From: an uncultured delta proteobacterium
Lineage (GTDB): Bacteria; Desulfobacterota; WTBG01; CAIYCZ01; CAIRTM01
Reading direction: 5' to 3'
Assembly (NCBI GenBank): GCA_903911225.1
Contig: CAIWCT010000155.1
Location: 1-60,148, forward strand
DNA: 60,148 bases
Positions 1 through 60,148 of the stretch are shown piece after piece; positions within the stretch are counted from its first letter, which is position 1; every line of letters starts with the position of its first letter. Below the pieces are notes generated by a model that searched no databases, had not been told where the DNA came from, and saw nothing but the letters and a program-made list of their open reading frames with translations. The translations under genes and the position numbers were made by a program.

Positions 1-445
1 CCTTGGTCTTGCCGCTGCCGGTAGCCATTTTTATAACAAGCCGCAGCCAGTCTTCATCAAACATGCCCGTTGATACTGCGCCGGATGAGTCATAGCGCAT
101 CAAATCATACTTGTCTTTTACCCCCGCAACTTCATACAGAAACACCACCGTTTCAATGGCCTCGCGCTGGGCAAAGTAGTATTTGAAATCTAAAAGGCTG
201 CCATCGGCTTTCGGGATGATATGCTCGGTCTTAAACCACCAATTCATCAGCGCCCGGCTGGTTTCAGTCGCCCCGGCATACCCCGAGTCTCGCCAGGCCT
301 GTACTTCCTTGCGGATTTTATGCACCATCGGCGGCAGCAGCTTTTCATAGCTTGATTCCCGCAGGGCTTCATCAGCCGGAAACCACCGGAAGTCGGGGTT
401 CAGCACATCATAGGGCGAGGTCGGAAAGGAAGGGTGAATAGCCAT
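1..445 (-). CDS. res: Type III R-M Res subunit (SF2 helicase-nuclease). Only the N-terminal ~148 codons are present; the rest lies beyond the window edge.
   Basis: ATG at 445 (cat at 443-445), open to position 1. My translation is MAIHPSFPTSPYDVLNPDFRWFPADEALRESSYEKLL...FKYYFAQREAIETVVFLYEV...VIKMATGSGKTK, ending in helicase motif I (GSGKT). It lies on the same strand downstream of a Mod-type methyltransferase. Confidence 0.7.
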   Translation of the reverse strand, partial: MAIHPSFPTSPYDVLNPDFRWFPADEALRESSYEKLLPPMVHKIRKEVQAWRDSGYAGATETSRALMNWWFKTEHIIPKADGSLLDFKYYFAQREAIETVVFLYEVAGVKDKYDLMRYDSSGAVSTGMFDEDWLRLVIKMATGSGKTK

Positions 446-551
446 ATTGAGCCGTTGTTTGGGTTTAATTGCGTTTTAGAAATAGACCTTTTTAAAGAAA
501 AAACAAATAATTACAAACCTCTATTTGCGTTATTTGGGTTTTATTTGCGTT

Positions 552-2228
552 TTACCGCAACTGCCAATAGCCGCCCCTGGTCTTGCCGAGACATTCTATA
601 ATGCCGGCTTTTTTTAAATCTTTTAAAAGACTATCAATAACAGAGCGGCTTAATTCGGGGAAGATATCGCGGAAATCATTAGCCGTTCCGGTTTCATTTC
701 TCTTTAAATGCTCAATAATCAGCTGCTTCTGCGCCTCGCGTGGCACACCTCGTAATCGCGTGTGCACCCCTGTTTTTCCGCGATGGGAGTAATACCTGTG
801 GGATAAAATGTAATGAGTTCCGCGCCCACGCCCCACCCTTTCTATGATACCGAGCTGCAGGAATTTATCACGCGAATCGGTTTTATCAATACGCTGTTTC
901 TCGCGAATTTCCTCAAGAGCAAAAATCTCCTCAAAAGAAAAGACGATTTGCTTTTCATTTGTAATCTTCTCAAGGAACAATACAAAATCTTTGTCTTTCA
1001 AACGTGCAGGGATGGATAATTCTACAGAATATGCATCACTCCTTGTAAGATCAGGTAGTCCTTTTCCATCCCGGATCGATGCTTGATAAATATCATCCAT
1101 TCCCTGTCCGGAACGTTCTACAAGCCCTGCTTTTTCAAAGGTTTCAGCAATACGCCTGTTGCGCCAATACGATTTATACAAAATATTTTCAGGAGTAATG
1201 CCTGGCGGGAGCCCGCCGGGGCTTGTGATAACAAAAGAATCGGAAGAAGCTTTTATGAAAATGGATTGACCTTTGAAAGTATAGTCGCGATGCGCCACCG
1301 CGTTCAGAACTGCTTCACGGATGGATTTTTCATCAAAGGCATAAATTTCTCTCTGGATAAAGCCCTGCTGAAAGGGCATCCGGCTGTTTCGGGCATTAAT
1401 CGTTTCCCAGATTGAATCATAAATTGCAAAGAATGATTCTCGCCATGACATGCGGTAGTCATAGGGAATACTAGCTGAGCTCTGCCGCCACTCAAAAATT
1501 ATCTCAGCGTCCGGCAGAAATTCATCAAGCTTTTCTTTCTTCCCAAAAAGCACAAGGCTTGCATAATTCAATCCTTTATCGGTTAGCAGCCCGGCTGAGC
1601 GCAGCATCTTCTCGTCTTGGAAAGTTCTATAATCATCGCGTTTGGATTTTAGCGCCCATTTTTCCTTATAAATCCCCATAGCTTTTTGTTCCAGGTCTCC
1701 CACAGATAACCCGGGAACAATGGTCATGGAAAAATCCGGTGTGCTTTCATTGAGAATCGACCTTAGTGTGGCATCATCCATTTCACGCAATGACTCACCT
1801 GCTCGCATTGGGATACTATAATGGCCGGTGGAACGAATGACAGTTCCGGCGGGTCTAGACGGCACGTGAAAAATAAGCACGCGTCCCTGGGGGTGTTGCA
1901 CCTCTTCAACATCAATCCGTATGCCAAGTTCGCTTAAAAGCTCATTGGAAAGCTTATTGTAAGTACCGTGAAATGCTTTTGACCCTACAACAACCCCTTT
2001 GTCATTAACGCCGAGCAGCAGCTTGCCGCCGCGCTCATTTGCCAGGGCTGCACAATAATCCGGCAGGTCATGGCGTCGGTCAAATTGCCCGGAAGCCCCT
2101 TTGAATTCAAGATTGCAATCCTCAAGTCGGGCCAGCAAGCGGTTAAGCTGTTCTATTGTAGTGGCTAACATCTCAATATTTTGAAAGAATTTCAGCCTAT
2201 TGCCTGAATGTTTAAGTTTGTCGCTCAT
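552..2228 (-). CDS. AlbA_2 (Schlafen-type) + HATPase_c_4 + C-terminal winged-helix protein, of the family usually annotated as a RecG-like putative transcriptional regulator
   Basis: 558-aa ORF. The N-terminus reads CNLEFKGASGQFD...PDYCAALANERGGKLLLGVNDKG (AlbA_2-like). The middle has IREAVLNAVAHRDY (HATPase_c_4 hallmark). The C-terminus reads GTANDFRDIFPELSRSVIDSLLKDLKKAGIIECLGKTRGGYW (wHTH-like). ATG at 2228. Confidence 0.7.
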   Translation of the reverse strand: MSDKLKHSGNRLKFFQNIEMLATTIEQLNRLLARLEDCNLEFKGASGQFDRRHDLPDYCAALANERGGKLLLGVNDKGVVVGSKAFHGTYNKLSNELLSELGIRIDVEEVQHPQGRVLIFHVPSRPAGTVIRSTGHYSIPMRAGESLREMDDATLRSILNESTPDFSMTIVPGLSVGDLEQKAMGIYKEKWALKSKRDDYRTFQDEKMLRSAGLLTDKGLNYASLVLFGKKEKLDEFLPDAEIIFEWRQSSASIPYDYRMSWRESFFAIYDSIWETINARNSRMPFQQGFIQREIYAFDEKSIREAVLNAVAHRDYTFKGQSIFIKASSDSFVITSPGGLPPGITPENILYKSYWRNRRIAETFEKAGLVERSGQGMDDIYQASIRDGKGLPDLTRSDAYSVELSIPARLKDKDFVLFLEKITNEKQIVFSFEEIFALEEIREKQRIDKTDSRDKFLQLGIIERVGRGRGTHYILSHRYYSHRGKTGVHTRLRGVPREAQKQLIIEHLKRNETGTANDFRDIFPELSRSVIDSLLKDLKKAGIIECLGKTRGGYWQLR

Positions 2229-2331
2229 ATTTTCAGTTTTATGAGCGACAAAGGACTTTGTTGCTAATATATGAGCGACAAAAAAACAGGCATATTTTTA
2301 AACCTGTCGAATTCGACGGGTTTAACCCTGC

Positions 2332-4482
2332 TTACACCCCCACGTCAACAATCTTCATGGTGTCGTTGCCGAAAATATCTACCACCTTCACGGCGATTTT
2401 GTACCGCCCCGGTTTGCATTCATGCCATGCCGATTTCATTTCAAGTGTGCGGTCTTTCTTGGTACGGAAACTCTGCCACTCATTTTCAAAAATGAAATCG
2501 CCTGTCCAGATCTCTTCAAACTCGCCGGTTGCGTCATTCTTCGCGCGCACGATCTCGCGCTTTGATTCAAAGTCAAAATCAACGCTCCAGTAGTCAATCC
2601 AGTCCGTCCATTTTTTGGTGAGAACCTCGCGTGTGACAATACCGTTCTTGTCCTTGATGACCTTCACGATCTGGCCGTTTTGCACAACTATTTTGTTTGC
2701 GCCGTTTTTAAGGCTGGCAGCAGCATTATCAATGCTGTCACCCTGTGAGTAATAAACGGAAAAGTCGGTCAGCTCCACGGCAAGCTTGCCTTTTTTTACC
2801 AGGGGCTTCACCTCGATGAAGGACACATCATGAAACACCACCTGGTTTTTCTCAACGGCTCGTTTATCAAACACCTCGCGGGGAATGTACTTCATGGCAA
2901 GGTCGATGCCCTTGGCCTTTGCTTCTTCCTGAATATTGGGGAACAGGCCCATTTCAAACTCAAAGGCCAGAATATCAACGCGCGAAATGCGCTTCTCGCG
3001 GCATTCAAGAATGACCTCTTCCACAAACAGCCGCGTCACCGGCAAATTGATCGGCCCCACAGACACCATCCGGCCCGCTTTCTTGCCGTGAAAACATTTA
3101 AAGTTCTCTACCCCCTCGGCCCGGTAAGCATGCAGAATCAGGCCGATAAAATCCTTCTCCTTCTGCGCAAGTTGCCGCTGCTTTTCTTCCTCGCGCAGCC
3201 CCATATTAACGCCGATATAATGCGCCCGCTCGTATTTGCCAAGGTTCAAGATTTCAAAAGCCCGGAAGTCCTTCCCTTCCGTCTTCATCTGCCGCTGCAC
3301 GCCGATCATGCGCTTGCGCGTGGTGTGAATGGCGAATTTGCCGAGATCGCTGACAATCCACTTGCGCCCCAGCTTTTCCGACACTGCCGCAGTCGTACCA
3401 GAACCACAGAAAAAATCTGCCACAATATCATTTTCGTTAGAAGATGCCTTAATGATACGCTCAAGTAAGGCTATAGGTTTTTGGGTTGGATAATCAACAC
3501 GTTCTTCTGCAGCAGATTGAATAGATTGAATATCTGTCCAAACATCTTCTGGTAGTTTTCCTTCATCCAAGTAATAACGATACAATTTTTTCTTGCCTGT
3601 TCCCCACTTTTCTACATATTCTCGGCCATTTTCATCAACACCCATTCTCCCGCCATAATTTTTTCCAGATGAATCTTGCTTATGGGGCGTAAAAGGCAGC
3701 CTTACCTCCTTGTCATTGAAATGCGGTGTTTTTGATTTTCCATACATCCAAATAGTATTGTGTTTTTTTCCAAAGTAAGCTGTGCCCTTCCCGCCTTGGC
3801 TGAAATACCAGATAATTTCATTTATCAAACAATCATGCGTAAAAACCTCATCAAGCACTTGCCTTATATGAGCCGTAACTCGCCAATCACAATGCACATA
3901 AATGCTCCCATCCTCAGCCAGCAAATCTCGCATGAGCACAAGGCGTTCATAAATCATGGAGATGAAGCTATCCGCGCCTTTGCCCCAGGTGTCGCGGTAG
4001 GCAAGCTCTTCAAGTACATTGGGTTTTTTGGTGAAGGTGTCGTCGCCGATCTCTATATCCATGGAGAAATCTGCGCCAACGTCGAAAGGCGGGTCGATGT
4101 AAATGAGTTTGATGCCGCCCTGCTTTTCAATCTCTTCGCGGATGGGGCCGTTTTTAAGGCTTGAGAGAATCAGCTTGTTATCGCCCCAGATAAGCTTGTT
4201 GGTCCAGCCCTTCAGTTGCCGACCCCGGCTGTCGATGCTGATGCCCGCGGCTTCAAACAGTGGAAAGTGTTGTTTTACGGATGCTTCCGTGCGCGGCTCG
4301 TCAACATGCTCGATTATCTGAAACGGCAGCACGATATTGGTCACCTCATTGGTCTTGCCGTTCCAGACAAGCTCCACCTCGCGCTTGTGGTCAAACAGCA
4401 AAAACCGGTACTTGTCCGGCAACGGTTTATCCGCCTCAACAAGCTTCACTATCTCGCGCTTTTCATTGTCGGTGAGTTTCAT
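2332..4482 (-). CDS. mod: Type III-style N6-adenine DNA methyltransferase (Mod, beta-class)
   Basis: Motif IV is [11 protein letters not shown]. Motif I is [26 protein letters not shown] (order IV then I, as in beta class). The N-terminus [20 protein letters not shown]...[14 protein letters not shown] is typical of Res-partnered Mods. I prefer the ATG at 4482 (MKLTDNEK), which has AAGAGGG 5 nt upstream. The ORF-track ATG at 4500 has no SD. Confidence 0.85.
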
Positions 4483-4507
4483 TGAACCCTCTTGTTGCAT
4501 CCATTTT

Positions 4508-4586
4508 GCCGGACACGCTGCGCTTTGTCCGGCCTACCATGCGCCAATCATTTTTTGTAGGCCGGACTAAACGAAGTGAGTCCGGC
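4508..4586. repeat. REP/BIME-like pair: two ~30-nt GTAG-headed hairpins in opposite orientation (4508-4537 and 4557-4586)
   Basis: The first copy is gccggaca-cgctgcgctt-tgtccggc-ctac. The second is gtag-gccggact-aaacgaagtg-agtccggc. Each has a perfect 8-bp stem, and the GTAG/CTAC heads face each other. Both copies recur at 5183-5264. Confidence 0.75.
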
Positions 4587-4592
4587 AGATTT

Positions 4593-5144
4593 TCATCCGA
4601 TAAAAACAATCCAGCGTTGGTCATCAGAATGCTTCATCCAGAAATCAAATGCTCGTGAAAGAATGTTTTCATATTCTGGAATCGGCCACTCGAATCGATA
4701 TTCCGTATCTATTCGAGGACTCTCCGTTTTTAAATCAATTGAAATATGGAGTAATGGCCTCTGTAAATCCTTAGCCCATGGCACAGACTCATCCTTTTTC
4801 CCTTTGGGGCTACGAACACAATGTTTATAAGCATTTGCCAAGTTAGCAAGTTGGCGAAGCTCATCAAATAAATCAAGAGCTTTTTTTCTAAATTGATTAA
4901 GATCAACAAAACCGCTGGTTAATGAACTTTCATTTTCAAAGTAAAAGTAGTCAATAACGTTATTGAGGGCTTCTATCGCATTTAAAAAAAGTCGAAACTC
5001 CTCGTATTTTGAAGGCGTAGAATTTTCACCCCGCTCCACATGTAGTTTCTTTTTGGATACATACTCAAAATAATTCCGAAAAGCTATATGACGAAGATAA
5101 TTTTGATAGCTTCCAAGCGGCCCTTTTAGGAACTCCATACCCAT
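4593..5144 (-). CDS. Hypothetical protein, 183 aa, with no recognisable domain, signal peptide or TM segment
   Basis: Clean ORF with GAAGG about 7 nt upstream of the ATG at 5144. It is the most AT-rich coding stretch of the island. REP-like hairpins lie immediately on both sides. Confidence 0.6.
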   Translation of the reverse strand: MGMEFLKGPLGSYQNYLRHIAFRNYFEYVSKKKLHVERGENSTPSKYEEFRLFLNAIEALNNVIDYFYFENESSLTSGFVDLNQFRKKALDLFDELRQLANLANAYKHCVRSPKGKKDESVPWAKDLQRPLLHISIDLKTESPRIDTEYRFEWPIPEYENILSRAFDFWMKHSDDQRWIVFIG

Positions 5145-5182
5145 ATATGCCTTCGAACGCCTAACATATGAATTTGTAATTT

Positions 5183-5264
5183 GTAGGCCGGAATAAACGA
5201 AGTGAGTCCGGCAGTTTTCAGTAATAACTTTGTGCCGGACACGCTACGCTTTGTCCGGCCTAAC
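5183..5264. repeat. REP/BIME-like pair, second locus (5183-5212 and 5234-5264)
   Basis: gtaggccggaataaacgaagtgagtccggc and gccggacacgctacgctttgtccggcctaac are near-identical to the copies at 4557-4586 and 4508-4537. Here the order is swapped, so the heads point outward. Confidence 0.75.
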
Positions 5265-5279
5265 ATGCTCTTTTGTCGT

Positions 5280-6017
5280 TCAGACAGCGCAAGGCATATT
5301 ATCCCATGTGCGGCCTAGAAGAAGGCGACCATTTAAGCGTTTTGCCCGCTTCTTACCATCAGCACCCCAGCCGCCCCATTGTTTGAAGAAAAAGGATGCG
5401 CCATACATATCGCAGCGGTTTTGAATGTTTTCAGCCCATTCAGGCATCATCGGTCTTGCTTGTGGCCCGGACTCACCGCCGACAATTATCCACTGAATAC
5501 CTGATAAATCAACCGGGCCGAGGTCTTCAAGAAGCGGCTCTATAGAAAGAAAGCGAACACGTGCCTTGATGCGCCGCAGAAAATCAATCCGGGGCACACC
5601 TTCTTTTTTGTTTTCAACCGTTACGCCGAGCCATGCATTTATTGGGGCACCATAAGAACGGAAAAACTGCTCCATTCTGTCAGCACGTTTTGTCAGAACC
5701 TGAAATGTATGTTGTGGGCAGTCCCGTATAACATCAAAAACCTGCCGTATATATTCCTCAGGAATTCTCTCATGAAATATATCGCTCATGGAATTCACAA
5801 AGTACATGGTGGGTTTTTTCCGGTTCAGCGGCTCATTTAAACGCTCTGGCTGCAAAGTCAGCTTAAACCCATTCTCATAACCTTTCAGCCCCATGGCGTT
5901 CAGACGATGCGCCATTTTTTCAGCATAGCAGTTGCGGCATCCCTCAGAAATCTTTGTACAGCCGGTGGCAGGATTCCACGTTTGCTCAGTCCATTCAATT
6001 TTTGATTTTGTAGACAT
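5280..6017 (-). CDS. DUF5131 / phage Gp37-Gp68 family three-Cys-motif protein
   Basis: The N-terminus is MSTKSKIEWTEQTWNPATGCTKISEGCRNCYAEKMAHRL, i.e. the IEWT..TWNP..GC-x6-C-x2-CYA signature. 245 aa. The start lies 4 nt after the TcmP stop. Confidence 0.8.
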   Translation of the reverse strand: MSTKSKIEWTEQTWNPATGCTKISEGCRNCYAEKMAHRLNAMGLKGYENGFKLTLQPERLNEPLNRKKPTMYFVNSMSDIFHERIPEEYIRQVFDVIRDCPQHTFQVLTKRADRMEQFFRSYGAPINAWLGVTVENKKEGVPRIDFLRRIKARVRFLSIEPLLEDLGPVDLSGIQWIIVGGESGPQARPMMPEWAENIQNRCDMYGASFFFKQWGGWGADGKKRAKRLNGRLLLGRTWDNMPCAV

Positions 6018-6021
6018 GATT

Positions 6022-7167
6022 TTATACCCTCACTAATCGTTCGATATTATCAAAATTGACAATATTCTTGGGTCGTTTTCTTTTCATATCAATATTTATT
6101 ACCTTATTCTCTGCGACAAGTTCTTTGAGTGCAGCCTGAAAATCACTTTCAAACCATGCTGTTTCTTCCAGCATGTCTGCAAGCTCTTCTATGCCAAATC
6201 TTTTCGGCTGATCAGATAGCTTGTTTAACCAATACTTTTTTACTTCATTTAAATCTTCATCCGATGGCTCATTAATCATTTCGGTAGAGAGTAATTTTGG
6301 TTGCTTCGTTTTTGAAACATGGTGCGCCTCTTTGGCATGAGCACGTACACGTTTCTGTATAAAATCCAGTTTTTCAGAAGCATCCATAAAAACCTGTATT
6401 CCTTTTGGATGACGAGTCAAATATACAAGATCATACTTTGTGCGGTCTTTCAGAGTATCAAGTACCTTAACATAAGCAGATCTTGCCTTAAGCCCGGTAT
6501 TCGGCTGAGCATTTTTTAAATGTGTGCGGTACAAGTCTATCAAATGGGTTTCCCGTTCTTTTGAAGACATACCCGCAGTATCTGGTACTTCACCAAAAAT
6601 TTCCTGCATATGTTTGCTAAATTCTATTTGCGTATGCGTGCGCAAAATAAAGTCAAACATGAAATTAATCAAAAACTCTGATCGAGGTCTTTGCAACAAT
6701 GGCTTTAATGTTGGTATTTCAACAACATTTTTCCAGCCCGTTGGATCAATAAAAAAGAAAGTGAAATCTGTTTTGCCGCACCATTTTAGAATATCCCCGC
6801 GCAAATCAGAAAACACACCATTCATAGCGGTTGTTTCTATTCCGCTGGCAGCTTCAGTATCAAGAAATGCATGCAGTTTTTCATAAGCATTCTTGTTTTT
6901 CTCAATGAACAAAGCCCGAAAATGCACATTTTTATTGTATGTTTTTAATAACCCATCCCGGCATTTTTTCATGGTATTTAGTGAAATGGCTATAGAGGTA
7001 TCCTGTAGATCATCGCCATCCTCCTGCCAGGGTCCGGCAAAACAATCAACATAGCAAATGGTGTCTTCATTCTTTCCCAATATCATGAACAATCGTTCAA
7101 GATATTTTTCTAGAAGCGTGTGTTTTATGTATGCTTGTTCTCGTCCTTCGTATGATTCAGGTATCAT
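6022..7167 (-). CDS. tcmP: Three-Cys-motif partner protein TcmP (TIGR04474-like)
   Basis: The N-terminus is EGREQAYIKHTLLEKYLERLFMILGK...ICYVDCFAGPWQ, followed by FTFFFIDPTGWK. It has the size (381 aa) and obligatory adjacency to a DUF5131 gene that define the family as I recall it. GGGGGAGG sits directly upstream of the ATG at 7167. Confidence 0.65.
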   Translation of the reverse strand: MIPESYEGREQAYIKHTLLEKYLERLFMILGKNEDTICYVDCFAGPWQEDGDDLQDTSIAISLNTMKKCRDGLLKTYNKNVHFRALFIEKNKNAYEKLHAFLDTEAASGIETTAMNGVFSDLRGDILKWCGKTDFTFFFIDPTGWKNVVEIPTLKPLLQRPRSEFLINFMFDFILRTHTQIEFSKHMQEIFGEVPDTAGMSSKERETHLIDLYRTHLKNAQPNTGLKARSAYVKVLDTLKDRTKYDLVYLTRHPKGIQVFMDASEKLDFIQKRVRAHAKEAHHVSKTKQPKLLSTEMINEPSDEDLNEVKKYWLNKLSDQPKRFGIEELADMLEETAWFESDFQAALKELVAENKVINIDMKRKRPKNIVNFDNIERLVRV

Positions 7168-7230
7168 ACCTCCCCCAATTTCATCATATCAACCCAGTGA
7201 CATAGAACCAATATTTATAAAATTTTTATA

Positions 7231-7259
7231 AAAATATCAGCTTGTGGCTTTTATGTCAA
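7231..7259 (-). promoter_or_regulatory. Sigma70-type promoter candidate for tcmP-DUF5131
   Basis: The minus strand reads TTGACA (7259-7254), a 17-nt spacer, then TATTTT (7236-7231). It sits in a very AT-rich 245-bp intergenic region, about 65 nt upstream of the TcmP ATG. Confidence 0.45.
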
Positions 7260-7412
7260 AGCAATGCTGAATAAACTATAGCGGATAGATTTGTCATATA
7301 AGGTCAAAAGAGGTGTGTTTGTTTTGATGTTTCATGAAAGCATGGAAGGATGGATTGGGGCCGCCCATAAATTAAATAAATCAGTAACCATGTTCTGTTG
7401 TTTCGCCTAACA

Positions 7413-9134
7413 TTATTTTATTTCCCAGGACCCTGAACGGTCCAGTTGAAGGACGCGATCATGATAGTCGATCAAGGTGGTGCGGTGTCCGACGCTGATG
7501 AAGCCAACACGGGATTCCTTGAGCAGTTGATACAGACGCTGCTGATTGTCTTCGTCAAGAGCGCTGGTGGCCTCGTCCAGAAATGCAAACTTTGAGTTTC
7601 GCAAAAAGAGTCGAGCGAAAGCCACGCGCTGTTGCTCTCCGATCGAAAGCACGTTGACCCAGTCCATCACTCGATCAAGATCGCTGTCCACGCGGTCCAG
7701 CACATCTGCCAGATTGACCCTGCCCACAACCTCAAGAATTTGCTCGTCGCTAAAGCCCCTGTCGGGATACGGGTAGAGCAGCTGGTCGCGCAGGTTACCG
7801 TCGATCATGTAGGGTCGCTGGGGCAGGAACATGATGTCCTGCCATGGCGGTCGTTCGAGCGCACCGGAACCAATTGGCCACAGCCCGGCGATTGTGCGCA
7901 GAACAGAACTCTTTCCGGTGCCGCTTGCGCCCATGATAAGAAGGCTCTGATTGCGGCGCAGCTCAAAGGACAGATCATTAACCAGAGTTTTTGATCCATC
8001 GGGCGTGCGCACGGTCAGCTTGTCCAGCTTTACCCTGCGGCTGTCATCGTCCACCTCCCCGTTCCCCTCCAGTGCCGCGCGCTCTTCCTCGGCATCGAAT
8101 TCATCCAGATCGTCCCACAACATGCCCAGGCGCTGCACCCCTGCCAGGTAGGCGCTCAACCGCTCGAACTGCGTGATGATCAGTGAAACGGCTGCCAAAA
8201 CCTGGGCAAACGCCCCTGCCGACTGGGTGACGACGCCGAATTCCACCTCTCCGCGCATGAACAGGGGAGCAACTATCACAACCGGTAGAATAAGGGCGGC
8301 ATAGTTGTAACTGTTGATAAAGAACCCCAAATTTCGATTCCAGCCGATGATGATCATCATGTTCTGAACAGCCGCTCCCAGGCGGCCCACCAGATCCCGC
8401 CGCTCACGCTTTTCCCCGCGATAGAAGGCTATGGATTCGGCATTGTCGCGCACACGAACCAGGCTGTAGCGAAAATCAGCCTCTTTCTGATACTGATGAT
8501 AGTTCAAACCGACCAGCCGGCGGCCGATGAGGATGCTCAGCCCGGTGCCGGCCACGGCGTAGACGAGCAGCACGCCGACCAGGGTGACGGAGATGGCCCA
8601 GAGCACGCCGATGAATACAATCACCGACACCGTAGCGTTCAGCGCGATCAGCAGGAAAGACAGCGAGCTGATGGTAAAATTGCGCACATCCTCGCTGATA
8701 CGCTGGTCAGGGTTGTCGATGCTGGCCGAGCCTCGCAGCCGGTAGTAAGCGCGGTTGTTGAAATACCGCTTAATTAGATGCTGCGCCATCCATTCCCGCC
8801 ACAGAAGGGCCAGCCGCTCTTCCGTCCACCGGTAGTAAACCCCGAGCGGGATTGCAAGGGCGAACGTACCGAGATACAACCACAGCGATTGCAAGTAAGC
8901 GGGTGCATCTTTCTTCGCGATGGCGGTCATGAAATCCCTGGCCACATAGCTCATGAGCACCTGCACCCCGCCGACACACAGGGCCAGGGTGAGCAGAATA
9001 ATGAGAAACCTGAGCGCTTTGTGTCGACGCTCCGAAGCAAAAAACGCTCTGGATATGAACCAGAGTTGCCGGCAGGTTGTGCCGAAAGACGCTTTGTCGG
9101 AAATTTTTTCTTCTGAGGGAGAGGCTTGGTCCAT
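7413..9134 (-). CDS. Fused TMD-NBD ABC half transporter, ABCD/SbmA-BacA-like (ABC_membrane_2) family, with canonical ATPase motifs
   Basis: The TMD has LLWREW...IDNPDQRISEDVRNFT. Walker A is GASGTGKSS. The signature is LSIGEQQRVAFARL. Walker B is FAFLDEATSALD. The H-loop is SVGHR. Confidence 0.85.
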   Translation of the reverse strand: MDQASPSEEKISDKASFGTTCRQLWFISRAFFASERRHKALRFLIILLTLALCVGGVQVLMSYVARDFMTAIAKKDAPAYLQSLWLYLGTFALAIPLGVYYRWTEERLALLWREWMAQHLIKRYFNNRAYYRLRGSASIDNPDQRISEDVRNFTISSLSFLLIALNATVSVIVFIGVLWAISVTLVGVLLVYAVAGTGLSILIGRRLVGLNYHQYQKEADFRYSLVRVRDNAESIAFYRGEKRERRDLVGRLGAAVQNMMIIIGWNRNLGFFINSYNYAALILPVVIVAPLFMRGEVEFGVVTQSAGAFAQVLAAVSLIITQFERLSAYLAGVQRLGMLWDDLDEFDAEEERAALEGNGEVDDDSRRVKLDKLTVRTPDGSKTLVNDLSFELRRNQSLLIMGASGTGKSSVLRTIAGLWPIGSGALERPPWQDIMFLPQRPYMIDGNLRDQLLYPYPDRGFSDEQILEVVGRVNLADVLDRVDSDLDRVMDWVNVLSIGEQQRVAFARLFLRNSKFAFLDEATSALDEDNQQRLYQLLKESRVGFISVGHRTTLIDYHDRVLQLDRSGSWEIK

Positions 9135-9445
9135 ATTTCCTTATTATTGTGTCATTCCCAACAAGGAAAGGGGTAGTCCTATTGGATTTTACGATTACTA
9201 AATTTGACGGGAAGGCCCTTTTGGATGGGCAAAGTATAGGCAGGCAGGTGGCTGTATGTCAATAAAAATGCTTTGTTAAGAGAATCCTTTAGGTTAGCGC
9301 AGGTTCCGGCAAATAGGCCGGATGTGCTATACAGCTATTGCCATAAGGTTTTCTGATGGTCAGTCCGGTTAATGTGAAGGGCGGGAGTCAACCCCGATAC
9401 TTCTCTTAAATGCTTTAACAGCGCACAGTGCGCGCTCTGTTAATA

Positions 9446-10789
9446 TTAATGGCCCACCACATAGTGCAGCGCCAGCACGTATAACGCCGAAACTGCCAGC
9501 TGGCACAGAGTGAAAGGAATGCCATAGCGCATGAACGTGACAAAGGATATGGGACGGCCATGGTTCGAGCAAATGCCCGCAGCCACCACATTTGATGAGG
9601 CGCCAATGAGGGTGGCATTGCCCCCGAGCGTTGCGCCGAACATCATGGCCACAAAAACCGGCAGCGTCGATACGGGCCAGTCGGTGAATGTAGCCCACAG
9701 GGCATTTTCGCCCACAATTTCCGCCACAACTAAATAGCCCTTGGTGAGCAGCAGCATGGCGGCGACCACCGGTATATTGGCCAGCAGGCTCGATGCCAGG
9801 CCCACCCCCGCCAGCAGCACCAGCGCCACCAGCAGCGTATTGGAGCCGAACCATGAATAGAGATTTTTCGACAGGCCCTGCAGGATGCCGGTTTTGGTAA
9901 ACTCCTCAACAAGAAAGAACATGCAAGCCAGAAAAATGAGCGTTTTCCAGTCAACATCCCGGATGACATGTTCTATGGATTCGACCCTGGCGCCGTATAC
10001 TACGAGCAGCGCCAGCGAAGCCGCTATTATGGCAACCGCGGGCGGCACGATGCGCGTGGGCATGCGCTCGCCGATAAGAAACATGACCACCATGGCAACA
10101 AGAACCACCAGCGCCCCGGCGGCAAGACCGGGCCGCGATAGGGGCTCAACGCGAAGGTCATCAGGCAGCTGCACCTTGACCCGCCAGATGTCCTTCATGA
10201 CAAGGGGCGTCATGGCGACCAGCACCAGTATCGCAATCACTCCTCCAAGGCTTACCCGCTGCAGATACTGGCCGAACGTGATGCCGATGGAACTGCCAAC
10301 CAGAAATGTTGCCGGGTCCCCGACCAGCGTGAGCATGCCCGCGGAGTTGCTGATAATGGCGGTGAGTACCATGGGGCCGACATAGTCGACTTTGAGCGCC
10401 GCCGCAATACGGATAATGATGGGCGCCACAAGAATGACGACCGTGGCATTGGGCAGAAACGCGCAGATGGGCGTGATGAGCACAAATAGCCCCAAAAGAT
10501 ACAGCTTGCCGCTGCCTTTGGTTAAAATCAGAAACCGCGTGCCTACATTTTCAAAAATACCTGTGGGCTGCAGGGTACGCGCCACCACCATGCCGCCGAA
10601 CAGCAGGGCGAGCGTGCCGCCTGCCGTTTCAAGAGCGTGGAGGGCATCGCCGGCGGTCAGTATGCCCATGACCAGCAAAATGCTTACCCCCAGAAGAGCC
10701 GCAACCGTTATGTCGAGCATGTTGAAGGCAATTGCCAGGATAACACCGGCAAAAACCGCAATGGTAATAATAGCATGGAATGTACTCAT
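9446..10789 (-). CDS. ArsB/NhaD (CitMHS superfamily) permease
   Basis: 447-aa polytopic protein. It starts MSTFHAIITIAVFAGVILAIAFNMLDITVAALLGVSILLV... and contains ...NATVVILVAPI... and ...GGNATLIGASSNVV, typical of the family. Confidence 0.7.
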   Translation of the reverse strand: MSTFHAIITIAVFAGVILAIAFNMLDITVAALLGVSILLVMGILTAGDALHALETAGGTLALLFGGMVVARTLQPTGIFENVGTRFLILTKGSGKLYLLGLFVLITPICAFLPNATVVILVAPIIIRIAAALKVDYVGPMVLTAIISNSAGMLTLVGDPATFLVGSSIGITFGQYLQRVSLGGVIAILVLVAMTPLVMKDIWRVKVQLPDDLRVEPLSRPGLAAGALVVLVAMVVMFLIGERMPTRIVPPAVAIIAASLALLVVYGARVESIEHVIRDVDWKTLIFLACMFFLVEEFTKTGILQGLSKNLYSWFGSNTLLVALVLLAGVGLASSLLANIPVVAAMLLLTKGYLVVAEIVGENALWATFTDWPVSTLPVFVAMMFGATLGGNATLIGASSNVVAAGICSNHGRPISFVTFMRYGIPFTLCQLAVSALYVLALHYVVGH

Positions 10790-10864
10790 GGCTGTACCTG
10801 CTGGTTTAATACATCTCTATTCGTCAGCACCATGTCTGCCCCTGAACAAAAACCCTATGCGCTC

Positions 10865-11920
10865 TTACCTGAATGGCGGGGCTATCAGCAGGCCCCCGTC
10901 TTTCCATAAACGGTTATAGCCCCGGTCAATTTTGAGAGGGCTTTTGCCGCCCAGATTGCGGTCGAATATTTCCTCGTAATTGCCAACGGCCTTTAAGATG
11001 CGCACCACCCAGTCCCGGTCAACCCCCAAAAGGGAACCCATGTTGCCTGCTTGCCCGAGCAGTTCCTGAATATACGGGCTTTTTGAAGTGTCGCGCATGG
11101 CAGCAGCATTCTCCTGCGTAATCCCCTGCTCTTCGGCTTCAATGAGCGCAAAGAGAACCCACTTGACCAGGGTGAACCACTCTTCATCGCCGCGGCGCAC
11201 CGCCGGCCCCAGCGGCTCCTTATGCAGCTTGCCCGGCAGGACGGTGTATTTGTCGGCTCCGCCCGGCGCATTCAGGCGCATGATGGCCAGATCGGTCCCG
11301 TCGCCGGTCAAAATCTGGCAGTCCCCGGCAAGGAACGCTTTTTTTGCTGCGTGCATCGTATCGAAAACACGCAGTTGAAGCTGCGGCCCCTGCCCCGCGG
11401 ACAGCTGCTTCAGCATCGTTTCATGCGTTGTTGCCTTCACAACGGCGATTGTTGCCCCGCGCAGGTCGTCAATGCTTTTTATGCTGCGTCCGGAACGGAC
11501 CATGATGCTTTGAAAATCGTAATAGAGTGTGCCGGTAAAGGCCAGGCCGAGGCCCGCCTCTCTGCTCAATGTCCAGGTGGTGCTTCGCACCAGAACATCG
11601 ATATCTCCGGCCTTCAGGGCGGGAAACCGTGCTGAAGACATAAGCGGCACAAAGCGCACTTTTTCCGGATCGCCGAGCGCCGCTGCCGCAAGGGCGCGGC
11701 AGAAGTCTGCGTCAATGCCGTTCCATCGCCCGTGTGCATCCTGTGCTGCAAAGCCAGTCTGATTATCACAGACGCCGCACCACAGCTCGCCGCGCATACG
11801 GATTTTATCAAGGGTATCACCGGCATGGGCCCGGGGACACCAAAGCACGGATAGAAGCGTTACAATACAGGCGGTATATGCTATCGGTAAAGCGCGGGGA
11901 ATGAACTGAAAGGATTTCAT
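10865..11920 (-). CDS. Periplasmic amino-acid ABC substrate-binding protein (AapJ/BztA-like). It is an orphan with no adjacent permease or ATPase.
   Basis: It has a signal peptide, then LDKIRMRGELWCGVCDNQTGFAAQDAHGRWNGIDADFCRALAAAALGDPEKVRFVPL. 351 aa. Confidence 0.75.
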   Translation of the reverse strand: MKSFQFIPRALPIAYTACIVTLLSVLWCPRAHAGDTLDKIRMRGELWCGVCDNQTGFAAQDAHGRWNGIDADFCRALAAAALGDPEKVRFVPLMSSARFPALKAGDIDVLVRSTTWTLSREAGLGLAFTGTLYYDFQSIMVRSGRSIKSIDDLRGATIAVVKATTHETMLKQLSAGQGPQLQLRVFDTMHAAKKAFLAGDCQILTGDGTDLAIMRLNAPGGADKYTVLPGKLHKEPLGPAVRRGDEEWFTLVKWVLFALIEAEEQGITQENAAAMRDTSKSPYIQELLGQAGNMGSLLGVDRDWVVRILKAVGNYEEIFDRNLGGKSPLKIDRGYNRLWKDGGLLIAPPFR

Positions 11921-12099
11921 TTATGATGAGCTCCTTTTTTATTATGTGGTTTGGACAACTATAGTGGAAAGGATGCGGCGTGTCAACAATGTGGGAGTTC
12001 ACAATGTGGAATTTCGGGGTAAAACGATGCACGGCGAAGCAGGTATTGTTATACCGGCGCTGGGACTGCAAATTTTATGGGGTCCACCCCCGCGCTGCA

Positions 12100-12477
12100 T
12101 TAAAGCAGCGCTGCTTCATCGGCTATATTACACGCATGGCCTTTCTGCTTCTCCGGCAGATTGCTTTCAACAAAGGAGTTTATCTTCCTCCTGTCTTCGA
12201 AGGAAATTCCGACGAACTCTATGCCCACACCTGCCGGAGACTTGTCAGAGGCCTGTTTTGCCCATGCCACCCGGCCGGCAATATCCATAATCTCCAAATC
12301 ATGAGGAAAGCTGATGCGCAATGCAAGTTCGGTATCGACCGGCAGTACGGTGTCGGTCTCGATAAAGACACCTTTGCAGCTGATGTTCATTATATTGCCG
12401 CACAACAAGTCTCCGGCGCTGCTGAACGCAACAGCTACGCTGGTTTTTATTCGTGAAGCTCCTCTCTTTTGAAACAT
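12100..12477 (-). CDS. PilZ-domain c-di-GMP receptor
   Basis: RxxxR (RGASR) and NxSxxG (NISCKG) motifs are present, followed by GRVAW...GVGIEF. 125 aa. Confidence 0.8.
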   Translation of the reverse strand: MFQKRGASRIKTSVAVAFSSAGDLLCGNIMNISCKGVFIETDTVLPVDTELALRISFPHDLEIMDIAGRVAWAKQASDKSPAGVGIEFVGISFEDRRKINSFVESNLPEKQKGHACNIADEAALL

Positions 12478-12579
12478 TGGCCCTCCTCTTGTAAAATGGT
12501 TATTAAATAGTTTGCCAAGAAATCCGCAGCCCGCTTCCGATAAGAGGGGGAGTGGCGCCTGCAGCGGGATATTGTATGC

Positions 12580-13617
12580 TTACATAGTGTTGGTTTCGTC
12601 AAGGATGCCCTCGGCCTCCTCAGGGGCGATGATTTTACGGCTGATCAGTTCCTTAATCGCCGCATCCATGGTCTGCATGCCGTATTTCTGGCCGGTTTGC
12701 ATGATTGAGGAAATCTGGGATACCTTGCTTTCGCGAATGAGATTTTTGATGGCATTCGTACCGATCATGATTTCTACAGCGGGCACACGGCCCGTGCCGT
12801 CACGTCGCTTAAAAAGCCGCTGAGCAATAACGGCCTGAATGCTTTCGCTGAACTGAGTCCTGATCTGCGCCTGCTGCTCCGAAGGAAAAACGTCAATAAT
12901 GCGGTCGATGGTTTTAGCCGCGCTGGTGGTATGCAGCGTTGCAAAGACCAGATGCCCGGTTTCAGCAGCGGTGAGGGCAAGCTGGATTGTTTCAAGATCG
13001 CGCATTTCACCCACCAGAACAACATCCGGGTCTTCACGAAGCGCGCTGCGCAGGGCATTGGCAAAACTGTGCGTGTGGGCCAGCAGCTCTCGCTGATTTA
13101 TCAGGCAGTTTATCGACGGGTGTACAAACTCGATGGGATCTTCGATGGTAATGATATGCTCTTTGCGGTCGTGATTTATAAGATTGATGATGGCGGCAAG
13201 GGTAGTCGTTTTACCGCAGCCAGTAGGGCCGGTGACAAGGACAAGGCCCCTGCGGTTTTTTGCTATCTGGCGGCAGATCCGTGGAAGCCCAAGTTCTTCA
13301 AATGTATAAATTCTACTGGAAATCAATCTGAAAACAGCCGCTTCGCCACGTTGCTGAAAAAAACAATTGACGCGAAATCGACCGTATTCGCCAAGCGAAA
13401 TGGAGAAATCAAGCTCTTTTGTTTCTTCAAAAGTTTTACGCTGCCGGTCATTGAGAATGTCATATATCATCTTATGTATTTGTTCCGGGGTCATTGCCGG
13501 CATTTCCAGCCTGCGCAGTTCTCCATGAATGCGCAAAATGGGCGACTCACCGGCGCTTATATGAACATCAGAGGCTTTTTGTGCGACGGCAAATATCAGC
13601 AGTTCGGATGCATCCAT
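12580..13617 (-). CDS. pilT: Type IV pilus retraction ATPase PilT
   Basis: 345 aa. It contains ASDVHISAGESPILRIHG, Walker A GPTGCGKTT, VVLVGEMRDLETI and TGHLVFATLHT. Confidence 0.9.
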   Translation of the reverse strand: MDASELLIFAVAQKASDVHISAGESPILRIHGELRRLEMPAMTPEQIHKMIYDILNDRQRKTFEETKELDFSISLGEYGRFRVNCFFQQRGEAAVFRLISSRIYTFEELGLPRICRQIAKNRRGLVLVTGPTGCGKTTTLAAIINLINHDRKEHIITIEDPIEFVHPSINCLINQRELLAHTHSFANALRSALREDPDVVLVGEMRDLETIQLALTAAETGHLVFATLHTTSAAKTIDRIIDVFPSEQQAQIRTQFSESIQAVIAQRLFKRRDGTGRVPAVEIMIGTNAIKNLIRESKVSQISSIMQTGQKYGMQTMDAAIKELISRKIIAPEEAEGILDETNTM

Positions 13618-13682
13618 AATTAACTCCGCTATGAAATAGTGCTCTTATAATAATTTTGAAAAATTTTATAAAAAGGTCCGGG

Positions 13683-13723
13683 GCCCGCTGCCGATGACAA
13701 GGGAGGTTGCACCGGCAGCGGGC
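13683..13723 (-). terminator. Hairpin terminator candidate after the MCP gene
   Basis: An 11-bp perfect stem gcccgctgccg/cggcagcgggc with a 19-nt loop. On the minus strand a TTTTT run follows 8 nt after the stem. Confidence 0.4.
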
Positions 13724-13744
13724 TGTAAGACCATTGTGCCTGAA

Positions 13745-15955
13745 TTAATATTTTCCGAACTCCCTGTCATCAAGGGCTATCACCGGTTCATGGTCGCGGG
13801 TTCCTGCTGCCGCCCCACCCCATGGTGCGGCAGCATATGCCGAACTGCCGTTTCCTGATACAGCTTGTCCGGATGCCAGCATATGCTGTCCGGCCTCCGT
13901 GCTGCTTATGTCAACACTCTCATCAACCCTGAATGTTGACACCATCTGCTGCAGCACCAGCGACTGGCTTGAAAGTTCTTCGGCTGCGGCAGCACTCTCT
14001 TCGGCGTGAGCCATGTTCTGCTGCGTAACATGGTCAATCTGCCCCAGACCAGACGTGATTTGGGCGACACCCTGTGCCTGCTCGTTTGAAGCGGCTGCTA
14101 TCTCGCCCACCAGATCCGTTACCTTGGAGGCTGCAGCCACTATTTCCTTCAACGCTTTGGCTGTGTTATCGGCCATATGGGTGCCGTCTGCAACCTTTCG
14201 CACCGAGCCCTCGATCAGGGCCTCCGTCTCTTTTGCCGCCTTTGCGCTTCTTGCTGCAAGGGTGCGCACCTCTTCAGCAACCACGGCAAATCCCTTGCCA
14301 TACTTGCCGGCGCGGGCAGCCTCAACTGCTGCGTTTAGAGCCAATAAATTTGTCTGAAAGGCAATCTCATCAATTACCTTTATAATTTTCGAAATACTCT
14401 GCTCTGATTCATTAATTTCCTTCATCGCGACCACCATCCGGCTCATGTGCTCATCGCCTTTTACCGCAAGGGCGTTTGTTTCCGCCGAAAGCCTGCTGGC
14501 CTGCGAGGCATTTTCGGCATTCTGCCGGGTCTGCGAGGCGATCTCATTCATGGAGCTTGAAATTTCCTCAAGCGAGCTTGCCTGCTCGGTTGCGCCCTGG
14601 CTCATGGCCTGGCTGGTAGCGTTCATCTGCCCGGCCCCTGCGGCAACATTGTTAGCGGCTTTATTAATATCGGCTATGTTTTGCGAGAGCATTTCCACCA
14701 TCCCCTTCAGCACATAGCCAAGGGTGTCTTTATCCGACAGCGGCTGTATCTTCACCGTCAGATCGCCCCCGGCGATGCTAACTACAGCTGTTATGATCTT
14801 ACTGAAATTGTCAGTCATGGTGTTCATGGCGTCAGCAAGCGCTCCGATTTCATCCTTCTGGTCAATGTCAAGACGGGCCGTAACATTCCCCAGGGCAACC
14901 TCCCGGGTGTATTCAACGCCTTTGACGATGGGCCGCGTAATTATCACCGCAAGCGTCAGAGAAATCGCCACCCCCAAAGCAACAGCTATCAATATGGTGA
15001 CTAGAATGGTTGCGCTGCTGGAGCCAACCAGCACTGCTGCCGCAGAATCAGCTTCCTTGAGCGATTGATAGCTTGCCGCCTCTGCGGACTGCGCCTGTTT
15101 GATAACATTTTCCCCGAGGTTCTTCATGGCTGGCAGAACCTGCTCCTTGAAATCTCTATCATGCCGCGTCCATGATTTTGCCGCGACGCTGTATTTTGCC
15201 GTTGCGTCTTTGGCTTTTGAGATCAGCTCAAGAAGCGTTGCGTCCTTCTGATTGGCCTCCATTTCATCATAAACAGCAAGCAGTTGCTGCATCTTTTCTT
15301 CCATATTCCGAAGCGCCTTTTCATCGGGATGAACAAGATACTCCTTTTCCATAATTCGGATTTCATTAACCAGATTAATGCCCCAGCCGGCCATATTGAC
15401 TTGTTCATTGGTTGCGGCAAGCAACTCCTTGACGTTCATCTCTATGGCATCCTTCATTTCCTTGAGCATGGCGCTGTGATATTTCGTGAGCAGCTCAACA
15501 ACAGCGGCGCCGTCTTGGGTCATGACCTTTTCCGCCTCGGCTGCCGCCGTCAGCAGTGCCACCTCTTTATTGTACTGCAGTGCATATTCGGCAATCGCCT
15601 TACGGGCGGTTTGGGCCTTTTGCTCCAACTCTGAATTGGCATATTCTTTTGCGATGCCCTCAAGCTTGTCAAGGTACCCGTTCAGCTCCTTGATATCGGC
15701 TTCGGCCTGCTGACTTATTTTACCTTTTTTCTCCAGCAGATAATTTTTTTCATCCATGATCGTTGCAAGGGCCATACGCTCGACTCCGACGGCATACTCC
15801 AGTGCCCTGGCCTCATTCTTGGTGATGCCGAACAGCGCGCCCGAGACCTTCCCTATATACCTGTAGGACAAATGGCCCAAAACAAGCATTATCAGCACAA
15901 GGGCCATGGAACCGCTCAGGATTTTATATTTTATTGGTAAATTCTTAAATTTCAT
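13745..15955 (-). CDS. Methyl-accepting chemotaxis protein: long helical periplasmic domain, HAMP, and a C-terminal aromatic pentapeptide
   Basis: Two TM segments flank a periplasmic region of about 270 aa. The signalling hairpin is [21 protein letters not shown]. It ends ...[11 protein letters not shown]. Confidence 0.9.
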
Positions 15956-16074
15956 GTTTCAGCTCCAGGGTAGGCTAAATTTAAAAATTTGCTCAACGCA
16001 CACTGCAATCGTCGATGCTGCGAAAAAAGGGACGGCAGCGGTGCCAGCTTACTCTTCCCATGTGCGGACATGGT

Positions 16075-16533
16075 TTATTTTTTATACACCCCACACCCGA
16101 CAATGAAATCATCGGCCCGCTCGATAAACATCTGCTTGGGCTCGATCTGCTTGTTGAGCGGGTTCATAAACTTATAATCCTGCCATGCCGAACCTTGCTT
16201 CTTCATCAGCTCCACACGCTCCTTGATAAACTCCTTGCCGTCGGGGTCCTTCATCCCGATCAGGTCCTTGCCCACCATATTGGGTTTCTGGCCGTGGGCC
16301 AGGCATTTGCCGTTCATGTCATATACGGCGATATACAGGTCGCGGTCGGCAAACTGGCCCCTGGTGTTGCTGAACTCGGCAAAAGCCTTATCCCTGCCAT
16401 TGGCTTTTATGAACTGTATGGCCTTTTTCACCATGGCCATGGCCTCATCCCGCGTGCCAGTGTCGCCAGCTTGTGCCGAGCCGACGCATGCCGTAAAAAA
16501 AATACACATCATCAGTGCTGCACATTTTTTCAT
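16075..16533 (-). CDS. Stand-alone periplasmic single-Cache (sCache_2-like) protein
   Basis: I chose the start MKKCAALMMCIFF (GGGAGGAAG upstream of the ATG at 16533). After the signal peptide it reads AMAMVKKAIQFIKANGRDKAFAEF...DLYIAVYDMNGKCLAHGQKPNMVGKDLIGMKDPDGKEF...WQDYKFMNP...FIVGCGVY. Confidence 0.75.
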   Translation of the reverse strand: MKKCAALMMCIFFTACVGSAQAGDTGTRDEAMAMVKKAIQFIKANGRDKAFAEFSNTRGQFADRDLYIAVYDMNGKCLAHGQKPNMVGKDLIGMKDPDGKEFIKERVELMKKQGSAWQDYKFMNPLNKQIEPKQMFIERADDFIVGCGVYKK

Positions 16534-16577
16534 TCTGCTTCCTCCCTGCTGATAAATAAACAATCACTAAACATGCA

Positions 16578-18500
16578 TCAATATTTCCCGAACTCATGGT
16601 CATCAAGTGCTATCACCGGTTCGGGCGTTTGATTCCCGGCCGTTACGCCGCCCCACGGCGCAGCCGGCTTTGGCTTTACCGCACCTTGTGCCTTGACAGT
16701 GCCCTGGCCCAGCATTCTCTGCCGGCCAATGCCGGCCTTCGATGCCTCGGCGCTGTGCGGAGCCGCTGTTTCATTAACCTTGAAGGCGCTCACCAGCTGC
16801 TGCAGCAGCCGGGCCTGGCTTGAGAGTTCTTCGGCCGCAGATGCGCCCTCTTCGGCATGGGCCGTGTTCTGCTGGGTCACCTGATCCACATGCCCAAGCC
16901 CCTTTGTAATTTGGGTTACACCCTGCGCCTGCTCATTGGAGGCTGCAGCAATCTCGGCAATAAGCTCCGTCACTTTCCCGGTTGCGGAAACTATCTTCTG
17001 CAGAGCTTCGGCAGTCCTGCCCGCCATGGCGGAGCCCTCTGCTGTTTTCTTTACTGCTCCTTCAATCATTGCCTCCGTCTCTTTGGCCGCTTTCGCGCTT
17101 CGGGCGGCAAGATTGCGAACCTCTTCGGCAACCACGGCAAACCCCTTGCCATGCCTGCCGGCACGTGCCGCCTCAACAGCTGCATTGAGCGCAAGCAGAT
17201 TGGTCTGAAAGGCAATTTCATCAATAATTTTAATAATTTTTGATATGTTGCTGCTGGCAATATTTATGTCATGCATGGCAACAACCATGTCCTTCACCTG
17301 CCGGTCCCCATCTTCCGCAAACAGTTTAGACTCGCTGGCTAGCCTGCTTGCCAGCGTTGCATTCTCGGAATTCTGCCTGGTCTGCGAAGCAATCTCATTC
17401 ATGGAGCTTGCTATCTCCTCAAGCGAACTTGCCTGCTCAGTTGCGCCCTGGCTCATGGCCTGGCTTGATTCCCGCAGTTGCTCTGCCCCGCCCAGAACGC
17501 TCTGGGCAGCTGCATTGATTTCAGCTATGATATCTGAAAGCTTCCCGACCATCATCTTCAGTGCATGGCCGAGTGTGTCCCGGTCCGAGAGAGCTGCGAC
17601 CTTAACCGTCAGATCGCCGGATGCTATCTTTTCTGCTGTCTGCGCAAGCTCGCGCAGATTATCGACCATGCTGTTCATAGAGATGGCCAACATCCCAATC
17701 TCGTCATTCTGCTCAACTGAGAATTTGATAGCCAAATCGCCGTGCGAAACTTTTTTTGTAAAGGCAACTGCCTGTTCAATCGGCGTTGTGACACAGCGGT
17801 TCATGAACCAGTAAACCGCCAGGGCTACAAGCATTAACAGAATAAGCACCCCGAAGATAGTCTGCCGTGCCACAGACCGCTCTCGTGCAAGAGCTTTCTC
17901 CGTCGGCACAGACACATTGAGTGTCCCCAGAATAATGTTTTGCTGCAGATCGCTGTTCATCCCCTTACGCAATGACTGATGGCATGCAGCACAGCCCGGA
18001 TGCAGCTGGCTGGGCAGTGGAACGGCAACGCTTAGATAGCCCTCCTGCTCGGCTTCCACGCGCTCCTTGCCCTTTATGATCGCCTGGACCGCTTCGCGCT
18101 CAAAGGGCGTCTTAATACCTATATTTTCCTTTTTGCCCAGCGGTTCTATGCCAAAAATATCGGCATCACCGACAAGCCTGATACGAGCAACTTCGTTTCC
18201 AAAATCTTCCGTTACGGCATCAACAAGAGCTGATTTCATCCGGCTGCAGTCGTCAAGCACCACCTGGGCTTCGATAGGGCCCATAGCACGCGCCTTTAAA
18301 AAATCTTCATGAAATTTCCGGGTCGAAACCATGAACATTGAAATTGTGCGGTCTATATGTTTCTGCGCCTCCAGCCGGGCGCCCTGCCTGACAAAATCCG
18401 CGGTTTTCTCCAACTGCAAAACGGTATAGCCGATACCGCCCATAGTTACTACTGCAGCAAGAACCATAATTATTTTGGCCTTCAACGACCAGTTTTTCAT
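16578..18500 (-). CDS. Methyl-accepting chemotaxis protein with a periplasmic CXXCH (c-type heme, Tll0287/DUF3365-like) sensor domain
   Basis: CAACH is encoded at 17979-17993, between TM1 and TM2. HAMP and the conserved MCP hairpin follow. It ends ...[12 protein letters not shown] prefer the ATG at 18500 (GGAG 6 nt upstream) over 18515. Confidence 0.88.
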
Positions 18501-18768
18501 ATATTCTCCAGACATGCGTTGAGTGGAATCGGGGTTATCGAAAAAATGCTATTTTACAATTCCACCATTGGTCATCATTCACAGCGGTAGCCTCTTAAAG
18601 AGACAAAGAATAAGCATATACGCGCTCCTGTCGAGCCACCCTCGTTTAAAAACTATCCGGTCAATACAGTGCCACAACCCATTCTTTATTGCTCTGAACC
18701 CTTTCATCTCCCTCCGATCACACAGCCTGCTGCTTCACAGCAGACTGCGTAATAGTAACTGCGCAGCA

Positions 18769-20046
18769 CTAATAGGTTTTCTGCAAATTACCGACAGTAA
18801 ACGTATCCGCAGGAACATCGATTGAAATTTCAGGCTTATAAAAATAGTCCTGCTGGCTCAGCCCTGCATGAACATTTTGGAAATCTTCATACTGGGTGCC
18901 AACGATAAAAGGTTTTTGATCCCCAGTCTTAGTCGGCAGCAGATTGGTGTTATTCATAAAGCACTTCCAAAACTTGCCGTTTGCATCATAAATTTCAGAC
19001 CAGAGTATGAGCGCTGTCTCGGGATCAAGGTACCAGACCCTTTTGGAGTACAGATATTTGGGATCCTTGTTTACGACATCAATAACATACGTATTGCAGC
19101 GCTCGATTGTAATGCCATTCATAAGAGCCTGCCCATCCTGACGGGTCGCCGCCTTCAGGTCTGTATGCCTGCTGGACAGAAGATCTTTTTTACCCTTGAT
19201 GGTATAGGTGTTTCTGGTCAACTGGCCATCCCACATGTATTCATCATCATAAACGATTTCAGAGCCGTCAATGGAATCCGTGCGCTGCGCGGTCGACATT
19301 CTCCTGATGCGTCTGAACTGGCTGTACCAGAGATATGCATCGTCTTCTTTTTGGGGATCGATATACCGGATGTTGAACATGCGGGTATTCAGAAATTCAG
19401 CGGGCTTAAACATATTGAGGAAATATGCCCTATGCATTCCCCGGGGATTATCTGCTACTGCAGGCAGTGGATCCTTTTCAGTGCGGTGTATAAAAAAGCA
19501 TTCAAGATACTCCTGCTCAGCCAAACGCTCAGTTTTGCTTGCGGGGCTAATATTAGGAGAATACCTGCGATATTTTGCTGCATCACCATGATTGTTGAAC
19601 TCAAAATTATATGCTGCCTCCAACCCATCTTTAGGTTCGGGGAAAGGACGGCCGGCAATTTCTGCATAATTTGTAATCGTACCATCCGGATTTTTTTTCA
19701 CCATGGGAGCGTATTTCTTCGTTGCTGCGACAAAGCCCTTGGTTTCAGGAACCGGCTGATAGGCAACAACAGTAAAGAAATTGCCTTCAGGAGGCGCCCC
19801 CCATTTTGCCGGCTCTTTTATAAGACCCACATAGGATTCAGGAATAAAAGCTGCGACCTGATCTATATTTGTTTTATCGATCTTTTTCCCGACCCATGTC
19901 TTTTCCCAATCCTTGACTTTTGCCAGTTCATCCGGAGTATATGCAGCGCCGATCACTTCATTTGCTCCGGCATATACAGGCGCAAGAAAAAACATGAGGG
20001 CTCCGAACAGCCACAACCTAAACATCAGACACCTTACTTTTTTCAT
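18769..20046 (-). CDS. DUF1329-family (LolA-like fold) periplasmic/outer-membrane-associated protein
   Basis: Signal peptide ...FFLAPVYAGA. Family-like stretches are GRPFPEPKDGLEAAYNFEF, FRRIRRMSTAQRTDSIDGSEIVYDDEYMWDG and KRVWYLDPETALILWSEIYDANGKFWK. Confidence 0.6.
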   Translation of the reverse strand: MKKVRCLMFRLWLFGALMFFLAPVYAGANEVIGAAYTPDELAKVKDWEKTWVGKKIDKTNIDQVAAFIPESYVGLIKEPAKWGAPPEGNFFTVVAYQPVPETKGFVAATKKYAPMVKKNPDGTITNYAEIAGRPFPEPKDGLEAAYNFEFNNHGDAAKYRRYSPNISPASKTERLAEQEYLECFFIHRTEKDPLPAVADNPRGMHRAYFLNMFKPAEFLNTRMFNIRYIDPQKEDDAYLWYSQFRRIRRMSTAQRTDSIDGSEIVYDDEYMWDGQLTRNTYTIKGKKDLLSSRHTDLKAATRQDGQALMNGITIERCNTYVIDVVNKDPKYLYSKRVWYLDPETALILWSEIYDANGKFWKCFMNNTNLLPTKTGDQKPFIVGTQYEDFQNVHAGLSQQDYFYKPEISIDVPADTFTVGNLQKTY

Positions 20047-20153
20047 TTCTTCTCCTTCTTTTCATCTCTATAGGTTTAATTTTTCAGAGTGCTATTTCCA
20101 AAATATTTGTTTGGGGAATCAGCGCTCTCTATTTATTCTGCGAGGGCAAATCC

Positions 20154-20696
20154 TTAGGCCAGGCCAGTTGGCTGGATCAAACCACTCAACGGCATTTTGC
20201 ACATAGCTTCATGGCGCACCAGCTGTGCCACATCAAGAAGTATTTTAACATCATCGCCGATCTTACCAAGCCCCCTGACATAGCGCTGCGAACTGGCTTC
20301 AGCAACTTCAGGCGGCAGTTCAATCTGGTTTTCGGGAATGTTTGCCACCTCCTTTACCGTGTCCACCACCAGCCCCACGGCAGTGCCGGTTATGTTCACG
20401 ACCACGATGCACGTGCGGTCGTCATACTCCCGCTCGGGCATTCTGAACCGCAACCGCACATCCATCACCGGAATCACCTTGCCACGCAGGTTGATAACGC
20501 CCTTTATATAGCCGGGCATGTCCGGCACGTCGGTGATCTTTTGAATGCCGACAATCTCAGTTACGTGAAAGATCTCTATGCCGTAATCCTCTTTGCCGAC
20601 GGTAAAGGTAAGGTACTTGCCCTTCTGCGTGTCTTCATCGTCCTCATCAAAAAAATCCTCCTCTAGTGTCTGCCTGCCCTTCTGCTCTGTCATCAT
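20154..20696 (-). CDS. cheW: CheW coupling protein
   Basis: YLTFTVGKEDYGIEIFHVTEIVGIQKITDVPDMPGYIKGVINLRGKVIPVMDVRLRF. ATG at 20696 with GGGAG upstream. The track start at 20729 is a TTG. Confidence 0.88.
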   Translation of the reverse strand: MMTEQKGRQTLEEDFFDEDDEDTQKGKYLTFTVGKEDYGIEIFHVTEIVGIQKITDVPDMPGYIKGVINLRGKVIPVMDVRLRFRMPEREYDDRTCIVVVNITGTAVGLVVDTVKEVANIPENQIELPPEVAEASSQRYVRGLGKIGDDVKILLDVAQLVRHEAMCKMPLSGLIQPTGLA

Positions 20697-20737
20697 CTGT
20701 TCTCCCGCCACCTTTTTTAATATTGGCAAACGTTAAT

Positions 20738-21157
20738 CTAATCCTGCGCCTTGGCCTCTGCAGACAAACCGCTCATTTTCTTCAGCACCATGGTAATATT
20801 GGCGAAGTCCTCATCGGCAAAGGCCATAAAACGGGGAAAAATTTTGTAGGCCATCCTTACCGAGTCTTTATCGCGCTTCGGAAGAACTAAAATAATTTTC
20901 GCACCGCTCAAGACATCATGCAGCGAAATAATTTGCTCTGTTTCTTTTTTATTCTTCGGGCACAAAACGAGAATGCATCCGGACGCTCTGGGCTGACAGA
21001 GCCGGACATAAACCTCATCAATGCTTTTATACAGCTCAATGCCCACCCCGTCGCCACTGAGTGCTATGGCCGCTTTGCTTATCTTTTCCAGCATCTTTGT
21101 TGCGGATGCAAAACAGATTATATTCACGTGCTGCATATTCCTTTTTTTGAACTTCAT
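20738..21157 (-). CDS. Hypothetical 139-aa protein with a receiver-like alternating beta/alpha pattern but no phospho-acceptor residues
   Basis: Hydrophobic strands VNIICFA / VGIELY / CILVLCP / KIILVLP / RFMAFA alternate with amphipathic segments. There is no DD pair, D, T/S or K in the expected places. It is the first gene after the sigma54 promoter. Confidence 0.5.
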   Translation of the reverse strand: MKFKKRNMQHVNIICFASATKMLEKISKAAIALSGDGVGIELYKSIDEVYVRLCQPRASGCILVLCPKNKKETEQIISLHDVLSGAKIILVLPKRDKDSVRMAYKIFPRFMAFADEDFANITMVLKKMSGLSAEAKAQD

Positions 21158-21186
21158 TGTCTTATCTTCATCATTTACACAACATA

Positions 21187-21203
21187 TTGCAAAGCCTGTG
21201 CCG
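21187..21203 (-). promoter_or_regulatory. Sigma54 (-24/-12) promoter
   Basis: The minus strand reads cGGCAC-aggct-TTGCa, against the consensus TGGCAC-N5-TTGCA. The -12 GC lies about 32 nt upstream of the ATG at 21157. It sits directly downstream of a sigma54-dependent activator gene. Confidence 0.75.
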
Positions 21204-21416
21204 AGAGTAGCGCTGCAAGAAGATAAAAAAAACTACAAGCTATTGCGGTCTGTTAGAAAAAAGACGCGGGGGAATAAAGAGAAAGCAGAGGTTTTATATG
21301 CATGGTATTGTCCAACCCAACAAGACAGTCTCATTGAATTGGACTGCAGGTGGGGGGTAAAAAAGCAAGGGTAGGTCTTTGCAGGGCTGGTTTTAAGATA
21401 TCAACCGCATAAACAT

Positions 21417-22826
21417 TTAAGTGCGCAGGCTTAAACCGTATTTTTTTAGCAGGCCATAGATGCGGGCACGTGCAAGGCCTGAAAGGCGGCAGGCTTTTTC
21501 AATATCGCCCTGTGCCTGCCAGACAAGGTCGCTCAAATACTGACGCTCTATGTCGGCCAGAGCGCTATCACGAAGCTGCTGCAGCTGGGGGAATTTCTCA
21601 AAATCACTGATGGTTTTGCGCTGCGGGGACTGCTTTCGGATTTTGCTGCCGACAGATGCCCGCACTGCATGAATGCGAATGTGCTCAGGCAGCTGTTTGG
21701 GCACGAGCATCATATCATCCCGCGCAATAGATACCGCATGCTCAATGGCATTGAGCAGTTCGCGAACATTGCCGGGCCACGGGTAGGCAATCAGCGCTTC
21801 GAAAAATTCAGGGGCAACACCTTTGATGCCGATACTGGTACGCTCGCAGTATTTTGAAACATAGTGTTTGACCAGCTCCCGAATATCATCGGAGCGGTCC
21901 CTGAGCGGGGGGATGTGTATGGCGACAGACCGGATGCGGTAGAGCAGATCGCTTCTGAAATCGCCCTTTTTAGCCATGGCCGCCAAATCGCGATTCGTAG
22001 CGCAGACAACACGAAAGTCGGACTCCTCTTCATGCTTGGAGCCTATGGGCCGAAAGCGGTGCTCCTGCAAAACGCGCAGCAACACTTTCTGGAAGTTGAG
22101 CGGCAGCTCACCTATTTCATCAAGAAACAGCGTACCGCCGCCAGCCTGACTGATAAGGCCCTCCCTATCACGGTCGGCACCGGTAAAGGCGCCCTTTATG
22201 TAGCCGAACAGCACACTTTCCACCAGCCTTTCAGGCAGCGCCGTGCAGTCGACGACGACAAAACTCCCGTTCCTGCGGGAGCTGTTTTCATGAACAGCCC
22301 GGGCAAAAAGCTCTTTGCCGGTGCCGGTTTCACCCGTGATTAATACGCTGGCATCACCAGCGGCAGCCTGCACAATCACATCAAGGCACTCGTTAATGCG
22401 TGCGCTGCTGCCTATAATCCTGTCACGATTAAATGCAACCGGCCGCTGCCGGCTCTGCAAAGCGCGCCGGTATTCCGCCGCACGACTGATGTGAAGGGTT
22501 ATCTGCTCCTTTCGGAACGGCTTTTCCAGATAGTCCCATGCGCCGTTTTTTATTGCCAGCACAGCCCCGTCAGGGTCGCCGGCCGAGGTGATAATGATGA
22601 CTTCGGGAGGCGAAGGACTCCTGCGCAGTACGGGCAAAAGATCAAGTCCGCTGCCGTCGGGCAGGCTGACGTCCAAAAAAATGATGTCGTACAGGCCGGA
22701 CGCGGCGGCAGCCTTGCCCTCGGCTATTGTATGCGCCCGGGCGCACTCATGCCCCATGCCGGCGATGATCTGGCTCAATAGATTGCACAAAGCTTTATCA
22801 TCATCTACGACAAGAATCTTGATCAT
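21417..22826 (-). CDS. NtrC-family sigma54-dependent response regulator (REC-AAA+-Fis HTH)
   Basis: REC is MIKILVVDDD...IIFLDVSLPDGSG. Walker A is GETGTGKE. A GAFTGA loop is present. The C-terminal HTH is ACRLSGLARARIYGLLKKYGL. Confidence 0.92.
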   Translation of the reverse strand: MIKILVVDDDKALCNLLSQIIAGMGHECARAHTIAEGKAAAASGLYDIIFLDVSLPDGSGLDLLPVLRRSPSPPEVIIITSAGDPDGAVLAIKNGAWDYLEKPFRKEQITLHISRAAEYRRALQSRQRPVAFNRDRIIGSSARINECLDVIVQAAAGDASVLITGETGTGKELFARAVHENSSRRNGSFVVVDCTALPERLVESVLFGYIKGAFTGADRDREGLISQAGGGTLFLDEIGELPLNFQKVLLRVLQEHRFRPIGSKHEEESDFRVVCATNRDLAAMAKKGDFRSDLLYRIRSVAIHIPPLRDRSDDIRELVKHYVSKYCERTSIGIKGVAPEFFEALIAYPWPGNVRELLNAIEHAVSIARDDMMLVPKQLPEHIRIHAVRASVGSKIRKQSPQRKTISDFEKFPQLQQLRDSALADIERQYLSDLVWQAQGDIEKACRLSGLARARIYGLLKKYGLSLRT

Positions 22827-23010
22827 GGAATCGCCGTTTTATAGCTGTATATATTTGTTGTAATGATCGCCCTGTCAGCACTTGCAGGCGGCGGCACACA
22901 GCATGCTTTCAACTGGCTGCCCGGCTGCTTGCTGCAGGATAACAAGGCTTGGGCATGTGTATACTATGTGCCTTTCGTGCACACAAGCATAAACATGCAG
23001 GAGCCCTTCC

Positions 23011-26000
23011 TCAGTGAGTCTTCCTTGCGTCAAGCACCCTGCGGACCGTTTCCGAAAGGATCAGCCGGTTGAGGGGCTTAATGATGTAGGCTTTTATCCC
23101 GAGGCCCAGCGCCGACTCTTCCGTAACCGTGTCGCTGTAGCCCGTGCACAGTATGATGGGGATATCGGGACGCACCTGCATGAGCCTGTGGGCCAGTTCA
23201 AAGCCCGTAAGCTGCGGCATGGTCTGGTCCGTAATGACGATGTCGACACCGGCAGGATCCTTTTTGAAAAACTCGAGAGCCTCCATCGGACTGCGCAGCG
23301 CCGTAACGCGATAGCCCAATGAGCCCAGCGTCTGCAACCCCACATCCAGAAGCACCTGCTCATCATCCACCAGCAGCACCGATTCACTGCCTTGCGGCAT
23401 GCTTTGAGCGACCAAATGCTGATGCACAGGCGCATCCTGTACCCGCGGCAGAAGCACGTGAAAGACCGTACCTTTGTCACGCTCGCTGTACACCTTGATG
23501 TCTCCCCTCAGACTCTTCACGATGCCATGCACCACCGACAACCCCATGCCAGTGCCCTTGTCCACCTCCTTGGTGGTGAAAAAAGGCTCAAATATGCTGC
23601 CAATGATATCGCCGGGTATGCCGGTACCCGTGTCCTTGACGCTCAGCTGCAGGTACGGCCCGGCCGCGATACCCACATAGGCCCTGGCACCTTGCTCATC
23701 GATATCAACAGACTTTAACGTTATCTCCAGCAAGCCCCCGGCCTTCTGCATGGCGTGGGCTGCATTGGTGCACAAATTCATGATGATCTGATGAATCTGC
23801 GTGGCATCGGCAATCACGATATCGTCCCGGTCGGTTATGTTATAGCGTATGTCAATAGTGGAAGGGATCGAAGCGCGCAGCAGCTTAAGTGCCTCTTTTA
23901 TTATAAGATGCGTCTGGATAGGCTTCAGCTCATGTTCGCTTTTGCGGCTAAAGGACATGATCTGCTTGACTAGATTCCTGGCCCGGTCGCCGGCCTGTAG
24001 AACCTGAGCCAGATTCTTCTCCAGCCTGCTGTTGCCGACCGCCAGATCCTGCGACAGCTCGGTGAACCCGATAATGGCGCACAGTATGTTGTTGAAGTCG
24101 TGGGCGATGCCGCCCGCAAGTGTCCCGATGGCCTCCATCTTCTGAGACTGCCAGAGCTGCTCCTCAAGCTTTTTCTTTTCAGTAACGTCGTTACAAACCG
24201 CTACATAGCCCGTAATCACGCCGCCATGATTCCGCAGGGGTGTTATGGCCACGTCAAGGATGTACTGTGCCCCGTCCGTTTTCTTTGCGCTAATCTGTTC
24301 GGACCAGGGTGCCCCGAGCCTGCTCGCCTGCCATATGTAGGAATACCGCTCGCCAATTCCACCGCCGGAAGAAAAGGGCCCTTTGCCTATGATATCTTCG
24401 ATGCGGTATCCCGTTATCCGCTCCATGGCTGGGTTGGCATAGACAGCGGTGCCATCCATGTCAAGCAGGAGAACGCCTTCTGCAGCCTGCTCGATAGCCA
24501 TTGCAAGGCGTGCGCGCTCCTGCTCGGCAAGCTTACGCTCGGTGATGTCGCGGGTTATAGTGGAAAAGAAAATCTCGCCATTGATCTCCCAGCTAAACAG
24601 GGAAAACTCCATGGGAAATTCCGTGCCATCTTTGCGTACAGCCCATGATTCAATGGTGGAGCCTATGACGTTTGACTTTCCGGTACGGTTATATTTATCC
24701 CTATTCATTGATTCCCTGGCATGCAGCCGCGGCGCCAGCATGATGGAACTCTGCTTGCCGACCAGCTCATTTTGAGCATAGCCGAATATGCGCTCAGTGG
24801 CGCTGTTGCAGTACAGTATTATTCCAGAACTGTCGGTTATTGTAATCGCATCCGGCGAGTTTTCCGCTATCGCCCTGAACCGCTCCTCGCTCTCCCGTAG
24901 CGCTTCCTCTGCCCGCTTGCGCCCGGTGATGTCCCTGATGCTGACAACAGCGCCTATCTGCTGCCCCTGCTCATTGAGCATGGAGACGCTGTTTAACTCG
25001 ACAGGGCAAAGGGAGCCATCTTTTTTTACCATGCAGGTGGAAACTTCATTAATGAAGCCCTGCTCGCGCATGGCTGTCATGACATGGGCGGAGATGCTCA
25101 AGTAGGGTTCGTCCGGGGGCCCAAGCTCAGCCATGTGCATGCCCAAAAGCTCATCACGTTCATACCCGACGATATGCAAAGCGGCATTGTTGACTTTAAC
25201 AATATAGCCCTTTGCATCCGCGGTGATGAGCCCTTCGGTTGAAGTCTGAAATACGTTTTCAAGGTATCCCAGTGCTGCCTCCAGCTCCTGCCGATTTCCC
25301 TGGAGCGCTTCCTCAGCCCGCTTGCGCTTGGTGATATCGCGGGTTACGGTGGCAAAGAAAAATGTGCCGTCAATTTCCCAGCTGAAAACAGAGAACTCTA
25401 TTGGAACTTCCGTGCCGTCCTTGCGTGCAGCCCATGATTCAATAGTGGAGCCTATAAAATCTGACTGACCGGTGCGATTATATTCACCCCTTTTCATTGC
25501 TTCCTTCGCCTGCAGGCGCGGCGGCAGCAGAATGGATGCCGGCTCACCCACCAGTTCTTCTTTTGCATAGCCGAACATATGCTCAGTGGCACTGTTGCAG
25601 TAGAGAATTGTTGATGAACTGTCGGTTATGAAAATCGTATCCGGAGAATTTTCCGCTATCGCCCTGAACCGCTCATCGCTCTCCCTGAACGTATGGACGG
25701 CCTGCTCAAGCTGCGTCGTGCGCTGCAGCACGCGGTCTTCAAGCTCAAGGTTCAACTGCTCAAGATTTTTCTGCGCTTCCCGGAGCAGGGTTTCGGCATG
25801 CTTGCGGGATAAGACTTCGCACGAGAGGCGCCTGGTCCAGTAGATAAAAATGCCAAGCGCCAGCAGCAGGGGCAGTAAAACTTTCCATAGCAGAGAATAA
25901 TCAAATACGCGCTCATAGGCAACGGTCATCCATTTTTGCTGTGCGGCATTGCGCTGCTCGGCAGGGATAATGTCGAGGGCTTTCTGCAGGATGCCGGCCA

Positions 26001-27480
26001 GCATTCGGTAGTCGCTGCGCACGGCCATGCCCATCTGGTAGGTATACGGCGTCTGCCCGGCAACCTTAATGTTGCCGTAGCCGAGCTTCCCTATGTAATA
26101 GCCGGCTACCAGCAAGCTCTCAACGCAGGCCTGAATGCGCCCCTGCGCAAGCAGGCTGAGCATGTCGCCGGTAGACGCCGCAGGCACCAGATCGATTGCC
26201 GGAAAGTCGCGGGCCAGCCACTCCCGCACGGCATAGCCTTTGACGACAGCGACCTTACGGCCGTTAAGCTCATTCAGGTCTGAAATATAGGCGGCGTCTT
26301 TGCCGGTAAGCACGACAACCGGCAGGGAAATATACGGCCTCGTGAAAGCAAGGTAGCCCGAGCGCTCTCGGGTTTCAGCGATACAGCTCAGCATATCTAT
26401 TGCGCGGCTCTTTGTGCTTTCAAGCAGAGACTGCCAGGCAGGGCCCGATTTGATGTCAAAGCGGATACCGAGCATCTTTTCTACCTGTTTCAGGTATTCA
26501 ATAGTGATGCCCTTGCCTTGACCCTCTTCATCGGCGAATTCAACCGGAGCCCATTTAGAATCGATTCCCACGCGAATGACAGGATGGTCTTTCAGCCACT
26601 GCCGTTCCTCAGGATCCAGATCAACCATCCTGAGCCGGCAGGAAAAATCATCCATGAAGGCGTTCCACTTTACCAGCAGCTGTGCGCGCTCCTCCCGTGA
26701 AATTGATGCAAGGGCTTTGCGCAGGGCGCTTTTCAGCTCAGGCCAGTCCTTGCGGACAAAAAAGGCGACGGGATACCCCTCGTTGTAGACGTTGAGGACC
26801 TTAAGATCCTGTATGGAATTTTTCCACAGCCGGTAGTTGATTTCCGAGTGAACATCATAAAAGCCGTCTGCTTTGCCGTGCAGAACCAGATTGACGCAGT
26901 CAAACAGAGAATCGGCAAAAACAAATTTGTTGCCCCGCAGCACGTCAAGGGCCGGATTTGCAAGATCCCAGCCCTTTACCAGCGCTATGGTTCTGCCGGT
27001 CATGGCCGGAGACGGATTTGCCGCGAACTCGGAGTCTTTGCGGACAAAAAGCGCATAGGGCAGAAAAAGAAACTCCTCCGTCTTCAGATAATGCTCATTG
27101 TAGGGCATATCGGAAGGATCATTGAGCGTGGTCATATCAGCGCTGCCGCTCCTGACATAGTCAAGCAAAACGCCGTACTCCACGGGCTTGAACTGTATCC
27201 GTATACCCAGCAGCTTTTCAATGCGGGCGGTGATGTCTGGAATAACGCCGATATACCCGCCCTGTTCATCGACAAAACCGTAGGGTGCGCCATCGCGGTA
27301 GGCCGCAAGCGTTATAACAGGATGACTGGCCAGCCAGGCCCGTTCCCCGGGAGTGAAATTGATTGGAATTTTTTCCTCGGAAGAGGCGCGCTCAGCCTGC
27401 GCCTGCGCAGTATTTGCAATAAAAAACAGTAAAAGCGCGGTGAGAATAATAAATGGCGACAGAACCTGCCGTGCGTTCAT
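23011..27480 (-). CDS. BvgS/EvgS-like hybrid sensor kinase: two periplasmic SBP_bac_3 (Venus flytrap) domains, TM, coiled coil, 4 PAS, HisKA-HATPase, REC. No HPt domain.
   Basis: The two periplasmic modules read WLASHPVITLAAYRDGAPYGFVDEQGGYIGVIPD... and WLKDHPVIRVGIDSKWAPVEFADEEGQGKGITIEY.... The H-box is GGIAHDFNNIL. The G-boxes are DTGTGIP...GTGMGLS. REC is LLVDDE...ITDQTMPQLTG. I prefer the ATG at 27480, since the track start at 27495 is a TTG. Confidence 0.9.
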   Translation of the reverse strand: MNARQVLSPFIILTALLLFFIANTAQAQAERASSEEKIPINFTPGERAWLASHPVITLAAYRDGAPYGFVDEQGGYIGVIPDITARIEKLLGIRIQFKPVEYGVLLDYVRSGSADMTTLNDPSDMPYNEHYLKTEEFLFLPYALFVRKDSEFAANPSPAMTGRTIALVKGWDLANPALDVLRGNKFVFADSLFDCVNLVLHGKADGFYDVHSEINYRLWKNSIQDLKVLNVYNEGYPVAFFVRKDWPELKSALRKALASISREERAQLLVKWNAFMDDFSCRLRMVDLDPEERQWLKDHPVIRVGIDSKWAPVEFADEEGQGKGITIEYLKQVEKMLGIRFDIKSGPAWQSLLESTKSRAIDMLSCIAETRERSGYLAFTRPYISLPVVVLTGKDAAYISDLNELNGRKVAVVKGYAVREWLARDFPAIDLVPAASTGDMLSLLAQGRIQACVESLLVAGYYIGKLGYGNIKVAGQTPYTYQMGMAVRSDYRMLAGILQKALDIIPAEQRNAAQQKWMTVAYERVFDYSLLWKVLLPLLLALGIFIYWTRRLSCEVLSRKHAETLLREAQKNLEQLNLELEDRVLQRTTQLEQAVHTFRESDERFRAIAENSPDTIFITDSSSTILYCNSATEHMFGYAKEELVGEPASILLPPRLQAKEAMKRGEYNRTGQSDFIGSTIESWAARKDGTEVPIEFSVFSWEIDGTFFFATVTRDITKRKRAEEALQGNRQELEAALGYLENVFQTSTEGLITADAKGYIVKVNNAALHIVGYERDELLGMHMAELGPPDEPYLSISAHVMTAMREQGFINEVSTCMVKKDGSLCPVELNSVSMLNEQGQQIGAVVSIRDITGRKRAEEALRESEERFRAIAENSPDAITITDSSGIILYCNSATERIFGYAQNELVGKQSSIMLAPRLHARESMNRDKYNRTGKSNVIGSTIESWAVRKDGTEFPMEFSLFSWEINGEIFFSTITRDITERKLAEQERARLAMAIEQAAEGVLLLDMDGTAVYANPAMERITGYRIEDIIGKGPFSSGGGIGERYSYIWQASRLGAPWSEQISAKKTDGAQYILDVAITPLRNHGGVITGYVAVCNDVTEKKKLEEQLWQSQKMEAIGTLAGGIAHDFNNILCAIIGFTELSQDLAVGNSRLEKNLAQVLQAGDRARNLVKQIMSFSRKSEHELKPIQTHLIIKEALKLLRASIPSTIDIRYNITDRDDIVIADATQIHQIIMNLCTNAAHAMQKAGGLLEITLKSVDIDEQGARAYVGIAAGPYLQLSVKDTGTGIPGDIIGSIFEPFFTTKEVDKGTGMGLSVVHGIVKSLRGDIKVYSERDKGTVFHVLLPRVQDAPVHQHLVAQSMPQGSESVLLVDDEQVLLDVGLQTLGSLGYRVTALRSPMEALEFFKKDPAGVDIVITDQTMPQLTGFELAHRLMQVRPDIPIILCTGYSDTVTEESALGLGIKAYIIKPLNRLILSETVRRVLDARKTH

Positions 27481-27715
27481 GCCCTTGCCTTTCAATGGTA
27501 AAAAAAGTGCGGCGCATAAGCCGAGGGGGATTTCCTTTATGGTAGTTTAAAATTTATAACTTTTATTCGACTTCGCCGTCAAGGATTAAATAGCACTGGG
27601 CAATGCTGCAGGCCGAAACCCGGGCGCAAATTTTTCTTTCATGATCGGCTGTGTTAAAGTATTAAAGATGAATAGCGAAATGCTCCTCATAAAAACAAAA
27701 AAACGAGGCTTGCTG

Positions 27716-29071
27716 ATGACCTTCCCAAAAAATTTTGTCTGGGGCGCTGCTACATCGGCCTATCAAATAGAAGGCGCCGCAGGCGACGATGGCCGGGGCC
27801 CCTCGATCTGGGACGAATTCTGCCGCAGGCCCGGAGCGGTTCTGCAGAGAGCAAGCGGCGCCATTGCCTGCGACCATTATCATCTATACCTGCAGGATAT
27901 AGCGCTCATGCAGGGGCTCGGCCTGCAGTCCTACCGGTTTTCGATTTCATGGTCCCGCGTGCTGCCCTGCGGCATGGGGGCTGTCAATGAAGATGGCCTT
28001 GACTTTTACGACCGCCTGACCGACGGGCTGCTCGCGGCAGGCATCACTCCCTATGCGACGCTTTATCACTGGGATTATCCGCTTGCGCTGCACCGGTTCG
28101 GAGGGTGGCTTCATCGCGAGAGCTCCGACTGGTTTGCCCGGTATGCGGAAGTTATTGTGGACCGGCTATCAGATCGCGTCAGGCACTGGTTTACTTTTAA
28201 TGAGCCGCAGATATTTGTGGGCTTTGGTTATCAGGACGGCAGTCATGCACCGGGCGAAAAGCTGGAGCTTTCAAAAGTGCTCACGATCGGACACAATGTG
28301 CTGCTCGCCCACGGAAAGGCCGTACAGGTGATCCGCAGCCGCTCAAAAATTATGCCCTCAATCGGCTATGCGCTATCAGTAAGTCCGGTGGCCGTACCTG
28401 CAACAGAAACAGACCAGGACATACAATCGGCACGCCAAACTTTCTTCGCCGCTAGCCGGCCCTTAAGCAGAAATAATTCCTGGTGGACAGACCCTGTAGT
28501 GCTGGGGCGTTACCCGGAAGACGGGCTGGCCTTTTTCGAAAAGGACCTGCCGCCTATGGGAAAAGATGACCTGCGCACCATCTGCCAGCCTCTTGATCTC
28601 CTGGGGCTCAATGTCTATTTCGGGGAAACATACCGTGCAGGAGCAGACGGCACACCTGAGGTGGTGCCATGTGCTCCAGAGCATGAACGAACAAGCTTTA
28701 ATTGGCCTGTTGTGCCGGAATCGCTTTACTGGGCTTCGCGATTTTACTGGGAGCGCTACGGCCTGCCGATCATTATTTCGGAAAACGGCATGGCAGCACA
28801 TGACACGGTCAGCCCCGACGGCTGCGTGCATGACGGGCAGCGCATCGATTTCCTCCGGCGCTATCTGACACAACTGCAACGCGCCTGCTCCGAAGGGGTG
28901 GATATGCGCGGATATTTCGTGTGGTCGCTTCTGGATAATTTTGAATGGGCCGAAGGCTACACCCAGCAGTTCGGAATCGTGCATATAGACTATGCCTCGC
29001 AGCAGCGGACCCTGAAGGATTCCGCCCTCTGGTACAAAGAGGTTATTGCTGCAAACGGAGCGGTGGTTTAG
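27716..29071 (+). CDS. GH1 beta-glucosidase
   Basis: FPKNFVWGAATSAYQIEGA, acid/base TFNEP and nucleophile ISENG are present. I chose the start at M26 (ATG 27716, GAGG 8 nt upstream), because family members begin near this motif. Confidence 0.9.
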   Translation: MTFPKNFVWGAATSAYQIEGAAGDDGRGPSIWDEFCRRPGAVLQRASGAIACDHYHLYLQDIALMQGLGLQSYRFSISWSRVLPCGMGAVNEDGLDFYDRLTDGLLAAGITPYATLYHWDYPLALHRFGGWLHRESSDWFARYAEVIVDRLSDRVRHWFTFNEPQIFVGFGYQDGSHAPGEKLELSKVLTIGHNVLLAHGKAVQVIRSRSKIMPSIGYALSVSPVAVPATETDQDIQSARQTFFAASRPLSRNNSWWTDPVVLGRYPEDGLAFFEKDLPPMGKDDLRTICQPLDLLGLNVYFGETYRAGADGTPEVVPCAPEHERTSFNWPVVPESLYWASRFYWERYGLPIIISENGMAAHDTVSPDGCVHDGQRIDFLRRYLTQLQRACSEGVDMRGYFVWSLLDNFEWAEGYTQQFGIVHIDYASQQRTLKDSALWYKEVIAANGAVV

Positions 29072-29127
29072 GGTTCAAGGTTCAAGGTTCGGATTCCGAC
29101 TTCTGGCTTCCAAGCTTACTCTTATCC

Positions 29128-29156
29128 TTGACAAAACACGGCAATAAATCTAATGC
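29128..29156 (+). promoter_or_regulatory. Sigma70-type promoter candidate for the tandem hybrid kinases
   Basis: TTGACA (29128-29133), a 17-nt spacer, then TAATGC (29151-29156). It lies about 100 nt upstream of the ATG at 29260. Confidence 0.35.
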
Positions 29157-29259
29157 ATAGATATCCGGCAAGTCCACACATGCTTGAACCACTATTACAG
29201 GCCGCTGCCTGGGCCGCATAATTTATGAGAATATGCACTTGTACGGATGAGAAATTTTT

Positions 29260-32010
29260 ATGGAAAAACCTCACGGCATCAGCACCATCCTGCCTGCAAA
29301 GGACTATCTCTCCTATCGGTTGAGCTTTGCCATCGGCTCAATCCTGCTCTACGCTATTATTTTTTTTCTCCTTCATTTCGTCTATCATTTTACCGCCATG
29401 CCTATGGTGGCAGTATTCCCGGTGATGGTTATAGCCTGGTTATATGGCCCCCTCATCGGCGTAATTGCGGGCATACTTAGTTTCCCTTTCAATGTACTCA
29501 TGTTCATTATCGCAGGCATCAGCCTGGTCAACAACATGCTGATGACCGGCCCCGGCATTGCAGGCACTATTGCTTACATGATTATCGCACTGATTGTAGG
29601 CCGGTTAAGCGACCTGGGGCAGCGGCTTAAAAAAGAGCTCCGCGCCAGGCAGAGCATAGAAGAAGAACTGCAGCAGCACCGTGAGAGCCTCGAAAAGCTG
29701 GTGAGTAATAAGACCGGGGAGCTGCAGGCCAGTCAGGAGCGCTTCAGGGCGATTGCAGAAAATTCTCCGGATACGATTATCATAACCGACAGCAGGGGGG
29801 TGATTATTTATTGTAACAGCTCCTCTGAAATAATGTTCGGCTACGATCCAAAGGAACTGCTGGGCCAGCATACCAGCATTCTTCTCCCGCAGCCCCTGCG
29901 TGAAAGCGAAACCACCAGAAGAGAACAGTTTCTGCAAAGCGCTGACTTTGAATCGCTGTGCAGGACCATACAAACTACAGGGGTGCGGAAAGATGGAACG
30001 GAATTTTTCATAGAGTTCCCGTTTTTTTCCTGGAAAGCCGATAATGAGATTTTTTTTACCGCTATCATTCGCGATATCACCCAGCGCAAAAACTTTGAAA
30101 AAGCCCTGAACAGCGAACGGGAGCGGCTTGCCGAAATCATTGCAACCTCGCCGGTTATCATTTGCGGCATTACGGCAAACGGCACAACCAGCTTCATCAA
30201 CAAGGCAGGAGAGGAAATAACCGGCTACAGCAACCAGGAACTTACAGGTCTTAACTGGTGGGCCACCTTCTACCCCGGCGCATTGCATGCCCAGGTTGAG
30301 GACCTATTTAGCCTGCTTGCGCAGGGGGATGTGGTCAACCATGAAATGTCCCTCCAGACAAAACCAGGTGAACTGCGGATGATTCTGTGGAATTCGATAA
30401 AAAGCTGCGATAGTCAGGGAACGCTGCTTGAACTGGTCGGATTCGGCCATGATATTACCGAGCGCAAGCAGGCTGAGAATAAAGTCCGGCAGGCGCGCGA
30501 TTTTCTTGAAAACATATTCAGAGCCTCTCCTGAAGCCATTATCGTCACCGACTCCTACGGGTATATCATCATGGCAAACGAGTCGGTTTGCAGCGTTTAT
30601 GGCTACCATCCCGAGGAGCTCGTGGGCCAGCACGCATCTGTTTTCGCAACGGATGATGAAGCAATGACACAAAAAACTTTTGCCATGATGGAAGAGCTGT
30701 ATGAAAAGGGCCTGGTGCGGAATTTTACGATTGATAGGCGCCACAAGGACGGCCACACCATACAGACCGAATCCAGCATCATGCAGATGAAGGATGCCGA
30801 CGGCACACCTTCCGGCGGCATTTCCTCAAGCCGGGATATAACCGATAGAAAGATACTTGAGGAACAACTGCGGCAGTCGCAGAAGATGGAGGCTATTGGG
30901 ACACTTGCGGGCGGCATCGCCCATGATTTCAACAATATTCTGGCTGCGATCATGGGCTATACCGAGCTTTCCAAAGACCTGGCTGCGGGCAACAGCGTTC
31001 TTGAAAAAAATCTCTCGCACGTATTAAAGTCAGTTGATAGGGCCAAGGCTCTTGTTCGTCAAATTCTCACCTTTAGCCGCAAAACAGAAGGCGTGGTCAA
31101 GCCACTGCGCCTGCATCTTGTGATCGAGGAAGCTTTCAAGCTGCTGCGGGCCTCGCTGCCTTCAACCATTTCCATACGGTCCAATATTCATGATACCGAT
31201 GATGTTGTCGTTGCAGACGCTACCGAAATTCACCGGATCGTCATGAACCTGTGCACAAATGCAGCCTATGCCATGCAGACCACCGGCGGTGTCCTGGATA
31301 TAACTTTAAACCCCATTGATATTGATATACCTGCCGCCGGTTATTATGTCGGCATAGCGCCGGGACCCTATGTGCAGCTAAGCGTCAAAGATACCGGTAT
31401 GGGCATACCCAGGGATGTCATCGGCCGTATATTTGAACCTTTTTTTACAACAAAAGAAATTGGCAAAGGCACCGGAATGGGGCTTGCCATGGTGCATGGC
31501 ATCGTTAAAAGCCTGAAAGGCGATATCAAAGTGTACAGTGAGCCGGGCAAGGGTGCAGTCTTTCATGTTGTGCTGCCGCGCGTTCAGGCTGAGAAGATAC
31601 CGGCGGATGCTGTGGAGCGGGAAGCGCCGCAGGGGCAGGAATCTGTGCTGCTGGTGGATGACGAAGCGGTGCTGCTGGATGTAGGAGAGCAACTACTGAA
31701 CTCGCTTGGCTACCGTGTCACGGCTATCAGCAGCCCCGTTGAGGCATTGGAGCTTTTCGGCAAAAACCCTGCGGCCTTTGATCTCGTCATCACCGATCAG
31801 ACCATGCCGCAGCTCACGGGCTATGAGCTGGCGCAGCAACTGCTGAAGATACGCAAGGATGTACCGTTAATCCTGTGCACGGGCTACAGCGACTTAGTGA
31901 CGGCCGAGTCGGCCAGTGCGGGCGGCATAGAGGCCTTTGTAATGAAGCCCCTGAACCGTCTTGCCATTGCCGAAACGATCCGCAAGGTGCTGGATAAAAG
32001 CGCAGCATAG
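29260..32010 (+). CDS. Hybrid sensor kinase: polytopic N-terminal membrane module, coiled coil, 3 PAS, HisKA-HATPase, REC
   Basis: The N-terminal ~115 aa are hydrophobic with only short loops. The PAS ERFRAIAENSPDTIIITD... is shared with the 23011-27480 kinase. The H-box is GGIAHDFNNIL. REC is LLVDDEAVLLDVGEQLLNSLGYRV... Confidence 0.9.
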   Translation: MEKPHGISTILPAKDYLSYRLSFAIGSILLYAIIFFLLHFVYHFTAMPMVAVFPVMVIAWLYGPLIGVIAGILSFPFNVLMFIIAGISLVNNMLMTGPGIAGTIAYMIIALIVGRLSDLGQRLKKELRARQSIEEELQQHRESLEKLVSNKTGELQASQERFRAIAENSPDTIIITDSRGVIIYCNSSSEIMFGYDPKELLGQHTSILLPQPLRESETTRREQFLQSADFESLCRTIQTTGVRKDGTEFFIEFPFFSWKADNEIFFTAIIRDITQRKNFEKALNSERERLAEIIATSPVIICGITANGTTSFINKAGEEITGYSNQELTGLNWWATFYPGALHAQVEDLFSLLAQGDVVNHEMSLQTKPGELRMILWNSIKSCDSQGTLLELVGFGHDITERKQAENKVRQARDFLENIFRASPEAIIVTDSYGYIIMANESVCSVYGYHPEELVGQHASVFATDDEAMTQKTFAMMEELYEKGLVRNFTIDRRHKDGHTIQTESSIMQMKDADGTPSGGISSSRDITDRKILEEQLRQSQKMEAIGTLAGGIAHDFNNILAAIMGYTELSKDLAAGNSVLEKNLSHVLKSVDRAKALVRQILTFSRKTEGVVKPLRLHLVIEEAFKLLRASLPSTISIRSNIHDTDDVVVADATEIHRIVMNLCTNAAYAMQTTGGVLDITLNPIDIDIPAAGYYVGIAPGPYVQLSVKDTGMGIPRDVIGRIFEPFFTTKEIGKGTGMGLAMVHGIVKSLKGDIKVYSEPGKGAVFHVVLPRVQAEKIPADAVEREAPQGQESVLLVDDEAVLLDVGEQLLNSLGYRVTAISSPVEALELFGKNPAAFDLVITDQTMPQLTGYELAQQLLKIRKDVPLILCTGYSDLVTAESASAGGIEAFVMKPLNRLAIAETIRKVLDKSAA

Positions 32011-32017
32011 CCGGGAG
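31645..32017 (+). repeat. Near-identical direct repeat, copy 1 (REC domain, stop codon and 7 nt beyond)
   Basis: Aligned by eye to 33745-34117, I count 27 mismatches and no indels over 373 nt. The kinase core upstream is clearly more diverged. Confidence 0.85.
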
Positions 32018-32091
32018 ATATGTTCTGCTTGCTTCGCCTCTTGTAAAAATTTTACTATAATAAAAACTAAAAATTTTTCCACATAAATTAT

Positions 32092-34110
32092 ATGTCAAAA
32101 TGGAGCGCCATGACTTCGCATAAAATGGTTTTCGACCGCCGACTGTATATTTCTTTATTCTCAGTTGGCATATATGTCGCATTTTTTGCCCTTATGACCT
32201 ATATGCCCGGCAAGGGCATGGCGATTTCAGCGATTATTCCTATCGTCATCATAGGTTGGTTTTATGGAGTCCGAGCAGGCATCTACGCAGGGCTGCTGAG
32301 CCCGCCGGTGAATATCCTCATGTGCATGCTCTTTGGGCTCGACTGGGTTGAAAAGTTCTATGTCGGCGGTGTCGGCATTGCGGGGACCCTTATAGAAATC
32401 CTTATCGGCGCTGTTGTGGGCAAGCTGCACGACTACAACAAGCGCGTTCAGGATGAGCTTGTTGTAAGAAAGGCGCTTGAAACAGAATTGCAGCAGCATC
32501 GCACCCGGCTTGAGGATCTGGTGCAGGCTAAAACCGCTGAGCTTGAAGCCTCAAACCAGCAGCTCCAGGCAAGCCAGGTTGAGATGCGTCAGGCGCGCGA
32601 TTATTTTGAGAACCTTTTCAGGACCTCTCCCGACGCCATTTTTGTTACCGATGCAGACGGCTATATCGTCATGGCAAACGAGTCGGTTTATGAAGTGTAT
32701 GGCTATTCTCCGGAGGAGCTCATCGGGCAGCATGCGTCTTCTCTTACGCCTGATAACGAAAGGGCCTGGAATGAAAATATTGTATTAGTTGAGCGGGTTT
32801 TCGAGCTGGGTCTTGTCCGCAATTGGGTGGCTGTCCGGCAACACAAGGACGGGCGCATCATACAAGTCGAAACCAGCGTTGTATTGTTGAAGAACCCTGA
32901 CGGGACAATATCGGGGTCTATTTCCTCCACCCGTGATATTACCGATAGGAAACGGCTTGAGGAGCAGCTGCGGCAGTCGCAAAAAATGGAGGCCATCGGC
33001 ACCCTTGCCGGCGGCATCGCCCACGATTTCAACAATATTTTGGGCGCAATTATAGGGTACACGGAGCTTTCCAAAGACCTGCCCGCGGGCAACAGAGATC
33101 TGGAGAACAATCTCTCGCAGGTATTGAAGGCAGCAGAGCGGGCAAAAAATCTTGTGAAGCAGATACTTGCCTTCAGCCGCAAAAGCGAAAGCGCCTTGAA
33201 GGCCTTGCAACTGCACCTTGTGGTCAAGGAAGTGCTGAACCTGCTGCGTTCCTCGATACCAACAACGATTGATATCAAGACAGATATTGCCACCGCCAAT
33301 GATATTGTCATAGCCGACGCCACGCAGGTGCACCAGATCGTCATGAACCTGTGCACCAATGCAGCTCACGCCATGCAGCAGAAGGGCGGCGTGCTTGAGG
33401 TGACGATCAAGGCCTTTGATCTTGATGAGCACAGCGTCAGGGCCTATGCCGATATAGAGCCGGGGCCGTATGTGCGGTTGAGCGTTAAAGATACCGGCAC
33501 TGGTATATCCGGGGATGTCATTACGCGTATCTTTGAGCCTTTCTTCACCACCAAGGAACTCGGCAGAGGCACCGGCATGGGCCTTGCCGTGGCGCATGGT
33601 ATCGTAAAAAGCCTGAACGGCGACATCAAGGTATATAGCGAGCCTGGCAAGGGTACGGTCTTTCATGTGCTGCTGCCACGAGTGCAGGAAGAGGGCGCCG
33701 GCCGTGATATCGTGCAGCAAAGCGCTCCGCATGGGCATGAGCGGGTGCTGCTGGTGGATGATGAGACGATGCTGCTGGATGTGGGAGAGCAACTACTAAA
33801 CTCGCTTGGCTACCGTGTCACGGCTATCAGCAGCCCTGTTGAGGCATTGGAGCTTTTCGGCAAAGACCCTGCAGCCTTTGATCTCGTCATCACCGATCAG
33901 ACCATGCCGCAGCTCACGGGCTATGATCTGGCGCAGCAACTGCTGAAAATACGCAAGGATGTACCGTTAATCCTGTGCACGGGCTACAGCGACCTGGTGA
34001 CGGTCGAATCGGCAATCGCGGGCGGCATCAAGGCTTTTGTGATTAAACCACTGAACCGTCTTGCCATCGCCGAAACTATCCGCAAGGTGCTGGATAAAAG
34101 CGCAGCATAG
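32092..34110 (+). CDS. Hybrid sensor kinase, a shorter paralogue: the same N-terminal membrane module, 1 PAS, HisKA-HATPase, REC
   Basis: It is colinear with the 3' 1.2 kb of the upstream kinase at a constant 2100-nt offset. It has the same H-box, G-boxes and REC. Confidence 0.9.
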   Translation: MSKWSAMTSHKMVFDRRLYISLFSVGIYVAFFALMTYMPGKGMAISAIIPIVIIGWFYGVRAGIYAGLLSPPVNILMCMLFGLDWVEKFYVGGVGIAGTLIEILIGAVVGKLHDYNKRVQDELVVRKALETELQQHRTRLEDLVQAKTAELEASNQQLQASQVEMRQARDYFENLFRTSPDAIFVTDADGYIVMANESVYEVYGYSPEELIGQHASSLTPDNERAWNENIVLVERVFELGLVRNWVAVRQHKDGRIIQVETSVVLLKNPDGTISGSISSTRDITDRKRLEEQLRQSQKMEAIGTLAGGIAHDFNNILGAIIGYTELSKDLPAGNRDLENNLSQVLKAAERAKNLVKQILAFSRKSESALKALQLHLVVKEVLNLLRSSIPTTIDIKTDIATANDIVIADATQVHQIVMNLCTNAAHAMQQKGGVLEVTIKAFDLDEHSVRAYADIEPGPYVRLSVKDTGTGISGDVITRIFEPFFTTKELGRGTGMGLAVAHGIVKSLNGDIKVYSEPGKGTVFHVLLPRVQEEGAGRDIVQQSAPHGHERVLLVDDETMLLDVGEQLLNSLGYRVTAISSPVEALELFGKDPAAFDLVITDQTMPQLTGYDLAQQLLKIRKDVPLILCTGYSDLVTVESAIAGGIKAFVIKPLNRLAIAETIRKVLDKSAA

Positions 34111-34117
34111 CCGGGAG
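33745..34117 (+). repeat. Near-identical direct repeat, copy 2
   Basis: It is the partner of 31645-32017 at an offset of exactly 2100 nt. Confidence 0.85.
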
Positions 34118-34307
34118 GCATAAGGTGCAAAAAGCAAGTTCTCAGTCATGATTTTGGAGTAACGAGATCCAAGGCTCCGGATTCAGGATTCAAAATGTAT
34201 CGTAAGGGCGTATGGCCTACGCCCAAAAACTGAATTCTTGCTTCTTTTCCAAAAAAAGATATTGTTATAGAATCTGTTTTGATATCGCAATTCCAAAAGG
34301 TACGGCC

Positions 34308-36341
34308 ATGCTTAAAAACATGAAGCTATCGACAAAACTCATCGGTGGATTCGGCATCATTTTCTTTTTTTTATTGTCCATAACCGCCGTTATGTTCAAT
34401 GCGCTTAACAAAACGACTGGTGCATTTGAGATATTCATGGAGGAGGATTTCGGTATTGCCAACAATGCGCTGAAACTGGAGACGCAAATGCTGCAATGCC
34501 GCGGTGATGAAAGGGATTATCTGGAGAGCATGGACAAGAAATATCTTCGTAAATTCGAGGCTGACATAAACTTTTTACAGGATGCCGCCCGTACAATCGT
34601 TGATCTCAGCGCACGATCGTCCAATTTTGCGATGCGGGAAAAAGCTGGGGCCATTCTGCCACTTGCGGCAAACTATAAAAAATTTTTTGAAGAGGTTGTC
34701 CGCGCACAGGAAACAAAGGGCCCGGATAACAGCTCAGGCCCCCAGGTGCTATTTCTAAAAACAGCCGGGGAAATAGACAACGCTGTTTCATCACTTCAGG
34801 ACCCCTCTTTTAAAGAACTCCTGCTATCCATCCGGAAAAACGCCAATGATTATCTGCTTTCTGAGGAGCATACATATCTTCAGCAGATGGATGAAGCTAT
34901 AGTCAAACTGAGAAGCGCACTTCAACAGTCCGGAATTGCAGGGGACGAAGGTGCGCTGATCGAAAAAACCCTCAATGCCTATAAGGCAGCCTTTGATGTC
35001 TTTGTAGCACAGGCTCGGGAAACAAAATATGCGGCTGCCGAGCTGGATCAGGCGGCCCAGCAAATCGAGCTTGCGGCGCAGGCAGTATCAAGGCACGCGC
35101 ATACAGGGGGCATGCAAAAAAAAGCTGCTACAAAAGCAATGGTAAAAAATTATGGGGGTACTGCAATGGCGCTGGTCTTTGTCGCGCTGCTGGCGACAAT
35201 TGGCATCGCCGTTTTAATAATTACAAGCGTTTTGAATCTGCTGGGCGAGGACCCCCGAACCATTGTCGGCATAGCCAATCGAGTGGCTGCAGGCGATCTT
35301 GGCCTTGGTTTTTATTCAAACACAAAAGAAGTTAAAGGCGTTTTGCTGGCGATGCAGAAAATGGTAGACCGCCTTAAAACGACTGCCGATATTGCAGGGG
35401 AAATCGCCGGGGGCAATCTTGTGGTAAAGGTCAGTAAAATGTCAGATAAGGACACTCTAGGTAATGCCCTTGAAACCATGGTTGATACATTGAGCGCGAT
35501 GATGGCAAAAATAAATATGGCTGCGGCTAAAGTGGCCGGGGGCGCGGTGCAGATGAGTTCAACCAGCCAGGCTTTGAGCCAGGGCGCAACCGAGCAGGCA
35601 AGCGCGCTTGAGCAGATAGTAAGCTCCATGACCCAGATCGCTGCCCAGACCAGGAGGAATGCTGAGAACGCTGCGGGCGCCGAAAAACTTACCGCCGATA
35701 CAAAAACGCTTGCCGAAAAGGTTAACCTGCAGATGGGCCGCATGGTTGACGCCATAAGGGAAATCAATACATCAAGCCGCAGTGTTTTGAGTATTATCAG
35801 GGTCATTGATGAAGTGTCTTTCCAGACGAACCTGCTGGCGCTGAATGCGGCGGTGGAAGCGGCGCGCGCAGGCAGGCACGGCAAAGGCTTTGCCGTAGTG
35901 GCTGACGAAGTGCGGCGCCTTGCCTTGCGAAGCGCCACAGCAGCCAGGGAAACGGCTGACCTGATCCAGGTTTCGGTAAAGAAGGTGGACGACGGCACGC
36001 AGATGGCCGACATGACAGCTAAAACGCTGCAGGACATCGTTGCAGCGGCAGGAAAGATAACTGAACTGGTGGCTGATATTGCAGCTGCCTCCAATGAGCA
36101 GGCGCAGAGCGTAACACAAATCACCACGGGCCTTGAGCAGGTAGACCGGGTAACGCAGCAAAATGCTGCGCATGCCGAGCAGAGCGCGGCTGAGGCTCAT
36201 GATCTGTCGCGCCAGTCCAGGCTGCTGCAGCAGCAGGTGTCCGCCTTTAAGATTGACGAGAGCGGTATTGGCCGCCCGGCTGAGATTTTGCAGGCAGGGC
36301 TTAGTCAACGCGCGCTTCGGGGCGAGAGAAGCGGAAGGTAA
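34308..36341 (+). CDS. Methyl-accepting chemotaxis protein (long helical periplasmic domain, HAMP). It lacks the C-terminal aromatic pentapeptide.
   Basis: I chose the start MLKNMKLSTKLIGGFGIIFFF (ATG 34308, AAAGG upstream). The conserved hairpin is [21 protein letters not shown]. It ends ...RALRGERSGR. Confidence 0.88.
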   Translation: MLKNMKLSTKLIGGFGIIFFFLLSITAVMFNALNKTTGAFEIFMEEDFGIANNALKLETQMLQCRGDERDYLESMDKKYLRKFEADINFLQDAARTIVDLSARSSNFAMREKAGAILPLAANYKKFFEEVVRAQETKGPDNSSGPQVLFLKTAGEIDNAVSSLQDPSFKELLLSIRKNANDYLLSEEHTYLQQMDEAIVKLRSALQQSGIAGDEGALIEKTLNAYKAAFDVFVAQARETKYAAAELDQAAQQIELAAQAVSRHAHTGGMQKKAATKAMVKNYGGTAMALVFVALLATIGIAVLIITSVLNLLGEDPRTIVGIANRVAAGDLGLGFYSNTKEVKGVLLAMQKMVDRLKTTADIAGEIAGGNLVVKVSKMSDKDTLGNALETMVDTLSAMMAKINMAAAKVAGGAVQMSSTSQALSQGATEQASALEQIVSSMTQIAAQTRRNAENAAGAEKLTADTKTLAEKVNLQMGRMVDAIREINTSSRSVLSIIRVIDEVSFQTNLLALNAAVEAARAGRHGKGFAVVADEVRRLALRSATAARETADLIQVSVKKVDDGTQMADMTAKTLQDIVAAAGKITELVADIAAASNEQAQSVTQITTGLEQVDRVTQQNAAHAEQSAAEAHDLSRQSRLLQQQVSAFKIDESGIGRPAEILQAGLSQRALRGERSGR

Positions 36342-36509
36342 TCATGTAACCGGGAGCCGGTGATCCATCCGAAAGACAGAGAATTTGCGAAACAGTGCTT
36401 TGCATCATATGATAGAATGCAGGCAGCGCATATAAGGACTGAGATGATGGGGTGCTTTTCCCTTTAACGAGGGCTACGGAACGGGCATCGGATCTGCTGA
36501 GAATACTAT

Positions 36510-36550
36510 AAAGAAGAGGTGGACGCGTAAAACGCATCCACCTCTTCTTT
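36510..36550. terminator. Bidirectional hairpin terminator between convergent genes
   Basis: aaagaagaggtggacgcg-taaaa-cgcatccacctcttcttt is an 18-bp stem with a single c/a mismatch. Both arms end in a T-rich run. It lies between the MCP stop (36341) and the small minus-strand ORF stop (36583). Confidence 0.7.
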
Positions 36551-36582
36551 ATTAGATATATCTGTCTCGGTGTTTGGGTCTA

Positions 36583-36792
36583 TCAGTTGCCGCCCTTTGT
36601 GGAGGCAGGCGCTTTGGGCTGATTGCTTTTGGGTTTTTTAGCAGATTTTGTTTTTTTGGGCGCCTTGGTTTTGTTGGGCGCTTTTTTTTGAGTGGCTGCT
36701 ACCTTTGGGCTGGCGGGAGAGACCGGCTCCTGAGCAAACGAAACTGTTGCGAACGCGAATACCATTGCCAGTGCGATAACTATTTTTTTCAT
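36583..36792 (-). CDS. Small secreted Lys/Pro/Ala-rich basic protein (69 aa precursor)
   Basis: The signal peptide MKKIVIALAMVFAFATVSFA is followed by QEPVSPASPKVAATQKKAPNKTKAPKKTKSAKKPKSNQPKAPASTKGGN. GGAG lies 7 nt upstream of the ATG at 36792. An alternative ATG is at 36804. Confidence 0.55.
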   Translation of the reverse strand: MKKIVIALAMVFAFATVSFAQEPVSPASPKVAATQKKAPNKTKAPKKTKSAKKPKSNQPKAPASTKGGN

Positions 36793-36947
36793 CCTCTGCT
36801 CCATTAAAAGATATTTAAGATGCGTATTTCCTTGTGTGTAAATATACCAATCGACAATTAAAAATTGATTACACCTGCATTAAATAAAATTAACCCTGGC
36901 TGCGGGATTTTATAAGACAAAAAGGCAACTGATGAAAGCGCTGTTTT

Positions 36948-38021
36948 TTAAGTTGCGTCGAAAGGCTGGCTGGCGCAGATGGCGGCCCCGATGAGCCCGA
37001 TCCGGGGATTCACAACAACATGCACCGGTATTTTTGCCATATGACCGCTCATGCGTCCCTTGTCGCAAAAAGCTTCCATGAAATTTCCAGCCTGCATCAA
37101 GGGCAAAATTTTAGGGGCAATGCCACCGGCGACATAAAGGCCGCCATAGGGAAGAAGTTTCAAACAGAGATTTCCGGCTTCCGCACCGTAGGCTTCGATA
37201 AAAAGATTCATGGTTTGCGCGCAGAGATAGTTCTTGCCGCTTAAAGCCTCTCTGGATATTTCAGCTGAAAGATCAATCGTTTTTTCAGCCCTGCCAATTT
37301 CCTGCTGCCACCAGCGGTACATTTCGGTAAAGGCCGCAGTCTCCTGCTGTGGTGACTGCTCACGAAGAAACTGGTATATCGAGATAATCCCCATGCCGGA
37401 AACAACCCGTTCGATGGAAATTCTGTGTATCTGATGAAGCTCGCACAGGTATTTGAAAAGCTGAAACTCAAGAGGAGAGCGTGGAGGGAAATCACCGTGA
37501 GAACCCTCGCTGGCAAACACCCGGCAGCCCCCGGGCTGCGAAATCAAAAAACCCTCTCCAAGGCCGGTGCCTGCACCGATAAGTGCAACTGGTGCCTGCC
37601 CGTCAGGAATCCCTGCCTGCAGCGTCACCGTATCTTCCGGCATCAGGGCCTGTATGCCATAGCCCACGGCAACAAAATCATTTATCAAGCGCACGCTGGC
37701 AAAGCCCAGATCCAGGGCAAGGCGCTCGCTGCTCAATGACCAGCCGAGGTTAGTAACCTCAGAGGTGTTTTCAACGACAGGGCCTGCAATGCCGAAACAG
37801 GCTTTTTCAACAGGCTGAGCCTGCCCGAGCTGTGCAGCGGCATTATGTAAAAATTGCCGCACCAAAGGTGCCAGATCAGGGAAGTCTCGACTGACAAATG
37901 TCTCTTCATACAGAACAGCCTGAACGTGCTGCCCCGTTTGTGCGACCGGAGGCCGAACATCGATCAGCCACAAAATAGTTTTTGTGCCCCCGATATCCCC
38001 TGCCAGTAGGATGCTTGCCAT
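36948..38021 (-). CDS. glk: Glucokinase
   Basis: It contains ILLAGDIGGTKTIL, ACFGIAGPV and NDFVAVGYGI. 357 aa. Confidence 0.85.
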   Translation of the reverse strand: MASILLAGDIGGTKTILWLIDVRPPVAQTGQHVQAVLYEETFVSRDFPDLAPLVRQFLHNAAAQLGQAQPVEKACFGIAGPVVENTSEVTNLGWSLSSERLALDLGFASVRLINDFVAVGYGIQALMPEDTVTLQAGIPDGQAPVALIGAGTGLGEGFLISQPGGCRVFASEGSHGDFPPRSPLEFQLFKYLCELHQIHRISIERVVSGMGIISIYQFLREQSPQQETAAFTEMYRWWQQEIGRAEKTIDLSAEISREALSGKNYLCAQTMNLFIEAYGAEAGNLCLKLLPYGGLYVAGGIAPKILPLMQAGNFMEAFCDKGRMSGHMAKIPVHVVVNPRIGLIGAAICASQPFDAT

Positions 38022-38148
38022 GCTGTGCCTCCTGTTAATTAGTTCGGTTGCTGTCTGGTGCTGTGGGGGTAAGGATGGTGCCGGTGCCTGTCAAGGCTCA
38101 TGCCCCGAAACATGCCCTGGATGCCATCCGTTGTTAAAAAAATGACCT

Positions 38149-39765
38149 TCAAGGGACAAGCACGGTTCCGGTGCTGTGAGCCTTGAGAAACTCAAGAAGC
38201 GGGGCAAGCACTTCATTTTTTCTGCGCAGGGGCCTGTCGGCAGCGGCGCAGAGCACGTCGAGGTGATCATAGCCGGGTATATTTTGCGCAAGAAACTCTA
38301 TTTTGGGCAGGGCATCTATTCCCTCCAAATGGTCCGTTCGTATGCCGTAGCGAGCCCTGAACGATGCCGGGACTATGCCCAGATCCACAGACAGCCTGTC
38401 GGGGAAATACCACTCGAAAAAATTCAGAGGCCCTTCAAACACGATCCGTGCATAGTCCTGTATATCGGTTACTTCCGTGCCTTCCGTTGTCAAAGTGACA
38501 GCGCCGGTCGTGTCGGTAAATGCCGGATCATCAGCAGTGCCTATCGTGTCAAAATTGGCCCAGGTGTAGAAGGTTCCGTTATCGATATCGACCGGCGCGA
38601 ACAGGCCTTCGCCCCCCAGCAGGCTCCGGCGCCGCACAACGGGCCCTCCTATAAGAAACCCGAGGCTTACCCGACCGATGCTGATGGGCTGAAAATTGTC
38701 ATCAGCAAAAAGGCCGAGCATGGCCTCATTGCTCAGATGGAACTCGCCGAGAGAGGGGGCGCAGGGCCCGGCGCTGTGAAGGCCGTAGGTGGTGAGAAAT
38801 TTAATGAGACCCTCCGTTGCGGAGGAAACCGCTATGCCTCGAAAAATGCTTGATTCATTGTCGGGAGCAAAACCGGCATACAGGGCAAGTATTTGAATGA
38901 GGGCCATGGCTTCAGGCGTTATGCTAATACCTGCAGACTGCCCCGGCGCAGGGGCGCGCAGCCCGGCAAGCCTCTGCGCGTAGCGCCTCTCCGAGATCGA
39001 TGACGACCACACGGCAACCGAGCCTTCAAGGCCGATGAGGCCTGCGCAGTTATTGAATCCCGCATCGTCAAGAGTTGCGGAATTATTGTCAAAATCCCAT
39101 GCGGCATAGGCCGCGGCAATGGGGGCTCCCATGGAATGCCCCGCAATAAAAACAGTTTTTTTACGGTCGGCTGAAACGGGTATTTTTTCTTCAAGTATGG
39201 TGTGTATATCCTGCATGAGCAGCTGCAGGCCGAACTCCGAAAGATACGGCGTATCGGCTGCCGTATAAAATCCGCCAAAAGTATGGCCATCGATAGAGGC
39301 GGCATTATAATAGTAGTCAAGAGCGGCCTGCGGATCTTGACTGGTTTCAGCCGCCTGCATACCGGTCAGATCTTCAAGGCAGTTCGAGCGCCGGTCAAGA
39401 GCCCAGACCTCTATCGGAAAATCCTCTCCTGCAAGCCCTACAAGCTGGCGTGCAAGATAGCCAAAGCTGCCGGCTCCGCCGAGATAGCCCGGTATCATGA
39501 TGACAACCGCGTTCACGGCCCGTGGCGTGTCATTGTCGGTTGCCAGGCGAAACCGCAGATAGTGCAAGTAGTCGCAGGCTGCAGGAGCCTGCCCGTTGCC
39601 GGAAGGCGCAGGCGAATAGATGGATTCTTCCTCCATGACCACATTATGCGGCAAAGGGATTCGCGCGGCAGGCGCTGAGGGGGCTTCAGGGATCAGTTCC
39701 TGTCTGCCTTTGCAGGCGCATAAAAAAAGAACGCACCAAATGACACACAGCATTTTTTTCGTCAT
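38149..39765 (-). CDS. Alpha/beta-hydrolase-fold lipoprotein (lipase/esterase-like)
   Basis: The lipobox-like start is MTKKMLCVIWCVLFLCAC. The nucleophile elbow is GHSMGAP. 538 aa. Confidence 0.6.
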   Translation of the reverse strand: MTKKMLCVIWCVLFLCACKGRQELIPEAPSAPAARIPLPHNVVMEEESIYSPAPSGNGQAPAACDYLHYLRFRLATDNDTPRAVNAVVIMIPGYLGGAGSFGYLARQLVGLAGEDFPIEVWALDRRSNCLEDLTGMQAAETSQDPQAALDYYYNAASIDGHTFGGFYTAADTPYLSEFGLQLLMQDIHTILEEKIPVSADRKKTVFIAGHSMGAPIAAAYAAWDFDNNSATLDDAGFNNCAGLIGLEGSVAVWSSSISERRYAQRLAGLRAPAPGQSAGISITPEAMALIQILALYAGFAPDNESSIFRGIAVSSATEGLIKFLTTYGLHSAGPCAPSLGEFHLSNEAMLGLFADDNFQPISIGRVSLGFLIGGPVVRRRSLLGGEGLFAPVDIDNGTFYTWANFDTIGTADDPAFTDTTGAVTLTTEGTEVTDIQDYARIVFEGPLNFFEWYFPDRLSVDLGIVPASFRARYGIRTDHLEGIDALPKIEFLAQNIPGYDHLDVLCAAADRPLRRKNEVLAPLLEFLKAHSTGTVLVP

Positions 39766-39971
39766 AGAAGCATTTCCTTTGTTAGAATAAAAAAAACCTT
39801 TTGGTTTCTCCGCAGCGGCTTATCAACACGGCCGGCTGTAATCGCAGCCTTTTAAAGAAAGACGGGTTTGCAAGTTTACGGGCAACCCCGGCAAATCAAT
39901 TGCAGATGTTTTTCATGCATACAGCATATCTACAACATAGAAGAATTTAGCAGCATAATCAAGTCGCATTC

Positions 39972-40820
39972 TCATGCCCGGCATGATTCAAAGGCCGCCG
40001 CCCCCACAATTACAAGGCCGCCGAGCACGGTCGTGAGCGTTGGAGCTTCACCCAGAACCAGCCAGGCAAGCGCAACGCCATAAACCGGCATCAGGCAGCC
40101 GATAAGCCCTGCTGTCTTTGCTTTCAGCTCCCGCAGTGACCCGGCAAACATGCTGTGCGGCACAGCTGTGCAAAAAAACGCAAGCAGGCCCAGCTGCAGC
40201 CAGATAGGGCAGGTGATGCTAACAGGGTCATGCTGCACAAAAGGCAGGGCTGCAAGGCCCGCAATCAGGGCCTGGTAAAACATGGAGGTATCGCCCCGGT
40301 ACTGCGCAAGATAGTGCCGCTGCAGCACATTGCGTAGCGCAAACGCCAGTGCCGACACCGTTCCCCAGAACAGGCCCAAAGCCGCGCTGCTTCGCAGGGA
40401 AAAATCGGGCACCAGCAGGCACACGCCACCTAGCACCGCGATGCCGCAGTAAAGATCTGCCCGGTGCGGTCGCTGCCCCTGCCAGAAGGGCTCAAGCAAT
40501 ACCGTGATGATCGGGTAGGTATATAGGGCGATCATGCCCACTGCAACGGTTGAAACCTGCATTGCATGGAAAAAAGTAACCCAGTGCAGGCACATGAGCA
40601 GCCCCGCAAGCCCCATGAGCAGCCAGTCGCGCACTCCTGTCAGCAGCACCCTGCGCTTGATCAGGGTAATGATAACAAGCAGGGCCCCGGCAGCCATGAG
40701 GCACCGCAGCGCCGTGATATCGATGGCTGGAAGCGGGATAAGCTTCGAAAAAAGCCCCGTGCCGGCAAATAGGATATTAGAGACGTGCAGCCCGAAAAGG
40801 CTTTTTCTTTTTTCATCCAT
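39972..40820 (-). CDS. EamA/DMT-family transporter
   Basis: 282 aa with about 10 hydrophobic segments in two repeated halves. Confidence 0.7.
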   Translation of the reverse strand: MDEKRKSLFGLHVSNILFAGTGLFSKLIPLPAIDITALRCLMAAGALLVIITLIKRRVLLTGVRDWLLMGLAGLLMCLHWVTFFHAMQVSTVAVGMIALYTYPIITVLLEPFWQGQRPHRADLYCGIAVLGGVCLLVPDFSLRSSAALGLFWGTVSALAFALRNVLQRHYLAQYRGDTSMFYQALIAGLAALPFVQHDPVSITCPIWLQLGLLAFFCTAVPHSMFAGSLRELKAKTAGLIGCLMPVYGVALAWLVLGEAPTLTTVLGGLVIVGAAAFESCRA

Positions 40821-40846
40821 ACGGGCATCCCGAAACGGCCGGCCGC

Positions 40847-41455
40847 TCAGCTCAACACACCCTGCGCCTTCAGGTGGGCGATTATTGTATCGGCGCAGAC
40901 ATCGACCGAATCGCTGTCGGTATCGATGATGATCTCGGGCATGTCTGGCTCTTCATAGGGCGCTGAAATGCCGGTAAAATCGGCAATCTCGCCGGCCCGG
41001 GCTTTTTTGTAGAGGCCCTTCGGGTCGCGTTCTTCGCAGGTGGCAATTCCGCAGCGGCAGTAAACCTCAAAAAAGTCCCCCTCGGGCAGAAGGTTGCGCG
41101 CTCGCTCCCGGTCGGCGCGGTAGGGTGAAATAAAGGCCGACAGCACGATAACGCCCGCATTAACAAACAGCTTTACCAGCTCGGCCAGCCGCCGGATGTT
41201 CTCCTGCCTGTCTTCGGCAGAAAAGCCGAGGTCGGCATTCAGGCCGTGACGCACATTGTCGCCGTCGAGCACGTAGGTGTGGCACCCGAGCCCGTGCAGC
41301 CTGTTCTCAACCTCATGGGCCACAGTCGACTTACCCGAACCGGACAGGCCCGTAAACCACAGGGCCAGGCCCCGGTGGCCGAACAGTTTTTCGCGGTCCT
41401 GCTGCGTGATTATGGACTCGTGCCAGACGACATTGCTGCTTTTTTTCTGTTCCAT
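40847..41455 (-). CDS. cysC: Adenylylsulfate (APS) kinase
   Basis: [25 protein letters not shown]...[26 protein letters not shown] chose the start at MEQKK (ATG 41455), because the track start at 41488 is a TTG. Confidence 0.9.
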
Positions 41456-41555
41456 GACTGCTGCCTTCCATATTATAAAGTGCAGCAAAACCTAGCACAG
41501 CATCGGCACGAAAGCAAGCATGAGAAGAAAAGAAGCGCATTGCCGATGTATTAAA

Positions 41556-42284
41556 TTAAGCTGGAGTCTCTGCGCCGGTTGACTGCGCCTGGCGTGCTTT
41601 CCTTCCTGTATGAATAGCTGCGATGCCGTTGGTGAGCCGGGCATAGGTCACATCGCTGAAACCGGCAGCCCGCATCATCAGGACAAGCTCTTCGGGCAGG
41701 GGGAATTTTTTTATCGAGTCGGGCAGGTATTCATAGGCCTCGCGGGAGCCGGCGATGAGAAGCCCGGCAGTGGGGATAATATAGCGGGAATAGAAATCGT
41801 AGAGCCTGCGGAACCACGGAAACACAGGGGTTGAAAATTCAAGGCACACAAGCCTGCCCCCGGGCTTGAGCACGCGCAGTATTTCCTGCAGGCCCTGCTC
41901 GCGGTCGGTAAGGTTTCGCAGGCCAAAGCCGATGAGCACCACATCGAAGCTTGCGCCGGCGCAGGCGATTCGCTGGGCATCGCCGCAGACAAAAGATATG
42001 CCATCAACTCCGAACGCCTTTTTTTTGCCCACAGCCATCATTTCGGGGCTGAAATCGCAGACCGTGACGGACTGCGCGCCTGCACGGGCTGCAGCCAGTG
42101 CAAGGTCTGCCGTGCCGCCGCACAGGTCAAGAACGCGGCAGCCCGGCGCAATACCTGCCGCTTTAATTGTCCGGCGCTTCCACAGATAGTGCAGGCCGAA
42201 GCTCAGCAGGGTATTGGTCAGGTCATAGCGGCCTGCGATGGCGCCAAAATATCCGCGAACGGTTTGTGATTGTCCGGGCTTCAT
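41556..42284 (-). CDS. ubiE: Demethylmenaquinone/ubiquinone C-methyltransferase (UbiE/MenG family)
   Basis: It contains YFGAIAGRYDLTNTLLSFGLHYLWKRR and SAM motif I VLDLCGGTADLA. Confidence 0.8.
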   Translation of the reverse strand: MKPGQSQTVRGYFGAIAGRYDLTNTLLSFGLHYLWKRRTIKAAGIAPGCRVLDLCGGTADLALAAARAGAQSVTVCDFSPEMMAVGKKKAFGVDGISFVCGDAQRIACAGASFDVVLIGFGLRNLTDREQGLQEILRVLKPGGRLVCLEFSTPVFPWFRRLYDFYSRYIIPTAGLLIAGSREAYEYLPDSIKKFPLPEELVLMMRAAGFSDVTYARLTNGIAAIHTGRKARQAQSTGAETPA

Positions 42285-42398
42285 GATAGCTAAATGATAA
42301 CTCCTCTTAAGAAACGCAGCGGCGCGTCGATGGCCGCCAGAGAGGCCGAATATACAGCCACTTCACAACCGGTGAAGCGAAAAAAAAGTTCCGTTGAT

Positions 42399-43643
42399 TT
42401 AAAATTTATAGGATACGCCCAGGCCGATGTAATGTGCGTGGGTGTCGCTGAGCTCGCCATCAAGCACCCCGTCGGCAGGCCGGGCTTTAACATCGCGCTT
42501 TTTGCTTTGTTTAAAGGTATAGGACGTATCAAAAGACCAGGCGTTCCAGTGAAACCCCAAGCCGCTGCAGAGCATTATGCGGTCATAGCATGGCAGCGTA
42601 TAGTCCACGGTATGCCGGGGCTGGGGCTCATTATCGTAAACAAAACCAAGCCGAAGATCAAGCCATGGCAGCGCCTTGTACTCAAGGCCAACCTGGTACC
42701 GCCATACATTGTGCCAGTCCTTTTCTATGATCTTCTGACGCAGCCCCGCGACAGGCTCATCAAATGTTGACCGCAGATGATCATAGCACCTCCACATGGT
42801 AAATACCGTGCTTGTTTCGATGCTCAGCCGCTCTTTGGGGAAAAACACCACCCCTGAGTAGAGCTCGGCAGGAAGATTTATACCCATGTCGAAATGAGTG
42901 TCGGGAAAAACCTTCCGGAGGTAGTCGGGCCGGCCGGTGAATGTAACCCGGCCTTTCACATTCTGATTTACCCTGCTGCGGAAGGAAATACCGGCATATG
43001 CCCAGTCAAAGGCTTTATAATGCACGGCGGCATTCCACCCCGGCGCTATCGAATCGCCTTTAATCCGCGAGTGGTAATCAAAAATCGGCACATTCTGGTC
43101 AAGGGTAACTCCTAACCGCATGACGCGAAGCCCGGCAGCAAGGGACAGCTTTTCCGTGACCTTCAGGGCAAAAGAGGGATTGAGCTCAACCCCTTTCACC
43201 AGCGCATTGGTGCTGTTATACCGGCCGGGCCAGTCGCTTGGGAACCGGGCGCTCGAGGCAAACCGGGGGATCAGGCCCAGGCCGAACCACAACCGGTCGT
43301 TTATTTCACGGGTAAGGTAGCCGTAGGGTATGAAACGGGGGGTCACGTCATTGTAGGTAGTGTGCGTATCACCTTGCTGTGATTTTGTTTTGATTTCGGC
43401 ATACCCAAGTGAAAGGGACGCGCCCACTGCAATTTGAGTCCCCTGGAGCTGCGTGATGCCGGCGGGATTAAAAAAAACAGCGGTGGGATCATCGGCGCGC
43501 GCCACCAGCGCCCCGCCAAGGGCATTGCCGCGCACGCTGGTTTCAAAAAGGGAAAAGCCCCCTGCAAATGACAGCCGCACACAGACCAGCAAAATGATGC
43601 ACGCGACCGCCAGTGGCTTTACTGCTTTATAGGGGTGTCTCAT
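42399..43643 (-). CDS. FadL/TodX-family outer-membrane hydrophobic-compound channel
   Basis: It has a signal peptide, then GGFSLFETSVRGNALGGALVARADDPTAVFFNPAGI. The C-terminus ends ...VSYKF. Confidence 0.8.
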   Translation of the reverse strand: MRHPYKAVKPLAVACIILLVCVRLSFAGGFSLFETSVRGNALGGALVARADDPTAVFFNPAGITQLQGTQIAVGASLSLGYAEIKTKSQQGDTHTTYNDVTPRFIPYGYLTREINDRLWFGLGLIPRFASSARFPSDWPGRYNSTNALVKGVELNPSFALKVTEKLSLAAGLRVMRLGVTLDQNVPIFDYHSRIKGDSIAPGWNAAVHYKAFDWAYAGISFRSRVNQNVKGRVTFTGRPDYLRKVFPDTHFDMGINLPAELYSGVVFFPKERLSIETSTVFTMWRCYDHLRSTFDEPVAGLRQKIIEKDWHNVWRYQVGLEYKALPWLDLRLGFVYDNEPQPRHTVDYTLPCYDRIMLCSGLGFHWNAWSFDTSYTFKQSKKRDVKARPADGVLDGELSDTHAHYIGLGVSYKF

Positions 43644-44060
43644 AACGCGCCACTTTCTGCTTGTGTTCTATTGGCATCTGTTCACGGACTAAATCGGGTC
43701 GCCAACGGCTGGAAACAATAAGGTCCCAGAATAAACCGCGGCCCGGTGCGGCATCTGAGCAGCAGTCAAAAACATTGGCAATGAAGTTACGGCCGCCCGG
43801 TTGCGCCTGCAGACATGACCAGATCACTCAAAGTTTATATGGGGCGAGTTTGAATTGACAATCATCCGTATTGAGATGGGCAGACTATAAAATGAGGGCT
43901 GTTGCGTGTCAATATAAATGTGGCAAAAGGGGGCTGCCAGCCGGGACTCTTCACAAAAGATGGTGCCGTGCCCGGCGGGCTATGCGCGCCCCGGCTTGAT
44001 TTTTAGGAGTATCCACACAGCAGTTTTCCGCACCGGGCGTCTTTCAGTTATGGCGCATCC

Positions 44061-44095
44061 AAAAAGAAAGGAGGATTTAAAAAAATCCTCCTTTC
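44061..44095 (-). terminator. Rho-independent terminator of ilvC
   Basis: On the minus strand a 13-bp stem gaaaggaggattt/aaatcctcctttc closes a 4-nt loop and is followed by TTTTT. It lies 33 nt after the ilvC stop. Confidence 0.85.
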
Positions 44096-44127
44096 GAAAA
44101 CAGCAATACGAGAAGCAGCTCAGGCTG

Positions 44128-45228
44128 TTAATTTGACTTGCGGCCTGCGATACCTTTGGTTGCCTTGGTGATCAGCTTTGCCGCTTCCTTAGGACGCAGG
44201 GCGCGGGTGGCTTTGCCTGCAAGCCACATCTCGGAATTTCCGAGCGTTGCAAGCTCCCTGGTCAGCAGTTCCTGGTAATTGGACTTGCTGCAGGTCGTGA
44301 GCACGCGGCGTGTCTCAGCGCCTGTCTTCACGCGCTTGTACAGATCGTTGAATACGGGCATAACAGCCTTCTTGAATTTCGGCTTCCAGTCAAGAGCGCC
44401 GCGCTGGGCTGTGGCTGAGCAGTTTGAATACATCCAGTCCATGCCGTTTTCGCTCACAAGGCGGATAAGGCTCTCGGTAAGCTCCTCAACAGTTTCATTG
44501 AAAGCTTCGCTGGGGCTGTGGCCATTTTTGCGCAGCACGTCATACTGCGCTTCCATAACGCCTGCAAGAGCGCCCATGAGAATGCCGCGCTCGCCGGTCA
44601 GGTCGCTGTACACTTCCTTCTGAAAGGTCGTGGGGAACAGATAGCCGGCGCCGATGGCGATACCGACTGCGATGGTCCGCTCAAGCGCATGGCCTGTAGC
44701 GTCCTGAAACACGGCAAAGCTTGCATTGATGCCGGCGCCGGAAAGGAAGTTGCGGCGCACCGATGTGCCCGAGCCCTTGGGCGCAACCAGTATCACATCA
44801 ACATTCTTGGGCGGAATGACCTTGGTCTGCTCTTTGTAGACGATGGAAAATCCGTGAGAGAAATACAGTGCATCGCCGGCCTTCAGATTTTTCTTAACTA
44901 TTGGCCAGATGGTACGCTGGGCAGCATCAGAAACAAGCATCTGGATGATGGTGCCGCGCTGTACCGCCTCTTCAATATCAAACAGGGTCGTGCCGGGCTT
45001 CCAGCCGTCTTTCACTGCGCGGTCCCAGTCGCGCTTGATCTTTTTTGACTGGCCAATGATGACATTAAAGCCGTTGTCCTTCATATTGAGCGCCTGCGCC
45101 GGGCCCTGAACGCCATAGCCGATCACAGCGATGGTTTCTTTGCTCAGTACCTTGCGGGCCTTTGCCATGGAAAATTCTTTGCGCATGACGACGTTTTCCT
45201 TCACGCCGCCGAAATCGATAAGTGCCAT
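44128..45228 (-). CDS. ilvC: Ketol-acid reductoisomerase, a divergent class I-like form
   Basis: IAVIGYGVQGPAQALNMKDNGFNVIIG, FSHGFSIVY and VILVAPKGSGTSVRR are present. Confidence 0.75.
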   Translation of the reverse strand: MALIDFGGVKENVVMRKEFSMAKARKVLSKETIAVIGYGVQGPAQALNMKDNGFNVIIGQSKKIKRDWDRAVKDGWKPGTTLFDIEEAVQRGTIIQMLVSDAAQRTIWPIVKKNLKAGDALYFSHGFSIVYKEQTKVIPPKNVDVILVAPKGSGTSVRRNFLSGAGINASFAVFQDATGHALERTIAVGIAIGAGYLFPTTFQKEVYSDLTGERGILMGALAGVMEAQYDVLRKNGHSPSEAFNETVEELTESLIRLVSENGMDWMYSNCSATAQRGALDWKPKFKKAVMPVFNDLYKRVKTGAETRRVLTTCSKSNYQELLTRELATLGNSEMWLAGKATRALRPKEAAKLITKATKGIAGRKSN

Positions 45229-45391
45229 ACTTTAAATCCTCCTTGAATTATTATAAAAAAAGTAATGCACCTGAAACGGTGCAACATTCGCGGGCGACAG
45301 TTTGCAAGCGCCGGTTTTCCCTGCGCAATTCCTTAATACTCTATATCCAACCCGCCAATATGTCAATAACTATGCAGAAATGCTTCCGTCC

Positions 45392-46108
45392 TTAAAAATG
45401 ATAGCTCACGCCCTTGTTGAAATTGGCCATGCCTACAAGGGATTTGATTTCCGGGTCGTCAGAGCCGGCGTAGCGGCGCAGCAGTTCGTCATAGGCTTCA
45501 TTGGCGGCCTCGCGATGCATGCCCTTGCCATATGACAGGCCTTTGCTGAACAGCGCATTGGCAATCTGGCTGTGCAGCGCGGGTTCCTGCGAGGCGCCGA
45601 AAAGTTCTATAATCGCGTCATAGGATCTGCGCTCTTCTTCAAACATATTCTTGCGGGTACACATAAACCCCTTCTGCAGCAGTGCCTTTGCAACCTGCTC
45701 CTGAATGGCCGGAACCTTGTCGCTTTGGAAGCGTTGTACCACCGCGTCATAGGCGGCAATGGCATCGGCGGTTTTACCCTGCTTATCAAGGGTAATCGCC
45801 CTGTTCACCTGCGCGATGGCGCTGCTTTCGCGGCTTGCGGCATCATCGCCTCCCGCCACAATCAAAAGAGCCTGGTCAAAAGCCGCCAGCGCCTCGCCGT
45901 GGCAGCTCTGCTTGCCCAGAATAACACCCTTGTTCACAAGCGCCTTTGCCGCAAGTTTTCTCAGCTCCGGCTCAGTGGCCGAGCTGAAGCGGCCGGCTAT
46001 ATCGTCGTATATCTTTTTTTCATCCCCCGTAGCGCCCTGCCGTGAAAATATTTCAGCCTTTTCAAAAAGCTCCTCAGCCTCTGCAACTCTTGCGTCACTC
46101 ATTTCCAA
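45392..46108 (-). CDS. TPR-like helical-repeat protein
   Basis: There are five or so ~45-aa repeats of the form ..AKAL.NKG..L...G...EA...YD....RF......P. Confidence 0.6.
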   Translation of the reverse strand: MEMSDARVAEAEELFEKAEIFSRQGATGDEKKIYDDIAGRFSSATEPELRKLAAKALVNKGVILGKQSCHGEALAAFDQALLIVAGGDDAASRESSAIAQVNRAITLDKQGKTADAIAAYDAVVQRFQSDKVPAIQEQVAKALLQKGFMCTRKNMFEEERRSYDAIIELFGASQEPALHSQIANALFSKGLSYGKGMHREAANEAYDELLRRYAGSDDPEIKSLVGMANFNKGVSYHF

Positions 46109-46133
46109 ATCCTTATCTCAGGTTCAGATCAAA

Positions 46134-47114
46134 TTACAGTTCAGTCAAATGCCGGCCGCCGGGCACAAGATAGTCGCGCACATAGCGCGCCACAAACTCA
46201 CGGAACCTGTCTGGTTGCTCATGGTATCCTGCCGCGTATAGCCGCTGCATGTCGGCTTTTGTAAAATATTGATAGCGGCCCTGCAGCTCCTCGGGCATGG
46301 GGAAGTATTCGATGACAGGTGGCTTGCCAAGGCCGTCAAATACGCCCAGGGCAAGATCATTGAAGGTATGCGCCCGGCCCGTGCCAACGTTAAAGATGCC
46401 GTTTACCTTGTCATTATTAAGAGCAAACAGTGTGGCGTCGATAACTTCATCGATATAGATAAAATCGCGGGCCTGCTCGCCGTGGCCGCAGTCGGGCAGG
46501 TGGCTTTCAAAAAGCCGGATTTTCCCTGTTTTCTGAACCTGCGGCACTGCATGAAAAACCACACTTGCCATTTTGCCCTTGTGATATTCATTGGGCCCGA
46601 AGACATTAAAGTAGCGAAGGCCCGCAACCGAGCCTGCAAGGCCGTTTTCAAGAACCCACATGTCAAACATCCATTTTGAAAATCCGTACTTATTCAAGGG
46701 CCGCAGCTTCGGCGTTAGCTTGTCGGCATCTGAAAACCCGAGGCGCCCGTCGCCGTACACGGCGGCGGAAGAGGCATACACAAAGCGCCTGCCGCAGCTG
46801 TGGGCCCACTGGCACAGCAGGATCGAGAAATCGACATTGTTTGCCAGCAGATAATCCATGTCGATCTCGGTCGTGTCAGAGCAGGCGCCAAGATGCACCA
46901 CAGCGGTTATGGCATCGGCCTGCGGGTCATCATTTAAAAATGAGAGCAGCTCCGTGCAGTGCACAAAGCGGCTGTAGCGCAGCCCGACAATATTTTTCCA
47001 TTTGTCCCGCTCGCCCAGGCGGTCGGAAAGGATGAGATCGCTTCTGCCCGCACGGTTGAGGGCGCAGGCAACAGCGCTGCCAATAAACCCCGCGGCGCCC
47101 GTTATAAGTATCAT
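46134..47114 (-). CDS. hldD: ADP-L-glycero-D-manno-heptose 6-epimerase
   Basis: MILITGAAGFIGSAVACALN...SDRLGERDKWKNI. It has extended-SDR architecture and is 326 aa. Confidence 0.85.
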   Translation of the reverse strand: MILITGAAGFIGSAVACALNRAGRSDLILSDRLGERDKWKNIVGLRYSRFVHCTELLSFLNDDPQADAITAVVHLGACSDTTEIDMDYLLANNVDFSILLCQWAHSCGRRFVYASSAAVYGDGRLGFSDADKLTPKLRPLNKYGFSKWMFDMWVLENGLAGSVAGLRYFNVFGPNEYHKGKMASVVFHAVPQVQKTGKIRLFESHLPDCGHGEQARDFIYIDEVIDATLFALNNDKVNGIFNVGTGRAHTFNDLALGVFDGLGKPPVIEYFPMPEELQGRYQYFTKADMQRLYAAGYHEQPDRFREFVARYVRDYLVPGGRHLTEL

Positions 47115-47890
47115 ATGGGTTCTCCCGTAATGGTTAAAAACTGCCGCACGGCAGCATTGAATCCATCGGCTGCTTCCTGCATGACCATGTGGCCTGCTTT
47201 CGCAAAAGACATGAACCTGCCCTGCGGCAGGGCCGCAGCAAGCTCGCGTCCCGCTTCAGGAGGCGTTATTGTATCATGATTACCGGAGATGACAAGGCCG
47301 GGCACAGAAATTTTACCTGCCCACGGCGTGCTGTCAAACTGCGTGCAGGCAAGCACGTCTTCATACATTGCCTCGCCCCCGTTGCTCAAAAGCATTTCAA
47401 GCCCGCGGTGATAAAGCTCGGAAGCAACTCCAGGGGCATAGGCGCTGTCGCAGGAGGCCCGTGCTGCGCGGTGAAAATCTTTCTGCAGCACCTTAAGATA
47501 TTCCGGAGCCACCACAAAGCGCATGGCCGTGCTCACGAGTATGAGCCCCGCAACCCGCGTGGGATAGGCATGGGCACATGCCTGAGCAATGGCCCCTCCC
47601 ATGGAATAGCCCATCACAATAAAGCTGTTCAGCCCGAGTGCCTCGACAAAGCTCTCAAGCCATGAGGCATACTCTTCAGCCGTATAGCCGCCTTTGCCCT
47701 GTGTTTTGCCATGCCCGGGAAGATCAGGAGCGATTAGCGTGCAGTCGGCGGCAAGGCCCGCAAACTGGCTTGCCCAGACCGAGCTGTCGCCGCCTGAGCC
47801 ATGAATGCACAGTATGGTGGGTTTGCCATGCCCGGCGACCGATGAAATTCTATAGGCTGATTTGTGTCCGTCGATGTTTGTAAAAAGCAT
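47111..47890 (-). CDS. Alpha/beta hydrolase
   Basis: It contains ILCIHGSGGD, GYSMGG and a C-terminal AGHM. Its stop overlaps the hldD start (ATGA). Confidence 0.75.
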   Translation of the reverse strand: MLFTNIDGHKSAYRISSVAGHGKPTILCIHGSGGDSSVWASQFAGLAADCTLIAPDLPGHGKTQGKGGYTAEEYASWLESFVEALGLNSFIVMGYSMGGAIAQACAHAYPTRVAGLILVSTAMRFVVAPEYLKVLQKDFHRAARASCDSAYAPGVASELYHRGLEMLLSNGGEAMYEDVLACTQFDSTPWAGKISVPGLVISGNHDTITPPEAGRELAAALPQGRFMSFAKAGHMVMQEAADGFNAAVRQFLTITGEPI

Positions 47891-47926
47891 TGTTGTTCAC
47901 CACAGAGGCACAAAAGATTTTTATAT

Positions 47927-48073
47927 CCCCTCATCCTGACCTTCTCCCCTTGAAAGGGGAGAAGGAACACTTTTATTTAAACCGTTCGTAAAAATAAAAC
48001 TTTCCTTGTCGCTTTTTTTGTCTTTCTCCCTCTCCGCCAGGATGGGGGAGAGGGTCGGGGTGAGGTGGCTTTA
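47927..48073. repeat. Two-hairpin repeat module, copy 1 (A1 47927-47977, B1 48018-48073)
   Basis: A1 is cccctcatcctgaccttctcccc-ttgaaa-ggggagaaggaacacttttatt. B1 is ttgtctttctccctctccgccaggatgggggagagggtcggggtgaggtggcttta. Both recur about 480-490 nt to the right. Confidence 0.8.
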
Positions 48074-48490
48074 TTTAATCGCATTATAAATCGCTTCAAA
48101 TACCGCCTCGGTTGCCTGCAGCACTTCATTGTTCCAGAATCGCACTACCGTCCAGCCCTTGCTGTTTAAAAATTTCGTGCGGACTGCGTCCTGATCAAAA
48201 TCTTCCGCATGCTGACCGCCATCGACTTCGATAATAAGCTTTTTCTCAACGCATGCAAAGTCGGCAATATAGTGTCCGATGCAGTGCTGGCGTCGAAACT
48301 TTAATCCGTTCATGTTGCGACTGCGCAGATGACGCCAGAGCAGCATCTCGGCATCGGTCATACGCTTGCGAAGCGCTCGTGCATTATTGACTGTCAAAGC
48401 CCCCTCATCCTGCCCTTCTCCCCCTGCCGGGGGCGAAGGAACTCTTTTATTCGCGCCGTACCTGAATTTAGCGTAATCCCAGTGCCACAC
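48071..48490 (-). CDS. DUF559 (Vsr-like endonuclease fold) protein
   Basis: ARALRKRMTDAEMLLWRHLRSR...FRRQHCIGHYIADFACVEKKLIIEVDGGQH...WTVVRFWNNEV. It starts with GTG at 48490. N-terminal codons PSPPAGGEGQDEG are encoded by repeat A2. Confidence 0.8.
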   Translation of the reverse strand: MWHWDYAKFRYGANKRVPSPPAGGEGQDEGALTVNNARALRKRMTDAEMLLWRHLRSRNMNGLKFRRQHCIGHYIADFACVEKKLIIEVDGGQHAEDFDQDAVRTKFLNSKGWTVVRFWNNEVLQATEAVFEAIYNAIK

Positions 48491-48567
48491 TGTTTATATA
48501 AAATATTGCCCTTGTCTTTCCCCCTCTCCGCCAGCATGGGGGAGAGGGCCGGGGTGAGGTGGCTTTA
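48401..48567. repeat. Two-hairpin repeat module, copy 2 (A2 48401-48451, B2 48512-48567)
   Basis: B2 differs from B1 at 3 of 56 positions. A2 matches A1 outside the hairpin loop. The A-B spacers (40 vs 60 nt) are unrelated. Confidence 0.8.
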
Positions 48568-48578
48568 AATATAAGCTC

Positions 48579-49295
48579 CTATTTCAGCATCCCCTTAATG
48601 ACAAGGCCTGCATAATCCGCAAACTGTTCGATAGCGCTTTTGAAATCACGGGTATTGTACACCGCAGGCGCTATGACCCCGAAGGGAAACATGGTGAGAA
48701 TATTGCCACGGGCATAGTCGATCATCCAGGTGCCCGGACCGTAGCGGAAAACTTTGCCGTTTCCCTTGGCAAGATAACCGGTCTGGCCAGGCACATAGGT
48801 CGTGTAGTCGAACTGGCCCGGCACACAAGTCAACATCTCGCCCTGCACCATAATGTCCCACACATCCGACTTATTGTACCGGCCGGAAAATCCCGTACCG
48901 CCAACAGGCGTGCCGAAAAACGCAACATACTCCCGCGGCGATGCCGCCACGATGGCGATCTGGCACACCACATTGCCAGCGGCATTAAAAGTCCAGTGAA
49001 GCGTGTCGATCATTTTTCCCGGATGCCGCTGCGCAAGCTCAGAGCGCATCAGCTCCCAGCGCTCTCCCAGAGGCAGGTCAGGCCGCAGTGCGGCAATCTC
49101 TTCAAGCTCAGCCACCGTGAAGACATAGCCGGTGGCATTGTCTTCTGCCGCGCTGCCGAAAAGCATGTGCATCTTTGTATACATCGCCGCCATGCTGCCG
49201 ACGCCTGATTCGGCAGAAGCAGACGCAGGAAGCCCCGCGCACTCGAGCATTATGAAAAACAATAATATTTTACGCATCATTTTAACAGCCCTCAT
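48579..49295 (-). CDS. ERG2 / sigma-1-receptor family homologue with an N-terminal signal/anchor
   Basis: Compared with human SIGMAR1 as I remember it, the following stretches align: HPG..., HWTFNAAGN (WVFVNAGG), SPREYVAFFGTPVGGTGFSGRY ([22 protein letters not shown]), SDVWDIMVQG (ISDTIISG), PGTWMIDYARG (PNTWMVEYGRG) and NTRDF (STQDF). The start is uncertain: 49295, 49280 or TTG 49301. Confidence 0.75.
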   Translation of the reverse strand: MRAVKMMRKILLFFIMLECAGLPASASAESGVGSMAAMYTKMHMLFGSAAEDNATGYVFTVAELEEIAALRPDLPLGERWELMRSELAQRHPGKMIDTLHWTFNAAGNVVCQIAIVAASPREYVAFFGTPVGGTGFSGRYNKSDVWDIMVQGEMLTCVPGQFDYTTYVPGQTGYLAKGNGKVFRYGPGTWMIDYARGNILTMFPFGVIAPAVYNTRDFKSAIEQFADYAGLVIKGMLK

Positions 49296-49396
49296 TCCCA
49301 AATCAACTCGTAGTCAGCTATAGGTCAAGTAAATCGGGATAGCCTCGAATAATAAAGCAGGGTTTAAAACTTTACTTTATTAAAGGAGGCCATCCC

Positions 49397-50311
49397 ATGA
49401 AAAAGCACGTTTACCGGTCAACAGAGATAACCAAGGTGAATATAGCCCAACTTGGAGAAAAAGTAAAAGGCAAGAAAGTCGTATTTGGGGTAGATATCGC
49501 CAAGCAGGATAATTTTGGGGCATTGCTGATAGGGGAGCAGAAGGAGCCGGTAATCACCATAAAGTGGCGGCATCCTGAGCGAAGCAGAGAGATGGTGCAG
49601 GTATTAAAAAGTTTAGGGGCGGCAAAAGTGGAGGTAGCCCTGGAGCCGAGCGGAACATATGGCGATCCGGTGCGCAACTTATTCTGGGATGAGGGGATAG
49701 AAGTGTACCGGGTAAGCGCAAAACGGAGCCACGATGCCGTAGAGGTGTATGACGGGGTACCGAGCTGGCATGACGCCAAGTCGGGGTCCGTGATCGGCAA
49801 GCTGCATGTGGACGGGGCAAGCAGTTTGTGGAAAATGGAGGGAGAGTATGAGCGAGATTTGGCAGCAGTGGTGAACACGATGGACATGGTGCAGCAGCAG
49901 TATCAGCAGAACGCAAATCGGCTGGAGGCCATTATGGCGCGGCACTGGCCGGAAGCCGAAGAGATACTGGATCGAGGGGGAGCAACATTTTTAGAATTGC
50001 TGGGGCTGTTTGGCAGTGCGCAGGAAGTTAGCAGGCAAGCCGGAGAAGCCCGGAAATTAATGCGGAAGGTCGGTCGAGGATTTTTAGAGCAGGAAAAGAT
50101 AGAGCAGCTCATCGGCAGTGCACAAAAAACGATAGGAATACCAATGACGGCGATTGAGGCCGAAGAAATAGGTTTTTTGGCACGACGAACGCGGCAGTTG
50201 CAGCAGGAGTTGCATGCGCACCAAACACTGATCTCGCCGGAAGGGAAGCATGGAAGAAGGCATCATAAGCATTATGCAAAAAGACAAATGTCGCTCATGT
50301 TTTTTAACTAA
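49397..50311 (+). mobile_element. IS110-family transposase gene, 3'-truncated (remnant/pseudogene)
   Basis: N-terminal DEDD-type features are VVFGVDIAKQ and VALEPSGTYG. The central helical linker is present. The ORF then ends in junk (GKHGRRHHKHYAKRQMSLMFFN) before any Transposase_20 (HhH) domain. I recognised no inverted or terminal repeats. Confidence 0.6.
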
Positions 50312-50451
50312 GATTGAAAGACTTTCTGCCTGCAGCCCCCATTTTTGCAGAAATGGTTAACCGAAAGGCACCCGGCACGGTTGTCGTTGAGATCGTCAAA
50401 CAGCTTGACCTGCAAAGTAGAAAAGCAGGCTATGCCGGTTGGGCTTCTGGT

Positions 50452-51711
50452 TTACGAATCAGAGGGTGTGCGGCAGGCATCGCGCATGGTATCCACGGCG
50501 ATAAAGAATTCGCGCATGGCCATGACCCAGTAGTAGCGGCCCCGGTCGGTAAGCTGGATTGTAGTGTCGGTTTCGCAGATAGCGCGGGCGAGACGCAGCA
50601 GCATGGTTTCAAAAAAAAGCTCGCGGGTATAGGGCCTGCCGAATGCTTTTTGAAATGCCGCTTTATCAAGCTCAAGGCCAAAGAGCTTCATGAGGAAGAA
50701 GTAGTAGCGGTTCTCGCGGGGGGTGAACTTTTTCACACGCGTGATGGGAAGCTCCCCCTTGTTTATTTTTGCGATATATTCCTCAAGCGAGAACGACGTA
50801 ATGTAAATGCAGTCGTTGAAGTAGCCAAACGATCCGCTGCCCGCACCGATATAGGTGTCATAGGAGATGATGTATTCGTCGATCATGGACTTTTTGCGCG
50901 AAAAGCACCAGGCTGTGGAGCCGGTGTAGTTTTTGCGCATGCGCTCAAGAATGGTGAAGTAGAAACGCTTCTCCTTGCGGAAATCGACAGCCCCGAGGGT
51001 TGAGCGCAGAGCCGCCTCCACAGACGGTGCTGTCATAAGCGGGTAGAAGGTGACCTGGTCGGGCAGGAGGCTGTCAAGAATATCAAGATCGGCACGAAGG
51101 CTTGCATCATCCTGCAGGGGCATATTAAAAATAAGATCCACATTGAGCGTATCAAAAATGCCCCTCGCGTCATGCAGCTTTTTTTGAATATCAGAGCCGC
51201 TGCCATATTTTTCAAACCTTCCGATGGCTTTGAGTATCCTGTCGTCAAAGCTCTGCACTCCTACGCTCAGGCGGTTGACGCCTGAGTCCTTTAAAGCCCG
51301 CAGATGCCTGTCGGTCAGATGATTGGGATTTGTCTCAACCGAAATTTCGCGTATGCTGAAATTGGTGCGGCAGTAGTCAAGCACGCGGGTAAGATCGGCA
51401 AGCGAGATCGTAGGCGTGCCGCCGCCGATATACATGCCCTTAAAGTCGTAGCCAAGATTTTTATACATGGCAAGCTCAAGTATGAGAGCGTCGAAATAGG
51501 GTTTGGCGCGGGCCTCGTCATAGCTGTAGCGGTGAAAAGAACAGTACGGGCAGAGCGTCTCGCAGAAAGGGATATGAACATACAGCAGATAGTCTTTAAT
51601 ATCTGTGGCCGGGCGGGGCGGCACGGGATGCTCCTCCACGCTGCCAAAGCGCAGCACAGAGCGCATGGCCTGGCGGTAGAAAATATTTAGAAAGGGCTCA
51701 ATCAGGTACAT
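50452..51711 (-). CDS. HemN-like (class C) radical SAM protein
   Basis: LYVHIPFCETLCPYCSFH carries the CxxxCxxC motif, followed by MYIGGGTPT. 419 aa. Its start overlaps the end of the upstream rSAM gene by 10 nt. Confidence 0.85.
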   Translation of the reverse strand: MYLIEPFLNIFYRQAMRSVLRFGSVEEHPVPPRPATDIKDYLLYVHIPFCETLCPYCSFHRYSYDEARAKPYFDALILELAMYKNLGYDFKGMYIGGGTPTISLADLTRVLDYCRTNFSIREISVETNPNHLTDRHLRALKDSGVNRLSVGVQSFDDRILKAIGRFEKYGSGSDIQKKLHDARGIFDTLNVDLIFNMPLQDDASLRADLDILDSLLPDQVTFYPLMTAPSVEAALRSTLGAVDFRKEKRFYFTILERMRKNYTGSTAWCFSRKKSMIDEYIISYDTYIGAGSGSFGYFNDCIYITSFSLEEYIAKINKGELPITRVKKFTPRENRYYFFLMKLFGLELDKAAFQKAFGRPYTRELFFETMLLRLARAICETDTTIQLTDRGRYYWVMAMREFFIAVDTMRDACRTPSDS

Positions 51712-53420
51712 GGTAAGCTTTCATACTTTGAATGTTTTGGCGCAGCCGGCGCGCATATTTTTAGAGACTGCGCTTTTTCAAAAAAAATATCAACGGCTTT
51801 CCGTGAGGTTTCATACGGGAACAGCTCGTAGCGGTAACTGTCTGTTTCATGCAGGCGTTTTATGCCGAAAAAAATTCTCTCCTCAAGAAGCTTTTTTGAA
51901 AGCGCCAGACCTGCTGCCTCTGTGGAAAGCGGGCGGGGAAACACTGCCTTGGTATCCGGAGAATCGGCTGTTAGATAATTCAGGTTGGAAAAAGCACAAT
52001 CAGAAAATCCTTTTTCAGCAAGCACGCCTTTTATAAAATTTATCCACCGGCACAGGCGCAGCAGTGTCACCAGGTCAAGCCGCGTACAGTGCTGCGTTTC
52101 TACAGGAAAGACGCTTGAGCGCAGCTGAGCATACTGCGAGACATCGCAAAGCCCCGCCTCCTTTACCGCCTCAAAGGTGCGGGTACCGGGGCTGGGGTAA
52201 AAGATGCTGGGCCCGAGCATTGAGGGACGCTCCATAAGATAGATAATGGAATCAACCATATCTTCAAGCCGGTGGTCGGGCATGCCCAGAATAATATAGG
52301 TTGTAACGGGCAGGCCCAGCCTTGCGGCCTCCTGCAGCGAGGCCTCGGCGCGTTTAGTGTCAGCCGGGCGATCCATGCGGCGGTTCAGTTCATGGCTGCT
52401 GCTGCCAAGTGAAAGATCAAGCCGCTCAAAGCCCGCACTTTTCATGGCCTGCAACAGCTCCGGGTCAAGAGAAATGAGCGACAGGCCGTTCATGGCAAAA
52501 AGCCGCAAGCTGCCCTCGCCGAAAGTTTTTAAAATGCCGTCAAGTATCTGAAGCGCCCGCTTGCGGTCAAAGGTAAAGTTATCGTCCTCGAAATCAAAGG
52601 CCGTTATGCCGAAGCGATCGTGGCAGTCTTTCATTTCCGCAATGACATGCTCTGCCGACCGGCACCGAAGCCTGCTTCCCATAACCTGATGCACCGAGCA
52701 GTATGAGCAGCGCTGCGGGCAGCCACGGCTGGTTAAGAGCATAGCGCAGGCTGCTTTACCCACGCCGTACCATGACGGGTCGAGAAGGTCGCGGGCAGGC
52801 AGAGGCAGGCTGTCCAGATTCTCAATAAAATCCCTGCGCGGATTGATGATTACCTCGCCGCCGTTTTTATATGCAATGCCTGCAAGGCTGCCGGGCTGGC
52901 GGCCCTCTGCCAGACAATCTATAAGCACGGGCAGCGTTTCTTCGCCCTCGCCGATAATGACGTAATCAATATACGGGCTTTTAAGCACCTCGACCGGAAG
53001 CGCGCTTGCATGGGCGCCGCCCACGATAACGGGAATAGCGGAATTTATACTTTTGACGATCCGCGCGGTCTTGAGCGTTTCTTCCACATAAGGCGTGAAC
53101 TGGCAGGATATACCTACGGCCTGCGGCGCTGCCGCTGCAACAGCCTGCCTCATCTCCTCCCATGAAATGCCGAAATGGCTGTAAGTGCCGTAGAGCCGAA
53201 ACGGGCTTATGTCGCCTGCTGTGTAAAAGCGGTGCATATACGAGAAGGCCGCAGGCAGGGGCAACTGCCGCTTTTTACCCGGCTGCTGGCAGTCGAGCAG
53301 CGCGATGTCGTGACCATGCTCGCGCAGCGCTGCGGCAAGGCAGGCTAGCCCCAAAGGCTGCGTGCGAATGGCGGTTTGGTAAAAATCCTCTACGGGAGGC
53401 TGAATGAGAAGAACGCGCAT
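51702..53420 (-). CDS. Cobalamin-binding-domain (class B) radical SAM protein
   Basis: The N-terminus MRVLLIQPPVEDFY...PLGLACLAAALREHGHDIALLDC is typical of a B12-binding domain. The rSAM motif is TSRGCPQRCSYCSV. 572 aa. Confidence 0.85.
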   Translation of the reverse strand: MRVLLIQPPVEDFYQTAIRTQPLGLACLAAALREHGHDIALLDCQQPGKKRQLPLPAAFSYMHRFYTAGDISPFRLYGTYSHFGISWEEMRQAVAAAAPQAVGISCQFTPYVEETLKTARIVKSINSAIPVIVGGAHASALPVEVLKSPYIDYVIIGEGEETLPVLIDCLAEGRQPGSLAGIAYKNGGEVIINPRRDFIENLDSLPLPARDLLDPSWYGVGKAACAMLLTSRGCPQRCSYCSVHQVMGSRLRCRSAEHVIAEMKDCHDRFGITAFDFEDDNFTFDRKRALQILDGILKTFGEGSLRLFAMNGLSLISLDPELLQAMKSAGFERLDLSLGSSSHELNRRMDRPADTKRAEASLQEAARLGLPVTTYIILGMPDHRLEDMVDSIIYLMERPSMLGPSIFYPSPGTRTFEAVKEAGLCDVSQYAQLRSSVFPVETQHCTRLDLVTLLRLCRWINFIKGVLAEKGFSDCAFSNLNYLTADSPDTKAVFPRPLSTEAAGLALSKKLLEERIFFGIKRLHETDSYRYELFPYETSRKAVDIFFEKAQSLKICAPAAPKHSKYESLPCT

Positions 53421-53426
53421 GGCAGT

Positions 53427-53705
53427 TCAGTAGCTGATGGAAAAGGTGGAAAATGTGCCGGTATAGGGCTCGCGGCTTACCTCGACATGGGTCACCACGG
53501 CATGCGGCGGCCCCGTATGACACCAGGCAACAGCACTCTCCACCTCTTCTTCGCTGCCTTCAAATACTGCCTCCACCCGGCCGTCGTACAGGTTGCGAAC
53601 CCAGCCCGTCACACCGCAGCGGCTTGCCGCCTCGCGCGTCTCTGAGCGAAAGAAAACGCCCTGCACATGCCCCTCAACAAATACATGCGCGCGAATATTT
53701 GACAT
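53427..53705 (-). CDS. acyP: Acylphosphatase
   Basis: MSNIRAHVFVEGHVQGVFFRSETREAASRCGVTGWVRNLYDGRVEAVFEG. AGGAGG lies upstream of the ATG at 53705. The stop is 6 nt before the class B rSAM start. Confidence 0.85.
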   Translation of the reverse strand: MSNIRAHVFVEGHVQGVFFRSETREAASRCGVTGWVRNLYDGRVEAVFEGSEEEVESAVAWCHTGPPHAVVTHVEVSREPYTGTFSTFSISY

Positions 53706-53890
53706 GATTGCCTCCTGTATTATCAATGTCTGCAAGTTAAAAATCTGAGTTGGATAAAGCGTTTCTCCGTAGCAGTTCGCGAACCGCCACAAACGACAGC
53801 AACCATCTCAGCCTGCTATTGAAAAACATTACCCCACAGGAAGAAGATTCCGACCCTTCCCTGCAATCCGCAATTGTCATATGACCGCGC

Positions 53891-55645
53891 TTATACTCCA
53901 TCGACGATCCTGCCGTTCCAGACGGGCCTGTATTTCCAGGCTCCGCCCTCTTCAAGATCAAGCAGAGCATCATAGCGATCGAGGCTGCCGCCGCGCTCTT
54001 CAAAGGTTACGCAGGAAATGGCGTGCTGCCTGAACAGGCCCAGCACCCAGTCAATCTGCGCCGGACTGAGGGTCGTGCCGGGCCTGTCAAGAAACACAAA
54101 GGCGGGCTTGGCCAAAAGAGCCCGGGCGATGACCAAAAACTTTTGCTCTGCCAGAGGCAGGTCGTTTTCCCAGTGATGCCGTTTATCAAGGCCATAGATG
54201 GTAATAAGCGATTCAAGCTTCAATTCGGTTAGTGACTGCAGTATGCTTTCGTCGGAAACCTGACATTCCCCCAGCTTGCGCTCATAGCGGTATTCGTCTT
54301 CGGGCCAGGGCCGCATAAGCAGTTCACGCAGCGTTCCGGGAGGCAAATAGGGCAGTTCCGACAGCATAAGTATATGCTCAAGCCAGGGACGCGTGATATG
54401 CCCGTGGCTCACGGCCCAAAGCCCCACGGTTGCATGGAACAGGGCTGTACGGGCGGTTTCATCAGGCCCTTGAACCAGAACATTTCTGCCGCGGGGAATT
54501 TCAAGATTCAAGTTCTCGATAACCATACGGTTGCTGCGGGGCGAATGGAGCGTCAGCCCGCTGTAGGCGATTAGCCCTTCGTTTTTTAAAAATACGGGGT
54601 TGCTCATATCCTCATCCTTTTCCTGCACGCTGCGCTCTACCAGCGAGACAAGCCTTGCGGCTACGGCGGTATAGGATGAAATTGACTGAAACTGCGTGAT
54701 GATGAGCGAAAAAGCCCCTATGAGCTGGCTGAATGCCATGGCAGACTGGGTAATGACGCCGAACTGCACCTTTCCCTCAATAAACAGGGGAGCTATAAGC
54801 AGGGCTGGAATAATCTGGATCATCCAGTTATAGCCGTTAGTAAAAAAATTAACGTTACGATTTATCTTAATTATGCGGCGGAAATTCGACAGCAGCTCAG
54901 CAAGCTTATTCAGGCTCAACTGTATAAGACCCCCCTCGCGACGCGAAAGCGCTACGAAGTCGGCGTTACCCCTCAGATAGGTAAGAGAGGCGCGGAAGTT
55001 GGCCTCTGTATCCAGCTGATCATAGTTCAGCCGCACCAGGGGCCGGCCCAGAATGAAGGTCAGCATAGTGCCCACGGCTGCATAAGCCACGGAAACGACG
55101 AACAACAGCGGACTGATGGACCATAAGACCCCTGAAAATGCGATCACGGCAAAGGTGCCGTTGAGCAGCATGAGCATGAAGGAGAGTGTGCCGGCGGTAT
55201 AGGTGCGGATGTCATCAGCAATGCGCTGATCAGGATTTTCCACCCCTTTTTTTTGCTTGAGGCGATAGTAGACCCGGTGACTGGCATAGCCGATTATGCA
55301 TCTTTTGGTAGACCATTCACGCCACAGCAACCCGAGAATTTCCTCTGTGTAGCGGAAGAATACGGAGACGATCGTGGTGACCGCGAAAACGCCGACGTAG
55401 AGCATCGCCTGCTTCATGAACTCGGACAGGTTGCGATTTTCTATAGAGGTTATGAAGTCGCGGCCCACATAGCTATTCACAACATTCAGGCCGTTCAGGC
55501 CGAACATAAAAGCAATCAGGCCTATAAACAGCCATATGGCCTTTGTGCCCTCCTGCTTGCTGATCGCGAAAAGCTTCAGGCTGCTGATGAAACGGCCCCA
55601 GCTCTGCCGGTCGAGTAAAAGCTGTTTTTCATTCATGCTGACCAT
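53891..55645 (-). CDS. ABCD/SbmA-BacA-like fused ABC half transporter with a degenerate (non-catalytic) NBD
   Basis: The TMD is paralogous to 7413-9134 (LLWREW...ENPDQRIADDIRTYT). Walker A is GPDETART (54446-54469). The signature is LPLAEQ. Walker B is FVFLDRPGTT. The H-loop position reads VTF. Confidence 0.8.
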   Translation of the reverse strand: MVSMNEKQLLLDRQSWGRFISSLKLFAISKQEGTKAIWLFIGLIAFMFGLNGLNVVNSYVGRDFITSIENRNLSEFMKQAMLYVGVFAVTTIVSVFFRYTEEILGLLWREWSTKRCIIGYASHRVYYRLKQKKGVENPDQRIADDIRTYTAGTLSFMLMLLNGTFAVIAFSGVLWSISPLLFVVSVAYAAVGTMLTFILGRPLVRLNYDQLDTEANFRASLTYLRGNADFVALSRREGGLIQLSLNKLAELLSNFRRIIKINRNVNFFTNGYNWMIQIIPALLIAPLFIEGKVQFGVITQSAMAFSQLIGAFSLIITQFQSISSYTAVAARLVSLVERSVQEKDEDMSNPVFLKNEGLIAYSGLTLHSPRSNRMVIENLNLEIPRGRNVLVQGPDETARTALFHATVGLWAVSHGHITRPWLEHILMLSELPYLPPGTLRELLMRPWPEDEYRYERKLGECQVSDESILQSLTELKLESLITIYGLDKRHHWENDLPLAEQKFLVIARALLAKPAFVFLDRPGTTLSPAQIDWVLGLFRQHAISCVTFEERGGSLDRYDALLDLEEGGAWKYRPVWNGRIVDGV

Positions 55646-55782
55646 CCGAAATAAAGGTTAGGCTGCGGTACGTAGTCAGGCCCGAACCAGCCGCCACTGT
55701 GTCAGCACATACGGCTGGAAACACCTCTATGCAGCAAGTGCGCTTATATATAGTCCGCCGAACCATAAGCGGATATGTGTCG

Positions 55783-56700
55783 TCAGCATTTTGGGCTATC
55801 AAGCCATGCCGCCACTGCCGCAACCTTGGCGCGCAGGTTTAAAATAAAAGGCTGACGCTTCTGAATATGCTCGGGCTGGGCATCGTACTCCTCTGCGGTG
55901 ATGCGCTCGATTACTTTCTCCTGATCGCCAACAAACATATCCAGATAATGTGCAATCATGTCTTTATAGGCTGTGGCCGCGGCTGAAGCTTCATCGAGAT
56001 AGCGCTGCACTTCTGCACCCGCCAGTATGCCGCTGTGGGGAATGCAAATTGCCCGGGGATTGAGGTTTTTTATTTTTTCAATCGAGGCGATATAGTCTTC
56101 ATAGCTCACCAGATACGGGCTGTGTATAAAGCCATGTTCAAGCCCGCCGGCCGCGTCGCCGATGAATGCAATGCCCGTGTCGGGGAAGTAAAAGGTGAGG
56201 CTGTCGCGCGTATGGCCGGGCGTTGCAAGCACCTGGCAGATACGGTCGGCGTCAAGCTCTATGCTGTCGCCGTTTGCGAGCCTAAAAGCAACATCAAGGG
56301 CTGCAAACGATACATCTTCGCCTGCAAGCTCGGCGGCCATGGTTTTTTCATACTCGGCATTCAGGCGGCAGATAAGCTCGACCGCGTTGGGCCTCTTGAG
56401 TATCTCGGCGCCCTTCTCGCTTGCGGCAAGCCTGGCCGACGGGATTTGACGCATGAGATAGGCCGCGGCGCCGCAGTGGTCGAAATGAGCATGCGACAGG
56501 GCCAAAATAAGCCTGTCCGTGCTGCGGGTACGGGACTGAAGCTCCCGCAGATACAGAGGACCGAAGGCGGAAACGCCGGGGTCAAACAGCATGGCAGGCT
56601 GGCTTGCGCAGATGGCCGCTGTTACATGGCCGCCGCCAAGGGATATGAAATCTTCAAACTCGCGGATAAAATCAAAGTGCAGTTTTTTCTGATCCATCAC
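55783..56700 (-). CDS. MBL-fold metallo-hydrolase
   Basis: LALSHAHFDHCGAAAYL carries the HxHxDH motif, followed by ATPGHTRDS. 305 aa. Confidence 0.8.
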   Translation of the reverse strand: MMDQKKLHFDFIREFEDFISLGGGHVTAAICASQPAMLFDPGVSAFGPLYLRELQSRTRSTDRLILALSHAHFDHCGAAAYLMRQIPSARLAASEKGAEILKRPNAVELICRLNAEYEKTMAAELAGEDVSFAALDVAFRLANGDSIELDADRICQVLATPGHTRDSLTFYFPDTGIAFIGDAAGGLEHGFIHSPYLVSYEDYIASIEKIKNLNPRAICIPHSGILAGAEVQRYLDEASAAATAYKDMIAHYLDMFVGDQEKVIERITAEEYDAQPEHIQKRQPFILNLRAKVAAVAAWLDSPKC

Positions 56701-56710
56701 AGATTCCTCC

Positions 56711-57406
56711 TCAGATGCTATCCTGTTTCAGAAGCGACTCAATTTCAGCATCAAAAAAGCCCCGCCAGGTATCAGGCGGCGGAGCTGTCCAGCTCATAGG
56801 TGTTTTCAGCACCGGATGCTCCAGGCCCAGGCGGTAGCAGTGCAGCGCCAGATTGCGCCCGTCGAACTCCCGGCGGCTGCTGTAGCGCAGGTCTCCCACA
56901 ATGGGTAAACCCCTGCTTGCCAGCTGCACGCGGATTTGATGGGGCCTGCCGGTCTTAAGATCAATGTCAAGCAAACTCAAGCCCCCGCTCTCGCCACGGG
57001 CCTGCCATGACAGCTCGGCATAGAGGGCCTTCGGGTACTTGGGCCCGACAATGCGCACTTTTTCATTTTCCTTGAAAAGATAATCCGTGTACACCCCCTG
57101 CCCTTGAGCGCTGCCTTGCACCATGGCGATATATTTTTTCAGCGGCGTACTTTCGCGGAACTGCTCCGACAGCCTGCCCGCGGCCTTTGAAGTGCGGGCA
57201 AATGCCATGACGCCCGACACGGGCCGGTCAAGCCGGTGGACAAGGCCGAGATACACGTCGCCGGGCTTGTCAAAGCGCTGCTTGATATAGGCTTTCATCA
57301 GGCACAGCAGGTCTTCGTCGCCGGTTCGATCCTGCTGCGCCGGCAGGCCAGCCGGCTTGCATACAATGAGCAGGTGATTGTCGCAGAACAGAACCTCGGG
57401 TGTCAT
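56711..57406 (-). CDS. RluA-family pseudouridine synthase
   Basis: HRLDRPVSGVMAFARTSKAA carries the catalytic Asp motif, followed by TGRPHQIRVQLA. Confidence 0.85.
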   Translation of the reverse strand: MTPEVLFCDNHLLIVCKPAGLPAQQDRTGDEDLLCLMKAYIKQRFDKPGDVYLGLVHRLDRPVSGVMAFARTSKAAGRLSEQFRESTPLKKYIAMVQGSAQGQGVYTDYLFKENEKVRIVGPKYPKALYAELSWQARGESGGLSLLDIDLKTGRPHQIRVQLASRGLPIVGDLRYSSRREFDGRNLALHCYRLGLEHPVLKTPMSWTAPPPDTWRGFFDAEIESLLKQDSI

Positions 57407-57807
57407 GCCGTGGCCTGCGACTTTTTTGCTGTGCGGGCATTAAACTTTTCGGTTTTGATAATAAAGCGCTCGTGCAGCGCCTCGCCGATTTTTTCAATTT
57501 CATCCCATGCATCGAGCCTGAAGGTCAGCTTTGCACCATCAACTGCCGTGACCTCGGTTGCGACACGTACCTTCATCCCAAGAGGTGTTGCGGCCGAATG
57601 CTTAATGTCCATGGATATGCCCACAGACTGCTCTCCGGGTTCAAGATAGTCATGTATAAGCTCTGCCGACACCCGCTCCATAAACCCGGCCAGAAATGGC
57701 GTGGCAAACACATCCGGCAGATTCTTATAGAAATACTGAGCGGTATGCTCAGGCCCGGTTACACAGATTATTTCACGGGTTGCGCCGACGGCTATGGGTC
57801 TGCTCAT
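57403..57807 (-). CDS. Hotdog-fold thioesterase (FlK-like family)
   Basis: I chose the start MSRPIAVGATREI (AAGGAG upstream of the ATG at 57807). It contains VFATPFLAGFMERVSAELI...GISMDIKHSAATPLGMKVRV. It overlaps the RluA start by 4 nt. Confidence 0.65.
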   Translation of the reverse strand: MSRPIAVGATREIICVTGPEHTAQYFYKNLPDVFATPFLAGFMERVSAELIHDYLEPGEQSVGISMDIKHSAATPLGMKVRVATEVTAVDGAKLTFRLDAWDEIEKIGEALHERFIIKTEKFNARTAKKSQATA

Positions 57808-58146
57808 GAAAGATCTCCTTATATGAAAATTGTAGGTTATTAGCTTTTTAGGCTGCAAGTAAAGAGTTTAGATGCCATAGATATTATTAACTACAGCCTG
57901 TATGCATGACCGCAAAATAAAAGTGTAATCGCATGCCCTTGTATTGTCAAGAACGAGCATGGCCCGGGCGGCAAGCATTTGGTTTGAGTTTTTGGAAAAA
58001 GTAGTGTATTTTTTATACAGTATGCTATGAAACCGGAGAGATGTCCTTTCCCTTTTCTGCTGTAGGCCTCGCAACAGTACTATAGATGCCGAAAAAGCTT
58101 TGGCATCTATCAAAAACCATCCCTTTGGGCGACAAGTGGTCCTGAA

Positions 58147-59805
58147 ATGATTCTGGCGGCTATAAAAAATTCTCCCATATCAAAGCGCAAGCTTTTTGAG
58201 ATCGAGCGCGCTGTTGTGCGCGAAGTTGTCGATTTGTGGTGCAAAGATAAGTCATATTATAATGATAATTTCGCCGAAGCGGTGGACATCGACTTTAAAG
58301 GCAAGCACATCGAAATTTCCTTCACCAACACCATACCCATGAAATACGGCGCCCCTGAAGCGACCGTCAACGATATGATGCGCGGCCTGATACTCACCAT
58401 GGCAACCGATCAGGACAGCGGGCTGCTTCTGACAAACCATCAGGCCATCATCGGCAATATCCTGGATGTATTCGTGCACCGCTTGAAAGAGCTGGGAGAG
58501 CGCAAATTCATCTTCCAGCGCCTGCAGAGCCTTGAACTCGGTTTTTCCATTGCCTTCGGACTGAAAAAAGACTTTTACCCGATCAAGCGGGCACGCAAGC
58601 ACCTTGAAGAGGTGTTGCATGTGGCAAGCCTGTCAAATCCCGGTGAGACTGCCGCAACCCTTATACACGACATGCTTGAAAGCGAGATGCTTGCATCAGC
58701 TGAACACGGCGTCACCTTCCATATTTTCATGACCAGGCCCGATGTGGCCAGTTTCCTGAGCCTGCCGTTCGGGGCAGAGCAGACAAGCTATGTAGCCCTG
58801 CTCGGCACGCACACGCTGCGGTGCAATATTCTGGCGCGGGTCGAAGGCTCGGCGCTGATCCGGTCTGGCGTTATGAAGATCGATGCGCCGTCAAATCCCA
58901 TGAACTTCATCAAGCAAAAGGGCTTAAGCCTTGATGTCGACCGCAAGGCTCTCATGGATAAAATGTGCGCCACCTGCATATTTTCCCTGAAGGACTTTAC
59001 GGCTGATGAGCTCTGCTTTCTGAAGCTTTTGTTCAATGAATACGTCCAGCTTGCATGGTTCCTGCTTTCAAGCGGCATGATTGATCCTGACCTTCGCATA
59101 CTCATCATTTTCCCCCGGATCAATTTTTTTAAGATTCTGCACGAAGCAAACCCGGATATCCCGCCCGATGAGCCGCAGACGCTCAGAGATATCGGCATGC
59201 TGCACGACAGGCTTTTCAGCATGCCTGTTCATGAGTCCAAAAAACAGAAAAAGTCTAAACGAATTCCCGAACGCATCATTCAGGAAAAGATATCCGAAGC
59301 GCTCCAGCTCTTTGCCCGCAATATACTGAAAAATCTCTATAAGCCCCTGACCGATATCCGTCGCGCCCTGCTGTATTATTCCCAGAAAGGCTACGGCGAC
59401 AGGCGGCAGTTCGTTTCCATCAAAAACAGTATCGACTGTATGTCGGCATATTTGAAAAAGCTGCAGCAGATGCAGCGTTTTGTGGTTGACCCGCGCACTG
59501 ACATGTTCGATCTGGATGCCTCGACTATCGATATTCCCGCGGGCGGCAAGATTAATGCCCTTGAGGAAATCGTGCAGAACATCCAGACCGCCGAGGTCGA
59601 CCAGACCAGGGAAGTGATCGCAACCAAGATGCTTGACTATCTTTCATTTCTCACCGTACGGCTTGAGCAGACCGAACGGGTCTCGTCGCAGTATATAAAA
59701 CAGGAAGTCGTAAAAGAGATGGAAATTTACACGCTGTCCATTCTCAACCAGGCAAAATCATATTATCGGCTCATCATGGGTAAACAGGTTCGCATATACC
59801 GCTGA
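58147..59805 (+). CDS. Hypothetical protein, 552 aa, soluble, with no domain I can recognise
   Basis: It is a long clean ORF preceded by a 288-nt non-coding region with a 29-nt palindrome (58082-58110). I saw no Walker, nuclease or TM motifs. Confidence 0.6.
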   Translation: MILAAIKNSPISKRKLFEIERAVVREVVDLWCKDKSYYNDNFAEAVDIDFKGKHIEISFTNTIPMKYGAPEATVNDMMRGLILTMATDQDSGLLLTNHQAIIGNILDVFVHRLKELGERKFIFQRLQSLELGFSIAFGLKKDFYPIKRARKHLEEVLHVASLSNPGETAATLIHDMLESEMLASAEHGVTFHIFMTRPDVASFLSLPFGAEQTSYVALLGTHTLRCNILARVEGSALIRSGVMKIDAPSNPMNFIKQKGLSLDVDRKALMDKMCATCIFSLKDFTADELCFLKLLFNEYVQLAWFLLSSGMIDPDLRILIIFPRINFFKILHEANPDIPPDEPQTLRDIGMLHDRLFSMPVHESKKQKKSKRIPERIIQEKISEALQLFARNILKNLYKPLTDIRRALLYYSQKGYGDRRQFVSIKNSIDCMSAYLKKLQQMQRFVVDPRTDMFDLDASTIDIPAGGKINALEEIVQNIQTAEVDQTREVIATKMLDYLSFLTVRLEQTERVSSQYIKQEVVKEMEIYTLSILNQAKSYYRLIMGKQVRIYR

Positions 59806-59845
59806 CCAAACCCGCTTGCAACACTTACATTCATTGAGGACTTTT

Positions 59846-60148
59846 ATGTTTGCTGAAGATATGCCCAAAATAGTGGCTGGATATTTTGACCTGTTTGACG
59901 CAGTTGAGCTGCACTTTAAAAACACCTATACCATGGAGCGGCTGAGCAGGCAGGGCGAGCTTGCCATTGTATTCAAAAATGCAGCGGGCTGCAGTCTGTT
60001 ATATCTTGGGATGCGTTGGGATTTGTGGGACCGTATGCATTTGCCCCTGTGGCTGGGAGTGCGGCCCGATTGGGGGCAGTCTGCCGCTGACTGCTTCGGC
60101 GCACGCAACCCGGGCAGATGCTTTTTTTATGAAGGGTACAGCCTATGC
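59846..60148 (+). CDS. Hypothetical protein, N-terminal 101 codons, running off the window
   Basis: ATG at 59846 with GAGGA 6 nt upstream, 40 nt after the previous stop, and no stop before the window end. My translation is MFAEDMPKIVAGYFDLFDAVELHFKNTYTMERLSRQGELAIVFKNAAGCSLLYLGMRWDLWDRMHLPLWLGVRPDWGQSAADCF... Confidence 0.45.
   Translation, partial: MFAEDMPKIVAGYFDLFDAVELHFKNTYTMERLSRQGELAIVFKNAAGCSLLYLGMRWDLWDRMHLPLWLGVRPDWGQSAADCFGARNPGRCFFYEGYSLC

Follow-up and report, generated by a model that had tools for sequence, protein, structure and literature searches.

A TcmP-DUF5131 gene pair beside a type III restriction-modification system: predicted methyltransferase-fold and radical-SAM-type proteins of a candidate phage-host conflict module

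In the window, that is, the whole stretch of 60,148 nucleotides analyzed here from an uncultured delta proteobacterium, two adjacent genes encode TcmP, a three-Cys-motif partner protein, and a protein of the DUF5131 (Gp37/Gp68) family. Structure models and conserved motifs indicate that TcmP is a class I SAM-methyltransferase-fold protein, for which methyltransferase activity is predicted, and that DUF5131 is a radical-SAM-type barrel. Our tentative reading, to which we give somewhat less than an even chance, is that the pair forms a conflict module of two SAM-using enzymes that modify DNA; it would most likely be defensive, as a candidate system against phages or for exclusion. Below we present what is shown for the pair: the families to which the two proteins belong, their predicted folds and conserved motifs, how the genes are linked and in which genomic contexts they occur.

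RESULTS

Organization and composition of the locus

The two genes lie on the minus strand with TcmP upstream, separated by 4 nt (6018-6021), and the coordinates given in an earlier note on this DNA (5280-6017 and 6022-7167) were exact. As seen in the list below, the gene order on this one strand is TcmP, DUF5131, a 183-aa open reading frame (ORF), Mod, AlbA_2 and Res.

7231..7259, minus strand: promoter-like site TTGACA-17-TATTTT with TG extension, ~64 nt 5' of the TcmP start codon
6022..7167, minus strand: TcmP, three-Cys-motif partner protein, 381 aa (TIGR04474, PADLOC PDC-M30A, AF2 model)
6298..7167, minus strand: N-terminal helix and class I SAM-methyltransferase-like Rossmann domain of TcmP, residues 1-290 (Foldseek and conservation)
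6025..6276, minus strand: GMT-wHTH winged helix of TcmP, residues 298-381 (PF22560, AF2 secondary structure)
5280..6017, minus strand: DUF5131 (Gp37-Gp68), 245 aa (PF07505, TIGR04471 below cutoff, PDC-M30B/PDC-M41B, AF2 model)
5928..5960, minus strand: Cys20-x6-Cys27-x2-Cys30 of DUF5131, presumed [4Fe-4S] ligands (conserved motif)
5145..5279, no strand assigned: palindromic element of ~90 nt directly 3' of the DUF5131 stop codon, a long hairpin with no T-run
4593..5144, minus strand: 183-aa ORF between two palindromic elements, context only
2332..4500, minus strand: type III restriction-modification (R-M) methyltransferase, Mod (PF01555; PADLOC MTase_III, 380 bits)
552..2228, minus strand: AlbA_2/Schlafen and HATPase_c_4 protein, inserted between mod and res
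1..445, minus strand: type III Res, N-terminal 148 codons, the rest lying beyond the left window edge

The island carries the type III R-M system that had been reported, with Mod at 2332-4500 and the N-terminus of Res at 445..1; in a longer contig of the same locus (L001), Res has its full length of 895 aa, a ResIII protein. Island GC content is 44%, versus 53% in the remainder of the window and 57% in the chromosomal flank. The pair had been placed in the AT-richest part of the island. This was true of TcmP (37.4% GC) and of the 245-nt spacer upstream of it (34.7%), which together with the 183-aa ORF are the only AT-richest parts, but not of DUF5131 (47.3%).

The pair had also been credited with its own promoter and a strong Shine-Dalgarno sequence, and both claims needed qualification. 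The TTGACA-17-TATTTT site with its TG extension is present, but promoter-like sites in the region were no more numerous than in shuffled sequences (8 versus 7.5), and the site is therefore plausible rather than proven. Likewise, GGAGGT exists but directly abuts the TcmP ATG, an atypically short spacing. DUF5131 has a GAGGG ~10 nt 5' of its ATG, within the TcmP 3' end. No intrinsic terminator was called in 4400-7500, and no separate promoter was called before mod. Since an Rfam search of the whole window gave no matches, no riboswitch is indicated 5' of TcmP.

The palindromic element has a second copy at 4501-4592 and a strong predicted folding (-52 kcal/mol, z = -6.45). The 183-aa ORF belongs to a rare, unannotated mobile-element cargo family, and it was rejected as a third component because its 27 homologues occur in unrelated integrase-linked islands. 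Neither tRNA genes able to mark an integration site nor flanking direct repeats suggestive of att sites were found, and a search for an empty site, using contigs whose flanking ABC transporter is identical to that of the window, found the TcmP-DUF5131 pair in every such contig. Overall, we read the locus as a mobile two-gene enzyme module bordering a defence island that was acquired horizontally.

TcmP has a predicted class I methyltransferase fold and a winged helix

Both family assignments held in HMM searches: TcmP matched TIGR04474 at 114.8 bits (cutoff 53, residues 10-265), and DUF5131 matched PF07505 at 355 bits (cutoff 28.9, model positions 1-243 of 243). The match of TcmP to PADLOC PDC-M30A was weak (3e-12, 44 bits), which places the TcmP of the window in a divergent subfamily. 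The AF2 model of TcmP (pLDDT 90.6) was compared with the PDB using Foldseek, yielding 17 significant matches, of which 15 were SAM methyltransferases and 2 were plant GRAS-domain proteins. The best match was Trm1 (3axs, 3.7e-5), and RsmD, TrmR and KsgA were also among the matches, small-molecule methyltransferases scoring equally well. At the sequence level, neither the protein nor its profile found anything meaningful among PDB chain sequences.

The earlier note had likened two stretches of TcmP to methyltransferase motifs, and these were located as quoted: the motif I-like YVDCFAGPW at residues 39-47 (nt 7027-7053) and the motif IV-like FFFIDPTGW at residues 137-145 (nt 6733-6759). Among 120 diverse TcmP family representatives, D41xFxGPW, E89 and D141PxGW were conserved at 97-100%, with E89, which corresponds to motif II at the end of beta-2, at 99%. 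The near-invariance of these residues, together with the fold match, bears out the proposed methyltransferase-like character of TcmP. Two deviations were observed. Motif I (D41-x-F-x-G45-P-W47) has an invariant Trp in place of the third Gly, and the invariant D141-P-x-G-W differs from the canonical (D/N/S)PP(Y/F/W); the paralogue TcmP2 has a canonical DGFAGGG. Given the Trp in this TcmP subfamily, SAM binding is not certain.

A helical, possibly winged-helix C-terminus had been suspected as well, and it was recovered as a GMT-wHTH domain by PF22560 (37.1 bits, cutoff 27), with consistent AF2 secondary structure. Within TcmP, conservation is lowest in this domain, and its acidic pI of 5.0 is unusual among DNA-binding domains. 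Scanning of the longer family members revealed no fusions of TcmP to effector domains, and a viral structure library contained no TcmP-like protein, only generic methyltransferases. Compared with the closest locus for which DNA was available, TcmP had a dN/dS of ~0.1, with dS saturated, suggesting overall purifying selection.

DUF5131 resembles radical SAM enzymes of the spore photoproduct lyase type

The IEWT, TWNP and GC-x6-C-x2-CYA elements of DUF5131 occupy residues 7-32, in agreement with the motifs quoted before. C20, C27 and C30 were invariant in 55 close homologues as well as in phage and plasmid homologues, and the Cys triad and ~60 other residues were invariant from bacteria to phages. 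The length of the first Cys spacer varies among homologues, being x9 (Cx9Cx2C) in Che9c gp68, and Cx6Cx2C differs from the Cx3Cx2C of canonical radical SAM enzymes. The protein is basic (pI 9.3). When its AF2 model (pLDDT 82) was compared with the PDB, the top six Foldseek matches were spore photoproduct lyase (SPL) entries (probability 1.0, TM ~0.5), followed by lipoyl synthase; the similarity to SPL was moderate (E ~1e-3). DUF5131 has been classed in the radical SAM superfamily, in Megacluster-5-2 of RadicalSAM.org, beside SPL (PMC9477430).

In profile searches, DUF5131 matched TIGR04471, "radical SAM mobile pair protein A," over residues 15-212 (1e-28, 100 bits). This score falls well short of the equivalog cutoff (355), indicating that the DUF5131 family is related but distinct; by its name, TIGR04471 is also a paired gene borne on mobile elements. 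Pfam Radical_SAM (PF04055) did not match at E <= 0.01, and no SPL chain was found among PDB chains at E <= 10 with the single sequence or with the profile. Since the modelled barrel is of the radical SAM type with SPL as its best PDB match, Cx6Cx2C is most likely a putative [4Fe-4S]/SAM site and not a generic metal site. The former suggestion of "a metal or Fe-S ligand set" calls for correction in view of the superfamily assignment (PMC9477430), the below-cutoff TIGR04471 match and the SPL-like model.

Linkage, correlated divergence and patchy distribution of the two genes

Next, the arrangement of the pair was compared across 80 species loci. DUF5131 stood directly 3' of TcmP in 52/80, with a 4-nt overlap in 42 of these 52, and lay within 2 kb in a further 16/80; TcmP without DUF5131 within 10 kb was seen in 7 of the 80. 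Pairwise distances of the two proteins were correlated (r = 0.72, Mantel p = 0.001), with a mean of 0.50 for TcmP versus 0.30 for DUF5131, indicating that TcmP diverges faster; partner shuffling between the two also occurs. Both families are sizeable: a protein search returned at least 8,000 DUF5131 candidates, and TcmP forms ~1,600 clusters at 50% identity. The distribution is patchy, with pattern matches in only 394 of ~185,000 species, and both TcmP and DUF5131 transfer between phyla. No DNA-level homologue of the pair turned up in 5,426 complete E. coli genomes.

Type III Mod/Res genes follow the pair in 12/80 loci, as they do in the window, whose Mod and Res are 27% and 25% identical, respectively, to those of the other loci. 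Further neighbours were DrmD-like SNF2, YhcG/PDC-S02, helicase plus DUF2290, and Hhe/PDC-S37-like genes. Type I and IIG R-M, Ssp, DRT, SIR2 and Cas1 genes lay within 10 kb, and in S. meliloti Hna was in the vicinity of TcmP. Directly 5' of the pair, 24/80 loci had a gene for an S24 peptidase resembling LexA/UmuD, one type exceeding the NCBIfam UmuD cutoff. ICE and plasmid genes were likewise among the neighbours, and on an ICE-like conjugative P. aeruginosa plasmid the pair adjoins a DUF6094 methyltransferase and a helicase. The defence-island setting that had been proposed was confirmed, but a near/far PADLOC scan of random neighbour genes gave no clean enrichment, because defence genes occurred in both sets (<=3.5 kb and 6-10 kb from the pair).

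Occurrence in phages, also mentioned in the earlier note, proved to be largely a property of one partner. DUF5131 without TcmP was found in 180 phage records, in early, replication or DNA-metabolism regions, with RecT, RusA, SSB and other recombination or replication genes as neighbours. In Che9c, Squirty and Zirinka, a C5-cytosine DNA methylase gene lies 1-1.5 kb 5' of DUF5131. TcmP was found in just 5 phage records, all from temperate Gordonia phages, where it directly follows the immunity repressor, beside the integrase.

Comparison with known systems

The same two-gene architecture is contained in PADLOC-DB v2.0.0 as PDC-M30 and PDC-M41, in which component A is TcmP-like and component B is DUF5131; our DUF5131 matched PDC-M30B at 2.5e-109 and PDC-M41B at 1.5e-108 (360-362 bits). 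Therefore, the pair is an already known PADLOC candidate and not an unnoticed one. Both entries are candidates only: we found prevalence listings, from surveys of P. aeruginosa, and no report of protection against phage. We also found no paper that assigns a function to TcmP or DUF5131 or describes an experiment on either, in keeping with the previous statement that both partners lack one.

The partial barrel of SplB (PDB 4FHC/4K9R) begins with a three-Cys Fe-S/SAM site, as is predicted for DUF5131, and the substrate of SplB is DNA. However, the similarity is one of fold only: DUF5131 has Cx6Cx2C rather than Cx3Cx2C and is ~100 residues shorter, and SPL lacks a methyltransferase-like partner, whereas DUF5131 is paired with TcmP. 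For TcmP, the class I fold is shared with the N2-guanine (amino) methyltransferases Trm1 and RsmD. In enzymes of this type, motif I follows DxFxG and motif IV follows DPFG/DPPF; the DCFAGPW and DPTGW of TcmP are similar to these. TcmP differs from them in its N-terminal K15-H16 helix, the Trp at the third motif I Gly and the C-terminal wHTH, and there is no sequence-level relationship. Prokaryotic viperins offer an example of radical SAM enzymes in immunity, a parallel that applies only if the defence reading of the pair is right. They act on free nucleotides and have the canonical Cx3Cx2C motif and the viperin fold. Unlike viperins, DUF5131 resembles SPL and has a methyltransferase-like protein as its partner.

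A further comparison is with gp53 of phage M6, an SPL-like radical SAM isomerase involved in thymidine hypermodification (PMC8989533). Like DUF5131, gp53 is an SPL-like radical SAM protein of a mobile genome; its substrate is replicated DNA, and the setting is one of phage-host conflict (PMC8989533). Unlike the case here, gp53 works on 5-hmdU in a pathway with a kinase, an amino-acid transferase and a PLP enzyme, and no such partners are encoded at the locus.

DISCUSSION

As described above, two tightly linked genes encode a methyltransferase-fold protein and a radical-SAM-type protein according to their models. From this we infer complex formation, a DNA substrate, the kind of chemistry and a defence role for the pair. 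TcmP and DUF5131 would be produced together through translational coupling and would act jointly on nucleic acid, most likely DNA. TcmP, whose SAM pocket appears to be retained and whose DPxGW motif resembles that of amino-methyltransferases, may supply target recognition and/or a first SAM-dependent step. The putative [4Fe-4S] site of DUF5131 would cleave SAM to a 5'-deoxyadenosyl radical, and DUF5131 would then carry out radical chemistry on the base. Besides families, folds, linkage and defence-related neighbours, we counted in favour of this reading the low GC of the island, the basic pI of DUF5131, the faster divergence of TcmP and its place after the immunity repressor in Gordonia phages; moreover, phage M6 gp53 is a known case of DNA being modified by an SPL-like radical SAM enzyme (PMC8989533). 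Counted against it were that neither gene encodes a nuclease or another evident effector, and the solitary DUF5131 of phage early DNA-metabolism regions, which fits a modification or repair function serving the phage at least equally well. The missing PF04055 match, the noncanonical Cys spacing, the moderate similarity to SPL, the motif I Trp, the acidic wHTH, the lack of a clean enrichment near defence genes, the seven loci without a nearby DUF5131 and the partner shuffling also weigh against it. Within these bounds, it is reasonable to suppose, as was put forward before, that the pair serves to modify or sense nucleic acid in conflicts between phage and host, with DNA repair and anti-restriction as live competitors.

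Other explanations share part of this evidence. The pair might be a self-protection or anti-restriction module that places a hypermodification on element or host DNA to evade restriction, with phages using DUF5131 together with another methyltransferase. We consider this unlikely, even though it would suit the 180 phage records without TcmP in early and replication regions, the C5-cytosine methylase near DUF5131 in Che9c, Squirty and Zirinka, the plasmid-borne pair by its DUF6094 methyltransferase and helicase, a two-gene set without effector, and the known role of an SPL-like radical SAM enzyme, M6 gp53, in making a DNA modification that protects (PMC8989533). However, the methylase synteny in actinophages may be merely inherited, chromosomal copies lie in defence islands and not obviously within intact mobile elements, and the TcmP of temperate Gordonia phages, being located with the immunity repressor, would be expressed in the lysogen. 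A function in DNA-damage repair, with DUF5131 as an SPL-like lyase reversing a specific base lesion or crosslink by radical chemistry, TcmP as a lesion-recognition or base-flipping partner and expression of the pair under SOS induction, seems distinctly unlikely. SPL as the best structural match, the LexA/UmuD-like gene directly 5' in 24/80 loci and the phage copies among RecT, RusA and SSB genes are what it has in its favour. Nevertheless, S24 repressors are also ordinary regulators of prophages and mobile elements, and repair does not readily fit the patchy distribution (394/~185,000 species), the foreign GC content, the defence-island or mobile-element contexts and the fast evolution of TcmP; it also leaves unexplained why the partner should have a methyltransferase active site that is conserved.

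Methyltransferases combined with radical SAM enzymes are a known theme in tRNA hypermodification, which speaks for a tRNA or rRNA target, as do Trm1 as the best fold match of TcmP and the matches to RsmD, TrmR and KsgA. TcmP would then methylate like Trm1/RsmD and DUF5131 would extend the modification, so that translation is altered during infection. We regard this as very unlikely: Foldseek rank among class I methyltransferases says nothing about substrate, and the closest relatives of DUF5131 act on DNA (PMC8989533). Lastly, TcmP and DUF5131 could be accessory subunits of the adjacent type III R-M system and not autonomous, considering the shared strand and order through Mod, AlbA_2 and Res in the window, the lack of a separately called promoter before mod and the same order with Mod/Res in 12/80 loci. 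This appears extremely improbable, since type III genes are absent from the vicinity in 68/80 loci, the pair accompanies two R-M lineages that are only 25-27% identical, it is also found on plasmids and in phages without R-M genes, and a palindromic element and an unrelated cargo gene stand between the pair and mod.

Returning to the two-enzyme, DNA-modifying conflict module, a bolder version is possible but rather doubtful. Here the pair would be a new immune or exclusion system in which DNA is the direct target of a radical SAM enzyme that its methyltransferase-fold partner guides or primes, either to set a novel self-marking base modification or to disable invader DNA without a nuclease; phage DUF5131 would then be a counter-move or the evolutionary source. 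In the window the pair is compact, seems to be intact and has a plausible promoter of its own, and it may cooperate with the adjacent type III R-M system. These features make it reasonable to choose for initial tests of function. Should the pair prove to modify DNA through radical chemistry, the radical SAM reactions directed at DNA, so far those of SPL and M6 gp53, would gain a third kind, and a new DNA base modification and a nuclease-free principle of defence or counter-defence could come to light.

Structure of the island

The earlier note had described a TcmP-DUF5131 gene pair as a two-gene module in a defence island. That observation was correct; its annotation-level claims hold, and every motif it quoted was found at the implied position. 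The features in and around the pair are as follows.

Features of the window at and near the pair, with GC content
552-2228, minus strand: AlbA_2/Schlafen plus HATPase_c_4 protein, 558 aa, between the type III mod and res genes
2332-4500: type III Mod (PADLOC MTase_III, 380 bits)
4501-4592: palindromic element
4593-5144, minus strand: 183-aa ORF downstream of the pair, 37.5% GC
5145-5279: palindromic element
5280-6017, minus strand: DUF5131 ORF, 245 codons, starting 4 nt after the TcmP ORF, 47.3% GC
6022-7167, minus strand: TcmP ORF, 381 codons, 37.4% GC
7259-7231: promoter-like TTGACA-17-TATTTT with TG extension, inside a 245-nt AT-rich spacer
Spacer upstream of TcmP: 34.7% GC
Adjacent chromosomal genes: about 57% GC
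Positions 1-7412 overall: 44.4% GC
Remaining window: 52.9% GC

The TcmP model of NCBIfam, TIGR04474, matched the upstream protein at 114.8 bits (cutoff 53). PF07505 (DUF5131, Gp37/Gp68) covers the downstream protein end to end at 355 bits in Pfam, and the NCBIfam model "radical SAM mobile pair protein A" matched it at 1e-28, under the model cutoff. At the TcmP C-terminus, Pfam placed PF22560 (GMT-wHTH, 37.1 bits). The TTGACA-17-TATTTT site is plausible as the promoter of the pair, not demonstrated, since shuffled sequences yield such sites as often. Upstream of TcmP, a GGAGGT directly touches the ATG, and a GAGGG lies about 10 nt 5' of the DUF5131 start within the 3' end of TcmP, a position that fits translational coupling of DUF5131.

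A longer metagenomic contig with identical genes displays the entire island, in the order ABC transporter, TcmP, DUF5131, 183-aa ORF, type III Mod, AlbA_2/HATPase_c_4 protein, type III Res (895 aa), small ORF and unrelated gene; the left edge of the window cuts Res, leaving only its N-terminus inside. Homologues of the AlbA_2/Schlafen plus HATPase_c_4 protein adjoin the pair in two more genomes (loci L014 and L025), and its Schlafen-like parts weakly match PADLOC pAgo-associated models. The 183-aa ORF is flanked by two copies of a palindromic element of about 90 nt, with the core GGCCGGACAAAGCGnAGCGTGTCCGGCA at 4507-4534 and 5233-5260. These are its only copies in the window, where chance predicts none; a long hairpin is predicted for the one following DUF5131 (-52 kcal/mol, z = -6.45). 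The element may be REP- or MITE-like, or a cassette boundary. No Pfam family matched the ORF itself above threshold, and a set of 5.8 billion proteins contained just 27 homologues. Their neighbours elsewhere include HNH and DUF2971 genes, integrases and a RES toxin gene, but never TcmP. The ORF has the look of cargo carried by mobile elements independently of the pair. The remaining window is ordinary chromosome, encoding chemoreceptors, hybrid histidine kinases, PilT and transporters, along with a B12-binding radical SAM protein of 572 aa (51702-53420, minus strand) that is unrelated to the pair.

Predicted folds of the two proteins

Sequence-only searches of the PDB with TcmP returned no match. 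An AlphaFold2 model built with 59 homologues (pLDDT 90.6, pTM 0.88) has an alternating beta/alpha core, and 15 of its 17 significant Foldseek matches in the PDB were class I SAM-dependent methyltransferases, headed by the tRNA m2,2G enzyme Trm1 (E 3.7e-5) and followed by RsmD, COMT, HNMT and others. An exhaustive HMMER search placed TcmP relatives in 1,593 clusters at the 50% identity level. Among 120 full-length representatives (28 to 59% identical to the query), the motif I region D41-x-F43-x-G45-P46-W47, the motif II E89 that closes the second strand and the motif IV region D141-P142-x-G144-W145 were almost invariant, as were the N-terminal K15-H16, S58, E164, N168 and M170. Near-invariance at methyltransferase positions indicates strong purifying selection on the pocket and speaks against a decayed fold: TcmP would be an enzyme or would at least bind a ligand. 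Some caution is due, as tryptophan replaces the third motif I glycine in the window's subfamily. The winged helix (residues ~298-381) is the least conserved portion and acidic overall (pI 5.0), so its DNA-binding role is not secure.

The DUF5131 model (pLDDT 82, pTM 0.81) is a partial beta/alpha barrel opening with a Cys loop. Its top six PDB matches were all spore photoproduct lyase (SPL) entries (probability 1.0, TM about 0.5, E about 1e-3), and lipoyl synthase, also a radical SAM enzyme, was among the matches. Pfam Radical_SAM did not match the window's DUF5131, which is basic (pI 9.3). RadicalSAM.org places DUF5131 within the radical SAM enzymes as subgroup Megacluster-5-2, beside SPL in 5-3 (PMC9477430). 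C20, C27 and C30 are invariant, together with about 60 more residues, many at the C-terminal ends of strands (for example FVNSMSD, H103, TKR, E135, SxEPL, GGESGP, C202 and FFFKQWG), and this invariance extends to homologues from Gordonia, Mycobacterium and Rhizobium phages and one Rhizobium plasmid. The first Cys spacer varies, from x6 in the window to x9 in Che9c gp68. The three-Cys site most likely holds a [4Fe-4S] cluster, site-differentiated, that would cleave SAM.

Linkage and partner exchange

Scanning one genome per species for TcmP relatives, by pattern plus tblastn, gave 394 loci, the best 80 of which were analysed. DUF5131 lay immediately downstream of TcmP on the same strand in 52 of the 80 (42 with a 4-nt ATGA overlap) and at another place no more than 2 kb away in 16; the contig ended right after TcmP in 5, and 7 had no DUF5131 within 10 kb. 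Twelve of the 16 are Burkholderiales loci (among L060-L083, e.g. L072 7291-11179) with the order UmuD/LexA-like S24 peptidase, DUF5131, second TcmP paralogue, TcmP. This paralogue is 19% identical to TcmP, scores 205 bits against TIGR04474 and carries a canonical GxGxG motif I (DGFAGGG); DUF5131 followed by it also occurs in loci L007, L021 and L048 and on a P. aeruginosa plasmid. The seven DUF5131-less loci are mostly from Syntrophobacteraceae, and in six an HTH-S24 (CI/LexA-like) repressor gene precedes TcmP (L050, L056, L059, L068, L069 and L084, all Syntrophobacteraceae); there TcmP may either be able to work alone or have a partner gene at a distant site in the genome.

The distance matrices of TcmP and DUF5131 are correlated (r = 0.72, Mantel p = 0.001), and TcmP diverges faster (mean distance 0.50 vs 0.30 for DUF5131). 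Compared with the window, locus L104 (5081-6972) has a TcmP of 71% identity and a DUF5131 of only 54%, and on another contig a 70% TcmP stands beside a DUF5131 of probably 90%. These mismatched identities indicate that coupling is not absolute and that lineages sometimes exchange partners. GC content steps sharply within the pair (5280-7167), from 37% in TcmP to 47% in DUF5131, with the same step in L104.

Genomic neighbourhoods

A DrmD-like SNF2 helicase lies upstream of the pair in 7 of the 80 loci and a YhcG/PDC-S02 nuclease beside it in 7; a helicase plus DUF2290 system and an Hhe/PDC-S37-like helicase-nuclease also recur. Random neighbour genes matched many PADLOC models both within 3.5 kb and at 6-10 kb, including type I, IIG and III R-M, Ssp, DRT, SIR2 and Cas1. 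No clean enrichment statistic emerged from these samples between the two distances; the matches show that the neighbourhoods are extended defence islands. TcmP is present on 22 plasmid records. One of these, the conjugative, ICE-like P. aeruginosa plasmid NZ_CP124633.1 (L094), has two tcmP genes, with a helicase and a DUF6094 methyltransferase adjoining; the DUF5131 frame between the tcmP genes (8385-8924) stops after 179 aa and is probably frameshifted or a pseudogene. The defence gene Hna of S. meliloti has a co-regulated TcmP gene two genes away (PMC12445080).

Among 50,697 phage records, DUF5131 occurs in 180, mostly actinophages, and TcmP in only 5, all Gordonia temperate phages. In these five, TcmP follows the immunity repressor at once, DUF5131 is convergent and an integrase is close by. 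The spot after the immunity repressor is the usual place of prophage-expressed exclusion genes. Other phages carry a lone DUF5131 among early DNA-metabolism genes (SSB, RecT, RusA, replication initiator), which points to an autonomous activity that serves a replicating phage, with TcmP as an add-on, mainly cellular or lysogenic.

Possible roles of the pair

Two SPL-like enzymes have been studied experimentally, SPL itself and gp53 of phage M6, an isomerase acting on a thymidine hypermodification (PMC8989533). Both work on DNA, which makes DNA the most likely DUF5131 substrate. An RNA target appears improbable. In the early regions of the actinophages Che9c (L087), Squirty (L100) and Zirinka (L103), a large C5-cytosine DNA methylase lies 1-1.5 kb upstream of DUF5131, which could reflect a 5-methylpyrimidine as the radical SAM substrate or inherited synteny. 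DNA hypermodification that would shield the element itself from restriction is a candidate role that we consider unlikely.

An S24 peptidase gene of the LexA/UmuD type lies directly 5' of the pair in 24 of the 80 loci. A part in SOS-linked DNA repair seems quite unlikely. Type III Mod lies directly 3' of the pair in 12 of the 80 loci and Res occurs in 11. Against these counterparts, the window's Mod shows only 27% identity and its Res only 25%, and the pairs at the same loci are closer to the window's (TcmP 52-58%, DUF5131 about 70%), so the association spans very different R-M lineages; that the pair is an accessory to its type III neighbour is very improbable. A defensive or exclusion role is our tentative choice, at somewhat under even odds, favoured by the island contexts, the Gordonia lysogeny-module position, the faster evolution of TcmP and an independent PADLOC candidacy.

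PADLOC-DB v2 models PDC-M30A/B and PDC-M41A/B match both proteins, and the pair is thus already catalogued as a candidate defence system. The earlier interpretation, a nucleic-acid modification or sensing pair in phage-host conflict, was reasonable but had been anticipated by existing databases. Full-text searches on both families and on PDC-M30/M41 turned up nothing beyond prevalence lists, annotation tables and the classification of RadicalSAM.org, and none of the papers gave either protein a function. Overall, the best-supported reading is a two-enzyme, SAM-using nucleic-acid module. It would be mobile and act probably on DNA, joining a methyltransferase-fold partner to an SPL-like radical SAM enzyme for use in conflict between host and mobile elements. 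The window pair, no new discovery in itself, adds one more clean example to a known candidate system and is worth an experiment.
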